From the NCBI GenBank assembly GCA_965223205.1, contig OZ244990.1, positions 2,761,632-2,825,631 of the forward strand: a stretch of 64,000 nt of DNA. Reading direction: 5' to 3'. Positions 1-64,000 of this stretch are shown piece after piece. The DNA is from Candidatus Eiseniibacteriota bacterium (GTDB taxonomy: Bacteria > Eisenbacteria > RBG-16-71-46 > CAVPCR01 > CBDCWB01). The notes below the pieces were generated by a model, which worked only from the letters and a program-made list of their open reading frames with translations, did not search any database and was not told the origin of the DNA. Made by a program: the position numbers and the translations under genes. Every line of letters starts with the position of its first letter. Within the stretch, counting starts at the first letter, position 1.

Positions 1-223
1 CCGATTCACGATAGATTCGAATTCTACGGTCTCAGCTGCGATCTACGACGTGAACGGACGCCTCGTACGAAGCCTTTTTGAAGAGCAGACTTTTAAAGCC
101 GGGTCACACGAAGCGAACTGGGACGGTGTGGCTCACGGCAGGAGGGCACCATCCGGCGTGTACTTCTTGGACCTGCAGATTGGCAGCGAACACCACCGCG
201 AGAGCCTTGTCCTTGTGAGGTAG
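1..223 (+). CDS. 3' end of a secreted protein with C-terminal FlgD-Ig/T9SS-like domain (5' partial)
   Basis: Frame from nt 2 reads RFTIDSNSTVSAAIYDVNGRLVRSLFEEQTFKAGSHEANWDGVAHGRRAPSGVYFLDLQIGSEHHRESLVLVR-stop (TAG 221-223). IYD..GRLVR, WDG and SGVYF are the tail motifs seen on six other proteins in this window. Confidence 0.85.
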   Translation, partial: RFTIDSNSTVSAAIYDVNGRLVRSLFEEQTFKAGSHEANWDGVAHGRRAPSGVYFLDLQIGSEHHRESLVLVR

Positions 224-305
224 GCCGGAGGCCGTGCAACTGTTGCGTGTTTCTACACCTTCAATGCAAGTAGCGTCGCCCAGCGACTGCTACACTCCCA
301 CATGT

Positions 306-391
306 GCCGGGGTGGTGAAATGGCAGCCACGGCGGACTTAAAATCCGCTGGACGCGAGTCCGTATCGGTTCGAATCCGATCCCCGGCACCA
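306..391 (+). tRNA. trnL: tRNA-Leu (anticodon TAA)
   Basis: GCCGGGG/CCCCGGC acceptor stem plus ACCA; anticodon arm GCGGA-CTTAAAA-TCCGC; long variable arm; GTTCGAATC T-loop. Confidence 0.96.
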
Positions 392-480
392 GGCAACTCG
401 GTCGGAGTCACCGACTGAGCGCCTCGGTACCGATTCCGAATCCCAAGCAAACTCGGCCCCAGCGGCCGACGGATGGACCC

Positions 481-2319
481 ATGGCTGACTCCCAGGTTTC
501 CGCCCAGTCCAGTTTTTTGGACCGCTCGCACGATGACGACGTCCTGCACCGGCAGCGGCACTCGTTCGCGCACGTGCTGGCCCAGGCCGTGCTGCAACTG
601 CGCCCCGGCACCAAGCTGGGGTTCGGACCGCCCACCGACAACGGCTTTTACTACGACTTCGCGCTGGAGGAGCCTCTGACCCCGGAGGAGTTGCCAGCGA
701 TCGAAAAGCGCATGCGGAAGATCATCGGCGGCAACCAGGAGTTCGAACTCAGGGCCATGGAGGCTGATCAGGCCATTCGCCACCTGGAGGGCGCCGGCGA
801 GCACATGAAGGCAGAGTATGCCCGCGACCTCAAAGAGCGCGGCTTTGCCGAGCTGACCTTCTACAAGAACGGACCTTTCGAGGACATGTGCGAGGGGCCC
901 CACGTTGGCCGCACCAAGGAACTCGACGCCAAGGCGTTCAAGCTCGACTCGATCGCCGGTGCCTACTGGCGGGGTGACGAAAGCCGGCCGATGCTCACCC
1001 GGGTTTATGGCCTGGCGTTTGGCTCGAAAGCCGAGCTGGCCGACTTTTTGGAGAAGCGCCGCCTGGCGCAGGAGCGCGATCACCGCAAGCTCGGGCGCGA
1101 GTTGGACTTCTATACGATCTCCGACGAGGTGGGGCCGGGGCTGGTCCTGTGGATGCCGAACGGGACGGTGGTGCGCGACGAACTCGAGGCGTTGGCCAAA
1201 GAAGTGGAGTTCAAAGCCGGCTACCAGCGCGTCCACACCCCCCACATGGCCAAGGAGTCGCTCTACTACACCTCGGGGCACTTGCCCTACTACAAGGATT
1301 CGATGTACCCGCCGATGGAGTTGGAGGGGGAGTCTCCCTACTACCTGAAGGGCATGAACTGCCCGCACCATCACATCATCTTTGCGGCGCGGCCCCACAG
1401 CTACCGGGAGCTGCCCATCCGGCTCGCCGAGTACGGGGACGTCTATCGCTACGAACTCTCCGGCACCCTGGCCGGGCTCCTCAGGGTGCGTGGCATGGCC
1501 ATGAACGACGCCCATATCTACTGCCGCGAGGATCAACTGCAGGACGAGTTCCACAAAGTCCTGGAGATGTGCCGCACCTTCTACGACATGTTTCGGCTGG
1601 ACTACTGGATGCGCTTTTCCATCCACGACCCCGACGACGCCAAGAAGGGTGACAAGTACTTCGACAATCCCGAGGGCTGGGCATTCTCGGAACGGCTGGT
1701 CCAGGAGATGTTGAACGAGCAAGATGTGCCCTTCCAGGTGGGCAAGGGCGAGGCGGCCTTCTACGGCCCCAAGGTCGACTACCAGATCCAAAACGTCGTC
1801 GGTCGGGAGGAGACCGCCTCCACCAACCAGCTGGACTTCGCCAGCGCCACCAACTTCGACCTGCGCTACAAAGGCGACGACGGGGAGTACCACCGGCCGT
1901 TCATTATCCACCGGGCGCCATTGTCGACCCACGAACGCATGGTGTCGTTTTTGATCGAACACTTCGGCGGGGCGTTTCCGACCTGGATGGCGCCGATTCA
2001 GGTGCGGATCATTCCGGTCGCCGACGCCCACCAGGAGTACGCCGAGAAGCTGGTGGCCGAGCTGCGCGGCGCGCTGTTCCGCGCCGAAGTGGACGCCGGT
2101 CCTGACTCCTTCAACAAGCGCATGCGGAACGCCGTCACCTACAAGATCCCCAATGTTCTGGTGGTCGGGCAGCGTGAAGTCGAGACCCAATCGGTCACCT
2201 GGCGGCGCTATGCCGTCACCGAGCAAACGACTGTCGCCGCAGCCGCCTTCCAGGAGTGCCTAGAAGTCCTGCGGCGGGAGCGCCGGATGGACAATTTTGC
2301 AGACGTGGAGGTGCCATAA
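481..2319 (+). CDS. thrS: Threonyl-tRNA synthetase (short form without the N-terminal TGS domain)
   Basis: RHSFAHVLAQAV, CEGPHV, RDHRKLG, MNCPHH, YGPKVD and IHRA motifs. Confidence 0.98.
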   Translation: MADSQVSAQSSFLDRSHDDDVLHRQRHSFAHVLAQAVLQLRPGTKLGFGPPTDNGFYYDFALEEPLTPEELPAIEKRMRKIIGGNQEFELRAMEADQAIRHLEGAGEHMKAEYARDLKERGFAELTFYKNGPFEDMCEGPHVGRTKELDAKAFKLDSIAGAYWRGDESRPMLTRVYGLAFGSKAELADFLEKRRLAQERDHRKLGRELDFYTISDEVGPGLVLWMPNGTVVRDELEALAKEVEFKAGYQRVHTPHMAKESLYYTSGHLPYYKDSMYPPMELEGESPYYLKGMNCPHHHIIFAARPHSYRELPIRLAEYGDVYRYELSGTLAGLLRVRGMAMNDAHIYCREDQLQDEFHKVLEMCRTFYDMFRLDYWMRFSIHDPDDAKKGDKYFDNPEGWAFSERLVQEMLNEQDVPFQVGKGEAAFYGPKVDYQIQNVVGREETASTNQLDFASATNFDLRYKGDDGEYHRPFIIHRAPLSTHERMVSFLIEHFGGAFPTWMAPIQVRIIPVADAHQEYAEKLVAELRGALFRAEVDAGPDSFNKRMRNAVTYKIPNVLVVGQREVETQSVTWRRYAVTEQTTVAAAAFQECLEVLRRERRMDNFADVEVP

Positions 2320-2361
2320 GCCACGAATTGGGAACAACTTCACCCTTCAAGCGTGGCTTTC

Positions 2362-2391
2362 TTGACACTCGCGCCGGGGCTCTGATAGCGT
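2362..2391 (+). promoter_or_regulatory. Sigma70-type promoter of the nuo operon
   Basis: TTGACA (2362-2367), 18-nt spacer, TAGCGT (2386-2391) with extended -10 TGn. Confidence 0.6.
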
Positions 2392-2399
2392 CCCGGCGC

Positions 2400-2417
2400 T
2401 TGTGCATTTTTTCACAA
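2400..2417. promoter_or_regulatory. Rex-like operator (CRP-like palindrome as alternative)
   Basis: TTGTGCA-TTTT-TTCACAA matches 13 of 14 defined positions of the Rex consensus TTGTGAA-N4-TTCACAA and lies just downstream of the -10 (repressor position). Confidence 0.65.
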
Positions 2418-2460
2418 AGTCGGGTGGCAGCGGGCTGGCTTGAGCCGCGCCGAAAACGGC

Positions 2461-2817
2461 ATGGAACACTTCCTACCGCTCATTTTCCTGATGCTCTTGG
2501 TGGCGGCGTTTGCCGGCGGCACGATCTTTGCGACCCAGTTCGCCGGTCGCTTCAGACCCACCGTCGCTAAACGCACGACCTACGAGTGCGGCGTCTCCCC
2601 GGTGGGAGATGCCCGCGAGCGCGTGCCCGTGCGCTTCTACCTGGTCGCCATGCTGTTCATCATCTTTGATATCGAGGCGACGTTCTTGATCCCCTGGGCT
2701 GTCCTCTTCAGGAAGTTGGGAGTCTTTGGGTTGATCGAGATGGGCGTGTTCATCGGCATGCTGGTCTTGGGTTACATCTACATCTGGCGCCGCGGCGCCT
2801 TCAACTGGAACGCCTGA
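2461..2817 (+). CDS. nuoA: NADH-quinone oxidoreductase subunit A
   Basis: YECG, RFYLVAMLFIIFDIE and YIWRRGAFNW motifs. ATG 2461 preferred over TTG 2440. Confidence 0.96.
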   Translation: MEHFLPLIFLMLLVAAFAGGTIFATQFAGRFRPTVAKRTTYECGVSPVGDARERVPVRFYLVAMLFIIFDIEATFLIPWAVLFRKLGVFGLIEMGVFIGMLVLGYIYIWRRGAFNWNA

Positions 2818-3287
2818 TGGCGCTGACCGGTAGTGAACGCGCCGAGTTCGACCGGGCCTGTGCCCCGTTCCCCGACCGGCGGAGCGGCCTTTTGGGGGCG
2901 CTCTACGTCATCCAGGGGCAGCGCGGCGGCTGGATCGATCGCGATGCCATGCGCGACGTGGCCGAGTACTTTGACCTGCACCCTATGCAGGTCGAGGAAG
3001 TCGTCACTTTCTATACGATGTTCAATACCCAGCCGGTCGGGCGCCACCACCTCCAAGTGTGCCGATCGGTGTCGTGTTTCGTCATGGGGTGTAACGGCAT
3101 AGTCGAGCACCTGCGCCGGAAGCTCGGCATCGAGCCCGGGCAGACCACCGCCGATGGCCGCTTTACGCTGAATACGGTCGAGTGCCTGGGGGCCTGTGGC
3201 ACCGCGCCGGCCATGCAGGTGAACGAGGACTACCACGAGAATCTGACCGTCGAGTCGCTCGACCGCCTCTTGGACGAGCTGCCCTAA
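2817..3287 (+). CDS. nuoE: NADH-quinone oxidoreductase subunit E (2Fe-2S)
   Basis: EEVVTFYTMF, CRSVSC and ECLGAC..AP (four 2Fe-2S cysteines intact). Overlaps nuoA stop (TGATG). Confidence 0.94.
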   Translation: MALTGSERAEFDRACAPFPDRRSGLLGALYVIQGQRGGWIDRDAMRDVAEYFDLHPMQVEEVVTFYTMFNTQPVGRHHLQVCRSVSCFVMGCNGIVEHLRRKLGIEPGQTTADGRFTLNTVECLGACGTAPAMQVNEDYHENLTVESLDRLLDELP

Positions 3288-4297
3288 TGCCGGAGTGGGC
3301 TGGGGTCATCGCCGGTGCAGCGACCAAGGCTCTGGTCGTCTTCGTCGTCCTCTTAACCATCGCCGCTTATACCGTCTATCTGGAACGCAAAGTGCTCGGC
3401 CACATTCAAACGCGCCGCGGCCCTTTGTACGTCGGCTTTCACGGTCTGTTGCAACCGCTGGCCGACGTGGTCAAGCTCCTCACCAAAGAGGACGTCATTC
3501 CCGACGGCGCCGATCGGGGCCTGTTTGCGCTGGCGCCAGCCATCTCGGTGTTTACGGCCCTGGTGGCCATTGCGGTCATTCCGTTCGGCGATCACTGGAC
3601 CCTCTTCGGGCATCGCATCCCCTTGAGTGTCGCTGACTTGAACGTCGGCATTCTTTACATTTTGGCGGTGACGAGCTTGGGGGTCTACGGCCTGATCCTC
3701 GGTGGTTGGTCTTCCAACAACAAGTTCGCGCTGCTGGGTAGCCTGCGCAGCTCGGCGCAGATGATCAGCTACGAGCTGGCGCTCGGGCTGACGTTGATCG
3801 GCCCGATCATGTTGGCGGGTACCCTGAGAATGCGGGGCATCGTCGAAGCGCAAACCGACCTCTGGTTCATCTTCCTGCAGCCCTTGGCGTTCGTCCTCTA
3901 TCTGATCAGCGGCCTAGCCGAAATCAACCGGGTGCCGTTCGACCTCCCGGAGGCTGAGTCAGAGCTGGTAGCCGGTTACCACATCGAATATTCCGGGATG
4001 AAGTTCGCCTTCTTTTTCCTCGGCGAGTACGTCAACATGATCACCGTCGCGGCGATCGCAACAACGTTGTTTCTCGGTGGTTGGCACGGCCCGTTCGGCT
4101 GGAACCACCCGGCCTTGGGGCCGATTTGGTTCTTGGCGAAGGTGGTGGCGGTGATGCTTTTCTTCATCTGGGTGCGTGGCACGCTGCCGCGCTTTCGCTA
4201 CGACCAGCTCATGAACTTTGGGTGGAAGGTGCTGTTGCCCTTGGCGCTTCTCAATATCGTGCTGACCGCCGCCGGCATCGTCCTCTGGGGGGGCTGA
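3287..4297 (+). CDS. nuoH: NADH-quinone oxidoreductase subunit H
   Basis: ERKVLGHIQTRRGP, LLQPLADVVKLLTKE, NRVPFDLPEAESELVAGY, RFRYDQLM. ATG 3287 overlaps nuoE stop (TAATG). Confidence 0.97.
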   Translation: MPEWAGVIAGAATKALVVFVVLLTIAAYTVYLERKVLGHIQTRRGPLYVGFHGLLQPLADVVKLLTKEDVIPDGADRGLFALAPAISVFTALVAIAVIPFGDHWTLFGHRIPLSVADLNVGILYILAVTSLGVYGLILGGWSSNNKFALLGSLRSSAQMISYELALGLTLIGPIMLAGTLRMRGIVEAQTDLWFIFLQPLAFVLYLISGLAEINRVPFDLPEAESELVAGYHIEYSGMKFAFFFLGEYVNMITVAAIATTLFLGGWHGPFGWNHPALGPIWFLAKVVAVMLFFIWVRGTLPRFRYDQLMNFGWKVLLPLALLNIVLTAAGIVLWGG

Positions 4298-4298
4298 G

Positions 4299-4871
4299 AT
4301 GGATGCTCTCCTCTTTGTGCTCTTGGCGTTGACCACAATTGGCGCGTCCATTGCTCTGGTCGCCCATCGCAACGCGGTCTACTGCGCGCTGGCGATGGTG
4401 GTGGTCTTCGTGGCCACCGCCATCTTGTTCCTCTTGCTCGAGGCGCCCTTTTTGGCCGCGCTCCAGGTCATAGTCTACGCGGGCGCCATCGTCGTGCTCT
4501 TCTTGTTTGTCATTTCTTACCTGAACCTGCGCACCGACTCATTGGTCGAGACCAACCGTGGCGCGGTGATGTTTGCCGTGGCGGCTGCCGTCCTCCTGGC
4601 GGTGGAGTTGTGGGTGGCGGTGGCCACCCGCCAGCCGCAGGTGGCGCCGGTCACCGCCGAGGGCTTTGGCTCGGTGGAGCACGTCGGCGAGGCCCTGTTC
4701 TCCCGCTACATCGTCGCTTTTGAGGTGACCTCGGTCCTTCTGATCGTCGCTATGGTCGGTGCCGTGGTTTTGGCACAACGGGTGGCGAAGCGCCGCGGCG
4801 AGCCCGCCGGCATTGCCGAAACGGCCACCGAGGTCGGCGCTGTCGACGAAGTCAAGGAGCTGAGCGCTTGA
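4299..4871 (+). CDS. nuoJ: NADH-quinone oxidoreductase subunit J
   Basis: [16 protein letters not shown] and [16 protein letters not shown]. Confidence 0.95.
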
Positions 4872-5167
4872 ATCCGACTTGGGTCATGGGGTTGGCTGCA
4901 GCCCTGTTCACCATCGGCACGGTTGGCGTCCTCGTGCGCCGCGAGGCGCTGGTGATCTTCATGTGCATCGAGTTGATGTTGAATGCGGTCAACCTGACCT
5001 TTGTCGCCGCCAGCCGCCAGCTCGGTAACATCGACGGGCACATCGCCACGCTGTTCGCGCTGGCAGTGGCGGCCGCCGAGGTGGTGGTTGGCCTGGCAAT
5101 CATCGTGGCCATCTTCCGGAAAGAGCAGACGACCGATGTCGATCGGATCAAGCTCTTGCGCTTCTAA
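4868..5167 (+). CDS. nuoK: NADH-quinone oxidoreductase subunit K
   Basis: [12 protein letters not shown] and [15 protein letters not shown] start overlaps nuoJ stop. Confidence 0.96.
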
Positions 5168-5182
5168 GCGGGGCGACAGCCG

Positions 5183-7099
5183 ATGACCGGACTCTTTTGG
5201 ATCCCCCTCCTGCCGCTTCTGGGGGCCCTGGTCAACGGCCTGCTCGGCCGGCGGCTTTGGGCGGTGGCGGCCGCGTGGGTGGCGCAGGCCGCCGCGCTGG
5301 GCGCCTTCATTGCCGCGCTCTTGGCGGTGGTCCAGCTCCTCGGTCTCCCGGCTGCCGAGCGCGTCTTAACGCAGAACGCCGGCACGTGGTTGGCGGTCGG
5401 ACCATTGAGCGTCGATTGGGCGCTCCGGCTTGACGCCTTGAGTGCGGTCATGGTGCTGGTGGTGACCGGCGTCGGATTTTTGATCCACGTTTACTCGCGC
5501 GGTTACATCCACGGCGACGGCGCCGAGTGGCGCTACTTCACCTACCTGAACCTGTTCCTGACAGCGATGCTGTTCTTGGTGCTGGGGCAGAACCTCTTGG
5601 TGGTCTTCTTGGGTTGGGAGGGGGTGGGGTTGTGCTCCTACCTCCTCATTGGCTTTTGGTACACCAAGGAGGCACCGCCGCGGGCCGGCATGAAGGCGTT
5701 CATCGTCAATCGGGTCGGTGACTTCGCTTTTCTCCTGGGCATGTTGCTCTTGGTCCATACGTTTCAGACCTTGGACATCCCCGAGATTCTGGAGCGCATG
5801 CCCCGCGAGTTGCCGTGGATGAGCGGCATCGCGACGGCGGTGGCCGTCCTGCTCTTTATTGGGGCTTGTGGCAAGTCCGCCCAACTGCCGCTCCACGTCT
5901 GGTTGCCCGACGCCATGGAGGGGCCGACCCCGGTCTCGGCCTTGATCCATGCTGCCACCATGGTGACCGCTGGCGTCTACCTGGTCGTCCGCATGCACGT
6001 GGTCTACCTCTGGGCGTCACCCAACGTGCTGGTGGCTATCACCGCCGTCGGGCTGACCACGGCCCTGGTGGCTGCCACCATCGGTCTGGTGCAAAACGAT
6101 ATCAAGCGCGTCTTGGCCTACTCGACCGTGTCACAGCTGGGTTACATGTTCCTGGCTTGTGGGGTCGGAGCGTTCAGCGCCGCCGTTTTCCACCTGATGA
6201 CCCACGCCTTCTTTAAGGCGCTCTTGTTCTTGGGGTCGGGTAGCGTCATCCACGCGATGGCGGGTGAGCAGGACATGCGGCGCATGGGCGGGCTCAGGCG
6301 TCACCTGCCGGTGACGCATGCGACGTTCTTGATCGGCACCCTGGCCATCGCCGGGATTTTTCCTCTGGCCGGCTTCTTTTCCAAAGATGCCATCCTTTTG
6401 GAAGTGTTTATGGAGCGCGGCCCGATCCTCTGGGGTTTGGGCACCCTCGGCGCGTTCTTGACGGCGTTTTACATGTTCCGGCTTATGGCTTTGACGTTTT
6501 ATGGCAAAAGCCGGGTGCCCGATGACGTCCACCCCCACGAGTCGCCGCGCTCGATGACCGTGGCGTTGCAGGTCTTGGCGGTCTTGTCGGTGATCGGCGG
6601 TTGGGTGGGCATCACCTTCATCAAGGGGGGCAACCGTTTTGCCCAGTTCCTGGAGCCGGTGTTCGACTCCGCCTCGCACATTGAGGTGCTCGAGCACCAC
6701 GGCCACCACCCGAGCCTGGCCACCGAGCTGACTCTCGGGGGGATTGCCTTGGCTGTGGCGGCGGCTGGCCTCGTACTGGCGGCATGGGCCTACGTCCGTA
6801 CCCCGAACCTGGCGGCGCGGCTCCAGCGCGCGGCCGGTCCGCTCTACGGGCTCTTCCGTGGCAAGTACTTCTTTGACGAGATCTACGAGGCGCTCATCAC
6901 CCGTCCCTTGGCGCGGCTGGCGCACACGACCTACGAGCGGTTTGACTCCGCCGTGGTAGACGGCGTGGTCAACGGCACCGGCAGTCTTGTGCGCGGCGCC
7001 GGTCGCTTGCTCCGGCCCATGCAGTCGGGCTACGTCCGCCGCTACGCCATGATCTTTGCACTCGGCGTCGCTGCCCTCGTCGGCTTGACGATGCGCTAG
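5183..7099 (+). CDS. nuoL: NADH-quinone oxidoreductase subunit L
   Basis: WEGVGLCSYLLIGFW, GKSAQLPLHVWLPDAMEGPTPVSALIHAATMV, HLMTHAFFKALLF. Confidence 0.97.
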   Translation: MTGLFWIPLLPLLGALVNGLLGRRLWAVAAAWVAQAAALGAFIAALLAVVQLLGLPAAERVLTQNAGTWLAVGPLSVDWALRLDALSAVMVLVVTGVGFLIHVYSRGYIHGDGAEWRYFTYLNLFLTAMLFLVLGQNLLVVFLGWEGVGLCSYLLIGFWYTKEAPPRAGMKAFIVNRVGDFAFLLGMLLLVHTFQTLDIPEILERMPRELPWMSGIATAVAVLLFIGACGKSAQLPLHVWLPDAMEGPTPVSALIHAATMVTAGVYLVVRMHVVYLWASPNVLVAITAVGLTTALVAATIGLVQNDIKRVLAYSTVSQLGYMFLACGVGAFSAAVFHLMTHAFFKALLFLGSGSVIHAMAGEQDMRRMGGLRRHLPVTHATFLIGTLAIAGIFPLAGFFSKDAILLEVFMERGPILWGLGTLGAFLTAFYMFRLMALTFYGKSRVPDDVHPHESPRSMTVALQVLAVLSVIGGWVGITFIKGGNRFAQFLEPVFDSASHIEVLEHHGHHPSLATELTLGGIALAVAAAGLVLAAWAYVRTPNLAARLQRAAGPLYGLFRGKYFFDEIYEALITRPLARLAHTTYERFDSAVVDGVVNGTGSLVRGAGRLLRPMQSGYVRRYAMIFALGVAALVGLTMR

Positions 7100-7102
7100 G
7101 GG

Positions 7103-8701
7103 ATGGATGTGACCGATCACCTCTTGAGTTGGCTCTTCCTCATCCCGCTGGTCACCGGCGTCGGACTATTGGCTTTGCCACGCCGCTGGGGCGGCGCCGC
7201 CATGGCGACGGCGTTGGCTGGCGCCACCGCCACGCTGGTCGTGTCGCTGGTAGCCTGGTCTCGATTCGACGCCGGCACCGCCCGCCTCCAGTTCGAGGAG
7301 CAACTCGCTTGGATCCCGGCGATCGGTGCGTCCTACCATGTCGGCGCTGACGGGCTCAGCATCACCCTCTTGCTCCTCACGGCGTTGATCACGCCCTTGG
7401 CAATCTGGGGATCGGCAGCGTCGATCACCCATCGCCGGCGCGACTTCCTGGCGTTTCTCTTGTTGCTCGAGGCAGCGATGATCGGTGTCTTCATCGCCCT
7501 CGATCTCTTGCTCTTCTATCTGTTCTGGGAAGCGATGCTGATCCCGATGGCGCTCTTAATCGGCATCTGGGGTGGGTCCAACCGCGTCTACGCCGCCGTC
7601 AAGTTCTTCCTGTACACCATGGCCGGCAGTGTCTTGATGCTGGTGGCCATCTTGACCTTGGTCGGCGTCGGGCGCGGGGCGCTGGGAAACCCCACCTTCG
7701 ACCTCCTTGAGCTCCAACAATTGGCCTTTACGCCTGGCCTGGAGCGTTGGCTGTTCTTGGCCTTTGCCTTGGCGTTTGCCATCAAGGTGCCGCTCTTTCC
7801 GCTGCACACCTGGTTGCCCGACGCCCACACGCAGGCGCCCACTGCCGGCAGCGTGATTTTGGCGGGCGTCCTCCTGAAAATGGGGACCTACGGTTTCCTA
7901 CGCTTTTGCCTGCCCCTGTTTCCGGGGGCCATGGCGGCGGCGGCGCCGTGGTTTGCCTGGCTTGCCCTCTTCGGCATCATCTATGGGGCGTTGATGGCCT
8001 ATGCCCAGACGGACATCAAGAAGTTGGTGGCGTACTCGAGCGTCAGCCACCTGGGGTGGGTTGTGCTCGGCCTCTTTGCGCTCAACGAAGCCGGGTTGGC
8101 TGGCAGTCTTTTGCAGATGGTCAACCATGGCATCGTCACCGGCGCCCTCTTCCTAGTGGTGGGCATGGTCTACGACCGCGCCCACACCCGCGAGATCGAC
8201 CGCTTTGGCGGCTTGGCCCAGACGATGCCCGTGTGCGCCAGCTTCATGCTGCTTTTTACCTTGGCGTCGATCGGGTTGCCGGGGACCAACGGCTTCGTCG
8301 GCGAGTTCTCGATTTTGGTCGGCGCCTTCCAAGCCCGGCCAGCCTACGCGGTGGTGGCGGCATTGGGCGTCGTCCTGGGCGCGCTCTATATGCTGAGTCT
8401 TTATCGGCGCGTGTTCTTCGGCGCCCCCAGCGAGCTGTCCGCCCAGCTGCCTGATCTGAGTTTGCGCGAGAAGCTGGTGCTGGTGCCTTTGGCTGTCCTG
8501 GTGGTGTGGATCGGTGTCCAACCGGGGCCGACCATGGACGTCTCGCGCGCCACGCTGCAGGCCCTCGAAAACCAGGCCGAGGCCAAGCGCCGGGCGAGCG
8601 CCGAGCCACCCGCCGAAGCGCGCGCCTGGGTTTGGGACGCTGAATCTGGGACCCGCTTGCGCACCAGCCTGGCGACGCCGGTGCGCCGGAGCACACCATG
8701 A
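7103..8701 (+). CDS. nuoM: NADH-quinone oxidoreductase subunit M (with a hydrophilic C-terminal extension)
   Basis: AIKVPLFPLHTWLPDAHTQAPTAGS, LLKMGTYG, ASIGLPGTNGFVGE. Confidence 0.96.
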   Translation: MDVTDHLLSWLFLIPLVTGVGLLALPRRWGGAAMATALAGATATLVVSLVAWSRFDAGTARLQFEEQLAWIPAIGASYHVGADGLSITLLLLTALITPLAIWGSAASITHRRRDFLAFLLLLEAAMIGVFIALDLLLFYLFWEAMLIPMALLIGIWGGSNRVYAAVKFFLYTMAGSVLMLVAILTLVGVGRGALGNPTFDLLELQQLAFTPGLERWLFLAFALAFAIKVPLFPLHTWLPDAHTQAPTAGSVILAGVLLKMGTYGFLRFCLPLFPGAMAAAAPWFAWLALFGIIYGALMAYAQTDIKKLVAYSSVSHLGWVVLGLFALNEAGLAGSLLQMVNHGIVTGALFLVVGMVYDRAHTREIDRFGGLAQTMPVCASFMLLFTLASIGLPGTNGFVGEFSILVGAFQARPAYAVVAALGVVLGALYMLSLYRRVFFGAPSELSAQLPDLSLREKLVLVPLAVLVVWIGVQPGPTMDVSRATLQALENQAEAKRRASAEPPAEARAWVWDAESGTRLRTSLATPVRRSTP

Positions 8702-10146
8702 TTGAGTTTCCCGTCATCGACTTGCGACTGCTTTGGCCCGAGTTGATTCTGGCGCTCGGCGCCACGCTCCTCTTGTTGAGCGAGCCGGGCGCCAGTCGCC
8801 GGCAGTCCCGCTGGCCGGCGGTGGCAGCGCTCTTGATCGGGGTGGCGGCCATTGCCAGCCTTTGGTTTACCGGGAGCGGTGGCCAGACCGGCGATCACAT
8901 GCTCTGGGTCGACTCGTTCACCCAGTTCTTCCGTGTGCTCATTTTGGGGTCCACCCTCCTGGTCTTGTTGATGGCGCCGGCCTACGTGCGCCGGCTCCAG
9001 ATCGAGAGCGGTGAGTTCTACGCGCTGATTTTGTTTGCTGCTCTGGGCGCCATTCTGATGGCGGGCGCCCAGAATTTCGTGGTCTTGTTCTTGGGCTTGG
9101 AGGTGCACTCCATCGCCCTCTACGTCTTGGCCGGGTCGCGGGTCGATCGGATGGAGTCCGAGGAGTCGGCGCTCAAGTATCTGTTGCTGGGTGCCTTTGC
9201 CTCGGCGTTCCTCCTGTACGGCATCGCCCTGATTTATGCCACCACCGGCACCATGAACCTGACCGAGGTGGCCGCGGTGCTCCGGGCCGGTGAGCCCGAC
9301 CGGCTCATGCTCTACGCCGGCGTCGGGCTGGTCATTGTCGGGCTAGGTTTCAAAATCGCTGCCGTGCCGTTTCACATGTGGACCCCCGATGTGTACGAAG
9401 GGGCACCGACGGTGGTCACCGCTCTCATGACCGTCGTGCCGAAGGCGGCAGCCTTTGCAGCGGTGCTCCGTGTGTTCACCATCGGCCTGGTGCCGGTCAT
9501 GGGGCACTGGCAGCCCATCTGGCTGGTGCTGGCGGTGTTGACGATGTCGGTCGGCAACCTGCTGGCGTTGGGCCAAACGAGCCTCAAGCGACTGCTGGCC
9601 TATTCCTCCATCGCCCACGCCGGCTACCTCCTGGTGGGCGTGGTGGCCGGCACCGAGTTGGGCCGCTCGGCGGTCCTCTACTACCTCGTTGCCTATGCGC
9701 TGATGAATCTGGGTGCGTTTGCGGTGATCTCGATGTTCGAGCGCTCGGACGGCCGACAGGCGCTTGAATCGTACGACGGCCTAGCGGTGCGCCAACCGGT
9801 GGTGGGGGGCATGCTGGCCCTGTTCATGTTCTCGTTGGCGGGGATTCCGCCGACCGCCGGCTTCATGGGTAAGCTGATGCTCTTCCGCGCCGCGGTCGAG
9901 GCTGGTCACCAGGGTCTGGCGATCATCGCCGTCCTCAACAGCGTGGTGGCGGCGTACTACTACTTGCGGGTCGTCGTCGCCGTGACCATGCGGGAGCCCA
10001 GTGAATCCGCCCCACCGGTGGTCGCCACGCCGTGGGGAGTGTGGGTGACGATCGCCGTCGCCGCGCTGGGCACCCTGCAATTTGGGCTGATCCCGGGTTT
10101 CGTCTACGACTTCGCCCGCGCCTCCACCCGCTTCCTACTGGGCTAG
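8698..10146 (+). CDS. nuoN: NADH-quinone oxidoreductase subunit N
   Basis: ESALKYLLLGAFAS, FKIAAVPFHMWTPDVYEGAPT, KRLLAYSSIAHAGY. Confidence 0.96.
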   Translation: MIEFPVIDLRLLWPELILALGATLLLLSEPGASRRQSRWPAVAALLIGVAAIASLWFTGSGGQTGDHMLWVDSFTQFFRVLILGSTLLVLLMAPAYVRRLQIESGEFYALILFAALGAILMAGAQNFVVLFLGLEVHSIALYVLAGSRVDRMESEESALKYLLLGAFASAFLLYGIALIYATTGTMNLTEVAAVLRAGEPDRLMLYAGVGLVIVGLGFKIAAVPFHMWTPDVYEGAPTVVTALMTVVPKAAAFAAVLRVFTIGLVPVMGHWQPIWLVLAVLTMSVGNLLALGQTSLKRLLAYSSIAHAGYLLVGVVAGTELGRSAVLYYLVAYALMNLGAFAVISMFERSDGRQALESYDGLAVRQPVVGGMLALFMFSLAGIPPTAGFMGKLMLFRAAVEAGHQGLAIIAVLNSVVAAYYYLRVVVAVTMREPSESAPPVVATPWGVWVTIAVAALGTLQFGLIPGFVYDFARASTRFLLG

Positions 10147-11378
10147 CTCCACAACTCGACGGTCACCACTTCGCCGGCATCCAGCTGCGTTGTCTCGGCG
10201 TCGACGATGCAAAGCCCGTTGGCGCGCGTAGCCGACGCCAAGTTCCCTGAATCCTGGGCGCCCGCCAAGCGGGCATGCCAGCGACCGGCGCGCACCTCAA
10301 GGATGGCGCGCATGTAGTGGGTCTTGCCGGCGGCTTTGGTGATGGAGTGATCCAGGATTGCCCCAAACCGCGGACGATCGGGGGCCGGGACACCGCCCAT
10401 GACGCCGAGGGCCGGTCGCACGAATTGGTCAAAGACCACGAGCGACGACACCGGGTTGCCGGGTAGCCCGAAGATAAGACGACCCTCGGCCACTCCGAAG
10501 ACTTGCGGCTTCCCCGGCTTCATGGCCACTTGATAGGCCTGCACATCTCCGAATTGGGTGAGGATGTGGCGGGTGTGGTCGAAATCACCTACCGAAACAC
10601 CCCCAGTGGTTAAGAGGCAGTCCGCCGTCTCCAGGCCGCGGCGCACGCGGGCTTCGACGGCGGTCGGGTCATCGCCGACCCAGCCGAGGTCGATGGGCAC
10701 CCCACCGGCGGCGCTGATGGCTCCGATCAACCCATAGCGATTGGAGTCACGGATTTGCCCCGGTCCCGGCTCCTGGCAGACCGGCACCAACTCGTCACCG
10801 GTTGAAAGGACGGCGACGCGGGGTTGGGCATAGACCGGCACCGGATCGACGCCCACCGCCGCCAAGACGCTGAGCTGGGCCGGCCCCAGGCGCGTGCCGG
10901 CCTCGAGAACGAGGTCCCCTTGGTGGACTGCTTCTCCGCGCCGGCGGATGTGTTGTCCGGCGCGCGGCGCTCGGGAGATGGCCACCGACTCCGTCCCTCG
11001 GGGCTCGGTGTCCTCGACCATGACCACCGCGTCGGCACCTTCCGGCAGCGGGGCGCCGGTCATAATGCGGACAACGGTGCCCTTCTCGCAGGTGAAGTCG
11101 GCGCGTTGGCCGGCGGCGACGGTGGTTACAATCGGTAGGATTACCGGCGCGGCGCCCGAGGCGCGCTCTACATCGGCGGCGCGCACCGCAAAGCCGTCCA
11201 TCGCCGAATGGTCGAAGGGCGGCAGGTCGCCGCTTGCCGAGACGCATTCGGCAAGGACCCGACCGCCGGCCTCGGTGAGTCCAATCGTCGTGGCGGTGAG
11301 CGGGCGCACAGCCGCCTGTACAAGCGCCCTGAAGCTATCGGGGTCGATGGCCGTGTGGGTGGTGGGGACGCCGGTCAT
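10143..11378 (-). CDS. moeA: Molybdopterin molybdotransferase
   Basis: PPFDHSAMDGFAV, RIMTGAPLPEGADAVV, STGDEL, GGVSVGDFD, GLPGNPVS. ATG 11378 overlaps the upstream stop (ATGA). Confidence 0.95.
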   Translation of the reverse strand: MTGVPTTHTAIDPDSFRALVQAAVRPLTATTIGLTEAGGRVLAECVSASGDLPPFDHSAMDGFAVRAADVERASGAAPVILPIVTTVAAGQRADFTCEKGTVVRIMTGAPLPEGADAVVMVEDTEPRGTESVAISRAPRAGQHIRRRGEAVHQGDLVLEAGTRLGPAQLSVLAAVGVDPVPVYAQPRVAVLSTGDELVPVCQEPGPGQIRDSNRYGLIGAISAAGGVPIDLGWVGDDPTAVEARVRRGLETADCLLTTGGVSVGDFDHTRHILTQFGDVQAYQVAMKPGKPQVFGVAEGRLIFGLPGNPVSSLVVFDQFVRPALGVMGGVPAPDRPRFGAILDHSITKAAGKTHYMRAILEVRAGRWHARLAGAQDSGNLASATRANGLCIVDAETTQLDAGEVVTVELWS

Positions 11379-11875
11379 CGGTCGAGCGACGGGTGGGCCG
11401 GGTGCTCGGCGCGCCCGGCCAGGATGTTCACCCCGTGGCGGAGCGCCTCGTAGACTTGATCCAGACATTCAGCCACCGCCTTGGGGTTGCCGGGCAAGTT
11501 GACGACGGCGGTGTCGGCGCGAATCCCGGCGACGCCGCGCGACAGGACGGCCGCGGGGGTGTGCGCCGCCGAGGCGGCGCGCATGGCTTCGGCGATGCCC
11601 GGTGCCTGGCGCTCCAAGACCGCCAGCGTCGCTTCGGGGGTCACGTCCCGGGGCGCGAAGCCAGTGCCGCCACTGGTCAGGATCAGCTCCACGTCGGGGC
11701 GGGCGGCGGTCTCGATGAGCCAAGCGCTGATCAGCTCCGCTTCATCGGCCACGCATGCTGCCTCGACGACCCGGTCGCCCCGGGCCTCAACGTAGTCCCG
11801 CATGGCCGGGCCCGAGCGGTCGCCGGTGGTGCCCTCGGAGACCCGGTCGGAGACTGTTAAGAGGGCGACGTTCAT
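11375..11875 (-). CDS. mogA: Molybdopterin adenylyltransferase (MogA/MoaB family)
   Basis: LTVSDR, D.SGP, TSGGTGFAPRDVTPEAT, NLPGNPKA. Confidence 0.92.
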   Translation of the reverse strand: MNVALLTVSDRVSEGTTGDRSGPAMRDYVEARGDRVVEAACVADEAELISAWLIETAARPDVELILTSGGTGFAPRDVTPEATLAVLERQAPGIAEAMRAASAAHTPAAVLSRGVAGIRADTAVVNLPGNPKAVAECLDQVYEALRHGVNILAGRAEHPAHPSLDR

Positions 11876-12372
11876 CGTCTGGGTCCAGGGTGGCGGAAAT
11901 CACCGCTCTGGCCGCCACTTTTTTCGGCCAGGTAAACCGACTCGATGATCATGGCGCGGTCGATCGCCTTCAGCATGTCGTAGAGACCCAGGGCCGCGGC
12001 GGACGCTGCCACCAGTGCTTCCATTTCGACGCCGGTGCGCCCGCGCGCGCGCGCCGTTGCGGAGATCGTGACGCGCCGCTGGTCGCCGTCGAGCTGGAAG
12101 TCGATTTCCACCTGATCCAACGGCACCGTGTGGCAGAGGGGGATCCAGTCGGCGGTGCGTTTGGCCGCCTGGATGCCGGCCAGCCGCGCGACCCCCAGGG
12201 CGTTGCCTTTGGGAACGGTCCCAGCGCTGAGTGTTTCGAACGCCTCGGCCGACATCTGGAGCGTGGCAAGCGCTACGGCGCGCCGTTGAGTCTCGGGCTT
12301 GGCGCCGACATCCACCATGTGTGCATTGCCCTCGGCATCGAGATGCGTCCAAGCTTGTTGACGATCCGCCAT
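11872..12372 (-). CDS. moaC: Cyclic pyranopterin monophosphate synthase
   Basis: HLD..G.AHMVDV, ARLAGIQAAKRTADWIPLCH, TGVEMEAL, YDMLKAIDR, KSGGQSG. Confidence 0.97.
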   Translation of the reverse strand: MADRQQAWTHLDAEGNAHMVDVGAKPETQRRAVALATLQMSAEAFETLSAGTVPKGNALGVARLAGIQAAKRTADWIPLCHTVPLDQVEIDFQLDGDQRRVTISATARARGRTGVEMEALVAASAAALGLYDMLKAIDRAMIIESVYLAEKSGGQSGDFRHPGPRR

Positions 12373-12424
12373 CCAGAGACCATATCACGGTGCCAGCCAG
12401 CCCCCGTGCTACGATCGCCGGCCC

Positions 12425-13465
12425 ATGGCGAGTGAACCCGGGTACAAAGTCGGCAAGCGGATTTCCCCGCGCCAGGCTGCGGTGTTGCAGAGTCAGGATG
12501 TAGTCGGTTCGACGCCGGCCATGCGGCGCCTGTTTCGCTTCATCGAAAAAATTGCCAAGACCGACAGCTCGGTCTTGATCACGGGTGAGTCGGGGACCGG
12601 CAAGGAGCTGGTGGCGCGCTCGATTCACATGCTCTCGGACCGCGCCGACGCCCCCTTTTTGCCGGTCAACGCCGCCGCGCTCCCGGAGACGCTGGTCGAG
12701 AGCGAGTTGTTTGGGCACGCCAAGGGTGCGTTTACCGGCGCCGACCGCGCCAAGACCGGGCTGGTGGACATGGCCGCCGGCGGTACGTTGTTCCTCGATG
12801 AAGTTGCCGAGATGCCGCTGCCGCTTCAGGCAAAACTCCTGCGCATGCTCCAGTTCGGCGAGGTGCGGGCGGTGGGCGCCGCCGACGTGCGGCGCGTTGA
12901 CGTGCGGGTGGTGGCCGCTACCAACATGCCGCCCAAGCGCGCCATCCGCGAAGGGCGGCTGCGGGAAGACCTCTACTACCGGTTGAGCGTCTTTCACCTG
13001 GAGGTGCCGCCGCTTCGCGAGCGGCGCGAGGACATTCCGCTTTTGGCCAGCTATTTTCTAGAAAAGTTCTGCCAGCGCTCGGGCAAGCGCATGATGCGGA
13101 TCGACCAAGAGGCGCAGGTGGCGCTCTTGCGCTACGACTATCCGGGCAACGTCCGCGAGTTGGAAAACGCCATGGAGCGGGCCGTCGCCTTGGCCGACGG
13201 AGCCACCATCACCCTGGCTGAGTTGCCGCGGGAAATTGTCGAACGGCGCTTTCCCAGCTTGCCCGGCGGTGGTCTCGCCCCCGACGCCGAGCCCACCGCC
13301 GGGGGTGCTTACCCGGTGGATTGGACGCTGGAGGAAGTGGAGCGCGTGCACATCGAGCGCGTCCTGGCCGATGTCGACGGCAACGCCACCCTGGCCGCTG
13401 AGCGGTTGGGTATTTCGCGGACCACCCTCTGGCGGAAGATGAAGCGCTACCAGATCGAGCGCTAG
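12425..13465 (+). CDS. Sigma54-dependent activator (AAA+ and Fis-type HTH) with no N-terminal regulatory domain
   Basis: [37 protein letters not shown]-type [14 protein letters not shown]-terminal [15 protein letters not shown]. Only ~25 aa precede the AAA domain. Confidence 0.94.
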
Positions 13466-13491
13466 GACCGCGCCGCGAAGCAGTGGCAGCC

Positions 13492-13552
13492 GCTGCATTG
13501 TGTAACACCCGCCGAACGCCGCTCAAGCTCAGTGACCGTTTCATGTTGCACC
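13492..13552. promoter_or_regulatory. Two related imperfect palindromes, candidate sigma54 upstream activator sites
   Basis: GCTGCA-TTG-TGTAAC (13492-13506) and GTTTCA-TGT-TGCACC (13538-13552), both approximating GTTKCA-N3-TGMAAC. They lie about 60-120 nt upstream of the -24 element. Confidence 0.45.
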
Positions 13553-13613
13553 GCTGGCGCGATTGGGATTTACTAAGTGATGTATTGGTATTGACTTATA
13601 GAATTTATGCTAG

Positions 13614-13629
13614 TGGCATGCCGATTGCT
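13614..13629 (+). promoter_or_regulatory. Sigma54 (-24/-12) promoter upstream of dnaK
   Basis: TGGCATG-CCGA-TTGCT with exact GG-N10-GC spacing, preceded by an AT-rich tract (13561-13612). Confidence 0.75.
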
Positions 13630-13688
13630 CATCTAACCCGGCGACCCGTAGCCTTTTGAGTTTGATTCGGAAAGGGGCCACACCACGC

Positions 13689-15584
<1,896 letters not shown>

Positions 15585-15810
15585 CCGGCCCATTGGCTCA
15601 TGCGCGGGCGGTACCAGCTTGGTATCGCCCCGCCGTCACTGCCGCTGTAAAAGGCGCGTCAGTCAGCCGCGAACCGCCGGCACCGCTCGAACCATCCTCG
15701 AACCGCCGGTGTAGTCAGGCGAAGAAAGCCTGCCCAGGAAGACAACCACCGCCGGCCAAATCCGCCGGCCCGACCCCCGTGTGTTACGAGTTCTTTGGAG
15801 GAACCAACCC

Positions 15811-17334
15811 ATGAGTCGACTGACGATCGTCAAACGCGGAGGCCCACTGGTCGTGGCCGGTGTTATCGCCGGACTCGTCCTGGCTGCCGGTCTCAACTGG
15901 ACGAGCGTTTCTAAGAGCCAGACGCAGGAGCTGGCTGGTTCGGACGCCGAGGTGCCGGCTGAGCTCTTGGTATTCGATCAGTTCAACCGCGCCTTTCAGA
16001 CGGCCGCCGAGTTGGCCCGCCCCAGCGTTGTCACCGTCACCTCGGAGCGCGTCGTCCGGCCTACCGAGCGCCGCGTGCCCGACAGCCACCCGTTCCGGGA
16101 GTTTTTTGGCGAAGACTTCCTGGACCGCTTCTGGAATTTCCATGGGGGCGACGAGTTTCGCTCCAATGGCCTGGGATCGGGCGTCATCGTTTCCGAGGAC
16201 GGTCTCGTCTTGACCAACAACCACGTTATCGACAGCGCCGACCAGATCCAGGTGGTCTTGGCCGATGACCGCGAATACGCCGCCGAGGTGGTCGGCACCG
16301 ACCCGGCCTCCGACCTCGCCCTGTTGCGAATCGACGCCGGCGACCTGCCGCTGATTCGCTTCGGGCGCTCCGAAGACTTGCGAGTCGGGGAGTGGGTAAT
16401 GGCGGTGGGGAGTCCGTTCAACAAAAACTTGGACCAAACTGTCACCGCCGGCATCGTCAGCGCCAAGGGCCGCCAATCCGTGGGGATCGTCGACTTCGAG
16501 GACTTCATTCAGACAGACGCCGCCATCAACCCGGGTAACTCCGGGGGCGCGCTCATCAACATGCGCGGCGAGTTGGTGGGGATCAACACGGCAATCGCGA
16601 CGCGATCGGGCGGCGGGCAGGGGGTCGGCTTCGCCATCCCCATCGCCATGGCGCGCTCGGTGATGAACGACCTCTTGAACGAAGGTCGCGTCATCCGTGG
16701 CTGGCTGGGCGTCGTCATCCGCACGGTCGACGAGGACTTAGCCGCCGGTCTTGATCTGGAGACGCAGCGTGGAGTCCTAATCAACGACCTCACCGAGGAC
16801 GGGCCGGCCCACCAGGCCGGTGTGGAGCGCGGTGACGTGGTCCTGGAGTTCAACGGCACCGAGGTGAAAGACGCCGACCACCTGCAGAACCTGGTGGCCG
16901 CCGTCAAGCCTGGTGGCTCGTGTGAGCTCGAGGTCTGGCGCGATGGCAAGCGCCGGGACTTGGCGGTCAAACTCGGCGAGCGTCCGGAAGATCCGAGCGC
17001 TGTCTTCGCCGGTGGCTCCGAGCCGTCAGCGAGCGATGCTGTCGCCCAGTTGGGACTCAGCCTGCGTGAACTGCCTGCCGCCGAGGCGCGCGAGATGGAC
17101 CTCGAACAAGGGGTCCTGGTGCATGGCATTCGTCGCGGAAGCCCGGCGGCGGCTAAGAACATCCGCCAGGGGGATGTCCTCTTGGAGGTCGACCGCCAGG
17201 GGGTTTCGAGCCCCAAGGACGTGGCGGCGGCGTTGGATGACTTGGAGCCCACCGATCCGGTCCTGTTGCTGCTCCAGCGCGGCCAAACAACGTTCTACAC
17301 CGCGCTCAAGATGCCGGCCGAGACCGACGATTAG
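15811..17334 (+). CDS. degP: DegP/HtrA (Do family) periplasmic serine protease with two PDZ domains
   Basis: GLGSGVIV, TNNHV, DPASDLA, IQTDAAINPGNSGG. GGAGG RBS before ATG 15811. Confidence 0.93.
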   Translation: MSRLTIVKRGGPLVVAGVIAGLVLAAGLNWTSVSKSQTQELAGSDAEVPAELLVFDQFNRAFQTAAELARPSVVTVTSERVVRPTERRVPDSHPFREFFGEDFLDRFWNFHGGDEFRSNGLGSGVIVSEDGLVLTNNHVIDSADQIQVVLADDREYAAEVVGTDPASDLALLRIDAGDLPLIRFGRSEDLRVGEWVMAVGSPFNKNLDQTVTAGIVSAKGRQSVGIVDFEDFIQTDAAINPGNSGGALINMRGELVGINTAIATRSGGGQGVGFAIPIAMARSVMNDLLNEGRVIRGWLGVVIRTVDEDLAAGLDLETQRGVLINDLTEDGPAHQAGVERGDVVLEFNGTEVKDADHLQNLVAAVKPGGSCELEVWRDGKRRDLAVKLGERPEDPSAVFAGGSEPSASDAVAQLGLSLRELPAAEAREMDLEQGVLVHGIRRGSPAAAKNIRQGDVLLEVDRQGVSSPKDVAAALDDLEPTDPVLLLLQRGQTTFYTALKMPAETDD

Positions 17335-17417
17335 CCAGAAGGGGAGGCGAGCACCGGCAGGCCGCCCGGGTCGGCCTTGGAATCTTGGAACCCTTGTTGC
17401 AGAACGGGTTTGATGCC

Positions 17418-17423
17418 TATAAT
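17418..17423 (+). promoter_or_regulatory. Consensus -10 element at the head of a long non-coding stretch
   Basis: TATAAT, with TTGTTG 18 nt upstream as a weak -35. Predicted start near 17430. Confidence 0.55.
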
Positions 17424-17430
17424 GCGATAA

Positions 17431-17943
17431 GGTGTGCCCTTCTGCGCGGCGACTGAACGTGAGGTGAGCGGGCGAGGTTGGTTTCTGGGCGCTCCAGGCA
17501 ACCCGCCTCGCTCCCCAGCCCAAAACGGCTCGGGCGGTCGAGGACGCGCAGGGCCCAGATGAGTCAGTTGGATTTTGCTTTGGTGAGAGGTGCCAGGCAC
17601 GCGTTATGGCGCCGATGGTCGCGCAGGACTTGCCCCGGCCCGGCGCCCAGCGCCTCTGAGTAGAATGCCTGCCGGCGCGCCGACCGGTTCAGCCAACGAG
17701 GGCTGGGCTACGGAGGCGGCCGCGAAGAGCAGGTGAGATGCACGACGCGCGTAGTCGATCCGCTAGCGTCAACTTGGATCTGATCGACCGCGCTGGGATG
17801 GCCGTTGCCGTCCCCGCTGGCCTGAGCTAAGAGCAAAGTCCATGACCGCGCTGAGAATAGCCCGGCGCGGTCGCGTCCGGTGCCGTGACTTTTGCGGCGC
17901 CGACAGGAATGGAGCGCATCCATGAAGCTGGGTGCGCTTTTTT
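17431..17943 (+). ncRNA. Candidate large structured non-coding RNA or structured leader (~510 nt), family unassigned
   Basis: Bounded by a promoter and a terminator, no convincing ORF, at least 8 helices found by eye (several with G-U pairs), plus long-range complementarities. See findings. Confidence 0.45.
17913..17943 (+). terminator. Intrinsic terminator or attenuator
   Basis: AGCGCATCCA-TGAAGC-TGGGTGCGCT stem-loop followed by TTTTTGCTTTT, about 20 nt before the next ATG. Confidence 0.75.
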
Positions 17944-17962
17944 GCTTTTGAAAGGTCAACTC

Positions 17963-19069
17963 ATGGCAAGAATCGGACGGCGTGCAGCTGCTTTTCCCAG
18001 GCGGACCCGCGGCACGGAGATCGATGTTGAATTCAAGTTAGATGGTGCCGGTCGGAGCGAGGTCGATAGCCCCTTCGAAGCGCTCAACATGCTGCTCGAG
18101 ATGATGAGCGGCCACGGTCAGATGGATTTGCGTTTGCGCCTCAAGGTCAACGACCGCGCCGACGACACCTACGCGTTGGACGATATGGCCAGCGCGGTGG
18201 CCGAGGCGCTACGGCGCGCGCTTGGCAATCGCCCCAAGGTTCGCCAGTTCGGTACAGAAATCCTGGCCGTCGGTGACACGCTGGTCATGGTGTCCATCGA
18301 TGTAGTGTCGACGCCGGTCTTCCGGTCCAACCTTACCTGGCAGAAGAGCAAGGTGGATGGGGTGCCTACCGCAACGATCGATCGGTTTCTCCGCACGTTT
18401 GTGGATCGATTGGGAGCCAGCCTACATATCCACGAGTTCGCCGGCGACAACGACGCCAACAAGGTGCGCGCCGTCTTTCTGGCCTTGGGAGGCGCTTTGT
18501 GCCAGGCCGCCGAGCCGGTCGATCGGGATGGAGCCCGCGAGGTGGCGGCAGCGATCGACTACGACGACGACGAGGACTACGCTGGTGAACCGCCAGCCGA
18601 GGTGGTGGCGGAGGAGGGTGGTTCTGAAGCGGAGCCCGGCGCGTCCGAGGCCGACTCCGAAGGCCGCCAAAACGGCCGGCGCCGCCGCCGTGGCCGGCGT
18701 GGCGGCCGCCGCCGGCGCGGCCGGGAGGACGCCTCACCCGAGGACGCCGAGCCCGGCGAGGCCGAAGCGGCCCGAGAACCAGTCGAAGCCCACTCGCTGC
18801 ACGAACCCACCGAGAGTTTTCCAGACGACGCTCCCGAGGTGAACGACAGCGATGACCCCGACGACAAGGACGCGCCGCCAGCGCGCGCTCGGCGCCGCCG
18901 CGGCGGACGCGGCCGCGCCCGGGCCCGCCAAACCGGCGGTGAGGGCGCCGTCGACGTGCTCACGGATTCCGAGGGCGACAGCGCTAGCCCGGTTTTGGAC
19001 TTCGTCACCCAAGCCGAGGGTGAATCGGACGCGCGCGCCAGGGGCGGTCGATTCGGGCGCCGGCGCTAG
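17963..19069 (+). CDS. HisB (IGPD)-fold protein lacking the metal ligands, fused to an acidic/Arg-rich low-complexity tail
   Basis: RRTRGTEI.V...LDGAG.S, HG.MDL, LG.R..VRQFG and LHI align with IGPD. HHTVED is replaced by TYALDD and HH..E by ANKVR. The tail has RRRRRGRRGGRRRRGR and D/E runs. GAAAGG RBS. Confidence 0.8.
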   Translation: MARIGRRAAAFPRRTRGTEIDVEFKLDGAGRSEVDSPFEALNMLLEMMSGHGQMDLRLRLKVNDRADDTYALDDMASAVAEALRRALGNRPKVRQFGTEILAVGDTLVMVSIDVVSTPVFRSNLTWQKSKVDGVPTATIDRFLRTFVDRLGASLHIHEFAGDNDANKVRAVFLALGGALCQAAEPVDRDGAREVAAAIDYDDDEDYAGEPPAEVVAEEGGSEAEPGASEADSEGRQNGRRRRRGRRGGRRRRGREDASPEDAEPGEAEAAREPVEAHSLHEPTESFPDDAPEVNDSDDPDDKDAPPARARRRRGGRGRARARQTGGEGAVDVLTDSEGDSASPVLDFVTQAEGESDARARGGRFGRRR

Positions 19070-19077
19070 CCGGCCCC

Positions 19078-19995
19078 ATGTCGGACCCTGACCGCGCGGT
19101 TTTCGACCAACTGCGCGGTCTCACCACGGAGGCGGTGAACCCCCGCTCGCGCGACCTGGATGCGCTGACAACGCGCCAGGTACTGGAGACCATCCATGCC
19201 GAGGACTTGGGCGTTGCCGCGGCGGTGGGTGCTGTGCTCGACGAGGTCGAGCGTGGGGTCGAGCGCGTCGTCGGGGCGCTGGAGAGCGGCGGTCGGCTGA
19301 TCTACGTAGGCGCCGGCACCTCCGGGCGACTGGGGGTGCTCGACGCCGCGGAATGTCCACCTACCTTCGGAACCGATCCAGCCATGGTCGTTGGGGTCAT
19401 CGCCGGCGGTCCGGAGGCGTTGATACGGTCGGCGGAAGGAGTCGAAGACCAACTGGTAGCTGGCGGCGAGGACCTCGCCGCCATGGCGGTGAGCGCCGCC
19501 GATTGTGTCTGCGGCATCGCGGCCTCCAGCCGGACGCCGTACGTGCAGGCGGCGCTGGCCTACGCCCGCTCCCAGGGCGCCTCGACTTTGTTGGTGACCT
19601 GCAACGCCCCGCCCCGCCCGCCGATTGCCGACGTGGTCATTGCCCCCCAGACCGGCCCCGAGGTGGTGATGGGCTCGACCCGTATGAAAGCCGGTACCGC
19701 CACCAAACTTGTCCTGAACATGTTAACCACCGCGGCCATGGTCCGTCTGGGCAAAGTGCACGGCAATCTGATGGTCGACCTCAAGGCCACCTCTCAGAAA
19801 CTTACCGAGCGCTCGAAGCGGGTGCTGATGATGGTGACAGGGCTTGACTACGCGGCGGCGGCGGCGCTCCTGAAGCTTGCCGGTGGCCACGTCAAAACCG
19901 CTATTGTCATGCACCAGGCAGAGTTGTCACCCGAAGCGGCGCGCGCCCGCTTGGCCGCCACGGGTGGTTCAGTGCGCGCTGCCCTGGCGGGCTGA
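19078..19995 (+). CDS. murQ: N-acetylmuramic acid 6-phosphate etherase
   Basis: LTTEAVNPRS, GAGTSGRLGVLDAAECPPTFG, GPEVVMGSTRMKAGTATKLVLNM, NLMVD. Confidence 0.97.
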   Translation: MSDPDRAVFDQLRGLTTEAVNPRSRDLDALTTRQVLETIHAEDLGVAAAVGAVLDEVERGVERVVGALESGGRLIYVGAGTSGRLGVLDAAECPPTFGTDPAMVVGVIAGGPEALIRSAEGVEDQLVAGGEDLAAMAVSAADCVCGIAASSRTPYVQAALAYARSQGASTLLVTCNAPPRPPIADVVIAPQTGPEVVMGSTRMKAGTATKLVLNMLTTAAMVRLGKVHGNLMVDLKATSQKLTERSKRVLMMVTGLDYAAAAALLKLAGGHVKTAIVMHQAELSPEAARARLAATGGSVRAALAG

Positions 19996-20018
19996 ATTCA
20001 GGCGGGACGAGGTGGGGC

Positions 20019-21245
20019 ATGGTGCAAACCTACAGGTTGTGGTGGTCCGTCGCTTTGTGCCTGATGGCTTGCACCGGCGGTGACCAAGACGCCGCCGACC
20101 ATCGAGTCGTCGTTCACTTTTGGCAGTTTTGGAAACCAGAGGTGATCCAGCCGGTGATTCAGCGCTTTGAGCTGGAGCACCCGGACGTGCGCGTCGAAGT
20201 GCAGCAGCTTACCTGGAAGTCGGGCTTGCAAAAGATCGAGGCGGCACTGGCGGCGGGCACCGGCCCCGACGTCTGCGAATTGGGGTCGACTTGGATGCCC
20301 CGCTTCGCCGAGGCTGGCGTTTTGGCTGACCTCACCGACGATGCCCGCCCCCTCCGCGAGGTGCTCCAGAAGTGGGAAGTGGCTACCTTCGACGGCAGCA
20401 CCTACGGTTTCCCCTGGCTCCTAGGGACGCGGGCGCTCTACTACAACCGCGAGCTTTTTCGACGCGCTGGGTTGTCGCCGGAGCACGCTCCGGAGACTTG
20501 GGAGGAACTGCTCGAAGCCGCCAAGCGTGTCCACGCCCTCGACCAGGCAATCTATGGCTTTGGCATCAATGCTGGCGAGCGCTACATCCTCTACAAGAAG
20601 TTCATGCCCTTTGCCTGGGGCAATGGGGCGCGACTGGTGTCCGACGACGGCGCGCGGGCGGCGCTCGATTCGCGCGCAATGGTCGAAGCGCTGGACTTCT
20701 ACACCTCGCTCACCGACTACGCGCTCTTGGAGAAGCAGGATGTCCTGGATCAGGCCTTCCAGGACGGCATCTTGGGCATGCAGGTCTCCGGTGCCTGGAA
20801 CCTGGAGAGCCTGCCGCAAAACGCCCCGGAGCTGGACTTCAGCGTAGCGTTGGTACCCAAGCCGACCCCGTTCCATGGCACACACGCCTCGTTCGCTGGC
20901 GGTGAGGTGTTGGTGGTGATGGCGAAGACGCGCGTTCGCCAGGCGGCGGTCGACCTTGCCCGCTTCTTGGTCGACCGCCCGAACGCCACCTTGGTTGCCC
21001 GCCAGGTGAAGAGCGTGCAACCGGCGGCGCGCGGCGCCGCCGCCGACCCCTACTATCAGGCTCGCCCCCTCGAGCAGCTCTTTGTCAAACAGCTGGAGAC
21101 TGCAGTGGCGCCGCCCGCCCACCCGAGTTGGATCCGCATCGAAGAACTCCTGAACACGGCGATCGAACGCGCGGTCCTCGGCGACGCCGCTCCCGAGGAG
21201 GCCTTGTGGGATGCCTCGCGCCAGGTGCAGGCGCTCTTGAACTAG
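20019..21245 (+). CDS. Carbohydrate ABC transporter substrate-binding lipoprotein (CUT1)
   Basis: LMAC lipobox; GPDV..LGSTWM..FA..G.L; YGFPW.....ALYYN.ELF..AG. Confidence 0.9.
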   Translation: MVQTYRLWWSVALCLMACTGGDQDAADHRVVVHFWQFWKPEVIQPVIQRFELEHPDVRVEVQQLTWKSGLQKIEAALAAGTGPDVCELGSTWMPRFAEAGVLADLTDDARPLREVLQKWEVATFDGSTYGFPWLLGTRALYYNRELFRRAGLSPEHAPETWEELLEAAKRVHALDQAIYGFGINAGERYILYKKFMPFAWGNGARLVSDDGARAALDSRAMVEALDFYTSLTDYALLEKQDVLDQAFQDGILGMQVSGAWNLESLPQNAPELDFSVALVPKPTPFHGTHASFAGGEVLVVMAKTRVRQAAVDLARFLVDRPNATLVARQVKSVQPAARGAAADPYYQARPLEQLFVKQLETAVAPPAHPSWIRIEELLNTAIERAVLGDAAPEEALWDASRQVQALLN

Positions 21246-21257
21246 CGGGGCGGCGAG

Positions 21258-22151
21258 TTGCGCCAGAAACTCCAACCTCGATGGCAAGCGCGCGGCTGGA
21301 CACTTCTATTTCTGGCGCCTTTCTTGGTGTCGTTTGCCGCCTTTAGCCTGTTCCCCCTGGCGGCGTCGTTCGTGTTGAGTTTCACCGAATGGTCGCCGCT
21401 TCGGGCCGCGGACTTGAAGCCAGTGGGCTTGTCGAACTACGCGCGCGCCTTGAGTGAGCCGCGCTTTTGGGGAGCTCTCAAAAACACGCTGGTGTTTGTC
21501 GTCGGCACGATCCCGGTGACCACGACGGCGGCGCTCTTCTTGGCCCTCCTGGTGCAGCGGCAGTTACCGGCCCGGTCCTGGTTCCGGGCCGCCTTTTTTG
21601 TGCCATCGATTGTCTCGATCGTTGTCATTGCTTTGATCTTCAAGAACTTCTATGCGCCCTACGGCAGCTTGAACGCGTTGTTGGCGCTGGCCGGCATCGA
21701 GGGGCGGAGCTGGCTCTTGGATCGCGGGTGGGCGCTGCCGGCGATCATGGCGATGAGCGTTTGGGCCAGCGTCGGCTACTACATGCTCCTCTACCTGGCC
21801 GCACTCGAGGCCATTCCGGAATCCCTCTATGAAGCCGCGGCGATGGATGGCGCTGGTTTTTGGGGACGGCTCTGGCACGTGACCTTGCCTAGCCTGAAGC
21901 CGATGACACTTTTTATAGTCGTCATCAATACCATCCGCTCGTTTCAGATCTTTGTGGAAGTCTTCGTGATGACCCAGGGCGGCCCGCTCTTTGCGACCGA
22001 AACCGTCGTCCTCTACTTGTATGAGCAGGCTTTCCACCACTTCGAAATGGGCTACGCCAGCGCCGTCGCCTACCTCCTGTTCGTGATCATCTTGCTGTTG
22101 AGCCTCTTGCAAATGCGGTGGCTTTCCTCCGACCAGCGGGTCCACGGATGA
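21258..22151 (+). CDS. Carbohydrate ABC transporter permease
   Basis: EAA loop IPESLYEAAAMDGA; FQIFVEVFVMTQGGP. Confidence 0.92.
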   Translation: MRQKLQPRWQARGWTLLFLAPFLVSFAAFSLFPLAASFVLSFTEWSPLRAADLKPVGLSNYARALSEPRFWGALKNTLVFVVGTIPVTTTAALFLALLVQRQLPARSWFRAAFFVPSIVSIVVIALIFKNFYAPYGSLNALLALAGIEGRSWLLDRGWALPAIMAMSVWASVGYYMLLYLAALEAIPESLYEAAAMDGAGFWGRLWHVTLPSLKPMTLFIVVINTIRSFQIFVEVFVMTQGGPLFATETVVLYLYEQAFHHFEMGYASAVAYLLFVIILLLSLLQMRWLSSDQRVHG

Positions 22152-22939
22152 AGGGCGCGACTCGAAACGGTCGGTGGTGGGTGCTGGCTGTGGCGGTGCC
22201 CCTGGCATTGGCGATGCTCTACCCGCTGGTGTGGATGGTGCGGGTTGCGCTGACCACCCCGGACGGTTGGGGGTGGCAGAATTTTCGAGAGGTGTGGCGC
22301 GGTGCCGCGTTCGACCGCTACCTGTTCAACTCGGCCGTCGTCGCCGTGGCTGTCGTGGGTGGCAATGCCTTGTTCGCCTCGATGGTCGGCTACGCCCTGG
22401 CACGCCGGCGCTTCGGTGGCAGTCGTGGGGTGATGGCTCTGGTCTTGTCGACCCTGATGGTGCCGCGGCAGGTGACGATGATTCCGCTCTACCTATTGAT
22501 CGCCCGACTCGGTTGGATCGATACGTACTGGGCGCTCACCGTGCCGTTTCTGGTCGATGCCTTTAACGTCTTCCTCATGCGACAGGCGTTTTTGGGCGTG
22601 CCGGTGGAGCTCGAGGAAGCCGCCCGAGTGGACGGTGCCGGGGAGTGGAAGATTTTTTGGTCAATCGGCTTACCCCTTGTCAAACCATCACTTGCGGTCC
22701 TGGCGATCAACACCTTCCTGACCCATTGGAACTCCTTCCTGTATCCACTTGTATTGACAAATACCGAACGGATGCGTACCCTGCCGGTCGGTTTGGCTCT
22801 CTACTCCCAGGGAGAGCACTCGGTGGACTGGGGCCTCATGATGGCCGGGTCCACCATCGCGGTCCTGCCAGTAGTCGCCCTCTTCGTTGCGTTTCAACGT
22901 CACATCGTCTCGGGCATCATGGCTGGCGCCGGCAGGTGA
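22148..22939 (+). CDS. Carbohydrate ABC transporter permease
   Basis: VPVELEEAARVDGA; WNSFLYPL; TLPVGL. ATG 22148 overlaps the upstream TGA. Confidence 0.92.
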   Translation: MKGATRNGRWWVLAVAVPLALAMLYPLVWMVRVALTTPDGWGWQNFREVWRGAAFDRYLFNSAVVAVAVVGGNALFASMVGYALARRRFGGSRGVMALVLSTLMVPRQVTMIPLYLLIARLGWIDTYWALTVPFLVDAFNVFLMRQAFLGVPVELEEAARVDGAGEWKIFWSIGLPLVKPSLAVLAINTFLTHWNSFLYPLVLTNTERMRTLPVGLALYSQGEHSVDWGLMMAGSTIAVLPVVALFVAFQRHIVSGIMAGAGR

Positions 22940-23026
22940 CGCGCCCCGAATCCGGAGGGCCCTGGGCAAGACCCTGTGGCGAGTTGGGTCGACAGACGTG
23001 CCGCCCGCGCGCGGCCGGAGGAGATC

Positions 23027-24304
23027 ATGAAGTTTCGAGTATTGGCTAGCGTTTTGGCATTCACCTTCGCTTGTGGCACGGCGCTGGCCCAGCCAGCAAC
23101 CGTCGAAGAAGTGGATTGCAGCCAGGTGAACGACCCCAAGAAGAACGGCCGTTCTGGAAAGTCGTACTTCACCATCGCTACCAAAAGTGATCCGTTTGAC
23201 GAAGAAGTGCTGCGCAAAGCCGAAGTCCAGTTCGCCATGGCCCTTTGTGAAGAAAACGGCATCCCAGATCAATGGGAATGGAATATGTTCATGGGCATGA
23301 TCAAGTGCGAGTTTGGCAAGCACGGGGAAGCCGGCCCGTACTTCGAACGCGCCACCCAAAACGCCGAGAAGAAGAAGCACAAGGAGCAGGTGGCCGACAA
23401 CCGCAAACACTATTGGGTGGACCGTTACAACTCCGGGCTGAACGCCTTCAAAGAGGAGGCGTACGAGTCGGCTGCCACCGAGGCGCGCGCCGCGCTAGAG
23501 ATCGACCCCACCGAGTGTCGGGGCTACACGCTCCTGGGGCCCGCCCTGATCCAAACCGCTCAGTTCGACGAGGCCATCTCGGTGCTCGAGAAGGGGCGCG
23601 AGCTGTGCGAGGAGGATGACCGCCTTCGCGAAAACCTCTTTGTCGCCTATCACAACCACGGCGGCGGTCTGTTCAACGATAAGAAGTACGCCGAGGCGGC
23701 TGAGTGGTACGCCAAAGCTGCCGAGTTGAACCCCGAGGACTTGGGCAACCTCTACCAGCTGGGTGCCTCGCAGCTCCAGGCAGCCGAGGAAGACTCGACG
23801 ATGGTCGGCGCCGCCCGCCAGAGCTTTCAGCGATACATTGAGTTGGTCGGCGATGAGGGCAGGGCGGATGGGCTCTACAACCTGACGCTGGTCGACTTGG
23901 AGGCAGAGGACTACGAAGCCGCCGAGGTTTCGGCCGGCGAGTACATCAGCGCCCGTCCTTTTGACCCGGACGGCTATCGCTTGATGTCCAGGATCTATGC
24001 CAAGACCAAGCAGAGCGACAAGATGGAGTCCAACATCGTTCTGTTCAACTGCATGAAGACGGAACCCATCGAGGACGTCGGCTCCTGGTGTGCCGACGCC
24101 GCCAAGCGCTACGGCGCCCGCTCGGACTTTGCCAAGGCGATGAAGGATTCGGGCGACCCCGATCGCGTCTACCTGCACACCGATTCCAACGGCAATGAGA
24201 TGGTGGCGACCTACTACGAAAGCGCCGGCGAACTCCACTCGTTCTACCACGGCAAGAAGAAGGGGACGGTGACCGCTACGGCCACCGTTGCTCAGGACAA
24301 CTAA
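23027..24304 (+). CDS. Secreted tetratricopeptide-repeat protein
   Basis: Signal peptide MKFRVLASVLAFTFACGTALA; repeated ..A...Y.KA.ELNP-type helices; GGAGG RBS. Confidence 0.8.
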   Translation: MKFRVLASVLAFTFACGTALAQPATVEEVDCSQVNDPKKNGRSGKSYFTIATKSDPFDEEVLRKAEVQFAMALCEENGIPDQWEWNMFMGMIKCEFGKHGEAGPYFERATQNAEKKKHKEQVADNRKHYWVDRYNSGLNAFKEEAYESAATEARAALEIDPTECRGYTLLGPALIQTAQFDEAISVLEKGRELCEEDDRLRENLFVAYHNHGGGLFNDKKYAEAAEWYAKAAELNPEDLGNLYQLGASQLQAAEEDSTMVGAARQSFQRYIELVGDEGRADGLYNLTLVDLEAEDYEAAEVSAGEYISARPFDPDGYRLMSRIYAKTKQSDKMESNIVLFNCMKTEPIEDVGSWCADAAKRYGARSDFAKAMKDSGDPDRVYLHTDSNGNEMVATYYESAGELHSFYHGKKKGTVTATATVAQDN

Positions 24305-24322
24305 GGTCGCCACGGCCGGCCC

Positions 24323-25441
24323 GTGCTGGCGCTGGGGCTCATCTCAGGGACATCGATGGACGGGGTGGACGCCGCTTTGGCGCGGGTCCACTTCGCCCAG
24401 GATACCCTGGTCTCAGCCGAGCTGATTGCCGCGGCCGAGACCCCCTACCCGGAGGCTCTGCGACGGAGGCTCTGCCAGGCTGCTCGCGGGCAACCGTTGG
24501 CAGCCGGCGCTTGGGCCCAACTCGACCGCGACCTTGGCGATCACTTCACCGAAGCGGCCCGGGCGCTTTTGGCCGTGACCCAGACCCCACCTGAGTCCGT
24601 GGTCGTTGTCGGCTCTCACGGACAGACCGTTCTCCACGATGCGGCTGGCGGCGTCTCGGTGCAATTGGGTGGCGCCGCAAGGATCGCTGAGGCGCTCGAG
24701 GTGCCGGTGGCCTACGACTTTCGGGCGGCCGATCTGGCCGCTGGCGGGGTTGGGGCGCCCTTGGTGCCCTACCTCGATCGTTGGCTGTTTGGCGGGGCGA
24801 GGCGCCGCGCCGTCTTGAACCTGGGCGGCATTGCCAATGTCACACTCATGACCGGCGGTCGACTGGTGGCGTTTGATACGGGCCCGGGAAACGCGCTGCT
24901 CGATGCCTTGGCCCAAGAAACTTTGGGCACACCATACGACCTGGACGGCGCTGGCGCCGAGCGGGGCAAGGTCCACGCCGAGATTGCGGCGCGGTTCTTG
25001 AGCGACCCCTACTTTCAAAAGCCGCCGCCCAAGTCGACCGGTCAAACCGAATTTGGCCCGCGGTTGGCTCTCGAACTTCTCACCCAAGTGCAAAGCGCCG
25101 GCGGTTCGGGAGACGACGCCCTGGCCACGGCGCTAGAACTCACCGTCCGCCCCATCGCTGGCTGCGTGCACCAAGCAGGGGTCGAAGAGGTTGTTGCCTC
25201 GGGGGGTGGCGTCAAGAACCGCGCTCTAATGCGCCGGCTGATCGAGAGCTGCGCCCCGGCGACGGTGTCATCCAGCGCCGCGTATGGGGTAGACCCCGAC
25301 GCCAAAGAGGCGCTAGCCTTTGCAGTCTTAGCGGCGGCCCGGGTTCGGGGCGTCGCCGCTGCCGTGCCAGAAGCCACCGGCGCCCAGGGCGCTCGCGTGC
25401 TCGGCGCGTTGGTGGATCCTCGCGGCAAGCTTCGGCCTTAG
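24323..25441 (+). CDS. anmK: Anhydro-N-acetylmuramic acid kinase
   Basis: GLISGTSMDGVDAA, GSHGQTV, DFRAADLAAGG.GAPLVP, NLGGIAN, FDTGPGN, PPPKSTG, KEALAFA. Confidence 0.96.
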   Translation: MLALGLISGTSMDGVDAALARVHFAQDTLVSAELIAAAETPYPEALRRRLCQAARGQPLAAGAWAQLDRDLGDHFTEAARALLAVTQTPPESVVVVGSHGQTVLHDAAGGVSVQLGGAARIAEALEVPVAYDFRAADLAAGGVGAPLVPYLDRWLFGGARRRAVLNLGGIANVTLMTGGRLVAFDTGPGNALLDALAQETLGTPYDLDGAGAERGKVHAEIAARFLSDPYFQKPPPKSTGQTEFGPRLALELLTQVQSAGGSGDDALATALELTVRPIAGCVHQAGVEEVVASGGGVKNRALMRRLIESCAPATVSSSAAYGVDPDAKEALAFAVLAAARVRGVAAAVPEATGAQGARVLGALVDPRGKLRP

Positions 25442-25462
25442 GTCGGATCGGGAGCGGCGTCG

Positions 25463-26857
25463 ATGGGACCGCTGGTCAACCAGCGTACTGGGATGTGGGC
25501 TTGCTTGGCGGTGGTTGCTGCTCTCGGGGCGAACTGCGCGCGGAGCGCCCGCACCACCTCCGTTGGCGCGCTGCCCACCACCTCGCCATCGCCGGCTCAA
25601 GCATCGCCGTCCACCAGCCCGCCCCCGTCCGCGCTGCGGGGGCTCGACCGGCCGCTCCAGGTCGGCATCGTCGTCGACGCCACCGAAGTCCACTTCCAGG
25701 CGCTCCAAGGCGAAGCCCCTGGCCAGCTCGAGGTCTGGGTGGGCGAGCGCCTCATCGGTCGCTTTAGGAGCCTCGGGGTCGAGGTCCGCGATGGCCAGCT
25801 CTGGGCGCAACCGGTCGGACACCCGGAGCGCGCTGTCGGTGACTCGCTGGAGGTGCGGCCGGTCGCCGAGGCGATCTTGGTGGTCGGGGAGAAGCCTTAC
25901 CGGGGCGCGGTCGAAGTCCGGTGCGCACCCCGAGCCCCAGGTGCAGTGCCGGCCCGGTTGACCTGTGTCAACCTCGTGCCCCTGGAGGCCTACTTGCTCG
26001 GCGTCGTCCCGCTGGAAATCGGTTGGCCTGGCGTTGCGGGGTTGGAAGTGGTTAAGGCCCAAGCGGTTGCTGCTCGGACTTACGCCCTGTCGCACCTGCG
26101 CCGTTGGCCCGATCTGGGCTTTGATCTCTTTGGCAACGAAATGGACCAAGTTTATGGCGGCATGGGCGTTGAACACGCTGGGGTCAGCCAAGCCATCGGT
26201 GCGACCCGCGACGTCGTGTTGACCTACCGCGGTGAGTTAGCCCGGCCATTTTATTCGGCCAACTGCGGCGGGCGCACCGCACCGGCTGAGGAGACCTGGG
26301 ATCAGCCACCGGCGCCATATCTAGTGACGCAAGACGATTCGCACGGTGACATCGACTTTTGCTCGAACGCCTCCCACTACCGCTGGACGGAGCGCATGAG
26401 CGCCCCCGAGGTGATGGCTTTGCTCGAGGCGCACTGGACCGCCGAGTTCGGCGGCGTCCCGCCCAGGGGCCCCCTGGAAGCCCTGAAAGTGGCCGAGCGC
26501 TTTCAGTCGGGACGCGTCCGCGGGCTCGAGCTGCGGGCTGGCGGGCAGCGTTTCGCCGGCGGTGGCGATCGCCTGCGTTGGGTGTTTCGCCGCGGCGGTG
26601 TCGACGGCGCCATCCTCCGCTCTTCGCTGTTCGATCTCGAGGTGACTGAGCACGGCGGCGTGGTCACGCAGGTGACCCTCCGGGGGGCTGGCAATGGGCA
26701 CGGAGTAGGCATGTGCCAAAGTGGAGCTATCGAAATGGCGCGCCGTGGGTATACTTACCCGCAGATCCTCCGCCACTATTATCCGGGAACCGAGCTTCGT
26801 CCCTTGGAACGTCCAAGCCCGTCAACGAGCCGGCCGGCAGTGGCTCTGGAGCGCTAA
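25463..26857 (+). CDS. SpoIID/LytB-family lytic transglycosylase
   Basis: VNLVPLEAYLLGVVPLE, KAQAVAARTYA, DQVYGG, YSANCGG, GNGHGVGMCQ.GA, QILRHYYPG. Confidence 0.92.
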   Translation: MGPLVNQRTGMWACLAVVAALGANCARSARTTSVGALPTTSPSPAQASPSTSPPPSALRGLDRPLQVGIVVDATEVHFQALQGEAPGQLEVWVGERLIGRFRSLGVEVRDGQLWAQPVGHPERAVGDSLEVRPVAEAILVVGEKPYRGAVEVRCAPRAPGAVPARLTCVNLVPLEAYLLGVVPLEIGWPGVAGLEVVKAQAVAARTYALSHLRRWPDLGFDLFGNEMDQVYGGMGVEHAGVSQAIGATRDVVLTYRGELARPFYSANCGGRTAPAEETWDQPPAPYLVTQDDSHGDIDFCSNASHYRWTERMSAPEVMALLEAHWTAEFGGVPPRGPLEALKVAERFQSGRVRGLELRAGGQRFAGGGDRLRWVFRRGGVDGAILRSSLFDLEVTEHGGVVTQVTLRGAGNGHGVGMCQSGAIEMARRGYTYPQILRHYYPGTELRPLERPSPSTSRPAVALER

Positions 26858-27237
26858 TGCAGACATCCCAATCTCTCCCGTCGCTTGCCTTGGATTGCCC
26901 CGCCTGCAACGCCCGAGGTTCCATCACCCAAGCTCTAAGAATCGAGATCGAAGCCGAGCTGTCGGTCACCGTCGTCGAGTGCAGCACTTGCCGGAGCTTG
27001 TTCGACGCGCGCCCGCGCGGCGCCAAAGGGCGGGCTGAGCCAAGCCCCGAGTCGCTGCGCATCGTCCGGGTCGAGTGCCCGAACTGCGGGGTCGACGGCC
27101 ATTCGGTGCAGCTGGATCTGGGGACGGAGGCTGTCGAGGAGGCCTTTCTCACCAGCTGTGAGATTTGCGGGCACGCTTTCGCGATCGACCGCGCCGGTCG
27201 GGCGAACGAAGCACCGGTGGCCACGCCGGCGTCCTAA
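26857..27237 (+). CDS. Small tandem CPxC zinc-ribbon protein (126 aa)
   Basis: Four CxxC pairs (CPAC/CSTC, CPNC/CEIC) in two repeats. ATG overlaps the SpoIID stop (TAATG). Confidence 0.7.
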   Translation: MQTSQSLPSLALDCPACNARGSITQALRIEIEAELSVTVVECSTCRSLFDARPRGAKGRAEPSPESLRIVRVECPNCGVDGHSVQLDLGTEAVEEAFLTSCEICGHAFAIDRAGRANEAPVATPAS

Positions 27238-27779
27238 CGGACGGCTTCTTTCTGGGCACTTCGAGGGCGCGTGGCGACCTTGGGCGTCGTGTCCAAGAGC
27301 TTCATCAACTCGATCGCCGAACCCCGGCGTAGCGAAGTGTGGAACTTCACCTCGTCGGCTAGGCGCTGGATGAGCAACACCGCGTGACCGTTGGCGTCCG
27401 GCACCTCGGGCGCGGCGCCCAAGACGCGTGGTCTCAGCACTTGCCTGCCAAAGTCTCGGAGCACGAGCCGGACTTCGCCTTTCCTGACCAACATCGTCGC
27501 CTTGATAAGCCCAGAGTCGTCGCCTTCGTAGGCTTCCTCAATCAGGAAGATGAACGCCTCGACAGCGGCGGCGCGCAAGTCCATGACGCCAGCCGGTGAC
27601 AGACCCGAAAGCTCGCCGAGTTGGTTCAGCCAGTCGCGGAGCTTGCGGATATCCAGATAGGTGCTCCGGAGGCTGGTCTTGAACGCCATATCGGCGTTTT
27701 GCCCCTGCGCGGGGGAGAATCGTTGGAGCTTCTGGGTGATGGGCTGGTGTCGTTTCCTGGCTGCAGTTCCGGTGGCCAT
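27234..27779 (-). CDS. RsbW/SpoIIAB-like HATPase-fold protein, degenerate
   Basis: DLRAAAVEA..., VRLVLRDFG, LLIQRLADEV, GS.I.L.K pattern. AGGAG RBS before ATG 27779. Confidence 0.75.
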   Translation of the reverse strand: MATGTAARKRHQPITQKLQRFSPAQGQNADMAFKTSLRSTYLDIRKLRDWLNQLGELSGLSPAGVMDLRAAAVEAFIFLIEEAYEGDDSGLIKATMLVRKGEVRLVLRDFGRQVLRPRVLGAAPEVPDANGHAVLLIQRLADEVKFHTSLRRGSAIELMKLLDTTPKVATRPRSAQKEAVR

Positions 27780-28055
27780 TGAGTCTCCTGGTGGCTGGGG
27801 CGCTGCTCGTCGGTTCCAGGGGCACTTGGCCTGGGCGGGCAGTCCTTCCACTCGGAGGATCGTCGGCCGCACCGGCTAACTGGGGGGCGCCCAGCGCTTC
27901 GCGATCCATGGTGGGCAGGCACCGCCTTGAATGGGGAGAATGGCCAGCTGGGCTGTCTCCTTCGGGGACATTGCAACCGGCGGGCCCAATCGAACGTATA
28001 CTAAGGTGACGCCAAGGTGACCCATGGGTCCGAGCGTGAAGGAGTACCCAGTAGC

Positions 28056-28763
28056 ATGAGTGATACGTACGATCCCTATCAGCGACCGAATCCGTCTGAC
28101 GAATCCGCGACCAAGCCGGGGGCGGAGACCCCGCCAGCGAGTTCCGGGTCTCAGAAGGACGAGGCCACCTCGCGAGAAGCCCTCGACGAAGCCCGCGAAG
28201 CAGCGGCCGAAGCCGCTGCCAAGGCCGCCGCCGCCGCCAAGGAAGTGGGGCGGGATTTGAAAGAGGGCGCCAGCGAGTTGATTGACGACCTCAAGGACTC
28301 GGTGCGCAGTGCCGGTACCAAGGCGCGCGAGGTGACCTCGGACACCATCCGCGAGGCCAAAGAGGAGCTGCACGAAGCCAAAGAGGAGTTCCGCGGCCCG
28401 AGTGAAGCGCGCGCCGACAGCACGACCGGGCTCGACGCCAACTTGGCGGCTGCTTTGTCCTACGTCTTCCCACCGGTCACGGGTCCCTTGATGTTCTTTT
28501 GGGAGAAGGGGAGCGCCTTTGTGCGCTTTCACGCCCTCCAGTCGATCCTCTTGTGTTTTGCCTACTTCATCACCTGGCTCCTGGTTGGGGTGGTGATGGG
28601 AATTCCCTTCCTGGGTGGCTTGGTGGCAGCCGCGGCCTCGGTGGGTTTTGCGGTCGCCTGGCTCTTGGTCATGTGGAAGGCGCTCCAGTACCGGGAGTTT
28701 CACCTGCCGATCATCGGTGACCTGGCGCGCAACCATATCGACAAGCGAGCCCCCTCGGCGTGA
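28056..28763 (+). CDS. DUF4870-like membrane protein with an N-terminal charged amphipathic region
   Basis: TGLDANLAAALSY, FVRFHALQS, FHLPIIGDLA; N-terminal A/E/K-rich helical stretch. Confidence 0.75.
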   Translation: MSDTYDPYQRPNPSDESATKPGAETPPASSGSQKDEATSREALDEAREAAAEAAAKAAAAAKEVGRDLKEGASELIDDLKDSVRSAGTKAREVTSDTIREAKEELHEAKEEFRGPSEARADSTTGLDANLAAALSYVFPPVTGPLMFFWEKGSAFVRFHALQSILLCFAYFITWLLVGVVMGIPFLGGLVAAAASVGFAVAWLLVMWKALQYREFHLPIIGDLARNHIDKRAPSA

Positions 28764-30292
28764 TCGACCCCGGTCGGTTGATCCTGACCGGGCTCCCGGC
28801 CGGCGAACTAGACGGCGACACCCTCGAGTTGGTGCGGGGGTTCGCCGGCTTTTTGTTACTGCGGCGGAACGCCGCGGCCCCTGATCAGCTGACCGCGCTC
28901 ATCGCTGGCCTGGATGACCCCACTCAAGAGCCACGGCTCATCGCCATCGATGAAGAGGGCGGCATGGTGTCGCGCCTCAGCCACTTCGGTTTGGAGGCTC
29001 CGGCGGCGATGGCCGTCGCTGCCACCGGCTCGGCCGACACCGCCGCCGACATCGCCCGCGACGTTGGCCACGCCCTGCGCACCCTGGGAATCAACGTCGT
29101 CCTCGGGCCGTGCTTGGATGTGCTTTCGGAACCGTTGAACCCGGTGATTGCCACCCGCGCCTTCGGTGAGGATGCCGAGACCGTCGAGCGCTTTGGGATG
29201 GCGGCCGTCCGCGGCTACGAAGCGGCTGGACTGGCACCGGTGGCCAAGCACTTCCCCGGCCACGGCGGCACCGCCGAGGACTCGCACACTGCCACGGCCC
29301 ACGTCTTGAGTGAGGCGTCCGAGCTTTGGGAGCGGGACCTCGCTCCCTTTCGCGCGGCGGTATCAGGCGGCGTCGGCGCGCTGATGACCGCGCACGTCTG
29401 CTACCCGCGCGCTACACCACGCGAAGAGCGCGACTTGCCAGCGACCTTGTCACACCATTGGCTGACCGCAGTGCTCCGGCGCCAGCTAGGTTTCGACGGC
29501 GTCGTCCTCTCCGATGCCTTGGAAATGCAGGGCGTTGCCGCCGGTCGCGATCTCGAACACGTCGCCCAAACCGCCCTTACCGCCGGCGTCGACCTGTTCG
29601 TCTGCGAGGATCTGGAAACGGCGCTCCGCACCCGAGGGCTGTTGGCGGGCGCGGCGAAGCGCCACTCGGCGGTTGCCGAGCGGCTGGCCTCCTCGGCGCA
29701 GCGGGTGGACAACTGGCGCCGCCACTTGCCGCGCACGGCGGTGCCCGGTCCACCCATCGAAGCGCTCCGCCGCGCCACCGAAGCCACCAACGCCATCCGC
29801 GCTTCAACGATTGCCGTGGCCGGCGACCCGATGGGCGCCTTGCCGCTCGACCCCGATCAACCGCTTCTCTTCGTGTTGCCGCGCGAACTCGACGCCAGTC
29901 GACCGGTCGACGTCGACTTCTTGCGCACCGAAACCCAAGCGCGTTTCAAAGAAGGGCGGGTGATCGCTCTGGAGCCAGCCCCGACGCCCGGAGAACTCGA
30001 GCTCTTGGGCGAGTGGGTGAGAGACCGGCCCAACCTGGCGGTGGTCTTGGGAGTGATGGGCCGCCGCCCTGCCGACTGGGTGCCCGAAGCCACCGTGCGC
30101 TTGGCCCAATCGGATGGCCCGCGGGTCGGCGTCGCCCTGAGCCGCCCGGCCGACGTCCAGTGGGTGGCACCTGACTGGCCGCGCCTTTTGACGTATGGGT
30201 TCGAGCGCCCGGCCTTGTGTGCGCTTTTGGACGTTCTTTGCGGTCGGATCGAGGCCTCTGGGCGCGTCCTCGGCCTGGGCGCCCCGAGTTGA
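28760..30292 (+). CDS. nagZ: Beta-N-acetylhexosaminidase (GH3), no signal peptide
   Basis: IAIDEEGG.VSRL, GIN...GPCLDV, RAFGED, KHFPGHG, EDSH, MTAHV, GFDGVVLSDALEM. Confidence 0.92.
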   Translation: MIDPGRLILTGLPAGELDGDTLELVRGFAGFLLLRRNAAAPDQLTALIAGLDDPTQEPRLIAIDEEGGMVSRLSHFGLEAPAAMAVAATGSADTAADIARDVGHALRTLGINVVLGPCLDVLSEPLNPVIATRAFGEDAETVERFGMAAVRGYEAAGLAPVAKHFPGHGGTAEDSHTATAHVLSEASELWERDLAPFRAAVSGGVGALMTAHVCYPRATPREERDLPATLSHHWLTAVLRRQLGFDGVVLSDALEMQGVAAGRDLEHVAQTALTAGVDLFVCEDLETALRTRGLLAGAAKRHSAVAERLASSAQRVDNWRRHLPRTAVPGPPIEALRRATEATNAIRASTIAVAGDPMGALPLDPDQPLLFVLPRELDASRPVDVDFLRTETQARFKEGRVIALEPAPTPGELELLGEWVRDRPNLAVVLGVMGRRPADWVPEATVRLAQSDGPRVGVALSRPADVQWVAPDWPRLLTYGFERPALCALLDVLCGRIEASGRVLGLGAPS

Positions 30293-30317
30293 CTTTCCCA
30301 GACCCCGATTGTAGATT
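30289..30317 (+). promoter_or_regulatory. Sigma70 promoter of tRNA-Asp
   Basis: TTGACT-N17-TAGATT. Confidence 0.7.
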
Positions 30318-30333
30318 CCGGGCGGATTTTGGC

Positions 30334-30410
<77 letters not shown>

Positions 30411-30421
30411 TTTCTCTGGCG

Positions 30422-30460
30422 ATGCGCGCTCGGTCCAGACCGGGCGCGCATTGTCGTTTT
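30422..30460 (+). terminator. Terminator-like hairpin after tRNA-Asp
   Basis: ATGCGCGCTCGGT-CCAG-ACCGGGCGCGCAT followed by TGTCGTTTT. Confidence 0.6.
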
Positions 30461-30559
30461 GCAGGCACACCTCCTTTCCGGTTGCATGCTGTCCCCTCAC
30501 CCGGCCCTGGCAAGCTCGACGGCCGAGCTAGCCTCGAAGCGGCAAAACGATGTTCGGGG

Positions 30560-30682
30560 GGCGCGAGGGAACGGGGAATGCGCCTGCTCAGACAGTTGCG
30601 CGCGCCAGTGAGTCCCACGGCTCGCGCAACGCTGGTGACGCGCGCGCAAAACTCGCCGGCGCATTCCCCGTTCCCTCGCGCC
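30560..30682. repeat. 123-bp palindromic element with perfect 25-bp terminal inverted repeats (MITE/REP-like)
   Basis: GGCGCGAGGGAACGGGGAATGCGCC (30560-30584) is the exact reverse complement of 30658-30682. The interior also pairs (TTGCGCGCG/CGCGCGCAA, CCAG/CTGG). Confidence 0.85.
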
Positions 30683-30753
30683 ACAACCACCTCGCCTTGC
30701 GATTTGGTTTGACGCATTCACGTTAGGTCCTCCCTTACGGTGCAAGATCCCAG

Positions 30754-30781
30754 TTGCATAGCCGGGGACGTGTGTTACGCT
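30754..30781 (+). promoter_or_regulatory. Candidate promoter for the M6-like protease locus
   Basis: TTGCAT-N16-TACGCT with extended -10 TGn; GGGGAGG RBS at 30821-30827. Confidence 0.45.
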
Positions 30782-30839
30782 ATAGCTAGGTCGGCTCCCG
30801 TCCGCCGTTGCCCAGCAACAGGGGAGGAAAAGATGAAAT

Positions 30840-30870
30840 CTCGCCGCTCGCCGCTCGCCGCTCGCCGCTC
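30840..30870 (+). repeat. Heptamer tandem repeat (CTCGCCG)x4 plus CTC just after an RBS-ATG
   Basis: Read directly: C TCGCCG CTCGCCG CTCGCCG CTCGCCG CTC, starting 7 nt after the A of ATG 30833. Confidence 0.9.
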
Positions 30871-30956
30871 TGGCTGCCCAGCCGGGATTCCTAGCAAGTC
30901 AAGCCGCTCCTGGCCGTCCTCGCTCTCGGCTCGGACAAGAAGTTTGGTTCCTTCTC

Positions 30957-33656
30957 TTGTTTGGCCTGCTTGCCGTGCTTACGGCGCCAGGCTCGGCGGG
31001 CCGCCCTGGATGGCCGGCAAGCGCTTGGGCGGCCGATAGCGCGTGGTGCTACGTGGAGAGCGGTTCAGCATCGTTCAGCGGCACGGCGTCCAACCCCGAT
31101 TCTCTAGTCGGCGCCATTGTGTGGATAGCATTTTCGGATAGCGTCGACACGTTGTACACGAGCTGCGCAGGCGGCAACGGCCGCGACCACACGGTGCTTA
31201 GTGACAGCCTGCCGACTTGGTTTCGCGAGATGGAGACCGAGTTTGAAGAATACGTCGATTGGATTTCCTACGGGAAGATGTACCTCGATGTCACGACCGT
31301 GCAGCGCCCCGGGGCAGACAGCCTCTTGGCCTGGGATAGTGGCAAGACACCGTGCTACTGGCTAGCAACTGCAGACGATCCTACTTCTCCCTGTGGCGCG
31401 GGCGGAAGTAGCGTATACGGTGAGGGCTGCGTCAACCTGCATATGATCAATGAGATCGAGACTTCCCTTGGGCCGAACTACTTCGATGATTTCGACCGTG
31501 TGTTTTTCGTGCACTTAGGCAACGCCTTTGAGGTCGACTGGGCGGCGGGGTGGGGAGGCACCATACCCTGGCATGGCACACGGTACAATTGCACGACGTG
31601 TCCATATGATGGGCTCGGCACAACGCAGCGACCAATCCGCCCGGGTGATGGCGGGGCATCGTCGGGAGCTGCCGGCGGCACCAAGTGGCTCTTATCTCAT
31701 GAGTTTGGCCACACCCTTGGTATTCAACACACTCCAGGCACCGGCAAGGTTGACATCGGTTACTACGAGAACATGAAGGCAGGGGCTCCTCAGCCGGTGG
31801 ACTTCACGGATACGTTCATGCCGTACCACATTTTCTCGATCAGCACTCTGGAGTACGAGACCGGGCCTGACTGGTTCGAGAACGCCTGGTTCGACACTGT
31901 CACCACGAATACGCTCGACGTTCGAATCTATGACGTGCGAGGCCCCAATCGCAACGTCGCCCTCGTCGACACTGGGGTGGACTCGACGGAATCGGAGTTT
32001 TGGCTGATTCACCACCAGGAAAGCCAGTTCGACGCCGAGTATGGGGGCGACTTGCTTGCGATTTGGCATGTGACGCAACCAAGCGACCCGGATCAGCATC
32101 ACACAACCCTTGATCTCGAGCTTGTGACTGGCAAGTTCACGACGATCGGCTCGTTGTGCCCTGGGATTGCTCCTGCGCCAAGCACTGGCCTGGATGCGCT
32201 CGAGTGCGACGATGGCGCCGCCGGCAACGGCGACGATAGCTATCGCGGCAGCCCCGCTGATCTCTGGAGCGCCGCCGGCGCCGACACGTTTGGAGTGGGT
32301 TCCAACCCCAATACGCATGACTATGCAGATCCGGATGAAATCGATGTGACCGAGCAGACGGTTGCTACCCACATCAGCATCCACGACATACGGCTGGCCA
32401 GCCCACCGTTTAGCACCGGCCCCAAGGACTACTACGTCGACGTGATCTACAATTGGGGAGTTTCCTCGCCGTACCTCTATACGTGGCGGGGGGAGAACTT
32501 CCCGCGGGGTGTCAACCTCCTCCCCGGATCGTCTTTTGAGGGCGATCCTGCGCCGGTCGGCTTTGACGCAGGAGCAGACTTTGTGTTGTTGCCCGGCCCA
32601 AAAGCGCACTACGAGGAGCAATACACGCTCAAGATTCGAGAGGATGGACGCTCGACCACCTTCCTCGACGAAGCGAGACTCATCGCGGTCGATCACGGCT
32701 GGAACTCGAGAGTAGCAGTGACTGCCGAGGGTGAGATCGTCGTTTACGATACTACCTTCGTGCCTGACCATATCGCTGGCCTCCCAGCGAGCATCGATCC
32801 GGCGGTTCTAGGGGAACGCAATGACCTCTTCCATGCGGGACCGGGCACGGTTCTGACGTTTACGTGGAACGAGCCTGGCCCATCGAATGCGGGTGTTTTG
32901 TTCTCGTACGTCGGGCAGGCAGCAAACAACATCGATGGTCGTGCAGGTCTTGTGATTGAGAGGCTCGAAGGAGTGGATTGGGTCGAAGTCGCACACCTGG
33001 CGCCGCGTGCGGTCACGACCGACGCGTTCATCGGTCAGGAAGTGCTGGGGGTGCCCGGTCAACCCATCGAGCTCAGGGTGCGGTGGTTGGACATACATGC
33101 CCTCGACCTGGTGGCACTCGTTGACCGGGTTGAGCCTGAAAGTTGGAGCCAAGCCCCGGTTGAGCTTCTTGATGCAGAGATTGCCTACAAGGGCGCAAGG
33201 TTGGCCGAGCTTGGCGAAACGGACCAAAATTTCGCAACGTTGGAGCCGGGGGACAAGCTAACCCTGGCGTTCGCGTACGAGGCACCGCCTGCTGCCCGCA
33301 CGCTGATGCTGGGTGTCACTGGGTACTATGTTGCACCGGAGATTGCCGGAAGACCGGACTCTGACGATCGGCGCACGAACATCGTCGCTGTGGAGCACGC
33401 TAGTCCCAATCCTTTCAATCCAACGACCGCGATGACGTTCACTCTGAGTAGGGGTTCGCAAACGACGCTGGCGGTGTACACCGTCGAAGGGCGCCTGGTT
33501 CGTATCTTGCACTCGGGTCCGCTAGCTTCAGGGGAACACACGTTTTCCTGGGATGGCCGGTCGAGTGGCGGAGCGCCCGTCGCTTCCGGCAGCTACTACT
33601 ACAAGCTCACTGCCGGCGAGGACGTGGCGACCGGCAAGCTGCTCTTACTCAAGTAG
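30957..33656 (+). CDS. Secreted zinc metalloprotease (M6/immune-inhibitor-A-like) with C-terminal FlgD-Ig domain; true start probably ATG 30833, currently out of frame
   Basis: HEFGHTLGIQH zinc motif; F.EM....F.EY...ISYGKM-type prodomain; NPNT..Y; C-terminal PNPFNP...VYTVEGRLVR...WDG...SGSYYY. Confidence 0.75.
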   Translation: MFGLLAVLTAPGSAGRPGWPASAWAADSAWCYVESGSASFSGTASNPDSLVGAIVWIAFSDSVDTLYTSCAGGNGRDHTVLSDSLPTWFREMETEFEEYVDWISYGKMYLDVTTVQRPGADSLLAWDSGKTPCYWLATADDPTSPCGAGGSSVYGEGCVNLHMINEIETSLGPNYFDDFDRVFFVHLGNAFEVDWAAGWGGTIPWHGTRYNCTTCPYDGLGTTQRPIRPGDGGASSGAAGGTKWLLSHEFGHTLGIQHTPGTGKVDIGYYENMKAGAPQPVDFTDTFMPYHIFSISTLEYETGPDWFENAWFDTVTTNTLDVRIYDVRGPNRNVALVDTGVDSTESEFWLIHHQESQFDAEYGGDLLAIWHVTQPSDPDQHHTTLDLELVTGKFTTIGSLCPGIAPAPSTGLDALECDDGAAGNGDDSYRGSPADLWSAAGADTFGVGSNPNTHDYADPDEIDVTEQTVATHISIHDIRLASPPFSTGPKDYYVDVIYNWGVSSPYLYTWRGENFPRGVNLLPGSSFEGDPAPVGFDAGADFVLLPGPKAHYEEQYTLKIREDGRSTTFLDEARLIAVDHGWNSRVAVTAEGEIVVYDTTFVPDHIAGLPASIDPAVLGERNDLFHAGPGTVLTFTWNEPGPSNAGVLFSYVGQAANNIDGRAGLVIERLEGVDWVEVAHLAPRAVTTDAFIGQEVLGVPGQPIELRVRWLDIHALDLVALVDRVEPESWSQAPVELLDAEIAYKGARLAELGETDQNFATLEPGDKLTLAFAYEAPPAARTLMLGVTGYYVAPEIAGRPDSDDRRTNIVAVEHASPNPFNPTTAMTFTLSRGSQTTLAVYTVEGRLVRILHSGPLASGEHTFSWDGRSSGGAPVASGSYYYKLTAGEDVATGKLLLLK

Positions 33657-33704
33657 TGTTTGATGGCCCGCTTGTAGGAGCGGGTCTTGTTGCAGGAGGA
33701 TGCG

Positions 33705-34994
33705 ATGAAACGCGGAATTCTTGGTTCGTTGCTGATGGTTGCAGTAGCGGCGAATGCCTTTGCGACCGTCATACGAGTGCCCTCGGACTATCCCACGATT
33801 CAAGCGGGAATCGATGCGTCCAGCCCGGGGGATACTGTTTTGGTGGGGCCGGGGACCTACCTGGAGCGCCTGGTGGTTGACGATCCCGTCAACCTGATTG
33901 GCGAGAACGGAGCGGGGGCAACGACGCTGGACGCTGATCTGCTGGGGCCGGCGATCCGATCCGACGATGACATCGAAGTTTCGGGATTCCGTATCGTGCG
34001 GGGATTTCCCGGCTTCGAACGGACCGGCGGGCACTTTGTCCTAACTGACAACATCTTCGAATTCTGTGAGAACGCGGGCTACGCATCCGCAATAGATGGG
34101 GGAGGGGGGGGCGTCGTAGAGCGCAACGTCTTCCGTTACAGCGCTATGGGTTCCAAGGGCAATGCAACGCTAATCGAGTGCTCAGCCACATCGTTTCAAG
34201 ACAACTTGATTTATGCCAATTGGGGTGGCTACAATCTTGTTCGGATAGTTGGGAGGCGGGACGCACAGGGCAATCCTGCGATCATCTCGGGCAATGTCAT
34301 CGTCGACAACGTTTGGGGTGGCACGACGGTGTTAATCGTAGGTGTCGCGGAGATCACGAATAACACCATCGCCAACAATATGGCGGGCGCGTTTGAGGTG
34401 GAACTCTGGGACGAGCACGGGAACGGAGATCTTACCTTTACCAACAACAACGTTGTTTCCGGGATCGGTGGAGGGTTGTTTTGTTACTTCGACCCACAAT
34501 CCCAATATTCAGTTGAGTGCAACAACGCCTGGTCAATAGCTGGGGACAGCTACGCCGGCGATTGCGTCGGCGGCGTCAACAGCAACATCTCAGTCGACCC
34601 GCTCTTTTGCGACCCGGAAAACGGCGACTACACCTTGAGCGCCAACTCGCCATGTGCGCCGCGCAACTCGCCCTGCGGATTGATCGGAGCGTTGGGAGTA
34701 GGGTGTACGTCGACGACAGCGGTAGTTGCTGCGGGAGTTTCAGCCGTGCGGCTTCCGAGATTGATGGTTGCTCCCAACCCCCTGCGGACCCATACAGAGT
34801 TCCGCGTTGAGGGAGCGACACGCGGCATGCTGTCCATCTTCGACCCGGGCGGTCGACTGGTCGAGAGCTTCGAAGTACGCGACGGTGCGGCGCCGTGGAG
34901 GGCGCCCGACGGCTGGCCGGCAGGTGCCTACTACGTCCGGTTTAGGGGTGCCAGCGGCGCCCAACTAACGGGAAAGTTCCTCGTCGTCCGGTGA
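33705..34994 (+). CDS. Secreted right-handed beta-helix (pectin-lyase-like) protein with T9SS-like C-terminal tail
   Basis: Signal peptide; VIRVPSDYPTIQAGIDA...GDTVLVGPGTY; N-rich beta-helix repeats; NISVDPLFCD..NGDYTL..NSPC; PNP...IFDPGGRLV...GAYYVR. Confidence 0.8.
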   Translation: MKRGILGSLLMVAVAANAFATVIRVPSDYPTIQAGIDASSPGDTVLVGPGTYLERLVVDDPVNLIGENGAGATTLDADLLGPAIRSDDDIEVSGFRIVRGFPGFERTGGHFVLTDNIFEFCENAGYASAIDGGGGGVVERNVFRYSAMGSKGNATLIECSATSFQDNLIYANWGGYNLVRIVGRRDAQGNPAIISGNVIVDNVWGGTTVLIVGVAEITNNTIANNMAGAFEVELWDEHGNGDLTFTNNNVVSGIGGGLFCYFDPQSQYSVECNNAWSIAGDSYAGDCVGGVNSNISVDPLFCDPENGDYTLSANSPCAPRNSPCGLIGALGVGCTSTTAVVAAGVSAVRLPRLMVAPNPLRTHTEFRVEGATRGMLSIFDPGGRLVESFEVRDGAAPWRAPDGWPAGAYYVRFRGASGAQLTGKFLVVR

Positions 34995-35029
34995 CGGCCG
35001 CCTGGGACTTTGGGGCCCGATGTTCGGAC

Positions 35030-35058
35030 TTGATTGTCCCGGTCTCCGGCTGTAGATT
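35030..35058 (+). promoter_or_regulatory. Sigma70 promoter of hisN
   Basis: TTGATT-N17-TAGATT, 17 nt before ATG 35076. Confidence 0.55.
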
Positions 35059-35075
35059 GCCGCGCATCGTCGACT

Positions 35076-35927
35076 ATGCTGCCCTCCCATCCCGACTTCG
35101 ACAAGACCGAGGTGATCCCCCGCCTGGAGGCGGCGCGTCGCTTCGCCCGCGCCGCCGGGACGCTGACCCTGCGTCACTACCAAAGCCACGCCCTGGTTGT
35201 TGAATCTAAAGAGGACGCCTCGCCCGTGACCGTCGCCGACCGCGCCGCCGAAGAGTTGTTGCGCGACAAGATCAGCGCCGAGTTTCCCGACGACTCCATC
35301 CTCGGCGAGGAGTTTGGCGAAGCCGCGGGTCGCTCGGGGTTTCGTTGGGTGTTGGATCCGATCGATGGCACCCAGGCGTTCGTGCGCGGCGTGCCACTCT
35401 ACGGCACGTTGGTTGGCATCGATCATCGCGGTGACAGCCTGATCGGGATCATCGAACTCCCGGCGCTCGGTGAATCGATCTACGCCTGGCGCGGGGGAGG
35501 GGCTTGGTGGCAACGGGGCGAGGGTGATCCGGCGCCTGCGCGCGTCGGTGCCGCCGGCACGCTGGCCGAAGCGACGCTGGTGACCACCGCCCCCTACGGC
35601 ATGGAGGGCGCCCAAGCCACCGCCTTCGAGGCGCTTGCTGGCGCCGCCGGGGTTGTCCGCGGTTGGGGCGACTGCTATGGCTATGCACTGGTCGCCACCG
35701 GTCGCGCCCACGTCATGGTCGATCCCGGAGTGCACATTTGGGACGCGGCACCTTTGAAGGTGATTCTGGAGGAGGCCGGCGGTCGCTTCACAGACTGGCA
35801 AGGTGAAGCGACTATCTTTGGCTATGACGCGATCGGCACCAACGGCACCCTGCACGACGCTGTCTTGAGTTACTTGCGGCAAGCGGCGCGGCCACCCTCG
35901 GCTGGGCACAGGTCGGTTCTTCGTTGA
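35076..35927 (+). CDS. hisN: Histidinol-phosphatase (inositol monophosphatase family)
   Basis: K.DASPVTVADRAAE, ILGEEFG, WVLDPIDGT.AF.RGVPLYGTL, RGWGDCYGY.LVATG, WD.APL. Confidence 0.85.
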   Translation: MLPSHPDFDKTEVIPRLEAARRFARAAGTLTLRHYQSHALVVESKEDASPVTVADRAAEELLRDKISAEFPDDSILGEEFGEAAGRSGFRWVLDPIDGTQAFVRGVPLYGTLVGIDHRGDSLIGIIELPALGESIYAWRGGGAWWQRGEGDPAPARVGAAGTLAEATLVTTAPYGMEGAQATAFEALAGAAGVVRGWGDCYGYALVATGRAHVMVDPGVHIWDAAPLKVILEEAGGRFTDWQGEATIFGYDAIGTNGTLHDAVLSYLRQAARPPSAGHRSVLR

Positions 35928-36332
35928 CGGGGGAGGACCCAGCCCAAGACGGACCTGCCATCCTCGTATCCACATAGGCGCTTTGTGCGCCGAATTGGAC
36001 TCGAAGGGGATCCCAGTAGTGAATTGGCGCGTCGACGAGCGAGATGGTCAAAAACTGCAAGTCTTCTTTGTGCAAGCCCCGGACGGCCTCTGCTTCTATT
36101 TTCACGAGCCGCTCTAGTCGTACGCGCCTGACCGAGCATGGCAAGCCATTTGAGGGCGGCAGTCGCGCCCAACGCATCGCTGGGCTATTGGCCCCAAAAA
36201 CCATCTGCCCGCCTGGTTCAAACCATTTGGCGGCGACGCCGCCCGGGGCGGCTTATGTTCGTCTCTCATCGAGTCGATCGAAGGGTGGACCCACCTCACT
36301 TCTAGTGGCACCTACGCTTCAAAGGATGACCG

Positions 36333-36956
36333 ATGGCTCCGATCCGTATGTGGGACCGTTGTGCAGCGGCTCTTTCGTTTCTTGCTCTGCTCTTGGCTTC
36401 TGAGGCCGTCGCCCAGGTCGCATGGGACGCGCCGCTCTTCGTGCCGCCTCGCCCCCCGGCTGGCACTGGAATCTACGTGGCTGATACGGCTGGCGGTGCG
36501 GTGGGGGCGTTGGTCGGGTGGCGCAGTGAAAGTCTGGGCCGCGAGCTTGGTTGGCGGGTTGGCGTTGCCGATGGCCACCGTGATCAGGACCTCAGCGGCT
36601 ATGCCGGGGTTGATTTGAGTGGCCCCATTCAACGACTCTCAAACGACCTGCCGTTCGAAGTCGCTTGGGTAGCCGGCGGTGGAGTGTCGGTCGGCGATCG
36701 AGCCGTCTTGAGCATCCCGCTGGGCATCTCGCTGGGAAGCACCGTGGCTGGCTCCGAATCGATTCGCTTGACGCCCTATCTCGCGCCACGAATCACTGCC
36801 GACGCGATTTTCGGCGGTGACGGCGAGAACGACGTGTTCGACCTGGGTTTCTCTCTAGATCTTGGCTTGGACATGGCGTTCCAGAGTGATTGGATGGCCC
36901 GGCTGGGGCTCACCGTGGGTGACCGTGACGCAGTCGCGTTCGGGTTGGTCTTCTAG
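36333..36956 (+). CDS. Putative outer-membrane beta-barrel protein
   Basis: Signal peptide (ALLLASEAVAQ), alternating amphipathic strands, terminal Phe (FGLVF). Confidence 0.65.
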   Translation: MAPIRMWDRCAAALSFLALLLASEAVAQVAWDAPLFVPPRPPAGTGIYVADTAGGAVGALVGWRSESLGRELGWRVGVADGHRDQDLSGYAGVDLSGPIQRLSNDLPFEVAWVAGGGVSVGDRAVLSIPLGISLGSTVAGSESIRLTPYLAPRITADAIFGGDGENDVFDLGFSLDLGLDMAFQSDWMARLGLTVGDRDAVAFGLVF

Positions 36957-37120
36957 GACGTCGATCGGCCGCTGCTGGCCCTCTGAGCCGCCCTCTACCC
37001 CCACGCGCCACGATGACAGGTAATTTTTCTTTAGGTGGCACAAAGTGGCAGAAGGTGCTAGGCTCCCCGGGCGGAGTGGATCCGCGTTTCCAGAGTGTTC
37101 GGACAGGACAAGGTGCTCTA

Positions 37121-37143
37121 TTGCAAGGTTGCAAGGTTGCAAG
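37121..37143 (+). repeat. Direct repeat TTGCAAGG x3 upstream of csp
   Basis: TTGCAAGG TTGCAAGG TTGCAAG read directly. Confidence 0.8.
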
Positions 37144-37193
37144 ATCGCAGGACTGGACTCCCGAAACATTCGATACCTACAAGGAGTACGGTC

Positions 37194-37400
37194 ATGCGTA
37201 CGACAGGAACAGTGAAGTGGTTTAAGGACGACAAGGGCTTTGGATTCATCGTCCGTGAAGACGGTGAGAAGGACGTGTTCGTCCACCACTCGGCGATTCA
37301 GGCCGAGGGGTTCAAGACCTTGAACGAGGGCGACCGAGTCGAGTTCGACGTTGTGGAGGGCCAGAAGGGCCCCGCCGCCGAGAACGTGGTGGTTGTCTAG
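37194..37400 (+). CDS. cspA: Cold-shock protein
   Basis: [39 protein letters not shown]; AAGGAG RBS. Confidence 0.96.
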
Positions 37401-37438
37401 CAACCAGTGTCCTTGAAGCAATAACACAGGCAATCGAC

Positions 37439-37468
37439 GACCCCGCTGGCGCTATCGCCGGCGGGGTC
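37439..37468 (+). terminator. Strong hairpin after csp (no clear U tract)
   Basis: GACCCCGCTGGCG-CTAT-CGCCGGCGGGGTC. Confidence 0.4.
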
Positions 37469-37550
37469 CGTTGCGTCACCCCCAGGGTGGCGCTCTACGT
37501 ACAGCGAGGATCCACCGACCAGGACCTCGCGCAAAGAGGGGGATGCGACA

Positions 37551-37724
37551 CTGGCGAAGCGCAGCAACTACGGCTTTGAAAAGCGGCAGCGGGAACTGAA
37601 GAAGGCGAAGAAAAAAGAGCAGAAGCTCGAGGAGAAGCTGGCCAAAAAACGGGCCGCCTCCGAGGGTGAGGGCGAAGAGGGCGACGAAGACGAGGACGAA
37701 GAAGACGAGCGCCAGGAGGATTGA
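37551..37724 (+). CDS. Small basic-then-acidic protein (57 aa) with a CTG start, absent from the ORF track
   Basis: (M)AKRSNYGFEKRQRELKKAKKKEQKLEEKLAKKRAASEGEGEEGDEDEDEEDERQED; AGAGGGGG RBS 7-8 nt upstream of CTG. Confidence 0.75.
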   Translation: MAKRSNYGFEKRQRELKKAKKKEQKLEEKLAKKRAASEGEGEEGDEDEDEEDERQED

Positions 37725-37742
37725 CCGCGCTCCTCGAGCGGT

Positions 37743-38996
37743 CTAGAACGCATACCTGGCCCGAAAGAACACATTGTCGTTGCCAGCTTGCTGCCCAAAC
37801 GCTGTCATCGCAGACTGACCACCAAAGACGTGGGTCCCGGCCACTAGAGCCACCTCATCCGTAAGCTTGTAGACGGCCGATGCACGGAGGTGGTGATCTT
37901 CATCGGTGGGCGAGCCAAAAGCAAAGACCGAGAAGCGCAGCGTCTCTTGCAGTGCCGTGCGGGTCAGGCGGAGCGTGTAGAGCTGGCGCACCTCGTCGCG
38001 GCGCTGAGTGCCCGGGGGTAACGCCTCCAGGTAGGCGTCGTAGTCGCCCATGACTTCGACGTAGGCTTGGACTCCCAGCTGCCAATCTGAGGCCAGTTGT
38101 CGATCGAACCCGGCCAGGGCGCGGAGCGACGAGTTCTCGACGCCGGGCCTCGTGCCGTCGCCGTCGTCTCGGCTCTGGTAGTAGCCCACCTCGACCTTGC
38201 CGATCGTCCCCCAAGCGTTCCCCCGCCAGCTGGCGCCAAAAACGTTGAGGCCCGGGTAGAAGCTCGTACCGCTCGAAGTCATGCCGAGGGGTTGGCGAAA
38301 CCGCCCGGCGAAGGCGTAGGCGGCCAGTTCAGCGCTACCCACCGAGCGGGCCAGGCGCACGGCGATCTCGGCGCTCTCACTCAACGTCGGGTCGGGGGTG
38401 TGGATAGTGGGTGCGAAGCCGCCCAACCGTTCTGGGCTGGGCAAGCGGTCGGCGTGGAAGGCCGGCAGGAGGACGACGTTTACGGTGGCGCTCCCGGGGT
38501 AGAGGCCTAAGCGCACGGCATCCATCGGGGCTTTCAGGTACTGGAGGTCACGGCCGATGAAGAAGCTCTCCCAGTCCTTGGCGAAGACGTCGTTCACGAA
38601 CAGGAGATCGCCGGTGCCCCAGGTGACCACCTGCCGGCCGATCTTGAAGTCCACCGCCCTGAAGCCCGAGTAGGTGAAGAACGCTTCGCGTAGCTCGACC
38701 TCGGTGCCGGCGGCGGCCACCGCGTCACCCACCGCATCGAGGCGCGCGAAGTATTCAGCGTCTCCCCCGTAGTCGGCGAGGCTGAGCTCTAGCCGCGCCT
38801 CGCGCGCCGTGTAGGCGCCGCGCGGCGCCGCCGGGCCGTCCGCGATTCGGGCGCCGGTCAACGCTTCGACGAAGCCGCCGAGTTCCTGGGCACCGGCCCA
38901 GTCGGCCGTGACCGCCAGAGTGGCGATGATGAGGAGCCGGGCTGCACGCGGCTGAACGGCGAAGAGCTTCGCCAGCCGGCTGACGCTACTGCACAT
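37743..38996 (-). CDS. Putative outer-membrane beta-barrel/porin partner of the MMPL module
   Basis: Signal peptide; ELREAF, DFKIGRQVVTWGTGD...D.F motifs; terminal RARYAF. Confidence 0.7.
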   Translation of the reverse strand: MCSSVSRLAKLFAVQPRAARLLIIATLAVTADWAGAQELGGFVEALTGARIADGPAAPRGAYTAREARLELSLADYGGDAEYFARLDAVGDAVAAAGTEVELREAFFTYSGFRAVDFKIGRQVVTWGTGDLLFVNDVFAKDWESFFIGRDLQYLKAPMDAVRLGLYPGSATVNVVLLPAFHADRLPSPERLGGFAPTIHTPDPTLSESAEIAVRLARSVGSAELAAYAFAGRFRQPLGMTSSGTSFYPGLNVFGASWRGNAWGTIGKVEVGYYQSRDDGDGTRPGVENSSLRALAGFDRQLASDWQLGVQAYVEVMGDYDAYLEALPPGTQRRDEVRQLYTLRLTRTALQETLRFSVFAFGSPTDEDHHLRASAVYKLTDEVALVAGTHVFGGQSAMTAFGQQAGNDNVFFRARYAF

Positions 38997-39804
38997 ACTC
39001 GCGGGGCGGTGCTTTCAGATAACGCTCGCTGAAAATGTCGGGGTCGATGCCGGTGTTGTACTTGACGTCTGAGAAGACCACCGTGGTCTGCCGCTCTTTC
39101 TTCAGGTCGCGCATGGTTCGCGCCGTCACCGTCGGGATGCCGTCGACCTCGTCGATCTGGTCGGCCGTGAAGATCCGGATCATCTCGCCGTCCTCATCGA
39201 AGTACTCCTCCTTAAGCGGCAGGAGTCGATCGACGTCGATGTAGGACAGCCGATAGGCCCAGGCGGCACCGTCGGTGGGGGTCGAGCGGATGACATACAC
39301 CGCGGTCCCGTCCAACTCGCTGGCGCTTTCCAACAGGTGTTCGTCGTCCAGCCAGTGGCGACCCGAAACGTCTTCGTAGCTGAAGTCCGAGCCTACAAAG
39401 CTGGAGTTCTTGTCGCGGGCACTGACTCGCCGTACGAGGTCGACCGCCGGCACGTAAATCCAGCGATCGTCGTCGGCGCCCTGGTGTTTGATCACCATGA
39501 ACGTCGTCCGCCGCACGTCGGCGGGTTTTTTGAAGTAGGTGTAGTAGCGCTGCTCGCCACCGTCCTCCTCATCCCAGCGGAGCATGGTGAACTCGCGCAG
39601 GCGTTCCCGCCCCTTCTTGTCGGTCAGGGTCATGACGACGTCGGCCACGCCGTCGTCCCCGGCGTAGTAAAAGCGGATATGCGCGTCGCGCATGATCGCG
39701 GTGGCGTCGGGCTCCTCGGCTGCCGAGGGGTGCGCTAGACCGGACAGGGCTCCGAGGGTTGCGAGAGTGACGGCGCATGTTGCTTTAAAAGGTAGTTGCT
39801 TCAT
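38986..39804 (-). CDS. Outer-membrane lipoprotein-sorting (LolA-like) protein
   Basis: F..PADVR.T.F, D.WIYVPAV..VRR.S, SFVGSDFSYED. Confidence 0.85.
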   Translation of the reverse strand: MKQLPFKATCAVTLATLGALSGLAHPSAAEEPDATAIMRDAHIRFYYAGDDGVADVVMTLTDKKGRERLREFTMLRWDEEDGGEQRYYTYFKKPADVRRTTFMVIKHQGADDDRWIYVPAVDLVRRVSARDKNSSFVGSDFSYEDVSGRHWLDDEHLLESASELDGTAVYVIRSTPTDGAAWAYRLSYIDVDRLLPLKEEYFDEDGEMIRIFTADQIDEVDGIPTVTARTMRDLKKERQTTVVFSDVKYNTGIDPDIFSERYLKAPPREYVQ

Positions 39805-39876
39805 GGTGTCCCTTGTTTTGGGTTGCTACGGCCAACCCCGGTATTATATACGGCATGGATCAACCGGGGTGCCTAG

Positions 39877-41043
39877 TCATGGCCAAAGTCGGTTCGTAGC
39901 AAGCGCTTCGGCAAAGTCGCTGACGGGCAATATCTCCGCACCGTCCTGGGTGCGATGCCGGCGTTTGCCGGTATACACAAGTACCCGGCGGGCTAGCCTT
40001 GGCAGGTCGGCGATCGCTTTGAGCCCCGACAGGTGTTGCGACGCAAGACGGCTCTGTGACTTGACCTCGATGGCAAGAAGGTCGCGTCCCGCCTTCAATA
40101 GGAAGTCAACCTCAACCCTGCTCGCCTGCGTTGGAGCCCAATAAAACAGGTCGTCGTATAGGTCTCGCTCCTCTCCATAGGCGCGAAGGAGCGTACATAC
40201 CCACCCCTCAAAGAGCGCGCCCTTTTCCTCGGCGCCCACCTTCCCAAGCTGCTTTTTGATCGCCCGGACGAGCCCGGGATCGACCCAGTAGAGCTTTGGG
40301 TGCTTGCGTTCGCGAACGCGCAGCTTTGCTTGGTAAGCGCGCAGCCGGTAGGTGAGCAGGGTGTCTTCGAGGATATCGAGGTACCCCGACACCGTTGTGC
40401 GCGCGCTGCCGGAGTCGCGAGCGATCCCGGACACGTTGATCACCTCACCATGAAAGAGTGCCGCGATCGGCAGGAACCGGGCAAACCCCGGGAGATTCCG
40501 GACCAGCGCTTCGGCGCGCACTTCCTCGCGGAGGTAGACTTGCACGTACGCCTCAAGAGATTGACGCGCATCCGGAGACTGCCAAATCAATGGAATACTC
40601 CCGAACCTCAAGACTCGCTCTAGCTTGAAATCAGCACCAAGTTCCTCGGGTAGCAAGGGGAACATTGTTTTCCACAGCGCCCGCCCTGCCAGCAGGTTGG
40701 TGCCGGCTGTCTTAAGCTTGCGCGCACTGGAGCCGAGCAAGACGAACCGTTGTCGCCGATCCTCAATCAAGCTGTGCACTTCGTTCAATAATCCTGGGTG
40801 CCGTTGGATTTCATCGACCACCACCCATTGCCGAGCGGACGTGTTAGCTCTGACCTCACTGGCGAAGAGCGCCGGGTCCGCGATCAACTCGTGAAAGCGC
40901 GCCTCGTCGAGGAGATCAATATGGTAGGCGGTGGAGAATTGGCGTCGCGCCCAGGTACTCTTGCCGACGCCCCTGACCCCAAACAGAAAGAAGGACTGGC
41001 GGGGGGGCTTGACTGCCCGCGGGTAGATCCGGTTGCAAGCCAT
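39877..41043 (-). CDS. AAA_14 ATPase with C-terminal DUF4143 PD-(D/E)xK-like domain
   Basis: GVRGVGKST, VVVDEIQR, LLGSSA, LAGRA, PKLYWVDPG, EVDFLL...AIEVKS. Confidence 0.9.
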   Translation of the reverse strand: MACNRIYPRAVKPPRQSFFLFGVRGVGKSTWARRQFSTAYHIDLLDEARFHELIADPALFASEVRANTSARQWVVVDEIQRHPGLLNEVHSLIEDRRQRFVLLGSSARKLKTAGTNLLAGRALWKTMFPLLPEELGADFKLERVLRFGSIPLIWQSPDARQSLEAYVQVYLREEVRAEALVRNLPGFARFLPIAALFHGEVINVSGIARDSGSARTTVSGYLDILEDTLLTYRLRAYQAKLRVRERKHPKLYWVDPGLVRAIKKQLGKVGAEEKGALFEGWVCTLLRAYGEERDLYDDLFYWAPTQASRVEVDFLLKAGRDLLAIEVKSQSRLASQHLSGLKAIADLPRLARRVLVYTGKRRHRTQDGAEILPVSDFAEALATNRLWP

Positions 41044-41085
41044 GCCGTCATATTACCATGAAAAATGACGGAATGGTAGTCACCC

Positions 41086-43374
41086 TCACCCCCGATAGAA
41101 GCGCCCGGGGGCCAAGGCGGCGATTGCCGGCAGGAGGACCAGGGTTGCCAGGCCGCTCACCAAAATGATCAGAAAGAAGAAGACGCCGACGGTGACGTAG
41201 GGTGTCAGCGTCGCAAAGAACATCGGCACGAAGCCGATGGCCAGGACCAGCATGTTGAGGACAATGGCGCGGCCGGTGTTACCAAATGTCTGCGTCAACG
41301 TGTCCTGGTAGTTTCGTGTCGTCCGGTGGATGTCACGGCTGCGCTGAATGAAGTGGATGGCGAAGTCGATCGACAACCCCAGCGTCAACGAACTCAGGAC
41401 CGCCACCGGCATGTCGTAATCCTTGCCCACCCAGCCCAGCAGGCCATAGATGGCGACGATGGTAAGGGTCAGGGGCAGCATCGAGACAATGCCCCAGAGT
41501 GCCGAGCGAAAGAGCACCGCCATCATCAGGAAGACGACCACGAAGCTTGAAGCCAGGGCCTTGCCCATGCCGCGCACCATCAGGTCTTGCCAAATGACGT
41601 TGACGTAGCTGAGTCCCCCCCAGCCGGTTTCCGTGCCGGCCGGTAGCGACTGCTGGGCCAGGTAGGTGTTGGCCGCCTCCACCACCGATTGCACCGCGGC
41701 GTTGTCGCCATTGCGCATCTGGATCCAGATGTTGGCGCGGTCGGCCTCCGGGGTGATGAAGTGGAAGAGATCCTCAGGGTCGCCGCCCGACACTTCATAG
41801 AGGAACAAGTACTGGGCAATGGTCTGACGGTCGCCGGGGAGGGTGAGAGCGGCTGGGTCGCCCAGGTGCAGTTCGTACCCCACCTTCTTGACCACGTCGG
41901 CCACCGAAGTGGTGGCGCCGACGTTGGGGTGCCCCGCGAGGTGCTCCTGGAGCCCCTCGATGGTGCGCATGGTCTCGGGGTCGTGGACGCGCCCCTCGCC
42001 GCCAGTCGCCAGTTCCAGGTAGGCGATATAGGTACCCGCCAGGTGCGCGTTCATGACGCGATCGGCGACGCGTAAGGGGTGGTTGCCCTTGAACCATCGG
42101 ACAGGATTGTCGTTCACCTGAAGTCGCAAGAGGCCGGCCAGTGCGGCGGCAAAGACTACGAGCGCCAAGCCGACCACCCAGCGGGGCTGACCGAGGGCGA
42201 GGCGGCGGAGCCCAGCCAAGGTGCCATCTAAATAGGCACCCGAGGCGGGTGCTCGGCTGGTGGTTGCATCGTTTGTTCGCCAGGTCAATAGCGCCGGCAA
42301 GAAAGTCATCGACAGGATCCAGGCGGCAGCGATGCCGAAGGCGACGAACGCGCCGAACACCTGGACAGGCGGGATTGGCGTCAACCCCAGGCTGGCGAAG
42401 CCAACCAGGGTGGTCAGGCTCGTGAAGAGCATAGGCCGGTACAGCTCATGGAGTGCGTTGCGCATCGCTTCTTTCATGGCCGCGCCAGCTCGGCGCTCGG
42501 CCTGGACGTCCGACAGGATGTGGATGGCGTCCAAGATGGCCACCGGCAGGAGAAAAATAGGAATCATCGAACTCATGATGTGCACGGTGTAGCCCAAGCC
42601 GATGAGGGCACCCATCCCCCAAATCACCGATAGGAAAGCGACCAGCATGGCTGCCCCGGCGAGCCGCCAATCCCGGAAGAAGAGGAGCATGAGGAGGAAC
42701 AGGACGCCCCCGGCCGCGGGCGCCGAGACCGCCATTTGCTTGAACATCTCGGCCCCGAAGGTGTCCTGCGCGACGGGCTGCCCGGCCAGGTAGTAGCTCT
42801 CGTCACCGGCCATCGCCTCGGTCAGTGCGGTGATCTGGCGCGCCACCTCGTAGCTGACGTTCTTCGACTCCAGCGGAATAAAGAGCGCCAGGGCCTGGCC
42901 GTCGTCGCTGGCCAGCTTGCCCCGCAACAGTGGATTGTGGCGAATACGTTCCAAAATGGCGGCTGCCGCCCTTGGATCTTCGGGGGCTGCCTCCATGAGC
43001 GGCGCCACCCTCAGGGCGCCGTCTTCTTGCACCTGGATGTCGTCGACCTCGGTCGGGGCGATCAGATCTTCGGCGATGACCCCGTCCAGCTTGGCGATCG
43101 CCCGAGTCAGCTCGGCCACCCGCGCCAGGGGTGCTGGCTGGAACATGCCGGCCTCCCGAACGATGCCCAGCACCAGAAAGTCGTTCAGGTCAAACGACGC
43201 CTTCAGCTCGCGGTGGAAGACGCGAACGGGTTCGTCGGTGGGGAGCATGTTCTCGGGGTCGGTGTCGATCTTCATGCGCGGGAACTGCAGCAAGAAGCCG
43301 GCGGTCACTAGGCCGGTGAGCACCAACACCCAGAGCGGGTGTCGGAGGGCAGTGTCGATCAGGAGCTTTCGCAC
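41086..43374 (-). CDS. MMPL/RND-family transporter
   Basis: IDTDPENML, two 6-TM halves, AILDAIH and GLSIDFAIHF, SLTTLVGF. GTG 43374 with AGAGG RBS. Confidence 0.88.
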   Translation of the reverse strand: MRKLLIDTALRHPLWVLVLTGLVTAGFLLQFPRMKIDTDPENMLPTDEPVRVFHRELKASFDLNDFLVLGIVREAGMFQPAPLARVAELTRAIAKLDGVIAEDLIAPTEVDDIQVQEDGALRVAPLMEAAPEDPRAAAAILERIRHNPLLRGKLASDDGQALALFIPLESKNVSYEVARQITALTEAMAGDESYYLAGQPVAQDTFGAEMFKQMAVSAPAAGGVLFLLMLLFFRDWRLAGAAMLVAFLSVIWGMGALIGLGYTVHIMSSMIPIFLLPVAILDAIHILSDVQAERRAGAAMKEAMRNALHELYRPMLFTSLTTLVGFASLGLTPIPPVQVFGAFVAFGIAAAWILSMTFLPALLTWRTNDATTSRAPASGAYLDGTLAGLRRLALGQPRWVVGLALVVFAAALAGLLRLQVNDNPVRWFKGNHPLRVADRVMNAHLAGTYIAYLELATGGEGRVHDPETMRTIEGLQEHLAGHPNVGATTSVADVVKKVGYELHLGDPAALTLPGDRQTIAQYLFLYEVSGGDPEDLFHFITPEADRANIWIQMRNGDNAAVQSVVEAANTYLAQQSLPAGTETGWGGLSYVNVIWQDLMVRGMGKALASSFVVVFLMMAVLFRSALWGIVSMLPLTLTIVAIYGLLGWVGKDYDMPVAVLSSLTLGLSIDFAIHFIQRSRDIHRTTRNYQDTLTQTFGNTGRAIVLNMLVLAIGFVPMFFATLTPYVTVGVFFFLIILVSGLATLVLLPAIAALAPGRFYRG

Positions 43375-43534
43375 GGAGTCGATGTCCTCTTGCTTCGGTG
43401 GACGGCGGTTTTGGCGCCTTGCGGGGGCGCGTCCGGCATTGTGCCACGGATGGCGGCTAGGCGGGTGGCTCGCAGCGGGTACTGATTCCAAGCTTTGGGA
43501 ACGGCGCTGAGGCACGTCCCGTTGCGACCGGCAG

Positions 43535-45472
43535 CTAGCGTTCGAACCGGGCGCGTTCTTCCTCGAGCTGCATCATCTTGATTTCCCAATCCGTGGTGTG
43601 TTGTTCAATCGCCTGTGCGAGTTCCTTGTGTCGTTTCAGCACCTGGTCGAAGTCTGGGCGCTCGTAGAAATCAGTGGCTGCCATGGCCTCTTCGAGGCTC
43701 TTGTGTTCGGACTCGAGAACTTCGACCTCGGCTTCCAACTCCTTGACCCGCCGCTCCAGGGGGCCCAGCGCTTCCCGGCGAGCGCGGCGGGCCTCGGCGC
43801 CCCGCTGGCGGGTTGTGCTCCTGTTAGGTCGGACCCCGTCCTTGACAGGGATGGGGCTCGGAGCGGCCTCGGCCGCTCGCTGGCGGGCTTCATACTCCGA
43901 GTAGCGCCCCAAGGAGTGGGTGAGTTGGCCGCCATCCACTTCGACGACCGACGTCGCCAAGGCTTCGATGAAGTGACGGTCGTGCGAGATGATCAGGAGC
44001 GAACCCGAGTAGTTGGCCAGCGCTTCTTCTAAGCAATCGCGCGCCCGGATGTCCAGGTGGCTGGTGGGCTCGTCCAAGAGGACCAGGTTGGGGGCGCGCA
44101 CAAACACCTTGGCGAGGGCGACGCGCGCCTTTTCACCGCCGGAGAGCACGCCGACCCGCTTGAAAGTGTCCTCCCCAGTGAAGAGGAAGGCGCCGAGCAG
44201 ACGGCGCAACTCCTCGTCGGTCTGGTCAGGGGCGGTGTCGCGAAGAACGTCCAAGATCGTTGCTTTGAAGTCCAGCGCTTCGACTTGGTGTTGGGCGAAG
44301 TAGGCCAGCTCGACCTGGTGGCCGAGTTGGCGCTCGCCCTGGTCGAAACCCAACACGCCGGCGGCGATTTTCATGAGGGTGGACTTGCCGGCGCCGTTCG
44401 GGCCGACCAGGACGATGCGGTCGCCCCGTTCGATTTGAAAGTCGATGCCCGAGTAGACCGGCGGCCCATCGCCGTAGCGCTTCCAAATCTGGGCAAGCTT
44501 CAGCTGGATACGCCCGGAGCGGGCTGGCTCGGGCAAACGCAGGTTGAGCGTCCGCTCGTGCTTCGCATCTTCAATCCGGTCGATCTTCTCCAGCTCTTTG
44601 ATGCGGCTTTGGACCTGACGGGCTTTGGTGTTTTTGTAGCGAAAGCGGTCGATGAACCGCTGCGTCTGGGCAATCTTTCTGTCTTGGGTGGCCTTGGCCG
44701 CCTGGCGCTGTGCCTCGCGCAGCGCCTTGGCGCGGATGAAGTCGTCGTAGTTGCCGGTGGTGCTGGTCACCGTTTGGTTGGCGATTTCGATGATGCGGGT
44801 GGCCAGGCGGTTCAGGAGCGCCCGGTCGTGCGAAACGATGAGCATCGCTCCCGGGTAGGCAGCCAGGTAACCCTCGAGCCAGATGACCGACGCCAGGTCC
44901 AGGTAGTTGGTGGGCTCGTCCAGAAGCAATAGGTCGGGTTCGGCCAGCAGCAGTTTGCCAAGCCCGAGCCGCATCAACCAACCGCCCGAAAAGGTGTTCA
45001 CCGGCCGCCCCATGTCGGCTTCGCCAAACCCCAAGCCGGCGAGGATGCGCCGCGCCCGCGGCTTGAGGGTGTAGCCACCCTGCGCCTGGTAGCGGGCCTC
45101 GATGTCGCCATGGCGGGCTGCGAGTTTCTCCAGTGCGGCCGTGCCCTGGGCGGCCTCGAGCCGTAGCGTGACGTCCTCGAGGTCGCGGCCTAAGGCGGCC
45201 AGCGGGTGGTCCTCCAAGACCGCGTCGAGGAGGAGGGCGCCTGAAAGTTTGGGGACTTCTTGGCGGAGGTAGCCGATCGAGGCCGAGCCGGTGCGGTTGA
45301 GTTCGCCCTGGTCGGGTTCCACCGCGCCAGCCAAAAGCTCGAGAAGGGTGGACTTGCCCGAGCCGTTGGCGCCCACCACGCCGATCCGCTCGCCGGGGGA
45401 GATCAGCAGATTCACGTCGCGAAACAAGGTCCGGGCACCGATTTGCTTGGCAATGTCAGAGAGCGCCAACAT
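43535..45472 (-). CDS. ABC-F family ribosome-associated ATPase
   Basis: Two cassettes (GANGSGKST/FSGGW/LLDEPTN and GPNGAGKST/LSGGEK/LLDEPTS), P-site tRNA-interacting linker, C-terminal coiled coil. Confidence 0.93.
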   Translation of the reverse strand: MLALSDIAKQIGARTLFRDVNLLISPGERIGVVGANGSGKSTLLELLAGAVEPDQGELNRTGSASIGYLRQEVPKLSGALLLDAVLEDHPLAALGRDLEDVTLRLEAAQGTAALEKLAARHGDIEARYQAQGGYTLKPRARRILAGLGFGEADMGRPVNTFSGGWLMRLGLGKLLLAEPDLLLLDEPTNYLDLASVIWLEGYLAAYPGAMLIVSHDRALLNRLATRIIEIANQTVTSTTGNYDDFIRAKALREAQRQAAKATQDRKIAQTQRFIDRFRYKNTKARQVQSRIKELEKIDRIEDAKHERTLNLRLPEPARSGRIQLKLAQIWKRYGDGPPVYSGIDFQIERGDRIVLVGPNGAGKSTLMKIAAGVLGFDQGERQLGHQVELAYFAQHQVEALDFKATILDVLRDTAPDQTDEELRRLLGAFLFTGEDTFKRVGVLSGGEKARVALAKVFVRAPNLVLLDEPTSHLDIRARDCLEEALANYSGSLLIISHDRHFIEALATSVVEVDGGQLTHSLGRYSEYEARQRAAEAAPSPIPVKDGVRPNRSTTRQRGAEARRARREALGPLERRVKELEAEVEVLESEHKSLEEAMAATDFYERPDFDQVLKRHKELAQAIEQHTTDWEIKMMQLEEERARFER

Positions 45473-45512
45473 GCGGTTAGTATATCGGGGGTCGCCGGAA
45501 GCGAGGTAGGGC

Positions 45513-46106
45513 ATGACCGAAGACAATCCTTGGCAGCGCCATGGGACCGAGGTGCGCTATGAGAACGACTGGATTCGCGTCCGCGAGGACACCGTAACCC
45601 GCCCCGACGGTGCTCCGGGGATCTACGGGGTGGTCGAGGTGCGCACCTTTGCAACCGGCGTCGTGCCGCTCGATCGAGAAGCTCAGACGTATCTGGTCGG
45701 CCAGTATCGCTATCCGTTGGATCGCTACTCCTGGGAGATTCCTGAGGGCGGCGGCGACAAGGCAGTGTCACCGCGGGCGTCAGCCGCCCGCGAGCTGCGC
45801 GAGGAGACCGGGCTCGAGGCGACGGCCTGGCACTTCACCGGCGTCGTCCACACCTCGAACTGCATCACCGATGAGGTGGGCTACCTCTATGTCGCCACCG
45901 ACCTGTCGGTGGGCGAGGCCGATCCGGACGGCGACGAGGTGCTTGAAGTGCGCCGGTTGCCGTTTCGGGAGGCGCTGGCTATGGCGCTGGACGGGCGCAT
46001 CACCGACTCGATGAGCGTTGTGGGCCTCTTGAAGGCGGCACGCTGGTTGGCGGGGGAGCGGTTTGTCGACCCAGATGGCCTCGGCGACCTCGGCTGTAGG
46101 CCTTAA
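45513..46106 (+). CDS. NUDIX hydrolase (ADP-ribose pyrophosphatase-like)
   Basis: QYRYP, WEIPEGG, AARELREETG Nudix box. Confidence 0.92.
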   Translation: MTEDNPWQRHGTEVRYENDWIRVREDTVTRPDGAPGIYGVVEVRTFATGVVPLDREAQTYLVGQYRYPLDRYSWEIPEGGGDKAVSPRASAARELREETGLEATAWHFTGVVHTSNCITDEVGYLYVATDLSVGEADPDGDEVLEVRRLPFREALAMALDGRITDSMSVVGLLKAARWLAGERFVDPDGLGDLGCRP

Positions 46107-46211
46107 GCCAGCGACGTATCAGACTGTATCCACGTAAGATGTATCGATCCCATTCGGCCCCATTTTTTTTGCTTGACGAACCAACCATTTGTATAGAAAA
46201 CTGGTGATGTC

Positions 46212-48371
46212 ATGTTCGTTCTCGATCTACAGAGCGCCTGGAGCGCTCCAGCGGGGGGCTGTCCGCCGGAAGCCATCGTCCAAGCGGCGCGCGCCCGGGG
46301 CCTCTCGGGCTTCGGACTCGCTGACGTGGGGGACGCCGCCTGGCCCCAGCTCCAAGCCCGAGCAGGCGCCGCCGGGCTCGAGGTGATCCGCGGTTCACGC
46401 CTCCAAGACGGGGACTATGAGTGGGTGGTCTATCCACTGACGCGCTCGGGCCTTCAAGCCTTACCCAATCTGCGCGCTGCAGACCTTCCGGCCCGACGAA
46501 ATGACTATTGTGTGTTGTTGCAAGTGCACGGGGCTGTGCCCTCTCGCGAACAGCTGGCTTTTTGGACCCAGCAAATGGGTGCTGCGTTCCACCTGGCTAT
46601 TCCGGGCCCGTGGTCACTGGAGCTGGCTCGGCTGGGCCGTGCTCTCGGCGTGCCCATCGTTTTAGCACCGCCGGTCTACTTTGTTCGCGCCGAGGACGCG
46701 CTGGTGCATCGCTTGCTCGTGTTGATCCGGGGGGACCACGAGCGGGAGATGCAGGCGCCACGGCCCGGCCAGCCGCCCCAGTCCATGCCGACGTGGCTCA
46801 CTCAGTGCGGCCGGCACAACAGTCTTGAGGGGGCACCGCTCGCCCACCCGCGTGACGCGGCCATCGGCACCGAGCGCCTCTTTCGCCGGGTTCATGCGGC
46901 TCAGGCTGAGCTGTGGAAGCCGGACACCACGGACTTGCGTCTTTCTCCGCGGGTGACCGCCGACGTTGTCACCCAGTTCCGCGCGGTGTTCGCGTCCTTG
47001 GATGACCAGCTCTGCTCGGCTGAAGTGCAAGCCGGGGACGCTTGGCAGTCGTGCGCGCCAGAGGCGTTGGTCGATCGTCTGACGACGGCTGCTGGCCCCA
47101 TGGCTGTGCGCGTCCACCTGCCAGCTGGCCGCACCGCCAGCTTTTTGGCGGCACTCGATGCAGCCGGAGCCTTGGCCCCGCGCGAAGAAGTGACCTTGAC
47201 GCCGGCTGCGGCTGAACAATGGGTGGGCGATTGCTGCCGGCGCGGTGGCCGGCGCGCCCGTGCCATTTTGGGTTACCAGTCCTCGTCTGGCCTCTACGGC
47301 GCCAAGGGGGTGGCTCAACGGTTGGCTGGCGCCTGCCTGGGCGTTCGCACGTCGCTGACCGTGCGTCTCTTGCGGGACGACTGCACGACGCTCGCCATCT
47401 ACGTCGAAGGTTCGGCGGCCCTGGAGTTGCTTGAGGACGTGCAAGGCGGCCAGCACCTGAGCGCACTCCAGCGGGCAGACATCGAGGCCACCAGCTTGAC
47501 TGCAGGCTGTCGCCGGGCGTTGCTGCAACTCGTCGAGGGGCCGCTCCGGACCTCAGATGGCCTTGCCCAGTCTATTGCCCGCCACGCGCCAACGTCGGTT
47601 GCCGGCGTGGCCCGCTCCTTGGAGGCCGCGGCGCCTCCCATTGACCCCGCGCGCGCTACGAATCTGAACGCCCATACCTGCCAAACCACCACCCTCCTCG
47701 AGCCCAAGGCAGGTTTCGTAGCGCGCGCCGTTCATCTTGTTGCTGCCGCGAATGCGCTGCAGCGTGATCCGGCGCGCTTTGCCCGCGCCGTCTTGGCCCG
47801 CACCCCGGTGGCGCGGCGCCAGCGCGCCCTGGCTTGGTGCCTCAGACACCGACTCCTGACGGTGAGCGAGGTGAAGCGCTGGGCGGCGCGTGCGGCGCGG
47901 CGCGACCTCGTTTCGGAAGCAATGATGGGCGCGCCCACGTTTGCACCGTTCGCGGAGGGGCTAGGGCCTCGACCGACTGCGCCCACGTTTGCACTGGATG
48001 GCCCCAAGCTGCGACCGACTACGCCCACGTTTGCACCCGGCAGAAAGCGAAGATCGGCCACCCGAGTCGGGGAGGTTGATCAGCGGTTACCCCGCCTCAG
48101 GCTCTGGCTGCCGCCGCATTTCCAAGGGGAGGCGGTCTTGGCCGACCTCCTGTCGCAAGTCCCTGGTCCCTGCGAAGTGGTGGTGACCGGACCGGGTGCT
48201 TCACGGGCGTTGCGGCGGCGATTGGCTGGAATACGCGTCGACTTGGCTCCAGGACTAATGACCGAGTTGCGGTGCCGGTTGACGGGTGGCGACGTGCGGT
48301 TGATTTTGGGGGAGTGGCGGCGGCGCATTGAACCTGAGTGCGAAGTTGTGGAACGGGCGCTCGCCGGCTAG
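46212..48371 (+). CDS. Degenerate DnaE (Pol III alpha)-like protein, apparently catalytically inactive
   Basis: PHP-like N terminus (S.....G.CPPEAIV.AA...G..G.GLAD); LGVPIVLAPPVYF..AED...HR; remnants of thumb/fingers motifs; alpha-CTD-like end; no PDIDxD motif. Confidence 0.65.
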   Translation: MFVLDLQSAWSAPAGGCPPEAIVQAARARGLSGFGLADVGDAAWPQLQARAGAAGLEVIRGSRLQDGDYEWVVYPLTRSGLQALPNLRAADLPARRNDYCVLLQVHGAVPSREQLAFWTQQMGAAFHLAIPGPWSLELARLGRALGVPIVLAPPVYFVRAEDALVHRLLVLIRGDHEREMQAPRPGQPPQSMPTWLTQCGRHNSLEGAPLAHPRDAAIGTERLFRRVHAAQAELWKPDTTDLRLSPRVTADVVTQFRAVFASLDDQLCSAEVQAGDAWQSCAPEALVDRLTTAAGPMAVRVHLPAGRTASFLAALDAAGALAPREEVTLTPAAAEQWVGDCCRRGGRRARAILGYQSSSGLYGAKGVAQRLAGACLGVRTSLTVRLLRDDCTTLAIYVEGSAALELLEDVQGGQHLSALQRADIEATSLTAGCRRALLQLVEGPLRTSDGLAQSIARHAPTSVAGVARSLEAAAPPIDPARATNLNAHTCQTTTLLEPKAGFVARAVHLVAAANALQRDPARFARAVLARTPVARRQRALAWCLRHRLLTVSEVKRWAARAARRDLVSEAMMGAPTFAPFAEGLGPRPTAPTFALDGPKLRPTTPTFAPGRKRRSATRVGEVDQRLPRLRLWLPPHFQGEAVLADLLSQVPGPCEVVVTGPGASRALRRRLAGIRVDLAPGLMTELRCRLTGGDVRLILGEWRRRIEPECEVVERALAG
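47932..48036 (+). repeat. Three in-frame copies of CGCCCACGTTTGCAC within the DnaE-like gene
   Basis: Copies at 47932, 47980 and 48022 (periods 48 and 42). Copies 2 and 3 also share upstream CGACCGACT. Encodes PTFA three times. Confidence 0.85.
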
Positions 48372-48456
48372 GGCGACTGTTCACCATGGGAAAGTGGACG
48401 CGACCGGTGCGCGTCGGGAAACGGGCAAGCTGCCCGACTACGGGGAGGTTGAAGCA

Positions 48457-49074
48457 ATGAAAACCGAACTCACCGAACGCCAGCGGGAGGTCTATGAGTA
48501 TCTGCTGACGTTTTGGCGCAGCAATGGCTTTCCACCATCGATCCGCGAGGTCGCCCATCACTTTGGTTTCAAATCGACGCGGGCGGTGGTGGACCACCTG
48601 ACCGCCCTGGAGCGCAAAGGCTTCATCATTCGGGGGCGTGAGCGCTCTCGGGCGATTGAGTTTCCGCACGAAGCCAATCCCGGGGCGATGAACGTCATCG
48701 AGTTGCCAGTGGTTGGCAAGATAGCCGCCGGGGAGCCCATCCTGGCGGTGGAGAACGTCGTCGAACGCGTCGCCGTCGACCGGAGCTGGGTTCGGGGCAA
48801 GACGCCGTTTTTGCTGCAGGTGGTAGGCGACTCCATGAAGGACGCCGGTATCCTCGAAGACGACTATGTGGTGGTCAGCAAAGAAAACGACGCACAGAGT
48901 GGCGATGTTGTCGTGGCTCTGCTCGATGACGAAGCCACCGTTAAGACTTTCCGCCGCGACGGTAGGAAAATGGCGTTGCTGCCCCAGAACCGCGCTTATC
49001 GGCCCATCCCCATCGACGGCAACCGGGACTTCCAGATTATCGGCAAGGTGGTGGGGGTCTACCGCCGGCTGTAG
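48457..49074 (+). CDS. lexA: LexA repressor
   Basis: LTERQ, PPSIRE, HL.ALERKG, VG.IAAG cleavage site, GDSM serine, ATVK lysine; GGAGG RBS. Confidence 0.97.
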   Translation: MKTELTERQREVYEYLLTFWRSNGFPPSIREVAHHFGFKSTRAVVDHLTALERKGFIIRGRERSRAIEFPHEANPGAMNVIELPVVGKIAAGEPILAVENVVERVAVDRSWVRGKTPFLLQVVGDSMKDAGILEDDYVVVSKENDAQSGDVVVALLDDEATVKTFRRDGRKMALLPQNRAYRPIPIDGNRDFQIIGKVVGVYRRL

Positions 49075-49169
49075 AGCGGCTGGATCCAGGCGCGGCGCAG
49101 AACGCCGCCCAGGCTGCCGGGGGGGCGAAAGAGCCCAGGCCGCGCCGGTACCCGGCGGGCGGGCCCGGT

Positions 49170-49198
49170 TTGACGGCCCCGATCGAGTTCAGTATAGT
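49170..49198 (+). promoter_or_regulatory. Sigma70 promoter of tRNA-Glu
   Basis: TTGACG-N17-TATAGT. Confidence 0.75.
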
Positions 49199-49244
49199 GC
49201 CCCGCGCGGCTTCGCTAACCCGGAGCCGCGCCTCTCGTTTGCAT

Positions 49245-49322
<78 letters not shown>

Positions 49323-49335
49323 ATTTCAACCGCAC

Positions 49336-50601
49336 TTACGTGGTCTGCCACACAGTGGCGACAGGGAGCGCCGACAAGCGGTTGCCGAATCGGAGTCGTC
49401 GGTTGCCGGTGTAGAGAACTGCGCCATGGACGAATTGCGTTCCGAGCCGATCTCTCATCAACTCCAGCCACCGGAAGTCGTCTTTAGCTACGGATTGCCC
49501 GGATTTAATCTCTAGCGCTACAACCCGTCCGTCTCGTGCTTCCGCGACCAGGTCAACCTCTGCACCATCGCGATCCTTGAAGTGATAGAGGTCAACGCTG
49601 ACAGCAGCCCATGTGGCTTGCTTGGCAAGTTCGGTGACGACGAATGTTTCCAAGAGCAGTCCGGATGCCGGCGACGTGGGGCGAGCGAGAGCACTGGGGT
49701 CAACGCCGAGCATGTGCGCTCCAACGCCCGTGTCGGTGAGGTGAAGCTTGGGACGGCGCTTCGCTTTTGACGTCAGGTTCTGAGACCACGCGGGGAGTCG
49801 ATGAATCAGGTACACCGTTTCGAGGAGGGGAAGGTAGTTGTGGAGCGTTTGATCGTCGAGTGACGCCCGGCGAGCGAGCTGTGCCACGTTCAACTCTTGC
49901 GCAGAGAGCCCGGCAAGGAGCCGAAGGAGCCGCGGCAGTTCTGCAGCCTGACGCATTCGCGACAACTCCTTGATGTCGCGCTGGGTGACGGTTCTGACGT
50001 ACGCATCGAACCATGCGGAGCGCGATCGCGCCGATCGCTTCGCGGCGGCTTCAGGGAAGCCGCCGAGGCAAACTCGGCGGAAGAGCGACGCTCGGTTGAT
50101 TGGTGATGACTTCGATTCGGCGAGGGTATCTGGAGAGTCGAAGATTCGATCCAGAAAGCACTCGGTCTCGCCGGATAGCTCGCCCTGTGAGAATGGCCAT
50201 AGGTCTACGATTTGCGCTCGACCTGCAAGCGACTCTGAAAGTGTCGGAACGGTCAGGAACCTCGTCGATCCGGCCAAGACGAAGCGCCCAGGTGTGGGGT
50301 CGAGGTCGACCTGAGCTTTGATTGCTCGGAGTAGTGGATCACCCGCCCGTTGAACCTCGTCGATGAGGAGTGGTGTGGGGAAGCCGGTAACAAAGCCAAC
50401 GGGGTCAGCTCGCGCGGCGTCGAGAATGTCCGAATCGTCGAAAGTGACCGAGGTGCCTCCTATCGTCGCGTGCAACTGCCCCATCAGCACGGTCTTGCCG
50501 GATTGTCGGGCGCCGTTGACAACGGTGACCCGGAAGTCGGCTACGCTGTCGCGCAGGGCGTTCATCACGTTTCGGGACATGTACTTGGGAGACTTTGGCA
50601 T
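49336..50601 (-). CDS. Second AAA_14-DUF4143 ATPase/nuclease-like protein
   Basis: GARQSGKT, LIDEVQR, LAGS, ESLAGRA, PKLHLTDTG, EVDLV...VALEIKS. Ends 13 nt from the tRNA-Glu 3' end. Confidence 0.9.
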   Translation of the reverse strand: MPKSPKYMSRNVMNALRDSVADFRVTVVNGARQSGKTVLMGQLHATIGGTSVTFDDSDILDAARADPVGFVTGFPTPLLIDEVQRAGDPLLRAIKAQVDLDPTPGRFVLAGSTRFLTVPTLSESLAGRAQIVDLWPFSQGELSGETECFLDRIFDSPDTLAESKSSPINRASLFRRVCLGGFPEAAAKRSARSRSAWFDAYVRTVTQRDIKELSRMRQAAELPRLLRLLAGLSAQELNVAQLARRASLDDQTLHNYLPLLETVYLIHRLPAWSQNLTSKAKRRPKLHLTDTGVGAHMLGVDPSALARPTSPASGLLLETFVVTELAKQATWAAVSVDLYHFKDRDGAEVDLVAEARDGRVVALEIKSGQSVAKDDFRWLELMRDRLGTQFVHGAVLYTGNRRLRFGNRLSALPVATVWQTT

Positions 50602-50620
50602 CTTGTCGATTTCTCGGAAC

Positions 50621-50678
50621 TAGAGATTCGTCGCCTCTAACTTAGAGAAATGTCGTTGCAAAAGCTAGAGAAATGTCG
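50621..50678. repeat. Iteron-like direct repeats upstream of the AAA-DUF4143 gene
   Basis: TAGAGAAATGTCG at 50643 and 50666; degenerate TAGAGATTCGTCG at 50621 (22-23-bp period). Confidence 0.7.
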
Positions 50679-50739
50679 AGCCGCTCCGGGGGGGGAACGC
50701 CACTTCTTAACGCATCTGGCGCAGCGCTCTCCCTAACCA

Positions 50740-51780
50740 TCAGGGCCAGCGATAGAGAGCGATGCCGATCGACATGCCACCGCCGAAGCCGGCGAGGATA
50801 AGCAAGTCGTCGCGTGCGAACGTACCCTGCGAAGCATGGTGCGCGAGCGTGATGGGGATCGATGCCGACGAGGTATTGCCGCGTTCGACGATGCGGGTCA
50901 GCACATTCTCGGCAGGTACGGCGACGCCCTTGCCGATCTCCTGGACCATCCCCAGGTTGGCGTTGTGCGGTAGGAGATAGACCTGCGCGTTCGTGGGTTC
51001 GATCTCGTCGAGCAGGCGCTTGATCTCGGCTGAGACGACGCGGATGGCGTAGCGATGGATGTCTTTGCCGTGGTTCCCCATCGAGGCGTCGGAGTAGTCG
51101 ACGTTTTGATGATCCAAGTGCGTGCCGAGCCCGACGCTGCGGGTCCAGTGCGCGTACTGTCCGTCAGAGATCGCCCGATCGGCGATGATCCCGTTCGAGC
51201 CATCACCCGACGGATCGTACTCGAGAACGACGGCTCCACCTCCGTCGCCCCACAGGCAATAGCTCAGGGTCGTGGGGGCGTTGAGGCGAGTGCCGATGCT
51301 CTCACCCGTGGCGACCAGACCGTAGCGAAGCTGTTTGTCTCGCATGCGACTGGCGGCGAGTAGGAGCGCATCGATCCAGGACGTACAGGCGAGCGAGATG
51401 TCGCGGGCCTCGCAGTGTTCGGGTGCGATCCCCAGCTCGTGCTGCAGTTGGCAAGCGCAGGCGGGAAAGACGTTCTCGGGCGTCGAACCGCCGGAGTGGA
51501 TGAGCTCGATTTGGGCGGCATCGAAGTTTCCGGCAGTGCGCTCCTTGGCGTCGGCGACGGCGTTGCGAGCGGCTTCGAGGGCATGCTCGGTCGAGCTGCG
51601 TTGCGACCACCAGCGGTTGCGGATGCCGACCAGGCGCTCGGTGTCATCGCCGGACTTGCCACGCGTGTCGCCGCCGTGCTCGGCAAGGCGCTTGAGCACC
51701 TCGTCGTTGGAAACGAGCTGTTCAGGTGGGGGCGTCGACTCTCCGAAACCAATGAAGCGAATGCTCGCCGGCGACTTCAA
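50740..51780 (-). CDS. fabH: 3-oxoacyl-ACP synthase III (FabH-like), standalone
   Basis: DISLACTSW (Cys), LWGDGGGA, PHNAN (His), GNTSSASIP (Asn), GFGGG. TTG 51780 with AGGGAG RBS; ATG 51810 is an alternative start. Confidence 0.8.
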   Translation of the reverse strand: MKSPASIRFIGFGESTPPPEQLVSNDEVLKRLAEHGGDTRGKSGDDTERLVGIRNRWWSQRSSTEHALEAARNAVADAKERTAGNFDAAQIELIHSGGSTPENVFPACACQLQHELGIAPEHCEARDISLACTSWIDALLLAASRMRDKQLRYGLVATGESIGTRLNAPTTLSYCLWGDGGGAVVLEYDPSGDGSNGIIADRAISDGQYAHWTRSVGLGTHLDHQNVDYSDASMGNHGKDIHRYAIRVVSAEIKRLLDEIEPTNAQVYLLPHNANLGMVQEIGKGVAVPAENVLTRIVERGNTSSASIPITLAHHASQGTFARDDLLILAGFGGGMSIGIALYRWP

Positions 51781-51832
51781 TGCGGCACTCCCTGCCTGGC
51801 GCCTCAACATCCTGGTCGGGCGCGGTTCTGAG

Positions 51833-53383
51833 CTAGCGCGCCAGCACCAACCTGCCGCGTGCCGCTTGCTCTCCAGCATTGAGCTGGTAGAAGTAGACTC
51901 CAGAGCCCAACGGCTGGCCGGCAGCGTTTCGGCCATCGAAGCGCAGAGCGTGCTCGCCGGCCTCCTGGCGCCCCTCGTGCACGACCCTCAAGAGCTGGCC
52001 GCGCGCCGAGTAGATCGCCACCCGCACCGGCGCCGCCGCCTCGAGGGCGTAGTGCAGCGTGGTGTGCGGATTGAAGGGGTTGGGTACCACCCGCGCCCGG
52101 AGGGCCCCCACGGCCAAAGTGGCGGGGGCCGGGGTGATCCCGGTCGTGGCGATTTCACTCAACAGAGTCGGCCGGTCAAACGGAAAGGCCTCCATCTCCA
52201 CCCGCGGATCGGTCAAGCCGTCGGTCACGAACGCCAAGAGGTCTGGGTGGTCCTCGGCCGGGATGGTCAGCGGCAGGAGCGAATCCTGGTTGGTGGGGAA
52301 CTGGTCTTCCGGCGTCACGTAGAAATTGACCACCCGGTTCAAGGAGGTGATCCGGCCGGTATGCATGAAGAGGAACTTGATGCCGACGTTGCGGAGGGAG
52401 GGCATCTTGAAGCGGCCCGCGTCCTCGGGAAGACCGGTCACTTCTTGGCGGCCCGTGTCCTCTTCGATCGGCCGCAGGCCAATGTTGCGAAACGAGTGAT
52501 CTGAGAAAAATGGCGGAGTGTGGCAGTCAGAGCAACCACCGGTCTCGAAGATCGCTAAGCCGCTTTGCTGCTCGGCGGTCAGAGCGTTGGGGTCTCCCGC
52601 TTCGAACAGGTCCCAGGGTGTTTGGTCTGGGTAGAGGGTGCGTTCGTAGGTGGCGATGGCGAAGGCAATCCGCGCCGGCGTGATTGCTGGGTCGCCAAAG
52701 GCGCCGGCAAAGAGGTCGCCATAGCTCGGGTCGCTGGTTACCGCCGCCGCCATGTCGGGCGGCAGGTTGGTGGCCAGGGCCAGGGGCGCCGCCCAGGTCA
52801 GCTTGTTGATGACGTCGTCCCAGGTGCGACCTTCGAAGGCCATCTCCACGTCGTTCAGGATCGGGCCCACCGCCTGGCTCTCGAGTCCGCCACCGGTCGG
52901 AATCAGTACCTCGTCGGTGATCGGGTCGCGGAACTCACTGGGGGCCCGGCCGTCCCAGAAGTTGTCGGGTGCGTACTGGGAGGTGATGAATGGCTGGGCG
53001 TTACGCCGCGTGACCCGCGGATCGAACCCGAACTGGGGGTCGTCGATGGGGTTGCCGTTGACGTCGTGGCGCGCCAGGCCAGCCGACCCAAACACGTCGT
53101 CTTCGGTGTTGAACAGGCCGTCGAAACCCGGATGGCGAGACAGTCGCGGGTCACCCCCAGCCTTTGCGGGGATGTGGCAGGTGCCACAGGCAATGGTGCC
53201 GTCGGAAGACAGCTGCTCATCCCAAAAGAGAATCTTTCCGAGGATGCGCTTGGCCTCGGTGATCGGGTTTTCGGGCGGCACCGGCACGGGTGGGAGCCCT
53301 TGACCTGTGGCAGGGAAGGTGGCGGCGAGGGTGCCGACCGCCGCAAGAGCCAGAGACAGCCACGGGTGGTTGGGGGGCTTCAT
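51833..53383 (-). CDS. Di-haem cytochrome c peroxidase/MauG-family protein with C-terminal FlgD-Ig domain
   Basis: Signal peptide; LGKILFWDEQLS, CGTCH, FWDGRA, CSDCH, FKMPSLRNV, MHTG; PNPFNP...SGVYFY tail. Confidence 0.88.
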   Translation of the reverse strand: MKPPNHPWLSLALAAVGTLAATFPATGQGLPPVPVPPENPITEAKRILGKILFWDEQLSSDGTIACGTCHIPAKAGGDPRLSRHPGFDGLFNTEDDVFGSAGLARHDVNGNPIDDPQFGFDPRVTRRNAQPFITSQYAPDNFWDGRAPSEFRDPITDEVLIPTGGGLESQAVGPILNDVEMAFEGRTWDDVINKLTWAAPLALATNLPPDMAAAVTSDPSYGDLFAGAFGDPAITPARIAFAIATYERTLYPDQTPWDLFEAGDPNALTAEQQSGLAIFETGGCSDCHTPPFFSDHSFRNIGLRPIEEDTGRQEVTGLPEDAGRFKMPSLRNVGIKFLFMHTGRITSLNRVVNFYVTPEDQFPTNQDSLLPLTIPAEDHPDLLAFVTDGLTDPRVEMEAFPFDRPTLLSEIATTGITPAPATLAVGALRARVVPNPFNPHTTLHYALEAAAPVRVAIYSARGQLLRVVHEGRQEAGEHALRFDGRNAAGQPLGSGVYFYQLNAGEQAARGRLVLAR

Positions 53384-53604
53384 TCGGACCTTCCTTGAGT
53401 GCAGGTTGCCACTCGGCAAAGCCGCGGGCGTCCCCGCGGCGCCAGCTCCATCCTACTGCTACCTAACGTCTATCTAATGATAGCGGATCGAGCCAGATCG
53501 TGCGGCAGGGCGGCCATGAGGGGCCCCCCGAAGTGGTTCGACCGGACAGGACTCGGCTATGCTTATCGGGTGCTCAAACACTTTTCTCTCCCTGGAGACC
53601 TCAC

Positions 53605-55158
53605 GTGGAACACACCCTCAAGCGTTCGACTCTAAGACTCGCGCTTGCCCCGTCCGCCGGGCGAGCGATCTTGGCGTTTGCCATCCTCGTCGCAGCGCTG
53701 GCCCCGGCGGGCGCCGCCACCGTGCCCGACGGATTCGTCGATGCGCTCGTGGCTCCCTCGTTGGCTTCACCAGCGGGACTGGCGTTTTTGCCCGACGGGC
53801 GCCTCTTAGTCACCGAACAGTTCACCGCCCGGGTCAAGATTGTGTCGCCTGGAGCCGGGGCCGCCACGACGATTTTCACGGTGCCCGATGTGATCTCTGG
53901 CGGCGAGCGTGGCCTCTTGGGGGTTGCCGTCGATCCGGGTTGGCCGGCCCGGCCGTATCTCTACTTCAACTTCAGCCATGCCGGGTCAGCGATCTATGTG
54001 CGGATGTACACCGTCGCGGGCGACCTGACCGATCCGACCTCCACCAACCTCACCCTCGCTGATCCGTACAACATCCTAGTGGACATTCCAGACTTTGCGT
54101 TCAACCACAACGGTGGGACGCTGCGCTTCGGTCTGGACGGTAAGCTCTTGGTGAGTACCGGCGACGACGCCTCCGCCTGCGACGCGCAGGATCTCACCTC
54201 CTTGAGCGGCAAGATTCTGCGTCTGGATGTCGATGCCCTGCCGGGGGCGGGGAGCGGACCACCGCCCAAGAGCGACATCACCCCGGCTGACAACCCCTTT
54301 CCGGGCCCGGACGAGAACGAGCGCTTGGTCTGGTGCCACGGTCTCAGAAATCCGTTTCGGTTTAGCGTCGACCCGGTGACTGGTAAGCTTTACATCGGCG
54401 ACGTCGGCTCGTTCCAATGGGAGGAAGTGAACGAGGCCCAAGGCAGCGAGAACTTCGGTTGGCCCAAGCGCGAAGGGGCGCACCCCGGACCCGGGGGTTG
54501 CGGGACCGACGGCATCGATCCCATTTGGGAGTACCCGAACACCGCTGGGGCGTCGGTCATGTGCGGGCCGCGCTACCGGCTGGGGCCGCCGGCGTCCTTC
54601 CCGGCCGAGTACGACGGCAGTCTGTTCGTACACGACTACTACGCCGGCGACCTAAAGCGGCTGGTGGAGCAAGGCGGCAGTTGGAGCGTGGCGCCGGCGG
54701 TCCCCGGCCAGCCCGAACCCACCAGTTGGGCGACCGGGCTGTCGTTTGTGCCGGAGATGATCCAGGGGCCCGACGGAGCCCTCTACTACCCTAGTCAAAG
54801 TGCCGGTCAGGTTAGGCGGATCGCCGCGGACCTCGTGCTGGGCGCCGGCGAGCCCGAGCCGCTCGATGCGCTCGACCCGCTCCGCCTCATCGCCCGTCCC
54901 AATCCAATCCGGACGGCGGGTGGCACCTCCCTGCGCTTCGTCGCCCGCCGTGCTGGGACCGCCGAGCTGGCGGTCTACGATGTCCTGGGTGCCAAGGTTC
55001 TCGGATTGGCTTCCGAGGTGGCAGGGCCCGGGCAGCAGGTTTTGGCCTGGGATGGACGCACCGGCCGGGGTGAGCGTCTCGAGGCGGGGGTCTACTTCCT
55101 CCGCATCCTGGCACCTGGGGTGCCGGCTCAGGTGACCAAACTGGTGGTCAGCCGATGA
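53605..55158 (+). CDS. PQQ-dependent glucose/sorbosone (GSDH) beta-propeller dehydrogenase with FlgD-Ig tail
   Basis: P.GLAFLPDG, GERGLLG.A.DP, HNGG.L.FG.DG.L, GKILR, GLRNPFR, DVG...WEEVN, NFGWP. GTG 53605 with GGAG RBS. Confidence 0.87.
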   Translation: MEHTLKRSTLRLALAPSAGRAILAFAILVAALAPAGAATVPDGFVDALVAPSLASPAGLAFLPDGRLLVTEQFTARVKIVSPGAGAATTIFTVPDVISGGERGLLGVAVDPGWPARPYLYFNFSHAGSAIYVRMYTVAGDLTDPTSTNLTLADPYNILVDIPDFAFNHNGGTLRFGLDGKLLVSTGDDASACDAQDLTSLSGKILRLDVDALPGAGSGPPPKSDITPADNPFPGPDENERLVWCHGLRNPFRFSVDPVTGKLYIGDVGSFQWEEVNEAQGSENFGWPKREGAHPGPGGCGTDGIDPIWEYPNTAGASVMCGPRYRLGPPASFPAEYDGSLFVHDYYAGDLKRLVEQGGSWSVAPAVPGQPEPTSWATGLSFVPEMIQGPDGALYYPSQSAGQVRRIAADLVLGAGEPEPLDALDPLRLIARPNPIRTAGGTSLRFVARRAGTAELAVYDVLGAKVLGLASEVAGPGQQVLAWDGRTGRGERLEAGVYFLRILAPGVPAQVTKLVVSR

Positions 55159-56903
55159 GCGCCCGCCGACTGCCATTGTGGATGGCGATCGTGGCAGTCG
55201 CCCTCGCCGGCTCGGCCGCGGCCGAGTGGGACGTCGACGGTATCGAGGAGCTCTTGCCACACGCCGAGACCGCCGCCGAGCGCCAGCGCTGGGAGGGGCG
55301 CGAGCATTGGATGCCCCAGCGCGGCACCGATGCCGATCCGCCGCCCGTGCCGCCGGTCCGCAACTGTGCCGAGTGGGAAGCGGCGACCGGCGTTTTGATT
55401 CGCTACCCGTTGGGGCTACCGTACGCGCTGCTGCGCGACCTGGACGACAACGTTACTCTGCACGTCCTGGTCTCGGCTGGCCTCCACGCCAGCGCGCAAA
55501 CCAACTTGGCGGCCCAGGGCGTCGACATGGGGCGCGTCGAGTTTTTGATCGAGCCCAACGATTCGATCTGGACGCGCGACTACGGGCCGTGGTTTGTGTT
55601 CGATGGCAACGACGACCTGACGGTCATCGACCACGTGTACAACCGCCCCTTCCGCCCCAACGACAACCTGATTCCCCTGAAGCTGGCGGCGCAGCTGGGC
55701 CTGCCGGCGGTCAGCCACGACATGTGGCACACCGGCGGCAACTACATGACCGATGGCGCCCACGTCTCCTCGTCCACCGAGTTGGTCTACCACGAAGCGG
55801 CGGCGGAAAACGGCATGTCCGAGGCTGAAGTCGATCAGCTGATGAGCGATTACTACGGCATCAGCGACTACGAGGTGTTGGGCTACATCGAGAGCGGTGG
55901 CATCCATCACATCGACACCTGGGCCAAGTTTCTGGATGAAGAGACGGTGCTGGTCAAGGAGGTGTGGTCCACCCACCACACGTACAACACCTTGGAAGCG
56001 CGCGCGACGCTCTTGGCGTCACTCATCGCTTCGACTGGACGGCCGTACCAGGTGCACCGGGTCTACTGCCACAACATCGGCGGCGGTCCGGCTTCCTACA
56101 CCAACAGCCTCATCTTGAATGACGTGGTGTACGTCCCGACCTTTTCGAATGCCACGCACGATGCCAATGCCCTGGCGGTCTACGCACAGGCGCTGCCCGG
56201 CTACGACGTGCGCGGTTACAACCACAGCGGGTGGTTGACCGACGATGCCCTCCACTGTCGCACCAAAGCGGTCATGGACGCGGGCATGCTCCGGGTCGCC
56301 CACGTACCGGTGCTCGATCCGCAGGCGGGGCCGGTGGAAATCACCGCGGAGGTGCGCGACTACTCAGGAGCGGGGGTCAGCGTCGTGACGCTGCACACGC
56401 GCTCGGACGGCGGCGTCTGGCAGGCGCTGCCGATGGCGTGGACCGGGGGCGACACCTATCGAGCCACCATCCCGGCCCCGGCGGTTTCGGCGACGACCGA
56501 CTATTACATCCACGCCGAGTCCGCGAGTGGACGCGAGGCGGGAATGCCGCGGGTCGAGCCCGCTCATTGGTACAGCTTTGCCCACGATCCGGGGACGACT
56601 GCTCTGGCGAACCCGGCGACAGTGGCCGAGAGGGCGCCGGCCACCGCTACTCCCAACCCGCTCCGCACCTCGACGACGTTTCGCTTCGAGCTCAGAGATG
56701 CAGACCACGTGGCCTTGGCGGTCTACGACGCCTCAGGCCGGTTGGTGCGCCGCTTGGTGGATGGCAGGCGAAGCGGCGGTGCGCACGCGGTCGACTGGGA
56801 TGCCCGCGATCAATCGGGGGCTCGGGTCGGCGCGGGCGTTTACTACTTCCGGCTGCGGGCGGTGGGGCTGGAGTACACGCGTCCGGTGACGGTGCTGCCG
56901 TAG
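55155..56903 (+). CDS. Secreted agmatine/peptidylarginine deiminase-family protein with Ig and FlgD-Ig domains
   Basis: AEWE, WTRDYGP, GGNYM, HIDTWAKF, YTNSLILN, catalytic LHCRT. Confidence 0.88.
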   Translation: MSARRLPLWMAIVAVALAGSAAAEWDVDGIEELLPHAETAAERQRWEGREHWMPQRGTDADPPPVPPVRNCAEWEAATGVLIRYPLGLPYALLRDLDDNVTLHVLVSAGLHASAQTNLAAQGVDMGRVEFLIEPNDSIWTRDYGPWFVFDGNDDLTVIDHVYNRPFRPNDNLIPLKLAAQLGLPAVSHDMWHTGGNYMTDGAHVSSSTELVYHEAAAENGMSEAEVDQLMSDYYGISDYEVLGYIESGGIHHIDTWAKFLDEETVLVKEVWSTHHTYNTLEARATLLASLIASTGRPYQVHRVYCHNIGGGPASYTNSLILNDVVYVPTFSNATHDANALAVYAQALPGYDVRGYNHSGWLTDDALHCRTKAVMDAGMLRVAHVPVLDPQAGPVEITAEVRDYSGAGVSVVTLHTRSDGGVWQALPMAWTGGDTYRATIPAPAVSATTDYYIHAESASGREAGMPRVEPAHWYSFAHDPGTTALANPATVAERAPATATPNPLRTSTTFRFELRDADHVALAVYDASGRLVRRLVDGRRSGGAHAVDWDARDQSGARVGAGVYYFRLRAVGLEYTRPVTVLP

Positions 56904-56926
56904 GTGGGACGCCTGCGGCCTGACTC

Positions 56927-57583
56927 CTAGAACAGTGCCTTCACCTGGCCCCAGGTGGCCGCCTCGACCGGCGTGGGGAGGGCTAGCGCCTCGATGTTGT
57001 CCACGCCCATGACGCCAGCAACTGGATCGCCTTGCCAGGTGGGGGCCGACTCGGCTGATATGATCCTGAGTTCAGCGACCGACGCCAGTGTTTCGGTCAG
57101 ACTGGCGGTACCCGCCACCTGGGTCATCGTTGCATCGTTTAGTTGAAAGCCGGCGACGTGCCATTGACCATCCGCCGGCAGCACGAAGGCTTCGGAAGAT
57201 ACAAAGCGGGAAGCTAGGGCAAGGTTTTGGACGCCCACCCGGATGTGGAGCGGCGTCCCGCCGGCGTTGGCGAGGTCCATGCGTATCTCCAAGACCCCGA
57301 CGGCTGCGTAGTTGCCCGACCACTGATCGGTGTTGAACATCGCCATCCGTCCGCCCGGCCCCGGGTTGCCCGACGACAAGTTGCTTAGATAGCGGTCGCC
57401 AGCGCCGCCCGGGCCACCGCTCGAGATATTGGTGGGCGGGTTTGGACTGGGCTCGCCCTCACGCCAGTTCTCCGTCGTGCCGTCTTGGAAGTCGTCCACC
57501 TCGTTGGGGTCGATGGCGTTGGCATCGGTGGCGGCGAAAAGTAGAAGGGCGAAAACGGCCAGGAGTCGGGTGCGGTTCATCAT
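56927..57583 (-). CDS. Secreted hypothetical protein ending in PVEAATWGQVKALF
   Basis: Signal peptide MMNRTRLLAVFALLLFAATDANA; beta-sandwich-like body; C-terminal TWGQVK motif; GGAG RBS. Confidence 0.8.
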   Translation of the reverse strand: MMNRTRLLAVFALLLFAATDANAIDPNEVDDFQDGTTENWREGEPSPNPPTNISSGGPGGAGDRYLSNLSSGNPGPGGRMAMFNTDQWSGNYAAVGVLEIRMDLANAGGTPLHIRVGVQNLALASRFVSSEAFVLPADGQWHVAGFQLNDATMTQVAGTASLTETLASVAELRIISAESAPTWQGDPVAGVMGVDNIEALALPTPVEAATWGQVKALF

Positions 57584-57696
57584 GGCTTCTCCAGTCGATG
57601 GCGTCCGGCCAAAGTCGCGCTGCATGAGGGCTGGCGATTGGCGCAGCCAGGCGGCTAGTGTGCCGGCCGCGCAGGCTACGAGTTTACCACGGCGCG

Positions 57697-58806
57697 CTAG
57701 AGGTCGTGCCCCGGACGTTCGACCAGTTTCCAGGCGAGTCCGCGGGCCAGGTTGAGCATCAACCGGCGCGCCAGGTCGGGGTTGTCACGGGCGAGACCGG
57801 TGAGGGACTTCTCGGAGAGGGCGAGAACTTCGGTGTCGCCGACAGCGACGACATCGCAGCTGCGCGCCGTGCCCAGGAGGAATGCTACCTCGCCGACCGC
57901 ATCGCCGGTCACCGCGCGCCCGAGGATCTGGGAACCCGCCCGCATTTCCAAAAGGCCCTCCAGCACCACGTAGACGGTCCGGGTGGTGTTGCCTTGCCGA
58001 ATGACGACATCGCCCGTTTGACAGCGGAGAACTTGTCCACCGGCTGCAACCTCCTGGATTTCTGCGGCGCTGAACCCACGCATCAGGCTGGCACCCTCGG
58101 CGCGGTCGGTGTGCAAGTGGGCATACACCTCGCTCCAAAGCGCGTCGGAGTGCGTGTCGGGAGCCTGCCAGGTGATCGGTTGAGGTTCGACGAGCGAGCG
58201 CACGGCGCGACAGATCGCCTCGTCGTGGGGATGGGTTGGGAGTGGTCGGCCAAGCCGCTCTTGGTAGTGGGCGTCGGCAAGGTTGAGGCACATGGGCACC
58301 AAGAGCCCGGCTCCGGGGTCCGACGTCGGGGCTTGGTAGGGGAGGTAGCCAATGCGGCCGTAGAGGTTGACCAGGTGCGGTTGGCAGCTGAGGAAGTTCA
58401 AGACCACGCTGCGTTCCACAAGGTAGTGGGCCGCAGCGCGCAGGAGTTCGAGGCTGACCGGTGAGCCGCGGTGCTCCTGGTGCACTGCAAAGCGCGTCAA
58501 AAGACTCAGCTGCTCCGGGCCGACTGCTTCGGCAAAGGGCTCCATGCCCAAGGTGTCGTAGAAGCGGGGCGGGATGGCGGGCTGGTTGCCCAGATGCAGG
58601 CGCAAGGTGCCGGTAACCTCACCGCCGGTGCGGGCGACCAGAAGGTGCGCCGAGGCGTCGTCCTCGTCGTGGAGAAGTCGTTCCTGGTGGTTCGCCCGGG
58701 CTTGTGCCATGCCCATGTCTTCGACGTAGACCGCATACCGCAGGCGGTAAGCTGCTTGTCGCTCGGCGTCCGAGCTTACTGGCGCAACTTCGGCGACGCC
58801 GGTCAT
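57697..58806 (-). CDS. FeeM/LuxI-like GNAT acyltransferase fused to a cyclic-nucleotide-binding domain
   Basis: AAYRLRYAVYVE, D..D, VTGTLRL, TRFAV...HRG, VNLYGRIGY; C-terminal GDVVIRQG...YVVLEG...GEVAFL...RSCDV. Confidence 0.8.
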   Translation of the reverse strand: MTGVAEVAPVSSDAERQAAYRLRYAVYVEDMGMAQARANHQERLLHDEDDASAHLLVARTGGEVTGTLRLHLGNQPAIPPRFYDTLGMEPFAEAVGPEQLSLLTRFAVHQEHRGSPVSLELLRAAAHYLVERSVVLNFLSCQPHLVNLYGRIGYLPYQAPTSDPGAGLLVPMCLNLADAHYQERLGRPLPTHPHDEAICRAVRSLVEPQPITWQAPDTHSDALWSEVYAHLHTDRAEGASLMRGFSAAEIQEVAAGGQVLRCQTGDVVIRQGNTTRTVYVVLEGLLEMRAGSQILGRAVTGDAVGEVAFLLGTARSCDVVAVGDTEVLALSEKSLTGLARDNPDLARRLMLNLARGLAWKLVERPGHDL

Positions 58807-58812
58807 GGGGTG

Positions 58813-59376
58813 CTAGAACACGGCGAATTGTAAGCCGACGAGGAGGTTGGTGAAGTCGGCTTTCAAGTCGGTGCTGAGATCGCGCAGCTCGTCCAACTCG
58901 GCGGCGAGGAAGATGTAGCGCACCTCACCAGTCACTGCGACGCGCTCGTTCAGCGGGATGTGGGCACCCGCCCCCAGGTGGTAGCCGGTGTCCCATGAGG
59001 CGGTGTCGAAGCTGCCGACCGTGCCGGCGATCCCGTCCAAGGATGGTTGGACCCGGTACCAACCGATGCCGCCGGTAGCGTGCATGAACGGCAGGAGCGA
59101 TACCAAGGCGCTCAGTTGCACCGGGACCGTTTCGATCGAACCGGCTTCGATGTCTTCCCGCCGCAGGTCGACGGCGATCTCGGCGGTCAGGGGGTTCAGG
59201 ACGTGGAAGCGCGCGGCGGCGCCGAAGGTCGCGGCGTCCACGTCACTATCGGTGGTGCGCGACCAACCGGCGCGCGGGCCGAGTGACCACCCCAATAGGC
59301 CTGCCCCGGCCGCGCGTGGGGCTGCAGTGAGAGCGATCCACACGGCTAGGATGGTCGGCAAGGTTGGGAATCTCAT
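58813..59376 (-). CDS. Small outer-membrane beta-barrel (OmpA-membrane/porin-like) protein
   Basis: Signal peptide; GYHLGAG, GEVRY; terminal LQFAVF. Confidence 0.8.
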   Translation of the reverse strand: MRFPTLPTILAVWIALTAAPRAAGAGLLGWSLGPRAGWSRTTDSDVDAATFGAAARFHVLNPLTAEIAVDLRREDIEAGSIETVPVQLSALVSLLPFMHATGGIGWYRVQPSLDGIAGTVGSFDTASWDTGYHLGAGAHIPLNERVAVTGEVRYIFLAAELDELRDLSTDLKADFTNLLVGLQFAVF

Positions 59377-59523
59377 ATTGGCATCCTGTGAGCGCGGGGC
59401 CTTGGCTCTTAGGGCGAGATGGGAGCGTAGCAAATCTGTGGCGGCGCTTCGCACGGCCTGGTCGAGGGCGCCCAAGCGTGCGTCACGGCCGTGCAAGGTG
59501 GGCGGCGGTCAGGGCGTGCCCAG

Positions 59524-62500
59524 CTACCGGAGAATCGTCAGCCGCTGGATGGTCTGGACGCCGGGTGCATCGAAGCGCACGAAGTACACCCCGGAAGACA
59601 GCGGTCGCCCGCCCCGTCGCGTGTGGAGTGCGGCAGTGTAGTGGCCGGCCTCAAGCGCGGCATCGACCAGGGTCCGCACCTGGCGACCCTGGACGTCGTA
59701 GATCCGCAGCTTGACGTGGCCTGTGGTTGCCAATTGGTAGCGGACTTCCGCTTGGTGCTGGGTGGGGTTGGGCAGGACGCCGACCAGTCGGGTGACCTCG
59801 GGCACGCCGGCGTGGGCTGGGTGGCCGGTGGGCGCGTCGATGATTGTCACCGTGGTCGTGACCGGTGCGGAGTTGGTGGTGCCGTCGTTAACGATCAGGG
59901 TGACGGTGTAGACGCCAGGCGCCGTGTAGGTGTGGATGGGTTGGGAGCCGGTGCCCTGTTGCCCGTCGCCGAAGTCCCACGCGTAGGTGAGTGGTTCACC
60001 CTCGGGGTCGAACGACAGGGTTCCGTCCAAGGTCAACGGGTCGTTGGTGTAGCCGAAGTAGGGTCCGCCCGGGTCGGCTAACGGAGGTAGTTGCTCGGCC
60101 GTCTCGAACGTGATGAGCAGGCACGGTCGGAGGGCGGGGTCTTCAAATTCGCTGGCGATGAAGCGCTTTCTGTTCTGGCTGGTTTCGTTGAGGCCGGCCA
60201 AGAGGACGCCGTCGTTGACAAAGGTGCCTTGCCACCAGGCATTGACCGCGTGGGTTACGTCCAGGGCGTACCAGGTTGCGGCAGCGTCGACCGGAACGGT
60301 GTCCTCTGGGGTGGCCCAGCGGTCGAAGGCTGGGTCGCCACTAGTGGCGCTGTCGTCAGCCATGTCGGCGCCGGGCGCTGCCCACGCATCCGCACCCAAG
60401 CGGGCGGCGATCCAACACGCCGCGCCGTTCTCGGGGGCGGGGGGCAAGGCGGCCGAGCCCTCGACCCACGTCCGGGTCAAGCGATAGGCGGCCAACTCGA
60501 GGGTGTCGGCACCGGTGGCGAAAGCATGGTAGAGACGCATCTCAGCGGCAGTCACTACGGCGTCGGCCGGTAAGAACGCCAGCGGAAAGCGTACGACGCT
60601 GCGATTCACCGCGTTGGGTCCGCGCCCCACTTCCATGACCGCCATCCCACCGGCGTTGTCGTCGGGCCGGTGACTCATCATGTAGTTGTCCTCGGTTCGC
60701 TCATAGCCGTGGAGCCCGTCGCGCAGGGTGAAGGTGTGGGTGCGCACTGGGAGGACGTTGGCCTGGGTCGTGCAAGCGCTGGCGGTGCCGAAGTCGTCGA
60801 CCACGGTCAGGATGACGGTGTAAGTGCCGGTGGCGGCGTAAGTATGTGTGGCCATGGCGCCGGTACCTGACCCGCCGTCGCCAAAGGTCCAGCTGTAGTC
60901 GACGATGGTGCCGTCGGGGTCGCTCGAGCCCGTGCCGTCGACCTCCAGTGGGTGGCCGACGCCAATCGTGTACGGGCCGCCCGAGTCGCAGTTCGGTGGC
61001 GCGTTGATGGTGGCTGTGGTGGTGCAAGTCGTCTCTGCTCCGCAGTTGTCCGTGACCGTCAGGGTGACGGTGTAGGTCCCCGAGGCGGCGTAGGCGTGGG
61101 TTGGGTTGACGCCCGAGCCGTTTTGACCGTCACCGAACGCCCAACCGTAGGTGGTAACGGCGACGTTGTCGGTCGATGCCGAGCCGTCGAACGGGATTGG
61201 CTCGTTGACCAAGCCGCGGTAGGGGCCGCCGGCGTCGCAAATCGGGGGCGTGTTGCCGGTGCCGGTCAGTGGCACGGTCCACGGACTGCTGAGGGCGCCC
61301 TGGGCGGTGACGATCAAGCTGCCTGGTGCCGCAGTCGCCTGGGTGGGGCAGAATCGAACGGCGACCGGTAGCGTGCTGCCGTCCCCGCGCAACTTGGTCG
61401 GGAGCGGTGGTGTCGGCGCTAACGAGTAGCTGGCGCCGGCCACGTGCAGGTCGACCAGTTCGAGTCGACTGCATGGATCACTTGCCCCGTTGGAGATCGA
61501 GACGGTCAAGGTGTCGCAGTCGCCCACCAGAGTGCATTGCCCGAAGTCCAAGGCGCCGGGGCTGACGCTCAAGACCGGCGTCAAACTCGTCGCGCAACGA
61601 ATCGTTGCGGTGGAGACGTCGACCGCCGTCGCGCCGCAGTCGTCGGTGACGGTCAAGGTGATTGTGTAGACGCCATCCACCGTATACGTGTGCTGGGCGG
61701 TGACGCCGCTCGCGGTGCCGCCGTCGCCAAACTCCCAGGCGTAGTTGACGATGGTGCCGTCTGGGTCTTGGGAGGGCTCGCCGACCACCGACACGCTTTG
61801 GCCAACGTCGCCGAGGTAGGGACCCGACGCCTCGGCGATGGGCGGTTGGTTGGCGACGCCGGTGATTGGCAGCACCCGCGGGGATTGCAGCGCTCCAGGG
61901 GCGGTGACCGTCAGGCTGCCGGCCTGGGCGGCCGCTGACGGTGGGCAGAAGCGGATGGTGACCGGTAGGCTCGAGCCGTCACCCGGCAGGGTGAGCGGCA
62001 GTGCCGGCGGGTCGATGAGTTCGAAAGCCGACCCCGCCAAGTCGAGCATGGTGATCTCGAGCTTGCTGCAGCCATCGACCACATCGTTGGTGACATCGAC
62101 CGTCAGCGTGTCGCAGTCGCCGAGGGCAGTACACCGGCCGAAGTCGAGCGTTTCCGGGCTAATCCCGACCACCGGCGTCAGTGCTCCCAGGCAGGTGATG
62201 GTGGCGGTGGTGGCGCAGGTCGATTGGCCGCCGCAGTCGTCGGTCACCGTCAGGGTGATGGTGTAGGTGCCGTCTAGCTGGTAGACGTGGGTCGCGACTG
62301 CGCCTGAACCGGTGTGGCCGTCACCAAACTCCCAGCTGAGCTGGGTGACGGCGCCGTCTGGATCGTAGGACTCGACCCCGACCGCGTGCATCGTTTCCCC
62401 CACATAATCGACGTAGGGGCCACCCGGCGCGCACACTGGCAGCGCGTTGCCGTCGCCCGCCAGCGGCACCGCCCGGCTGGGAATCAGCGCGTTGTCGGAG

Positions 62501-62886
62501 TGGATCGTCATGAGGGCGGTGCGCGCCAGGGTGTCCGGTGGACAGAAGCGCACCCCCAACACAACGCGCGTACCGTCGCCTGGGATCGAGAACGGGAAAT
62601 TGGGGACGGGATCCAGGGCGTAGGCGGGGTCGTCAAAGGAGATCCCGGTGATGCTCAGAAAGCTGAAAGGATCATTCTGGTCGTTGTATAACTCGATAGC
62701 CAGGGTCTGGCAACTGGACTCGGCGACACAGCCGAAGTCGAGGGCGACCGGGTCGACGCCGATGACCGGCGTCGCGGCCTGGGGGCGCGGCAGGCCGTCC
62801 TCGGCCCAGGCGGTGGGGGCGATCGCCGCGAGCGCCAAGACGGCCGCGGCAAGCTGAAGGCGAGAGGCGAGATGGATAGCTGGCAT
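59524..62886 (-). CDS. Large secreted adhesin-like protein: three ASH/choice-of-anchor-D Ig, five PKD, one DNRLRE-like and one FlgD-Ig domain
   Basis: Five GPY...D.DG.....W.FGDG...TH.Y...G.Y...LTVTD repeats; three P..LDFG.C Ig repeats; EDNYM...N.G...RS..RF region. Signal peptide follows ATG 62886. Confidence 0.85.
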   Translation of the reverse strand: MPAIHLASRLQLAAAVLALAAIAPTAWAEDGLPRPQAATPVIGVDPVALDFGCVAESSCQTLAIELYNDQNDPFSFLSITGISFDDPAYALDPVPNFPFSIPGDGTRVVLGVRFCPPDTLARTALMTIHSDNALIPSRAVPLAGDGNALPVCAPGGPYVDYVGETMHAVGVESYDPDGAVTQLSWEFGDGHTGSGAVATHVYQLDGTYTITLTVTDDCGGQSTCATTATITCLGALTPVVGISPETLDFGRCTALGDCDTLTVDVTNDVVDGCSKLEITMLDLAGSAFELIDPPALPLTLPGDGSSLPVTIRFCPPSAAAQAGSLTVTAPGALQSPRVLPITGVANQPPIAEASGPYLGDVGQSVSVVGEPSQDPDGTIVNYAWEFGDGGTASGVTAQHTYTVDGVYTITLTVTDDCGATAVDVSTATIRCATSLTPVLSVSPGALDFGQCTLVGDCDTLTVSISNGASDPCSRLELVDLHVAGASYSLAPTPPLPTKLRGDGSTLPVAVRFCPTQATAAPGSLIVTAQGALSSPWTVPLTGTGNTPPICDAGGPYRGLVNEPIPFDGSASTDNVAVTTYGWAFGDGQNGSGVNPTHAYAASGTYTVTLTVTDNCGAETTCTTTATINAPPNCDSGGPYTIGVGHPLEVDGTGSSDPDGTIVDYSWTFGDGGSGTGAMATHTYAATGTYTVILTVVDDFGTASACTTQANVLPVRTHTFTLRDGLHGYERTEDNYMMSHRPDDNAGGMAVMEVGRGPNAVNRSVVRFPLAFLPADAVVTAAEMRLYHAFATGADTLELAAYRLTRTWVEGSAALPPAPENGAACWIAARLGADAWAAPGADMADDSATSGDPAFDRWATPEDTVPVDAAATWYALDVTHAVNAWWQGTFVNDGVLLAGLNETSQNRKRFIASEFEDPALRPCLLITFETAEQLPPLADPGGPYFGYTNDPLTLDGTLSFDPEGEPLTYAWDFGDGQQGTGSQPIHTYTAPGVYTVTLIVNDGTTNSAPVTTTVTIIDAPTGHPAHAGVPEVTRLVGVLPNPTQHQAEVRYQLATTGHVKLRIYDVQGRQVRTLVDAALEAGHYTAALHTRRGGRPLSSGVYFVRFDAPGVQTIQRLTILR

Positions 62887-63179
62887 CAAGGGCTCGGGCG
62901 CGTTCCAGGTTGGGAGTGGAGGGGACTTGCTGCGCCTGGGAGGGTCGTCGACCCGAAGCGGCAGACACTGCTCTTCTCGCGATTGTCTATATAGTAGCGG
63001 ATCCTCCTGGATCTGTAATTGGTTGGTTTCGCCTGGCCATCGGGTTAAGTTACCCGGCCTGAGGTTGGCACTCTGTGACTCCGGCCGGTCTAGAGCGGTC
63101 ACAGGGTTGACGGCCGCCCGCCTTGTCGGGAGGCGCTCCCATTGGGGAGTTCGAGAGACTTGGAAAGGATTACATTGCA

Positions 63180-63680
63180 ATGAAATACGTGGTTTTTATG
63201 GCCTGCGTTCTAGTCAGCGCCGGATTGCTGGGCTGCTCGCAGGAGCAGGCGGAGCGCGCTGCCCATGATACGAAGGACGCCACCACCGACGCCGCCAAGG
63301 AGGTTGGGGATGCCGTCGAGGGCGCCGCTAAGGGCGTTGCGGGTGCCGCCGGCGATGTGGCTGAGGGTGTCGGCCAGGCCTGGGACTCCCTGAAGGGAGA
63401 CGTCTCGAAGGACCTCCAGGCTATGGAAGAGAAGGTTTCGGCGCTCAAGGCGTCGGCATCAAAGCTGGGGAACGCCGAGGCTGACAAGCTGGTGGCTGAA
63501 CTCGACGACAAGCTCAAGGCCTGCAAAGACAAGGTGGCCTCGTTCAAGCCCGACCAGGGCGATATGGACAAGTTCAAGGCCGAGTTGGACGAAGACATGC
63601 GCGGCATCACCTCGGCCTACGAGTCTTTGGAGGGGAAGGTGAAAGACTTGGGCGGCGCCCTGCAGAGTATCGGGCACTAG
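63180..63680 (+). CDS. Lipoprotein with amphipathic A/D/E/K-rich helical repeats (apolipoprotein/LEA-like)
   Basis: MKYVVFMACVLVSAGLLGC lipobox, then periodic AAKEVGDAVEGAAKGV-type helices. Confidence 0.8.
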   Translation: MKYVVFMACVLVSAGLLGCSQEQAERAAHDTKDATTDAAKEVGDAVEGAAKGVAGAAGDVAEGVGQAWDSLKGDVSKDLQAMEEKVSALKASASKLGNAEADKLVAELDDKLKACKDKVASFKPDQGDMDKFKAELDEDMRGITSAYESLEGKVKDLGGALQSIGH

Positions 63681-63759
63681 GCCTGTTGGCGCGCCGGCCT
63701 AGGTTGCCGCCGGCGCGCTGAACCACAACGCCGTTGGGTTTTGACCGGGGTCTGGGCTT

Positions 63760-63836
63760 TCCAGGCCCCGGTTTTGCGGGTCCAGGCCCGGGTTTTGCGG
63801 GTCCAGTTTTGCGTGTCCAGGCCCGGGTTTTGCGTG
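63760..63836. repeat. Minisatellite built from 7-bp blocks (21/21/14/21-nt units)
   Basis: TCCAGGCCCCGGTTTTGCGGG, TCCAGGCCCGGGTTTTGCGGG, TCCAGTTTTGCGTG, TCCAGGCCCGGGTTTTGCGTG. Confidence 0.85.
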
Positions 63837-64000
63837 TCGACAGCGTGTGCTAACCTTGGGTCCCCCCGGGCGTCGATCTCCTCACCGAACCGGGACGCTA
63901 AGCGGCATGAGCCTCCATCCATTCCACCCCGCCGTCCGCCGCTGGTTCGAGAAGCACTTGGGTGAGCCGACCCCGCCGCAGGTCGACGGCTGGCCGGCCA

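Follow-up and report, generated by a model that had tools for sequence, protein, structure and literature searches.

The canonical complex I of Escherichia coli (nuoA-N) or Thermus thermophilus (nqo1-14) is composed of 14 core subunits, present in one copy each, and is encoded by a single operon running from A to N. In all solved complex I structures, the distal end of the peripheral arm is where NuoE is found, together with NuoF and NuoG and without contact with the membrane subunits. Assembly of the E. coli enzyme reportedly does not require this gene order, as Oppermann and colleagues are said to have found in 2022. Split nuo clusters are already known in the literature and are common (PMC12361115). 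Bdellovibrionota carry nuoAHJKLMN as one cluster that is separate from the peripheral-arm genes (PMC13147790), and there nuoE accompanies nuoF and nuoG. In Acidobacteria, nuoACD(EFG)HJKLMN operons occur that do not include nuoB and nuoI (Hausmann et al., bioRxiv 10.1101/197269), and marine actinomycetes carry, beside a full operon, an extra partial nuoAHJKLMN cassette without nuoE (PMC6676996). We found no paper on nuoAEHJKLMN or nuoBCDFGI layouts and nothing specific on complex I of Eisenbacteria.

The window analysed here (the whole stretch of 64,000 nucleotides from Candidatus Eiseniibacteriota) contains eight nuo ORFs, tightly packed on the + strand at 2461-10146 in the order A-E-H-J-K-L-M-N. 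An earlier note, made from the sequence of the window, had described them as the operon of a reduced complex I. All eight ORFs match the expected Pfam or NCBIfam family (E 1e-29 to 1e-227), in agreement with the gene content given in that note. The membrane subunits are NuoA (ND3; 2461-2817, with an alternative TTG start at 2440; PF00507, E 2e-35), the quinone-channel subunit NuoH (ND1; 3287-4297; PF00146, E 3e-131), NuoJ (ND6; 4299-4871; PF00499, E 2e-36), NuoK (ND4L; 4868-5167; NF004320, 121.6 bits for a cut-off of 57), the antiporter-like subunit NuoL (ND5; 5183-7099; NF005141, 757 bits for a cut-off of 556), NuoM (ND4; 7103-8701; TIGR01972, 619 bits for a cut-off of 264) and NuoN (ND2; 8698-10146; TIGR01770, 453.5 bits for a cut-off of 333). 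The remaining ORF, nuoE (2817-3287), encodes the 24-kDa subunit of the N-module that carries the 2Fe-2S cluster N1a (PF01257, E 4e-53; TIGR01958, 181 bits for a cut-off of 142), and the four cysteines expected for this cluster are present, as the note had said, in the form C-x4-C ... C-x3-C (CRSVSC and CLGAC). The coupling of the first genes was likewise recovered: the nuoA/nuoE junction reads TGATG (2815-2819), the nuoE/nuoH junction reads TAATG (3285-3289), the nuoH ATG at 3287 overlapping the nuoE stop codon, and a single nucleotide separates nuoH from nuoJ. Downstream, the ORF coordinates give overlaps of 4 nt for nuoJ/nuoK and nuoM/nuoN and gaps of 15 nt for nuoK/nuoL and 3 nt for nuoL/nuoM. 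The operon is flanked by thrS (481-2319) upstream of nuoA and, on the nuoN side, by a convergent moeA/glp-like gene (10143-11468). Profile and tblastn searches detected no homologue of nuoB, C, D, F, G or I within or beside the operon, so that their absence from this locus also stands.

A search of the whole genome by tblastn, using all 14 subunits as queries, yielded three groups of genes, each present once (A-E-H-J-K-L-M-N, B-C-D-F-G-I and a contiguous set of 11 subunits), with a single match genome-wide for each of NuoE, NuoF and NuoG; the nuoE gene of the window is thus the sole copy. The nuoB-C-D-F-G-I genes are located on the same chromosome at C1:1826661-1832607, about 0.93 Mb from the window operon, and the two loci together encode each of the 14 core subunits exactly once. 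NuoB, NuoC and NuoI of this second locus exceed their subfamily cut-offs, as do NuoD (480 bits for a cut-off of 459) and NuoF (570 bits on TIGR01959 for a cut-off of 559). NuoG is short (557 aa), its full-length score on TIGR01973 (432 bits) is under the cut-off of 470, and its N-terminal Fe-S domains are matched (Fer2_4, NADH-G_4Fe-4S_3 and Fer4_Nqo3). A gene encoding a NUBPL/ApbC-type Fe-S carrier is present directly upstream of nuoB in the source genome only. We rejected this gene as a part of the system: it is about 6.4 kb from nuoB in the related assembly G096 and missing from the other fetched loci.

The cofactor motifs of a complete enzyme are present in the two sets. For the N-module, these are the FMN/NADH-site motifs of NuoF (GAGAYICGEE and CGQCSPCREG), the N1a cysteines of NuoE and the Fe-S domains of NuoG; for the Q-module, they are the N2 ligands of NuoB (CCAIEF, GACASSGG and GCPP), the quinone-site His and Tyr of NuoD (HPATHG and DRLNY) and the CxxCxxCxxxCP motif found twice in NuoI (2x[4Fe-4S]). 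Of the alignment columns without variation among 14-30 relatives, the 14 proteins retain 94-100%, apart from a lower value for NuoJ (86%, 6/7). The membrane arm appears intact at the conserved positions of its seven subunits (e.g., 12/12 in NuoA, 39/39 in NuoH, 95/97 in NuoL, 105/106 in NuoM and 47/47 in NuoN), and similar values were obtained for NuoB (31/31), NuoI (16/16) and NuoD (56/58).

These data suggest that the genes for a conventional NADH:quinone oxidoreductase, a proton pump of 14 subunits, are very probably divided between two transcription units, one of which is the window operon. From the first unit would come NuoE and the seven proteins of the membrane arm (A, H, J, K, L, M and N), and from the second the other six proteins (B, C, D, F, G and I). 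Once translated, NuoE would take its place beside NuoF and NuoG in the outermost part of the peripheral arm, and the quinone module, made of B, C, D and I, would be built upon NuoH and NuoA. Such a co-assembly of products from two loci is suggested by the stoichiometry and phylogeny of the subunits and by known structures. With its 14 core subunits in one copy each and their cofactor motifs, the enzyme resembles the canonical complex I; unlike the canonical operon, its genes are distributed between two loci, and what is unusual is the gene layout only, not the enzyme.

As in Bdellovibrionota, membrane and peripheral genes form two clusters, each in canonical order; in contrast with them, nuoE is located here between nuoA and nuoH and not beside nuoF and nuoG. 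Clusters of the type B-C-D-E-F-G-I are present in loci L007, L010 and L015-L017. With the acidobacterial operons, the window operon shares the retention of nuoE and the encoding of some Fe-S subunits outside of the main operon, but in the present genome C, D, F and G are outside as well and form, with B and I, one compact cluster. Like the actinomycete cassette, the window operon is mostly made of membrane-arm genes; unlike it, it is the only partner of B-C-D-F-G-I and holds the sole nuoE. Since there is no complete 14-gene nuo operon in the genome (tblastn) and the sole nuoE is in this cluster, the window operon does not belong to the class of stand-alone cassettes.

The existence of such cassettes in actinomycetes (PMC6676996), together with the tight coupling of the window operon and its conservation in several families, could nevertheless suggest a distinct reduced complex of the membrane arm and NuoE, which would either dock on an input module other than Nuo or transport ions independently of redox reactions. 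This would leave B-C-D-F-G-I without a membrane arm or NuoE, and NuoE without NuoF. It also fits poorly with the position of NuoE at the far tip of solved structures and with the retention of all conserved positions in NuoH and NuoA. Profile and tblastn searches of the genome detected no group-4 hydrogenase, no Mrp and no extra NuoD- or NuoF-like genes, which speaks against both a reduced complex and the alternative input module on which the earlier note had imagined this arm to dock. Group-4 hydrogenase, Mrp and FDH-type partners were rejected as input because additional genes of the NuoD, NuoF or antiporter-like type are absent, and a search with PF00346 recovered only two NuoD-type genes in the genome. 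We consider a distinct reduced complex very improbable.

Phylogenetic analyses indicate a common history of the two units. In single-gene trees, the source genome is sister to G096 (support of 96 for NuoD and 100 for NuoH), and the same position was recovered in concatenated trees, with a support of 100 for the membrane set and 99 for B/C/D/I; the membrane and peripheral trees disagree in the deeper branches for families f7 and f12. At both loci, identity to G096 is in a uniform range (56-74%), and G096 shares the two-locus split, with nuoE on its contig C1 and B-C-D-F-G-I on its contig C3. According to the earlier note, the operon would be a simple split operon of an ordinary complex I if the nuoBCD-FG-I genes formed a single cluster elsewhere and their phylogeny was congruent. 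Such a dedicated cluster exists at C1:1826661-1832607, its trees match and its nearest relatives are those of the window genes, so that the split operon replaces the reduced complex I of that note.

The source genome is a draft in 39 contigs with an estimated contamination of 2.5%, and one may ask whether the layout could be an assembly or binning artefact, such as a chimeric contig or collapsed paralogues. All three nuo loci are carried by one contig of 4.58 Mb, the 1-nt-overlap junctions contain no relic sequence, and the order A-E-H-J-K-L-M-N recurs in four other independent assemblies (L004, G096, G062 and G107), all of which argue against an artefact and make its probability negligible. 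The earlier view of the operon as an evolved layout rather than an assembly gap is therefore well founded.

The third nuo locus is a self-contained A-B-C-D-H-I-J-K-L-M-N cluster (C1:4067848-4078301) without nuoE, F and G. It is this cluster, and not the window operon, that represents the Nuo11/NDH-1/Fpo-type enzymes here, and it would encode a second, independent complex of 11 subunits. The loss of E, F and G, which the earlier note had set against the window operon as the opposite pattern, thus occurs in the same genome, but as a separate cluster. That note had also suggested that the Fe-S core could be transcribed separately and shared. The separate transcription agrees with the existence of a dedicated cluster, whereas sharing of the core is unneeded because B, C, D and I are also encoded within the 11-subunit cluster. 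A narrower possibility is that the single N-module (NuoE with NuoF and NuoG) serves both its own complex and the 11-subunit complex, giving the latter an NADH input. The 11-subunit set lacks these three subunits, of which the genome has one copy each, and the location of nuoE and nuoF/G in different units implies that co-transcription with docking partners is not needed. However, B, C, D and I of this set are only 32-52% identical to those of the first, the range found for the set as a whole against the 14-subunit set, and both concatenated trees place it far away, on a long branch. The palindrome described below was not found upstream of the 11-subunit cluster. Complexes of 11 subunits are, moreover, usually thought to take their electrons from other donors, e.g., ferredoxin. 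A shared N-module is in our opinion improbable, and an ordinary complex I encoded by two units and accompanied by an independent 11-subunit complex is the preferred reading.

Both units of the 14-subunit enzyme are preceded by the same palindrome. Upstream of nuoA, it corresponds to TTGTGCATTTTTTCACAA (2400-2417, no strand assigned), a putative operator with a CRP/FNR-like TGTGn-N6-TCACA core that is located 44 nt before the nuoA ATG. The exact pattern TTGTG-N8-CACAA occurs at four sites in the 5.27-Mb genome for about 1.9 expected, and three of them are upstream of nuoB (40 nt), nuoA (44 nt) and atpB, in the ATP synthase operon (125 nt). A scan allowing two mismatches gave 47 matches versus 51 for a reversed-pattern control, i.e., no excess, and our interpretation is limited to exact and near-exact sites. 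In G096 and G003, nuo clusters are likewise preceded by a conserved copy of the site; in G003 it is present at nuo cluster 1, at nuo cluster 2 and in the atp region. No palindrome was found within 400 nt of nuoB in G096, so that co-regulation via this element is not universal. The distribution fits a CRP/FNR-type regulon, with a putative TGTGA-N6-TCACA-like site before several operons. The simplest reading of the palindrome before both nuo units and before the F1Fo ATP synthase operon is that it would serve as the operator of a single CRP/FNR-type regulator, by which both nuo halves would be kept co-expressed. A candidate promoter was noticed by eye on the + strand at 2362-2391 (TTGACA at 2362-2367, an 18-nt spacer and TAGCGT at 2386-2391); it is weak, since a scan for the sigma-70 consensus between 2000 and 11600 returned no site. 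The combination TTGACA-N17-TAGCTT followed by the palindrome was also found upstream of nuoA in G096 and of atpB in the source genome.

Within the phylum, apparently Eisenbacteria, nuo genes are distributed in two complementary sets that nearly always follow the canonical order, and the boundary between them varies among families and lineages. We identified the partitions AEHJKLMN + BCDFGI, ACEHJKLMN + I..BDFG, AEFHJKLMN + BCDGI, ACEFHJKLMN + BDGI and EJKLMN + ABCDFGHI; G062 combines A-E-H-J-K-L-M-N with B-C-D-F..G-I. Those subunits through which the main electron path runs always depart as a group (B, D, G and I, in some partitions also C and F). NuoE, whose cluster N1a is off-pathway, is always retained beside genes of the proton-pumping membrane arm. 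The phylum-wide split might be recurrent because of selection and not a neutral accident; in that case, the Fe-S chain could be separately controlled or assembled and re-linked by a common OXPHOS operator. We regard this selective reading as rather unlikely. Another view is that whole-operon duplication was followed by reciprocal gene loss.

The layout described here implies that scoring complex I by operon completeness would miscall the enzyme of the source organism as truncated. It also indicates that the genes of a subunit pair need not be co-transcribed, NuoE and NuoF forming a tight pair in the enzyme with genes 0.93 Mb apart. The complementary partitions of the phylum provide a clean natural data set on the break-up of a 14-gene operon, in which duplication with reciprocal loss may be weighed against stepwise relocation. 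Finally, the palindrome that precedes both nuo halves and the atp operon offers a starting point for tests of respiratory regulation in a phylum without cultured members.

The window carries eight consecutive ORFs on the + strand (2440/2461-10146), identified by Pfam and NCBIfam as NuoA, NuoE, NuoH, NuoJ, NuoK, NuoL, NuoM and NuoN (E-values from 1e-29 to 1e-227). The cluster is flanked on its upstream side by thrS and, on the other, by a moeA/glp-like gene in convergent orientation. The stop codon of nuoA and the start codon of nuoE have one base in common (TGATG, 2815-2819), as do those of nuoE and nuoH (TAATG, 3285-3289); nuoH and nuoJ are separated by 1 nt, and nuoJ/nuoK and nuoM/nuoN overlap by 4 nt. 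NuoE is a full-length (156 aa) thioredoxin-like 2Fe-2S protein in which the CX4C...CX3C ligands are present. ORF, family and junction reads thus agree with the earlier note on the gene content, the tight junctions and the intact NuoE cysteines.

The inventory of the genome (5.27 Mb, 39 contigs), combining a PF00346 search (NuoD/group-4 hydrogenase large subunit), ORF maps and tblastn of all 14 subunits against the whole genome, revealed three nuo loci, all located on the 4.58-Mb contig C1, of which the window spans C1:2761632-2825631: the window cluster itself, a second cluster nuoB-C-D-F-G-I (C1:1826661-1832607, + strand, gaps of 1-40 nt) and a contiguous nuoA-B-C-D-H-I-J-K-L-M-N cluster (locus L058, C1:4067848-4078301, − strand), the last two delineated by ORF map and tblastn. 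Only two PF00346 genes are present, and NuoE, NuoF and NuoG gave one match each in whole-genome tblastn. The sole NuoE is encoded in the window and its obligate partners NuoF and NuoG in the second cluster; these two clusters are exactly complementary (8 + 6 = 14 subunits, no duplicate, no gap). We consider it very probable that the window operon is one half of a split operon for complex I.

In the second cluster, NuoD and NuoF exceed the equivalog cut-offs of NCBIfam and NuoB, NuoC and NuoI the subfamily cut-offs, and NuoG is matched via its N-terminal Fe-S domains. The FMN/NADH motif, the cysteine motifs of N3, N2, N6a/b, N1b, N4 and N5, and the HPxxHG and DRLNY motifs of NuoD are all readable in the translations. 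A gene for a P-loop NTPase of the NUBPL/ApbC/Mrp-type Fe-S carriers (PF10609, E-value 7e-98; L057:3540-4376, − strand, corresponding to C1:1825540-1826376) lies beside this Fe-S-rich cluster, divergent from nuoB and 285 nt upstream. Its homologue in the sister genome G096 is about 6.4 kb away, so that the adjacency to nuoB is weakly conserved.

The suggestion that the Fe-S core is transcribed separately is therefore borne out by the second cluster, which supplies B, C, D, F, G and I; with 14 of 14 subunits encoded, the window does not represent a reduced complex I. Docking of the membrane arm on an alternative input module finds no support in the PF00346 and tblastn searches, in which no additional antiporter-like, NuoD-like or NuoF-like genes were found in the genome, leaving no candidate partner of the hydrogenase, Mrp or FDH type. 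Sharing of the Fe-S core is not supported either, nor is it required, since the third locus carries its own B, C, D and I; this locus, in which NuoI is extended (305 aa) and NuoL is long (701 aa), is predicted to encode a self-sufficient 11-subunit complex.

The two halves also have a congruent phylogeny, which, together with a single nuoBCD-FG-I cluster elsewhere, the earlier note had named as the mark of a simple split operon. Our genome is sister to G096 both in the NuoD tree (second cluster, support 96) and in the NuoH tree (window, support 100), with the 11-subunit paralogues on long branches elsewhere, and again in concatenated trees of A/H/J/K/L/M/N (support 100) and B/C/D/I (support 99). 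Identity to G096 is even across the window cluster (A 56%, E 62%, H 71%, J 56%, K 74%, L 67%, M 61%, N 61%) and the second cluster (B 74%, C 58%, D 73%, F 71%, G 65%, I 72%), compared with values of 32-52% against the 11-subunit set of the same genome. The 14 proteins keep 94-100% of the columns invariant over 14-30 relatives, canonical single-operon complexes among them, but NuoJ keeps 6/7; at the sequence level, none of them appears to be degenerating. In the concatenated trees, families f7 and f12 group with the other members of the phylum for the membrane subunits, and on the alphaproteobacterial/11-subunit side for B/C/D/I (support 100). The two modules may have had separate histories in these families, or the discordance may be an effect of rooting or of long branches.

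The nearest named record, a Candidatus Eisenbacteria MAG (NuoE 63% identical), also has the A-E-H-J-K-L-M-N order. In a sample of 151 genomes of the phylum, from which E-, F- and D-centred loci were fetched (L059-L094; G003, G015, G036, G044, G055, G062, G066, G096, G107 and others), the nuo layout is a family-specific mosaic. Families f1, f2 and f16 have AEHJKLMN and BCDFGI; f17 has AEHJKLMN and BCDGI, with F alone; f9 has AEFHJKLMN and BCDGI; f4 and f5 have ACEFHJKLMN and BDGI; f7 has ACEHJKLMN and I..BDFG; and f14 has EJKLMN and ABCDFGHI. The A-to-N cluster of f3 and f12 lacks only I, and nuoI was not located; f6, f8, f11 and f15 have a canonical operon and no second cluster. In the split forms, the clusters are complementary in every case and nearly always keep the canonical gene order; the departing genes are B, D, G and I, which invariably travel as a set, and nuoE is never parted from the J-N genes. 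This pattern is compatible with operon duplication followed by reciprocal loss, or with stepwise relocation. In the B-C-D-F..G-I cluster of G062, about 4.8 kb of inserted sequence separates nuoF from nuoG (L084:10712-15547).

Outside the phylum, the NuoE search detected B-C-D-E-F-G-I clusters in Bdellovibrionales and A-C-D-E-H-J-K-L-M-N operons, without B, F, G and I, in MAGs labelled delta-proteobacterial. The operons at L006, L014 and L018 (MAGs labelled uncultured delta proteobacterium) and at L013 have either this layout or A-C-D-E-F-G-H-J-K-L, without B and I; in the trees, their NuoD and NuoH group with families f13 and f14 of the phylum. According to a survey that covered about 11,000 species, most clades contain both split and single-cluster forms of complex I (PMC12361115). 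Bdellovibrionota have nuoAHJKLMN at a conserved site and the other genes apart (PMC13147790), Acidobacteria encode nuoB and nuoI away from their nuoACD(EFG)HJKLMN operons (bioRxiv 10.1101/197269), and marine actinomycetes have an additional nuoAHJKLMN cassette (PMC6676996). No paper containing the strings nuoAEHJKLMN or nuoBCDFGI was found in the searchable literature. The present partition, in which nuoE sits between nuoA and nuoH, adds a further gene order to a phenomenon already known, and the enzyme is very probably a member of the ordinary 14-subunit family.

An 18-bp palindrome, TTGTG-N8-CACAA, with a CRP-like core (TGTGA-N6-TCACA), has four exact sites in the genome, where about 1.9 would be expected from its composition. 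One precedes the nuoA ATG by 44 nt (window 2400-2417), one the nuoB ATG by 40 nt (C1:1826604-1826621, L057:4604-4621), and one, at a complete atpBEFHAGDC operon, precedes atpB by 125 nt (C1:242368-242385, L095:10368-10385); the fourth is intragenic. The palindrome is absent at the 11-subunit cluster. In G003, which has another nuo partition, exact copies lie upstream of both the nuoA and nuoB clusters, and a third about 0.9 kb upstream of atpB. An exact copy precedes nuoA in G096, with none within 400 nt of nuoB, and copies with one or two mismatches precede nuoB in G037, G006, G055 and G115. Other exact sites in relatives (L097:2993-4117, L098:3163-4038, L103:3080-4513, L105:2686-3900) adjoin energy-metabolism genes, encoding a glycine-cleavage T protein, multihaem cytochromes c and a CCG-domain protein. 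The palindrome is a putative operator through which one regulator would coordinate expression of both nuo clusters of the complex with that of ATP synthase.

From sequence comparison, two features seem mildly interesting: the recurrent complementary partition across the phylum, nearly always in canonical gene order and with NuoE apparently always staying behind, and the palindrome that the atp operon has in common with the two halves of the nuo set, a likely operator for a small OXPHOS regulon of the phylum.

Follow-up and report, generated by a model that had tools for sequence, protein, structure and literature searches.

A sensor-less enhancer-binding protein encoded upstream of dnaK is probably the dedicated driver of a small sigma-54 chaperone regulon in Candidatus Eisenbacteria. 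The window, a stretch of 64,000 nucleotides, comes from an uncultured soil bacterium of this group, whose sole Hsp70 gene is predicted to lie behind a sigma-54 promoter. Textbook bacterial heat-shock control relies on sigma-32 or on the repressors HrcA, HspR and CtsR, and there is growing evidence that FCB and PVC bacteria put core chaperone genes behind sigma-54 promoters. Sigma-54 chaperone promoters are already known, and the new part is the assignment of an activator. Comparative genomics strongly supports the circuit proposed in the preliminary description, in which chaperone genes are served by sigma-54, upstream enhancers and an activator devoid of a sensor.

The activator gene (12425..13465, + strand) encodes a protein of 346 aa with an AAA+ domain, a lid and an HTH_8 domain, and upstream its frame is closed by a stop 21 codons ahead of the ATG. 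Pfam matches were obtained to Sigma54_activat (PF00158, residues 27-192, 224.9 bits; gathering score 20.2), AAA_lid_14 (PF25601, residues 198-274) and the Fis-type helix-turn-helix HTH_8 (PF02954, residues 301-342, 58 bits), and the same search found no REC (PF00072), GAF or PAS domain in the protein. The Walker A (GESGTGKE, 54-61), GAFTGA (101-106) and Walker B (LFLDEV, 122-127) motifs are intact, and the domain matches and motif positions agree with the initial account of a GAFTGA-bearing activator that has no input domain. The rpoN gene, which that account had flagged for checking, was found in the genome (G000:C1:3752140-3752619, 214.5 bits). With an AAA+ domain above cut-off, the catalytic motifs, an HTH, rpoN and a predicted -24/-12 target all in place, the protein belongs by sequence among the enhancer-binding proteins, of which the genome encodes about 27 besides this one. 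It does not belong among the NtrC-family response regulators, which carry an N-terminal REC domain; PF00072 is missing and the open reading frame is closed upstream. The label 'PspF-like' holds for domain architecture and fails for orthology, as the protein scores below the cut-offs of both NCBIfam PspF models (TIGR02974, 260.8 against 443.55; PRK11608, 221.4 against 529), is nearer to ZraR, NtrC1 and FleQ than to PspF when set against the sequences of solved structures, and has no PspA to accompany it. Its sequence is that of a receiver-less protein of the NtrC/ZraR type and not of a PspF orthologue. Among the orthologues, the stretch of 25-60 residues ahead of the AAA+ domain is variable, both in length and in sequence, and probably disordered; the recognition helix, LGISR[ST]TLWRK, is near-invariant.

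The predicted -24/-12 promoter, TGGCATGCCGATTGCT (13614..13629, + strand; TGGCAT-N5-TTGCT), lies 59 nt before the dnaK ATG and is the only place in the 64-kb window where TGGCAY-N5-TTGCW is matched (0.11 matches expected), in keeping with the GG-N10-GC element reported earlier at about 60 nt from the gene. From it we place the predicted TSS at 13640 (+ strand, +/-1 nt), the usual 12 nt past the C (13628) of the -12 GC. The two palindromes and the AT-rich tract described beforehand are likewise present. Upstream activator site 1 (predicted), GCTGCATTGTGTAAC (13492..13506), is centred at about -141 from the predicted TSS and site 2 (predicted), GTTTCATGTTGCACC (13538..13552), at about -95; they agree with GTTTCA-N3-TGAAAC, the consensus across the phylum, in 9 and 10 of its 12 positions respectively. 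Both are weak by PWM, with scores of 13.1 and 11.4 where the best sites reach 18-26, and each is an inverted repeat at only 4/6 positions. A repeat search over 13440-13700 reported neither palindrome. Being short and imperfect, they cannot stand alone, and by themselves they are within chance expectation. As a pair, they are one of only two found upstream of a sigma-54 motif in the 5.27-Mb genome, and the last ten bases (3') of site 1, ATTGTGTAAC, are identical in one hsp20 site of the same genome. The PWM was partly derived from the loci it scored; counting mismatches and scoring new loci lessen this circularity but do not wholly remove it. Between enhancer and promoter lies the AT-rich spacer (13563..13613), which has 29% GC where the window as a whole has 64.5%. 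The spacer probably serves for bending or looping, and the IHF consensus WATCAA-N4-TTR was not found in it. Similar AT-rich stretches are visible in the intergenic regions of relatives.

The gene behind these signals, dnaK (13689..15584, + strand; Pfam HSP70, 886 bits), is the only full-length Hsp70 match in the genome. A consensus scan gave no sigma-70-type promoter for it. If dnaK were wholly enhancer-dependent, permanent basal activity of the activator would be needed, and an unrecognised housekeeping promoter may therefore exist. An RNA thermometer in the 5' UTR was considered and rejected, the UTR having no thermometer-like fold and folding no better than shuffled sequences (z = +0.64). 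Downstream lies a gene for an HtrA/DegP-like serine protease (15812..17334, + strand; Pfam Trypsin_2 and two PDZ domains). We found no canonical + strand terminator in the gap before it, where the one structure present, a hairpin at about 15606-15630, has no U tract (region fold z = -0.92); the htrA-like gene is possibly, though uncertainly, co-transcribed with dnaK.

The arrangement recurs throughout the phylum. An orthologue of the activator is present in single copy in 130/151 genomes, including 107 of the 118 of high quality, and in 68 of 72 genera; the orthologues are 303-399 aa long and all have the same three domains. dnaK follows within 1.5 kb, directly or after hsp20, in 20 of the 29 loci from relatives. 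We used these 20 linked loci to look for conserved signals, searching for TGG[CT][AC]-N7-TGC within 300 bp past the activator stop codon, and the -24/-12 element appeared in 19 of them (mean of 0.39 and maximum of 3 in shuffles). A GTTTCA-N3-TGAAAC site with up to 3 mismatches was present in 17/20 (shuffles: mean 1.17, maximum 4), and in most linked loci the sites start 2-70 bp past the stop codon. The orthologous promoters proposed as a check thus bear out both elements. Where the activator is unlinked (10 genomes), hsp20-dnaK, or dnaK, retains the sigma-54 element, with UAS-like sites 100-160 bp upstream that score 14-22 in 5 loci outside the set from which the matrix was built. No conserved partner gene was seen upstream of the activator beyond family-level synteny, and its only conserved genomic partners are hsp20 and dnaK. 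As far as sequence can tell, the activator-sigma-54-chaperone layout is maintained across the phylum.

In the tree, the orthologues were compared with paralogues from the same genome and with the top matches from 10 other FCB/PVC genomes. They are monophyletic with support of 100/99, and the ten FCB/PVC genomes gave no match above paralogue level. Scanning the contigs of other genomes likewise yielded only paralogue-level matches at 43-53% identity; 77/80 of them could accommodate an N-terminal domain, and not one had hsp20 or a co-directional dnaK linked to it. Short enhancer-binding proteins from a Cytophagia MAG and a Planctomycetota MAG were rejected as orthologues, as they are placed elsewhere in the tree. 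A Fibrobacterota protein, whose N-terminal region looks receiver-like when read by eye, nests weakly inside the activator clade; it was set aside as a linked orthologue, its neighbours being unrelated genes.

Another way to delimit the circuit is to ask where else in the genome its signals occur. There are 112 strict sigma-54 motifs, and the UAS pair accompanies only those at dnaK and at an hsp20 gene 1.66 Mb away, where both signals are present. That the second target is hsp20 fits a proteotoxic-stress regulon. A larger regulon was rejected, as none of the 16 top single UAS-like sites in the rest of the genome has a promoter nearby. The sigma-54 promoter predicted at dnaK is shared with the broad regulon of the Flavobacterium type, which also has this kind of promoter at groESL, lon, grpE-dnaJ and clpB; in this genome the regions upstream of groES/groESL, clpC, grpE-dnaJ and lon have no sigma-54 element. 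Classical heat-shock control by HrcA/CIRCE or sigma-32 is wanting in both regulator and operator: the genome has no HrcA gene and no CIRCE within 2 mismatches, its best match to the RpoH model reaches 148 bits against a cut-off of 323, and it has no match to PspA (PF04012). HrcA/CIRCE, RpoH and PspA were accordingly dismissed as alternative or partner regulators.

In the mechanism we propose, dimers of the Fis-type HTH would occupy both sites of the GTTTCA-N3-TGAAAC type, some 95 and 141 bp before the start, and the AT-rich spacer would let the bound AAA+ ring loop onto a sigma-54 holoenzyme held closed on TGGCAT-N5-TTGCT. ATP hydrolysis through the GAFTGA loop would then open the promoter, so that dnaK, possibly with the htrA-like gene, is transcribed, while hsp20 1.66 Mb away would be driven alike. 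Because of synteny and co-occurrence, we infer that this activator, rather than another enhancer-binding protein, binds these sites. The signal would presumably be heat or unfolded protein and, given that there is no sensor domain, should enter in trans or through activator abundance. The input we favour, by analogy with sigma-32, HspR and HSF1, would be titration by the controlled chaperones themselves, either DnaK/DnaJ or Hsp20. The preliminary description had offered a trans-acting inhibitor, with DnaK feedback as one option, as a hypothesis; it gains indirect support solely from hsp20 and dnaK being the one set of genomic partners conserved with the activator. Free chaperone would keep the receiver-less AAA+ protein inactive and non-hexameric until unfolded proteins drew the chaperones off, whereupon the released activator would switch on hsp20 and dnaK. 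Tentatively, and as something possible rather than probable, we suggest that this would be the first case of a sigma-54 enhancer-binding protein sensing proteostasis via chaperone titration.

Readings in which the circuit itself is mistaken have little to recommend them. If the -24/-12 element and the palindromes were coincidental, an unrecognised promoter of sigma-70 type could drive dnaK from within the AT-rich tract, where a -10-like TAGAAT does occur at 13599-13604, and each palindrome is admittedly weak. However, the consensus scan returned no such promoter, the sigma-54 motif sits in the same place in 19/20 relatives against 0.39 in shuffles, and motif and sites recur at hsp20, which makes coincidence exceedingly improbable. 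It is also very unlikely, if a little less so, that the enhancer and promoter are real but served by one of the roughly 27 other enhancer-binding proteins, the adjacency of activator and dnaK being historical. The separation of the activator from hsp20-dnaK in families f8, f10 and f11 would suit such a history. The activator's group is nevertheless the sole one among the enhancer-binding proteins to be phylum-wide, single-copy and target-linked in most families; in most linked loci 2-70 bp separate its stop codon from the sites, and its near-invariant recognition helix matches the conserved site.

Other alternatives accept the activator and differ as to its input. It could sense temperature unaided, for example by oligomerisation or by unfolding of the variable N-terminal tail, which would suit a protein that has no sensor domain, no conserved partner gene and 25-60 variable, probably disordered residues before its AAA+ domain. 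That tail, however, is not conserved across the phylum and is therefore unlikely to be a common sensor, the 5' UTR offers no thermometer-like fold to stand in for it (z = +0.64), and we know of no enhancer-binding protein that acts as an intrinsic thermosensor; we regard this reading as unlikely. A constitutive driver is a stronger competitor, although we still think it doubtful. In NtrC1 and DctD the receiver acts negatively, and its loss leads to constitutive activity. An activator that groups with NtrC1, ZraR and FleQ by sequence, and not with PspF, might likewise be always on and give steady transcription of dnaK and hsp20, with stress induction achieved through its amount (by transcription, or by Lon, FtsH or Clp proteolysis) or through sigma-factor competition, and with no bound inhibitor. 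Such a driver would also meet the need for basal expression of the sole Hsp70 gene, and it sits well with a genome that has no PspA and no conserved partner gene beside the activator. Yet a costly, ATP-dependent enhancer system kept phylum-wide would be unusual for constitutive expression alone, the co-regulated gene encodes an sHSP, typically stress-induced, and the sigma-54 chaperone promoters of Flavobacterium psychrophilum are condition-induced (PMC9723704).

The proposed circuit of activator, enhancer and chaperone genes resembles known systems in parts. PspF, which PspA keeps inactive in Escherichia coli, has the same three-part architecture with no N-terminal regulatory domain, so that its input must come in trans, and it too adjoins the stress operon that it activates through a sigma-54 promoter, two upstream sites and a bend region. 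It differs in not being orthologous, in its partner PspA, which is missing here, and in its targets, the membrane-stress psp genes as opposed to cytoplasmic chaperones. The response regulators NtrC1, ZraR and DctD have the AAA+ and HTH sequences closest to those of the activator but possess a receiver; with neither receiver domain nor cognate kinase, control of the activator by phosphorylation is impossible. Chaperone-titration feedback loops are formed by sigma-32 with DnaK/DnaJ, HspR with DnaK, and HrcA with GroEL. In our case, too, the regulator of chaperone genes could plausibly be governed by the free amount of the very chaperones that it induces, although the regulators in those loops are a sigma-70-family factor or repressors and not an AAA+ activator of sigma-54. 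If titration is true, the activator would supply an AAA+/sigma-54 counterpart to the feedback loops of sigma-32, HspR and HSF1. Heat-shock genes transcribed by sigma-54 holoenzyme also have precedents in E. coli ibpB, to which no dedicated activator is assigned, and in Myxococcus xanthus lonD, which is under HsfA/HsfB control. HsfA differs from the activator described here in being a response regulator that contains a receiver and is paired with a kinase.

Further parallels are the sigma-54 chaperone regulons of other FCB/PVC bacteria, which share with the present one a dnaK gene behind a -24/-12 element and the lack of sigma-32-type control. In the literature we searched, no activator and no sensing mechanism has been assigned to these regulons. 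They are broad, taking in groESL, lon, grpE-dnaJ, htpG and clpB, and no activator adjoins dnaK, whereas in Eisenbacteria synteny allows an activator to be named, the enhancer GTTTCA-N3-TGAAAC differs, and only hsp20 and dnaK are included. With an activator that can be named, a defined site and a minimal regulon, the Eisenbacteria would offer the simplest available system in which to study how a sensor-less AAA+ protein perceives protein-folding stress. Titration, if true, would also give a handle on the activators of the sigma-54 chaperone regulons in Bacteroidota, Planctomycetota and Verrucomicrobiota. Annotation gains as well: in hundreds of genes, the label 'NtrC family response regulator' or 'sigma-54 dependent regulator' could give way to hsp20/dnaK activator. 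The impression that a dnaK gene under sigma-54 would be unprecedented is contradicted by the TSS-mapped sigma-54 (SM4) promoters at dnaK and other chaperone genes of F. psychrophilum (PMC9723704) and by the regulons predicted by PSSM in Bacteroidota and Planctomycetota (PMC12316311). In MAGs from Bacteroidota, Verrucomicrobia, Planctomycetota and Gemmatimonadota, too, we saw sigma-54 promoters ahead of dnaK.

The activator upstream of dnaK is a protein of 346 aa encoded at 12425-13465 (+) in a genome of 5.27 Mb (64% GC, 39 contigs; the window is G000:C1:2761632-2825631, G000 being the source genome and C1 its contig), and its closest homologues carry the NCBI name 'Candidatus Eisenbacteria bacterium'. 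A Pfam search returned Sigma54_activat (residues 27-192, 224.9 bits), AAA_lid_14 (198-274) and HTH_8 (301-342) and no other notable domain, with Walker A (54-61), GAFTGA (101-106) and Walker B (122-127) all intact, which bears out the preliminary description of a sensor-less sigma-54 activator with an unbroken GAFTGA. Because a divergent ORF, presumably MoaC-like from our reading of it, begins at 12372 and an in-frame stop lies 21 codons 5' of the activator ATG, there is no space for an N-terminal domain. The 25-60 residues that precede the AAA+ domain vary across the phylum, and the recognition helix, LGISR[ST]TLWRK, is nearly invariant among orthologues. Some high-GC relatives have long open frames upstream of the gene; as a possible N-terminal extension these were rejected, their translation being Arg/Pro-rich, non-coding-looking and free of domains. 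Two orthologues of family f15, L030 and L031, have GAFTDA in place of GAFTGA, the sigma-54 contact loop; L031 also has no strict -24/-12 match upstream of dnaK.

Between the activator and the dnaK ATG at 13689, two candidate upstream activator sites (UAS), GCTGCATTGTGTAAC at 13492-13506 and GTTTCATGTTGCACC at 13538-13552, are centred at about -141 and -95. They are followed by an AT-rich tract (13563-13613; 51 bp, 29% GC) and a predicted -24/-12 promoter, TGGCATGCCGATTGCT at 13614-13629, which ends 59 nt before the ATG. The tract and promoter thus stand as first described; the palindromes do lie where they had been placed, but each is weak when taken singly (4/6 arms) and the repeat search reports neither. 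The window of 64 kb contains a single match to TGGCAY-N5-TTGCW, where 0.11 would be expected, and scans between 12200 and 17600 found neither a sigma-70-type promoter nor a + strand terminator. No thermometer-like structure was found in the dnaK 5' UTR. The genome does contain rpoN, which the proposed circuit presupposes, and this dnaK is its sole full-length Hsp70 gene. Directly 3' of the dnaK stop is an 11-bp-stem hairpin, GGGCGGTACC AGC TTGGTATCGCCC (15606-15630), with no U tract, and an HtrA/DegP-like protease gene (15812-17334), which may share a transcript with dnaK, starts 228 nt beyond the stop codon.

The same arrangement was examined in relatives, where dnaK falls within the fetched 1.5 kb downstream of the activator in 20 of 29 loci. 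In nine of these dnaK follows directly after a spacer of 173-362 bp, and in the remainder the two are separated by a gene of some 150 codons, hsp20 in about ten cases; the relatives' loci have no conserved activator neighbour besides hsp20 and dnaK. Orthologous promoters, proposed earlier as a check, came out in favour: TGG[CT][AC]-N7-TGC occurs within 300 bp of the activator stop in 19/20 linked loci (shuffles: mean 0.39, maximum 3), and a site with at most three mismatches from GTTTCA-N3-TGAAAC occurs within 200 bp in 17/20 (shuffles: mean 1.17, maximum 4). In families f8, f10 and f11, where the activator is apart from hsp20-dnaK, a sigma-54 element lies upstream of hsp20 in the hsp20-dnaK operon in nine of ten usable loci and directly upstream of dnaK in the tenth, with UAS-like sites 100-160 bp further up. 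These sites score 14-22 in five unlinked loci outside the training set of the weight matrix, which was built in part from the same loci that it scores; those of family f10 are more divergent. In silico, the conserved promoter, UAS and activator linkage support a sigma-54 chaperone circuit at the level of its predicted wiring at dnaK.

Comparison with 40 relatives from the same class gives a top activator match per genome of 53-66% identity (E 1e-97 to 1e-127) and about 45-52% (E ~1e-85) for the remaining matches, a clear gap in nearly all of these genomes. At E <= 1e-92, 130 of 151 genomes in a phylum-wide sample have an orthologue (107/118 high-quality genomes, 68/72 genera), and exactly one apart from a single genome, G002. 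A search of 5.8 billion proteins gave, among the matches listed, 120 homologues, of which 119 are 303-399 aa long, share the three-domain layout and bear only generic names; P0017 alone differs, with 499 aa and an additional receiver domain (PF00072). In a maximum-likelihood tree, whose bootstrap had not fully converged, 30 Eisenbacteria activators group as a single clade (support 100/99); outside it fall the 22 paralogues of the source genome and the top-scoring matches of ten MAGs from Bacteroidota, Ignavibacteria, Fibrobacterota, Gemmatimonadota, Verrucomicrobia and Planctomycetota. A Fibrobacterota protein of 470 aa (L156, G050:C10) nests within the clade with weak support; its N-terminal region is receiver-like by eye, its neighbours, including a thioesterase-like gene by eye, are unrelated to chaperones, and it may show the ancestral receiver-bearing state.

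The label 'PspF-like' holds for architecture and logic only, since the two PspF models score well below cut-off (260.8 vs 443.55; 221.4 vs 529) and the solved structures of ZraR, NtrC1, FleQ and NifA (245-265 bits) are nearer than PspF (~198 bits). No curated NCBIfam model of such enhancer-binding proteins reaches its cut-off, NorR coming closest (347.8 vs 476). By descent the activator most likely belongs to the NtrC/ZraR type, without a receiver. PspF, moreover, has PspA as its partner, whereas PspA is absent from this genome. So is HrcA, and CIRCE was not found; no RpoH scores above cut-off (best 148 vs 323 bits). HrcA is patchy in the phylum, being found in 64/101 genomes (families f9, f10, f14 and f16 and one f6 genome) and missing from the source genome's family and several others, unlike the near-universal sigma-54 module.

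Within the source genome, only two of 112 strict sigma-54 motifs have a UAS-like pair within 220 bp upstream, those of dnaK and hsp20; elsewhere the top-scoring isolated UAS-like sites lack a promoter close by, and no -24/-12 element was found upstream of groES-groEL, mcsB-clpC, grpE-dnaJ or lon. The hsp20 gene (G000:C1:1100978-1101403, -), identified by eye and by tblastn matches to relatives' hsp20, encodes an alpha-crystallin-type small heat-shock protein of 141 aa 1.66 Mb from dnaK, with a predicted promoter TGGCACGCCTGCTGCT and two strong candidate UAS, GTTCCACAATGGAAC and GTTCTATTGTGTAAC (G000:C1:1100978-1101663 region, -). Since hsp20 lies between activator and dnaK in many relatives, the operon seems to have come apart in this lineage.

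Synteny and co-occurrence are the grounds for naming the activator as the protein that would bind the UAS. No other group of its kind is at once phylum-wide, single-copy and linked to the target; its recognition helix hardly varies, and the site has been conserved too. HTH dimers would bind the two dyads, the AAA+ domains would form a ring, the DNA would loop through the AT-rich tract, and ATP-driven remodelling of the closed sigma-54 holoenzyme would proceed via GAFTGA. This scheme is the most likely because the layout, a pair of dyads and then an AT-rich spacer ahead of a -24/-12 element, is the standard one for an enhancer-dependent promoter.

From the targets, Hsp70 and a small heat-shock protein, we infer a stress signal. 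As the activator has no sensor domain, its conserved neighbours are only hsp20 and dnaK, and there is no PspA, the input must act in trans or via abundance. Chaperone titration ranks highest of three options, as a tentative choice; a constitutively active protein controlled by its abundance comes second and is slightly less probable, and intrinsic thermosensing by the activator itself, ranked third, seems improbable.

Chaperone genes have been placed under sigma-54 before. In Flavobacterium psychrophilum, TSS mapping located sigma-54 (SM4) promoters at groESL, lon, dnaK, grpE-dnaJ, htpG and clpB, with no activator named by the study (PMC9723704), and a 2025 PSSM survey found sigma-54 promoters enriched at chaperone COGs in Bacteroidota and Planctomycetota (PMC12316311). 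Predicted sigma-54-type promoters also precede dnaK, by 57-179 nt, in six MAG loci (L112, L114, L115, L124, L126, L127) from Bacteroidota (two, including Cytophagia), Gemmatimonadota, Verrucomicrobia and Planctomycetota (two). In all six an adjacent activator is missing, and the upstream repeats peculiar to each, such as TGTGCCA in the verrucomicrobial locus, are unlike the Eisenbacteria UAS. The literature searched held no paper naming a heat-shock activator of this class and none on regulation in Eisenbacteria, to our knowledge a phylum with no cultured member. What appears new is a predicted sigma-54 chaperone regulon, minimal here (hsp20 and dnaK), with a nameable, dedicated sensor-less activator and enhancer, in which stress sensing by such a protein is directly testable.

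The groES gene (- strand) has a canonical TTGACA-17-TAGGAT promoter and two TGCCA-N3-TGGCA palindromes (G000:C1:497702-497716 and 497813-497827), TTGCCAATATGGCAA just 3' of the -10 and GTGCCATTTTGGCAT some 90 bp upstream, which may be the operator of a groESL regulator, as the genome lacks HrcA and CIRCE. The same core occurs upstream of the sigma-54-type dnaK promoters of L115 (Gemmatimonadota) and L127 (Planctomycetota). Past the window end, at a distance of 14-22 kb, there are three tandem, near-identical genes for sigma-54 activators of about 800 aa (G000:C1:2839421-2847484), and three more near-identical copies are dispersed (C1:1164012, C1:4171972, C5:15403); they may have arisen by recent duplication or belong to a mobile element that carries a sigma-54 activator.

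Follow-up and report, generated by a model that had tools for sequence, protein, structure and literature searches.

The window analysed here, a 64,000-nt stretch of DNA from an uncultured, soil-type Candidatus Eisenbacteria, carries on its forward strand a gene (17963–19069, ATG to a TAG at 19067–19069) for a protein of 368 amino acids with an imidazoleglycerol-phosphate dehydratase (IGPD) fold and a disordered tail, referred to below as pseudo-IGPD. All homologues begin at the same initiator methionine in the family alignment, so we took 17963 as the start and not the upstream GTG at 17885; the N-terminus of the protein also aligns with the N-terminus of canonical HisB. The N-terminus is basic and was considered as a Tat or Sec signal; inspection by eye ruled this out, since a hydrophobic segment is missing. 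Upstream of the gene lies htrA, with a spacer of 628 nt in between (17335–17962, + strand), and 8 nt downstream begins murQ, coding for MurNAc-6-P etherase (19078–19995, + strand), an adjacency that is kept in most relatives. It was clear that with htrA on one side and murQ on the other the gene does not belong to a his operon, as the original prediction had stated. The order htrA, pseudo-IGPD, murQ is conserved, and the block from dnaK through htrA and the gene to murQ keeps its synteny throughout the order. Genes of RNA metabolism are not among the neighbours, which are htrA and a cluster for peptidoglycan recycling, and the PADLOC models of anti-phage defence returned 0 families.

The position of the gene suggests a role as an accessory protein or regulator of a putative peptidoglycan-recycling operon (murQ, sugar ABC transporter) with the gene at its head, acting for example on the products or mRNA of that operon. 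In the window, in L012 and L014 and on the P0010 contig, the gene precedes murQ on the same strand by 8–34 nt, and no terminator-like site was found between the two genes in the window. In L011 murQ is also downstream, and in G001 the gene directly precedes that of a substrate-binding protein. However, since synteny across the order extends to the whole block, the adjacency may reflect nothing more than inherited gene order. Moreover, nothing like a sugar-phosphate binding site is present, the ligands of the substrate phosphate being lost (see below), and the protein is without a DNA-binding regulator domain. We consider a role of this kind improbable.

An IGPD-like N-terminal domain had been predicted, and it was confirmed by several approaches. 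The non-catalytic IGPD-fold core spans residues 5–185 (17975–18517, + strand), as defined by Pfam, AF2, Foldseek and the ligand columns. The Pfam IGPD model (PF00475) matched residues 39–179 with an E-value of 1.1e-25 and 90.9 bits, whereas the NCBIfam HisB equivalogs scored 71–110 bits and stayed below their cut-offs of 189–443; the best sequence match in the PDB was Arabidopsis IGPD1 (2f1d, E 1.6e-24). No Pfam domain other than IGPD, and no DNA-binding domain among them, was found in the protein. In the AF2 single-chain prediction the pLDDT of the core was above 90, and Foldseek superimposed about 180 residues on the plant IGPD structures 8qax, 2f1d and 4mu3 (TMt 0.90–0.92, rmsd 2.1 Å, 30% identity). 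Fold, N-terminal start and core length are the same as in the IGPD/HisB/HISN5 enzymes (PF00475; Arabidopsis 2f1d and 4mu0, Medicago 8qax and 7oj5).

In contrast to these enzymes, the Mn ligands, the catalytic glutamate and the substrate-binding arginine and lysine are all replaced. When the columns were checked against 150 IGPD representatives, 13 of the 13 ligand, catalytic and substrate columns were changed, the canonical string being EHHHEDEEHHERK and that of the window GMTYDGDRANRQS, and all 13 are altered in every family member. At the two-Mn site of IGPD, which consists of His47, His73, His74, Glu77, His145, His169, His170 and Glu173 (Arabidopsis numbering), the protein reads M, T, Y, D, R, A, N and R, respectively. 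Histidine or glutamate occupies the columns of His47, His73, His74, Glu77, His169, His170 and Glu173 in 136–143 of the 150 representatives; the His145 column holds histidine in 84 and glutamate in 45 of them. The catalytic Glu21, Arg99, which contacts the substrate phosphate, and the lysine of the C-terminal STKG read G, Q and S. The motif changes described in the original prediction were all found: NMLL for DHML (residues 42–45), TYALDD for HHTVED (residues 69–74), VGDT for MDEA (residues 103–106) and ANKVR for HH..E (residues 165–169). In TYALDD (18167–18184, + strand; canonical HHTxED), Tyr70 and Asp74 are invariant in the family, except for a glutamate in P0002, and in ANKVR (18455–18469, + strand; canonical HHxxE), the same holds for Asn166 and Arg169. 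In total, more than 70 core positions are invariant across the family. The canonical C-terminal PSTKGxL loop is also missing; according to the alignment and the AF2 model, its place is taken by a conserved linker helix, DR(D/E)GAREIAADVDY (18521–18562, + strand), which in the pseudo-IGPD family leads into a disordered tail of 170–430 residues. Judged by its residues, this IGPD-fold protein cannot be an IGPD enzyme. The source name of P0002, the pipeline name "imidazoleglycerol-phosphate dehydratase HisB", therefore calls for caution in annotation, since a HisB label on such proteins would falsely credit these genomes with a step of the histidine pathway.

IGPD is a textbook enzyme of biosynthesis, nearly universal, and a herbicide target. 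The original prediction expected a canonical hisB elsewhere in the genome, and here it failed: pseudo-IGPD is the only IGPD homologue in the host genome, which is 99% complete, and neither a second or canonical hisB nor a paralogue of pseudo-IGPD was found in it. Similarly, we found no hisD and no hisA or hisF in this genome. A weak match to PF00977, the only one there, was considered as hisA or hisF and rejected, as it is a Dus-type tRNA-dihydrouridine synthase. In the other four genomes of the order hisD was not found either; only two of the sampled relatives have it, each alongside a canonical hisB that is part of a his operon, and the histidine pathway has been lost in most of the phylum. 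Because hisD, hisA/F and any further IGPD are missing from the genome, we regard pseudo-IGPD as the lone relic of a lost pathway, not as a paralogue.

An exhaustive profile search among 1.84 billion proteins identified seven cluster representatives of the pseudo-IGPD family. They scored 218–350 bits and were followed by a gap, canonical HisB scoring no more than 127 bits. Among 206 genomes of the phylum, five encode a protein of the family type (352–372 bits), 39 a lower-scoring IGPD homologue (105 bits or less), which was a canonical hisB where checked, and 162 none. The five are all the genomes (5/5) of one Eisenbacteria order, with the gene single-copy and intact in each, and the family is present in 0 of the 201 other genomes. 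When related loci were searched with the family alignment as a query, four Eisenbacteria MAG contigs were recovered, whereas a single protein as a query gave no match. In the phylogenetic tree the family forms one clade (SH-aLRT 100) on a stem of 1.59 substitutions per site, compared with 0.03–0.5 for the internal branches; it is not sister to either of the Eisenbacteria canonical HisB proteins, basal support being low. The dN/dS ratio, determined with the relatives, was 0.12–0.15 for the core and 0.31–0.40 for the tail. Read from these sequences, the evolution of the family is one burst of change, then purifying selection that acts on the core and the tail alike.

In a phylum where most members have lost the pathway, relics of it are to be expected, and the gene could be a functionless, decaying hisB or could still encode an active, if unusual, HisB. 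Decay does not agree with the low dN/dS of the core, the short internal branches after the long stem or the confidently predicted fold, and all complete sequences of the family, which come from independent genomes and metagenomes, retain an intact reading frame. An active HisB is at odds with the change of every functional position and with a genome without other his genes. Both possibilities are extremely improbable. Its conservation across the whole order means that pseudo-IGPD has a new job.

The tail also corresponds to what had been predicted, an Arg-rich disordered region with runs of D/E. Residues 200–368 (18560–19066, + strand) form a disordered polyampholyte of 169 residues with 17% R and 25% D+E and a net charge per residue of −0.08. 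The charge is blocky (z = 6.8; the value was reached by 0 of 500 shuffles), and the AF2 pLDDT is below 50 for residues 200–304 and 313–368. Three Arg blocks can be distinguished. The first Arg/Gly block, RRRRRGRRGGRRRRGR (residues 239–254; 18677–18724, + strand), has a near-identical RRRRRGRRGGRGRRR motif in every complete family member, and in its own genome pseudo-IGPD is the sole protein with a motif of this type. The second, RARRRRGGRGRARAR (residues 308–322; 18884–18928, + strand), is evident from the sequence and the family alignment, and the third is the basic C-terminus RARGGRFGRRR (residues 358–368; 19034–19066, + strand); the complete members all end in RRR, RRRR or RRRRR. Pure Arg/Gly runs in the family are 13–17 residues long, and the tails of the complete members contain 15–22% R and 19–29% D+E, with blockiness z values of 1.5–7. 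The family alignment also revealed conserved peptides, namely VLDF(V/I)T, a short linear motif near the C-terminus (18992–19009, + strand) and a candidate docking peptide, and, in one subfamily, RPWLRGWEEEP. We also considered VLDF(V/I)T as a displaced canonical STKGVL and rejected this, as its glycine lacks conservation and the GAREIAADVDY helix occupies the canonical loop position. A search with the tail only (P0009 residues 200–511), dominated by poly-Arg words, had only P0009 itself among the matches listed. The tail is thus kept in the orthologues, the RRRRRGRRGGRGRRR motif, VLDF(V/I)T and the terminal RRRR being conserved.

The core and the tail are both conserved and under purifying selection, so a repurposed, non-catalytic scaffold is the best reading of the protein. 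The original prediction of an enzyme turned into a scaffold therefore holds in its non-catalytic part, the active site being lost, and we are highly confident that the protein is a selected, non-catalytic, repurposed IGPD.

The same prediction coupled the protein to an RNA of about 510 nt encoded directly upstream, the two forming a dedicated ribonucleoprotein. The spacer after htrA does hold a candidate. The stretch 17428–17950 lies between a TATAAT at 17419 and a terminator-like hairpin (17911–17940) followed by a T-run; it folds better than its shuffles (z = −2.89, 0/100) and no credible ORF was found in it. The spacer sequence is unique in its own genome and had no Rfam match at the gathering score; at a permissive threshold the best E-value was 0.47, with eukaryotic snoRNA and miRNA models. 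Against the 628 nt of the window, the distance from htrA to the gene is 989, 326, 278 and 249 nt in relatives, one relative has a spacer of 80 nt after an inserted ORF, and an extra gene is inserted in two relatives. When the four other genomes of the order were compared by blastn, their spacers gave only chance-level matches, and the 533-nt candidate RNA stretch likewise had no counterpart in these genomes, where the hairpin with the T-run is also absent upstream of the gene. The expected co-occurrence of the family with an upstream RNA was thus not observed, as neither the sequence nor the length nor the position of the spacer is conserved. In addition, the end of the T-run is 12 nt from the ATG, which leaves no room for a promoter, so it is simpler to regard the stretch as the gene's own 5' leader. 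It is more likely that the spacer is a lineage-specific leader than a conserved partner RNA. Pseudo-IGPD is not the partner of a conserved upstream RNA, and a ribonucleoprotein dedicated to the adjacent stretch is very improbable.

We tentatively propose, at somewhat less than an even chance, that the repurposed IGPD is a non-catalytic oligomeric hub that shows multivalent polyanion-binding, probably RNA-binding, tails. The IGPD core would act as an oligomerisation hub only. In IGPD enzymes, trimers are joined into 24-mers by Mn. The Mn ligands come from different subunits, removal of Mn leads to trimers, and the C-terminal sheet of the 24-mer points to the interior of the shell (PMC10978614). 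Four invariant residues of pseudo-IGPD that stand where the inter-subunit metal sites used to be, Tyr70, Asp74, Asn166 and Arg169, could make direct contacts replacing the metal bridge. With all the metal ligands gone, the 24-mer may perhaps not be formed, and because the C-terminal sheet of IGPD faces the shell interior, a tail of 170–430 residues may clash with a closed 24-mer; the hub would show from 3 to 24 copies of the tail. The poly-Arg blocks would then bind a polyanion, most likely RNA, and the acidic blocks together with the C-terminal peptide may help the protein to self-associate and to dock partners, much as the C-terminal scaffold of RNase E does.

Circumstantial support for RNA comes from other proteins of the same genome. 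Comparable disordered regions rich in Arg and acidic residues occur on Rho, Jag/KhpB (R3H) and the ribosomal protein bS6, and also inside the sole RNase E/G homologue of the genome, a separate gene product of about 530 aa that is RNase-G-sized and without a C-terminal scaffold. The N-terminal region of Rho and the tails of Jag/KhpB and bS6 are, like that of pseudo-IGPD, rich in Arg and Asp/Glu and low in hydrophobic residues. However, they are of RD/RG-dipeptide or RSRGGDTR-repeat types and sit on proteins with recognised RNA-binding domains, whereas long pure Arg/Gly runs are found only in pseudo-IGPD, for whose folded part no nucleic-acid function is known. The S5-domain-2 fold, common to the RNase P protein and RNase PH, is no evidence for RNA binding.

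The predicted resemblance of the tail to RNase E is borne out as far as a charge-block, Arg-rich disordered region is concerned. In Caulobacter RNase E, Arg-rich charge blocks and a C-terminal docking peptide give rise to RNA-dependent condensates and recruit PNPase (PMC10412687). The C-terminal scaffold of that enzyme (the Caulobacter BR-body and degradosome scaffold) and the pseudo-IGPD tail are both disordered, with alternating Arg-rich and acidic blocks, and both have a short conserved peptide beside a basic extreme C-terminus, VLDF(V/I)T...RRRR in pseudo-IGPD and EKPRRGWWRR in Caulobacter RNase E (PMC10412687). There is no motif identity between them, and pseudo-IGPD differs in having no RNase E/G catalytic domain (PF10150) and in a folded anchor of a metabolic-enzyme type. 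A more specific model, which we regard as rather unlikely, is that a metal-independent IGPD oligomer forms the core of a ribonucleoprotein scaffold with up to 24 RNase-E-like tails, providing in trans the degradosome or condensate scaffold that the short RNase G-type enzyme lacks, with VLDF(V/I)T...RRRR docking an RNA-decay partner.

The polyanion could also be DNA. Dps-type shells are symmetric cages whose basic flexible tails, short and Lys-rich, bind a polyanion, and IGPD 24-mers are geometrically comparable to them. Pseudo-IGPD is alike in concept but unrelated in fold, and the formation of a cage by it is hypothetical. It might be a nucleoid-associated DNA-condensing protein, an oligomer with protamine-like poly-Arg tails that, like Dps or HU with basic tails, compacts or protects DNA rather than RNA. 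The Arg/Gly runs of 13–17 residues would bind any polyanion, the upstream dnaK and htrA are stress genes, and the 110-Å 24-mers formed by IGPD enzymes (PMC10978614) invite the comparison with a Dps-type shell. On the other hand, the protein lacks a DNA-binding domain, its tail has a net charge between negative and neutral, which sets it apart from protamines and HU tails, and the similar disordered regions of this genome are those of RNA-handling proteins. We therefore consider DNA condensation unlikely, and the hub with probably RNA-binding tails remains our proposal.

In a literature search we found no paper mentioning an IGPD pseudoenzyme. The family offers a clean natural case. Most of a phylum lost the pathway, yet one protein of that pathway survived, was stripped of every catalytic residue, was fused to a conserved, disordered charge-block tail and then came under purifying selection. 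It also provides a testable system for the reuse of a highly symmetric enzyme oligomer as a structural hub, and for RNase-E-style scaffolding on a free-standing non-nuclease where RNase E/G itself is without a scaffold.

The pseudo-IGPD gene occupies positions 17963-19069 (+) of the window and encodes a product of 368 aa. In the alignment, all homologues from other genomes begin at the equivalent methionine, so the start is at 17963 and not at the in-frame GTG at 17885 upstream. Residues 39-179 matched the Pfam IGPD family (PF00475; E 1.1e-25) and the closest solved structures were the plant IGPDs 2f1d and 4mu0 (E about 2e-24); the 13 NCBIfam HisB equivalog models gave 71-110 bits, far short of their cut-offs of 189-443. 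An AF2 model, for which the family alignment was the input, had a pLDDT above 90 over residues about 5-185, a helix at 188-197, and a pLDDT below 50 over residues 200-304 and 313-368. When the core was compared with IGPD structures by Foldseek, TM was 0.84-0.92 and the rmsd 2.1 Å; the next matches, ribosomal uS5 and uS9, were weak. By homology and by fold, the protein is a member of the IGPD superfamily.

The 150 best representatives of the superfamily were aligned and 13 functional columns were read, namely catalytic Glu21, eight Mn ligands, the MDEA pair, substrate Arg99 and the lysine of the C-terminal STKG loop. At these columns canonical proteins have EHHHEDEEHHERK and the window's protein has GMTYDGDRANRQS; 12-13 of the 13 are changed in its relatives. 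Residue by residue, the ligand substitutions were exactly as listed in the original prediction, whose sequence observation of an IGPD-like core with replaced ligands and a charged Arg tail was confirmed in full. The protein has none of the functional hallmarks of a HisB enzyme. Tyr70, Asp74, Asn166 and Arg169 occupy exactly the positions of the enzyme's Mn ligands His74, Glu77, His170 and Glu173. All four are invariant or nearly so across the family, which speaks for a new, fixed arrangement at the former Mn sites and against decay. A relic or an active enzyme is the least probable of the explanations considered.

No paralogue or other IGPD homologue was found in the window's own genome (5.27 Mb, 99.3% complete), and no histidinol dehydrogenase gene (hisD) either; the lone weak match to the HisA/HisF family was a Dus-type tRNA-dihydrouridine synthase. 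The canonical hisB that the original prediction expected elsewhere is absent, so the pseudo-IGPD does not accompany a working enzyme as its paralogue; nothing else of histidine biosynthesis is left in this genome. Two of the 31 sampled genomes of the class have hisD, and the same two have a canonical hisB inside a his operon. In a survey of 206 genomes of the phylum, 162 had no IGPD homologue, 39 had lower-scoring homologues, which reached no more than 105 bits with the family profile and were canonical hisB where checked, and five, which are every genome of one order, had the dead, tailed form. Most Candidatus Eisenbacteria appear to lack histidine biosynthesis; only a few families (f10, f17, f18 and f8) showed canonical his operons, and we found no paper on histidine auxotrophy in Eisenbacteria.

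A search of 1.84 billion cluster representatives with the core profile returned seven family members, including two fragments, at 218-350 bits; after a gap, canonical HisB proteins followed at no more than 127 bits. The maximum-likelihood tree placed the family in one clade (SH-aLRT 100), with low support at the base, where a sister group would be placed; its stem measured 1.59 substitutions per site, compared with 0.03-0.5 for the internal branches, as expected if a single episode of functional change was followed by constraint. Among three members of one subfamily, dN/dS was 0.12-0.15 in the core and 0.31-0.40 in the tail, figures that are rough because dS is near saturation. Other IGPD-like proteins of about 190-390 aa have no Arg tail, with 5-9 of the 13 functional positions changed (cluster representatives P0022, P0080, P0124 (with P0093), P0030, P0033, P0055, P0065, P0130 and P0156); P0022, P0080 and P0124 cluster with P0093 (SH-aLRT 99). 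Judged from their sequences, these may be independent tail-less pseudo-IGPDs in other lineages.

The tail of the window's protein comprises 169 aa with 17% Arg, 25% Asp+Glu and a slightly negative net charge, and its charges are far more block-segregated than in shuffles (z = 6.8, 0 of 500). Complete family members have 368-631 aa, and their dead core is 45-56% identical to that of the window, with >70 invariant positions. Features common to all of them are the linker helix DREGAREIAADVDY, a stretch of acidic residues, a RRRRRGRRGGRGRRR block that hardly varies, the peptide VLDF(V/I)T and a terminal RRR to RRRRR; the long Arg/Gly motif occurs nowhere else in the own genome. These data show a non-catalytic, folded, conserved and lineage-restricted protein whose tail is disordered and charge-blocked, with conserved short motifs. 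In a relative's protein (genome G004, loci L008/L011) the tail has about 12 tandem DRGERV hexapeptide repeats, so the tail grows through repeat expansion. The peptides RPWLRGWEEEP and APDLEPGEPS are additionally conserved in the tails of one subfamily (L006, L008 and P0009); the shorter tail of the window has neither.

The spacer between htrA and the gene (628 nt, TATAAT at 17419) was originally predicted to encode an RNA of about 510 nt, possibly bound by the protein. Compared with shuffles, the stretch 17428-17950 folds slightly better (z = -2.89), and a GC-rich 12-bp hairpin (17911-17940) is followed by the TTTTGCTTTTG T-run to 17950, which ends 12 nt before the ATG, with GAAAGG in between. 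The stretch had no Rfam match. In relatives the spacer measures 989, 326, 278 and 249 nt; two have another gene directly upstream, and at locus L009 only 80 nt are left. When the spacers of the order's four other genomes were compared by blastn, they showed no similarity; a 533-nt query from the window's spacer gave only chance matches in these whole genomes, and the hairpin and T-run are absent upstream of the gene in all four. As spacer length, sequence and hairpin are not conserved in the order, the RNA does not co-occur with the protein family, and a specific ribonucleoprotein with it is very improbable. A promoter would not fit between the hairpin and the ATG, so the simplest reading of the stretch is a lineage-specific 5' leader of the pseudo-IGPD gene; its transcripts must read through the hairpin, which may serve as an attenuator and not as the terminus of a separate RNA.

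The gene order dnaK-(DUF1844)-htrA-spacer-pseudo-IGPD gene-murQ-sugar ABC transporter is conserved, with no RNA-metabolism genes among the neighbours. In four contexts murQ lies 8-34 nt downstream on the same strand; in the relative's genome G001 the transporter's binding-protein gene follows directly. Given this spacing, and with no terminator-like site before murQ in the window, co-transcription with the peptidoglycan-recycling genes is likely. As the whole block is syntenic, the adjacency may be inherited order and not a functional link; we regard a role tied to the murQ operon as unlikely. At 19067-19080 of the window, 8 nt (GCCGGCCC) without a Shine-Dalgarno-like sequence separate the stop codon from the murQ ATG, which suggests translational coupling or leader-independent initiation of murQ. 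In a relative's long-read MAG, htrA (L012, 2027-3698) is split across two overlapping frames, 2027-3010 and 2856-3698, probably by an assembly frameshift error.

The core is strongly conserved after the loss of every active-site residue, and the most economical reason would be its retention for architecture alone. At the former metal sites, the invariant replacement residues may stand in for the Mn bridge; an oligomer would display many tail copies, whose Arg/Gly blocks should bind polyanions and whose alternating charge blocks would favour self-association. We tentatively favour this possible role as a scaffold for RNA or another polyanion. IGPD enzymes are trimers joined into 110-Å 24-mers by Mn held between subunits, with the C-terminal sheet facing the particle interior (PMC10978614), which makes it doubtful that long tails would be compatible with a closed 24-mer. 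The same design as proposed for the tail is found in the C-terminal scaffold of RNase E, whose Arg-rich charge blocks cause RNA-dependent condensates to form and whose C-terminal peptide EKPRRGWWRR docks PNPase (PMC10412687). By this analogy the pseudo-IGPD is not itself an RNase E-type scaffold and would at most act like one.

Other proteins with Arg/acidic disordered regions are encoded in the own genome (G000, contig C1). Termination factor Rho (G000:C1:4125168-4127150, +) begins with about 250 disordered, Arg-rich residues, in which RSRGGDTR-type repeats precede the Rho RNA-binding domain. A Jag/KhpB-type protein (Jag_N + R3H; G000:C1:844433-846136, +) ends in a disordered tail of about 320 aa that is rich in Arg and Asp, and ribosomal protein bS6 (G000:C1:2647635-2648276, +) is extended at its C-terminus by about 110 aa of charged, low-complexity sequence (RRRRDRDDRDDRRRD...). 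The genome's sole RNase E/G homologue (locus L013, G000:C1:3769097-3769906, -; about 530 aa, RNase G size) lacks a C-terminal scaffold, and its N-terminal part contains an insert rich in acidic residues and Arg (DDDEEESNRGGGRNGRSRGAPRRRRPRRA). By analogy, the disordered regions of Rho, Jag and bS6 and the scaffold-less RNase E/G lean towards RNA as the ligand. A DNA or nucleoid role, which polyanion binding by the tail would also allow, seems rather unlikely. Arg/Asp-rich repeats also occur outside RNA-binding proteins here, since an OmpA-like envelope protein (G000:C1:1168546-1170297, -) has about ten tandem YTRDGRDYPREGDT repeats.

The ribonucleoprotein link, which was the attraction of the original finding, failed, and this limits the interest of the pseudo-IGPD. 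We found no paper combining IGPD with the term pseudoenzyme. The protein is a pseudoenzyme that descends from an enzyme and carries a disordered tail resembling a scaffold. As an evolutionary case it is unusually clean, and hypotheses on it can be put to the test in vitro.
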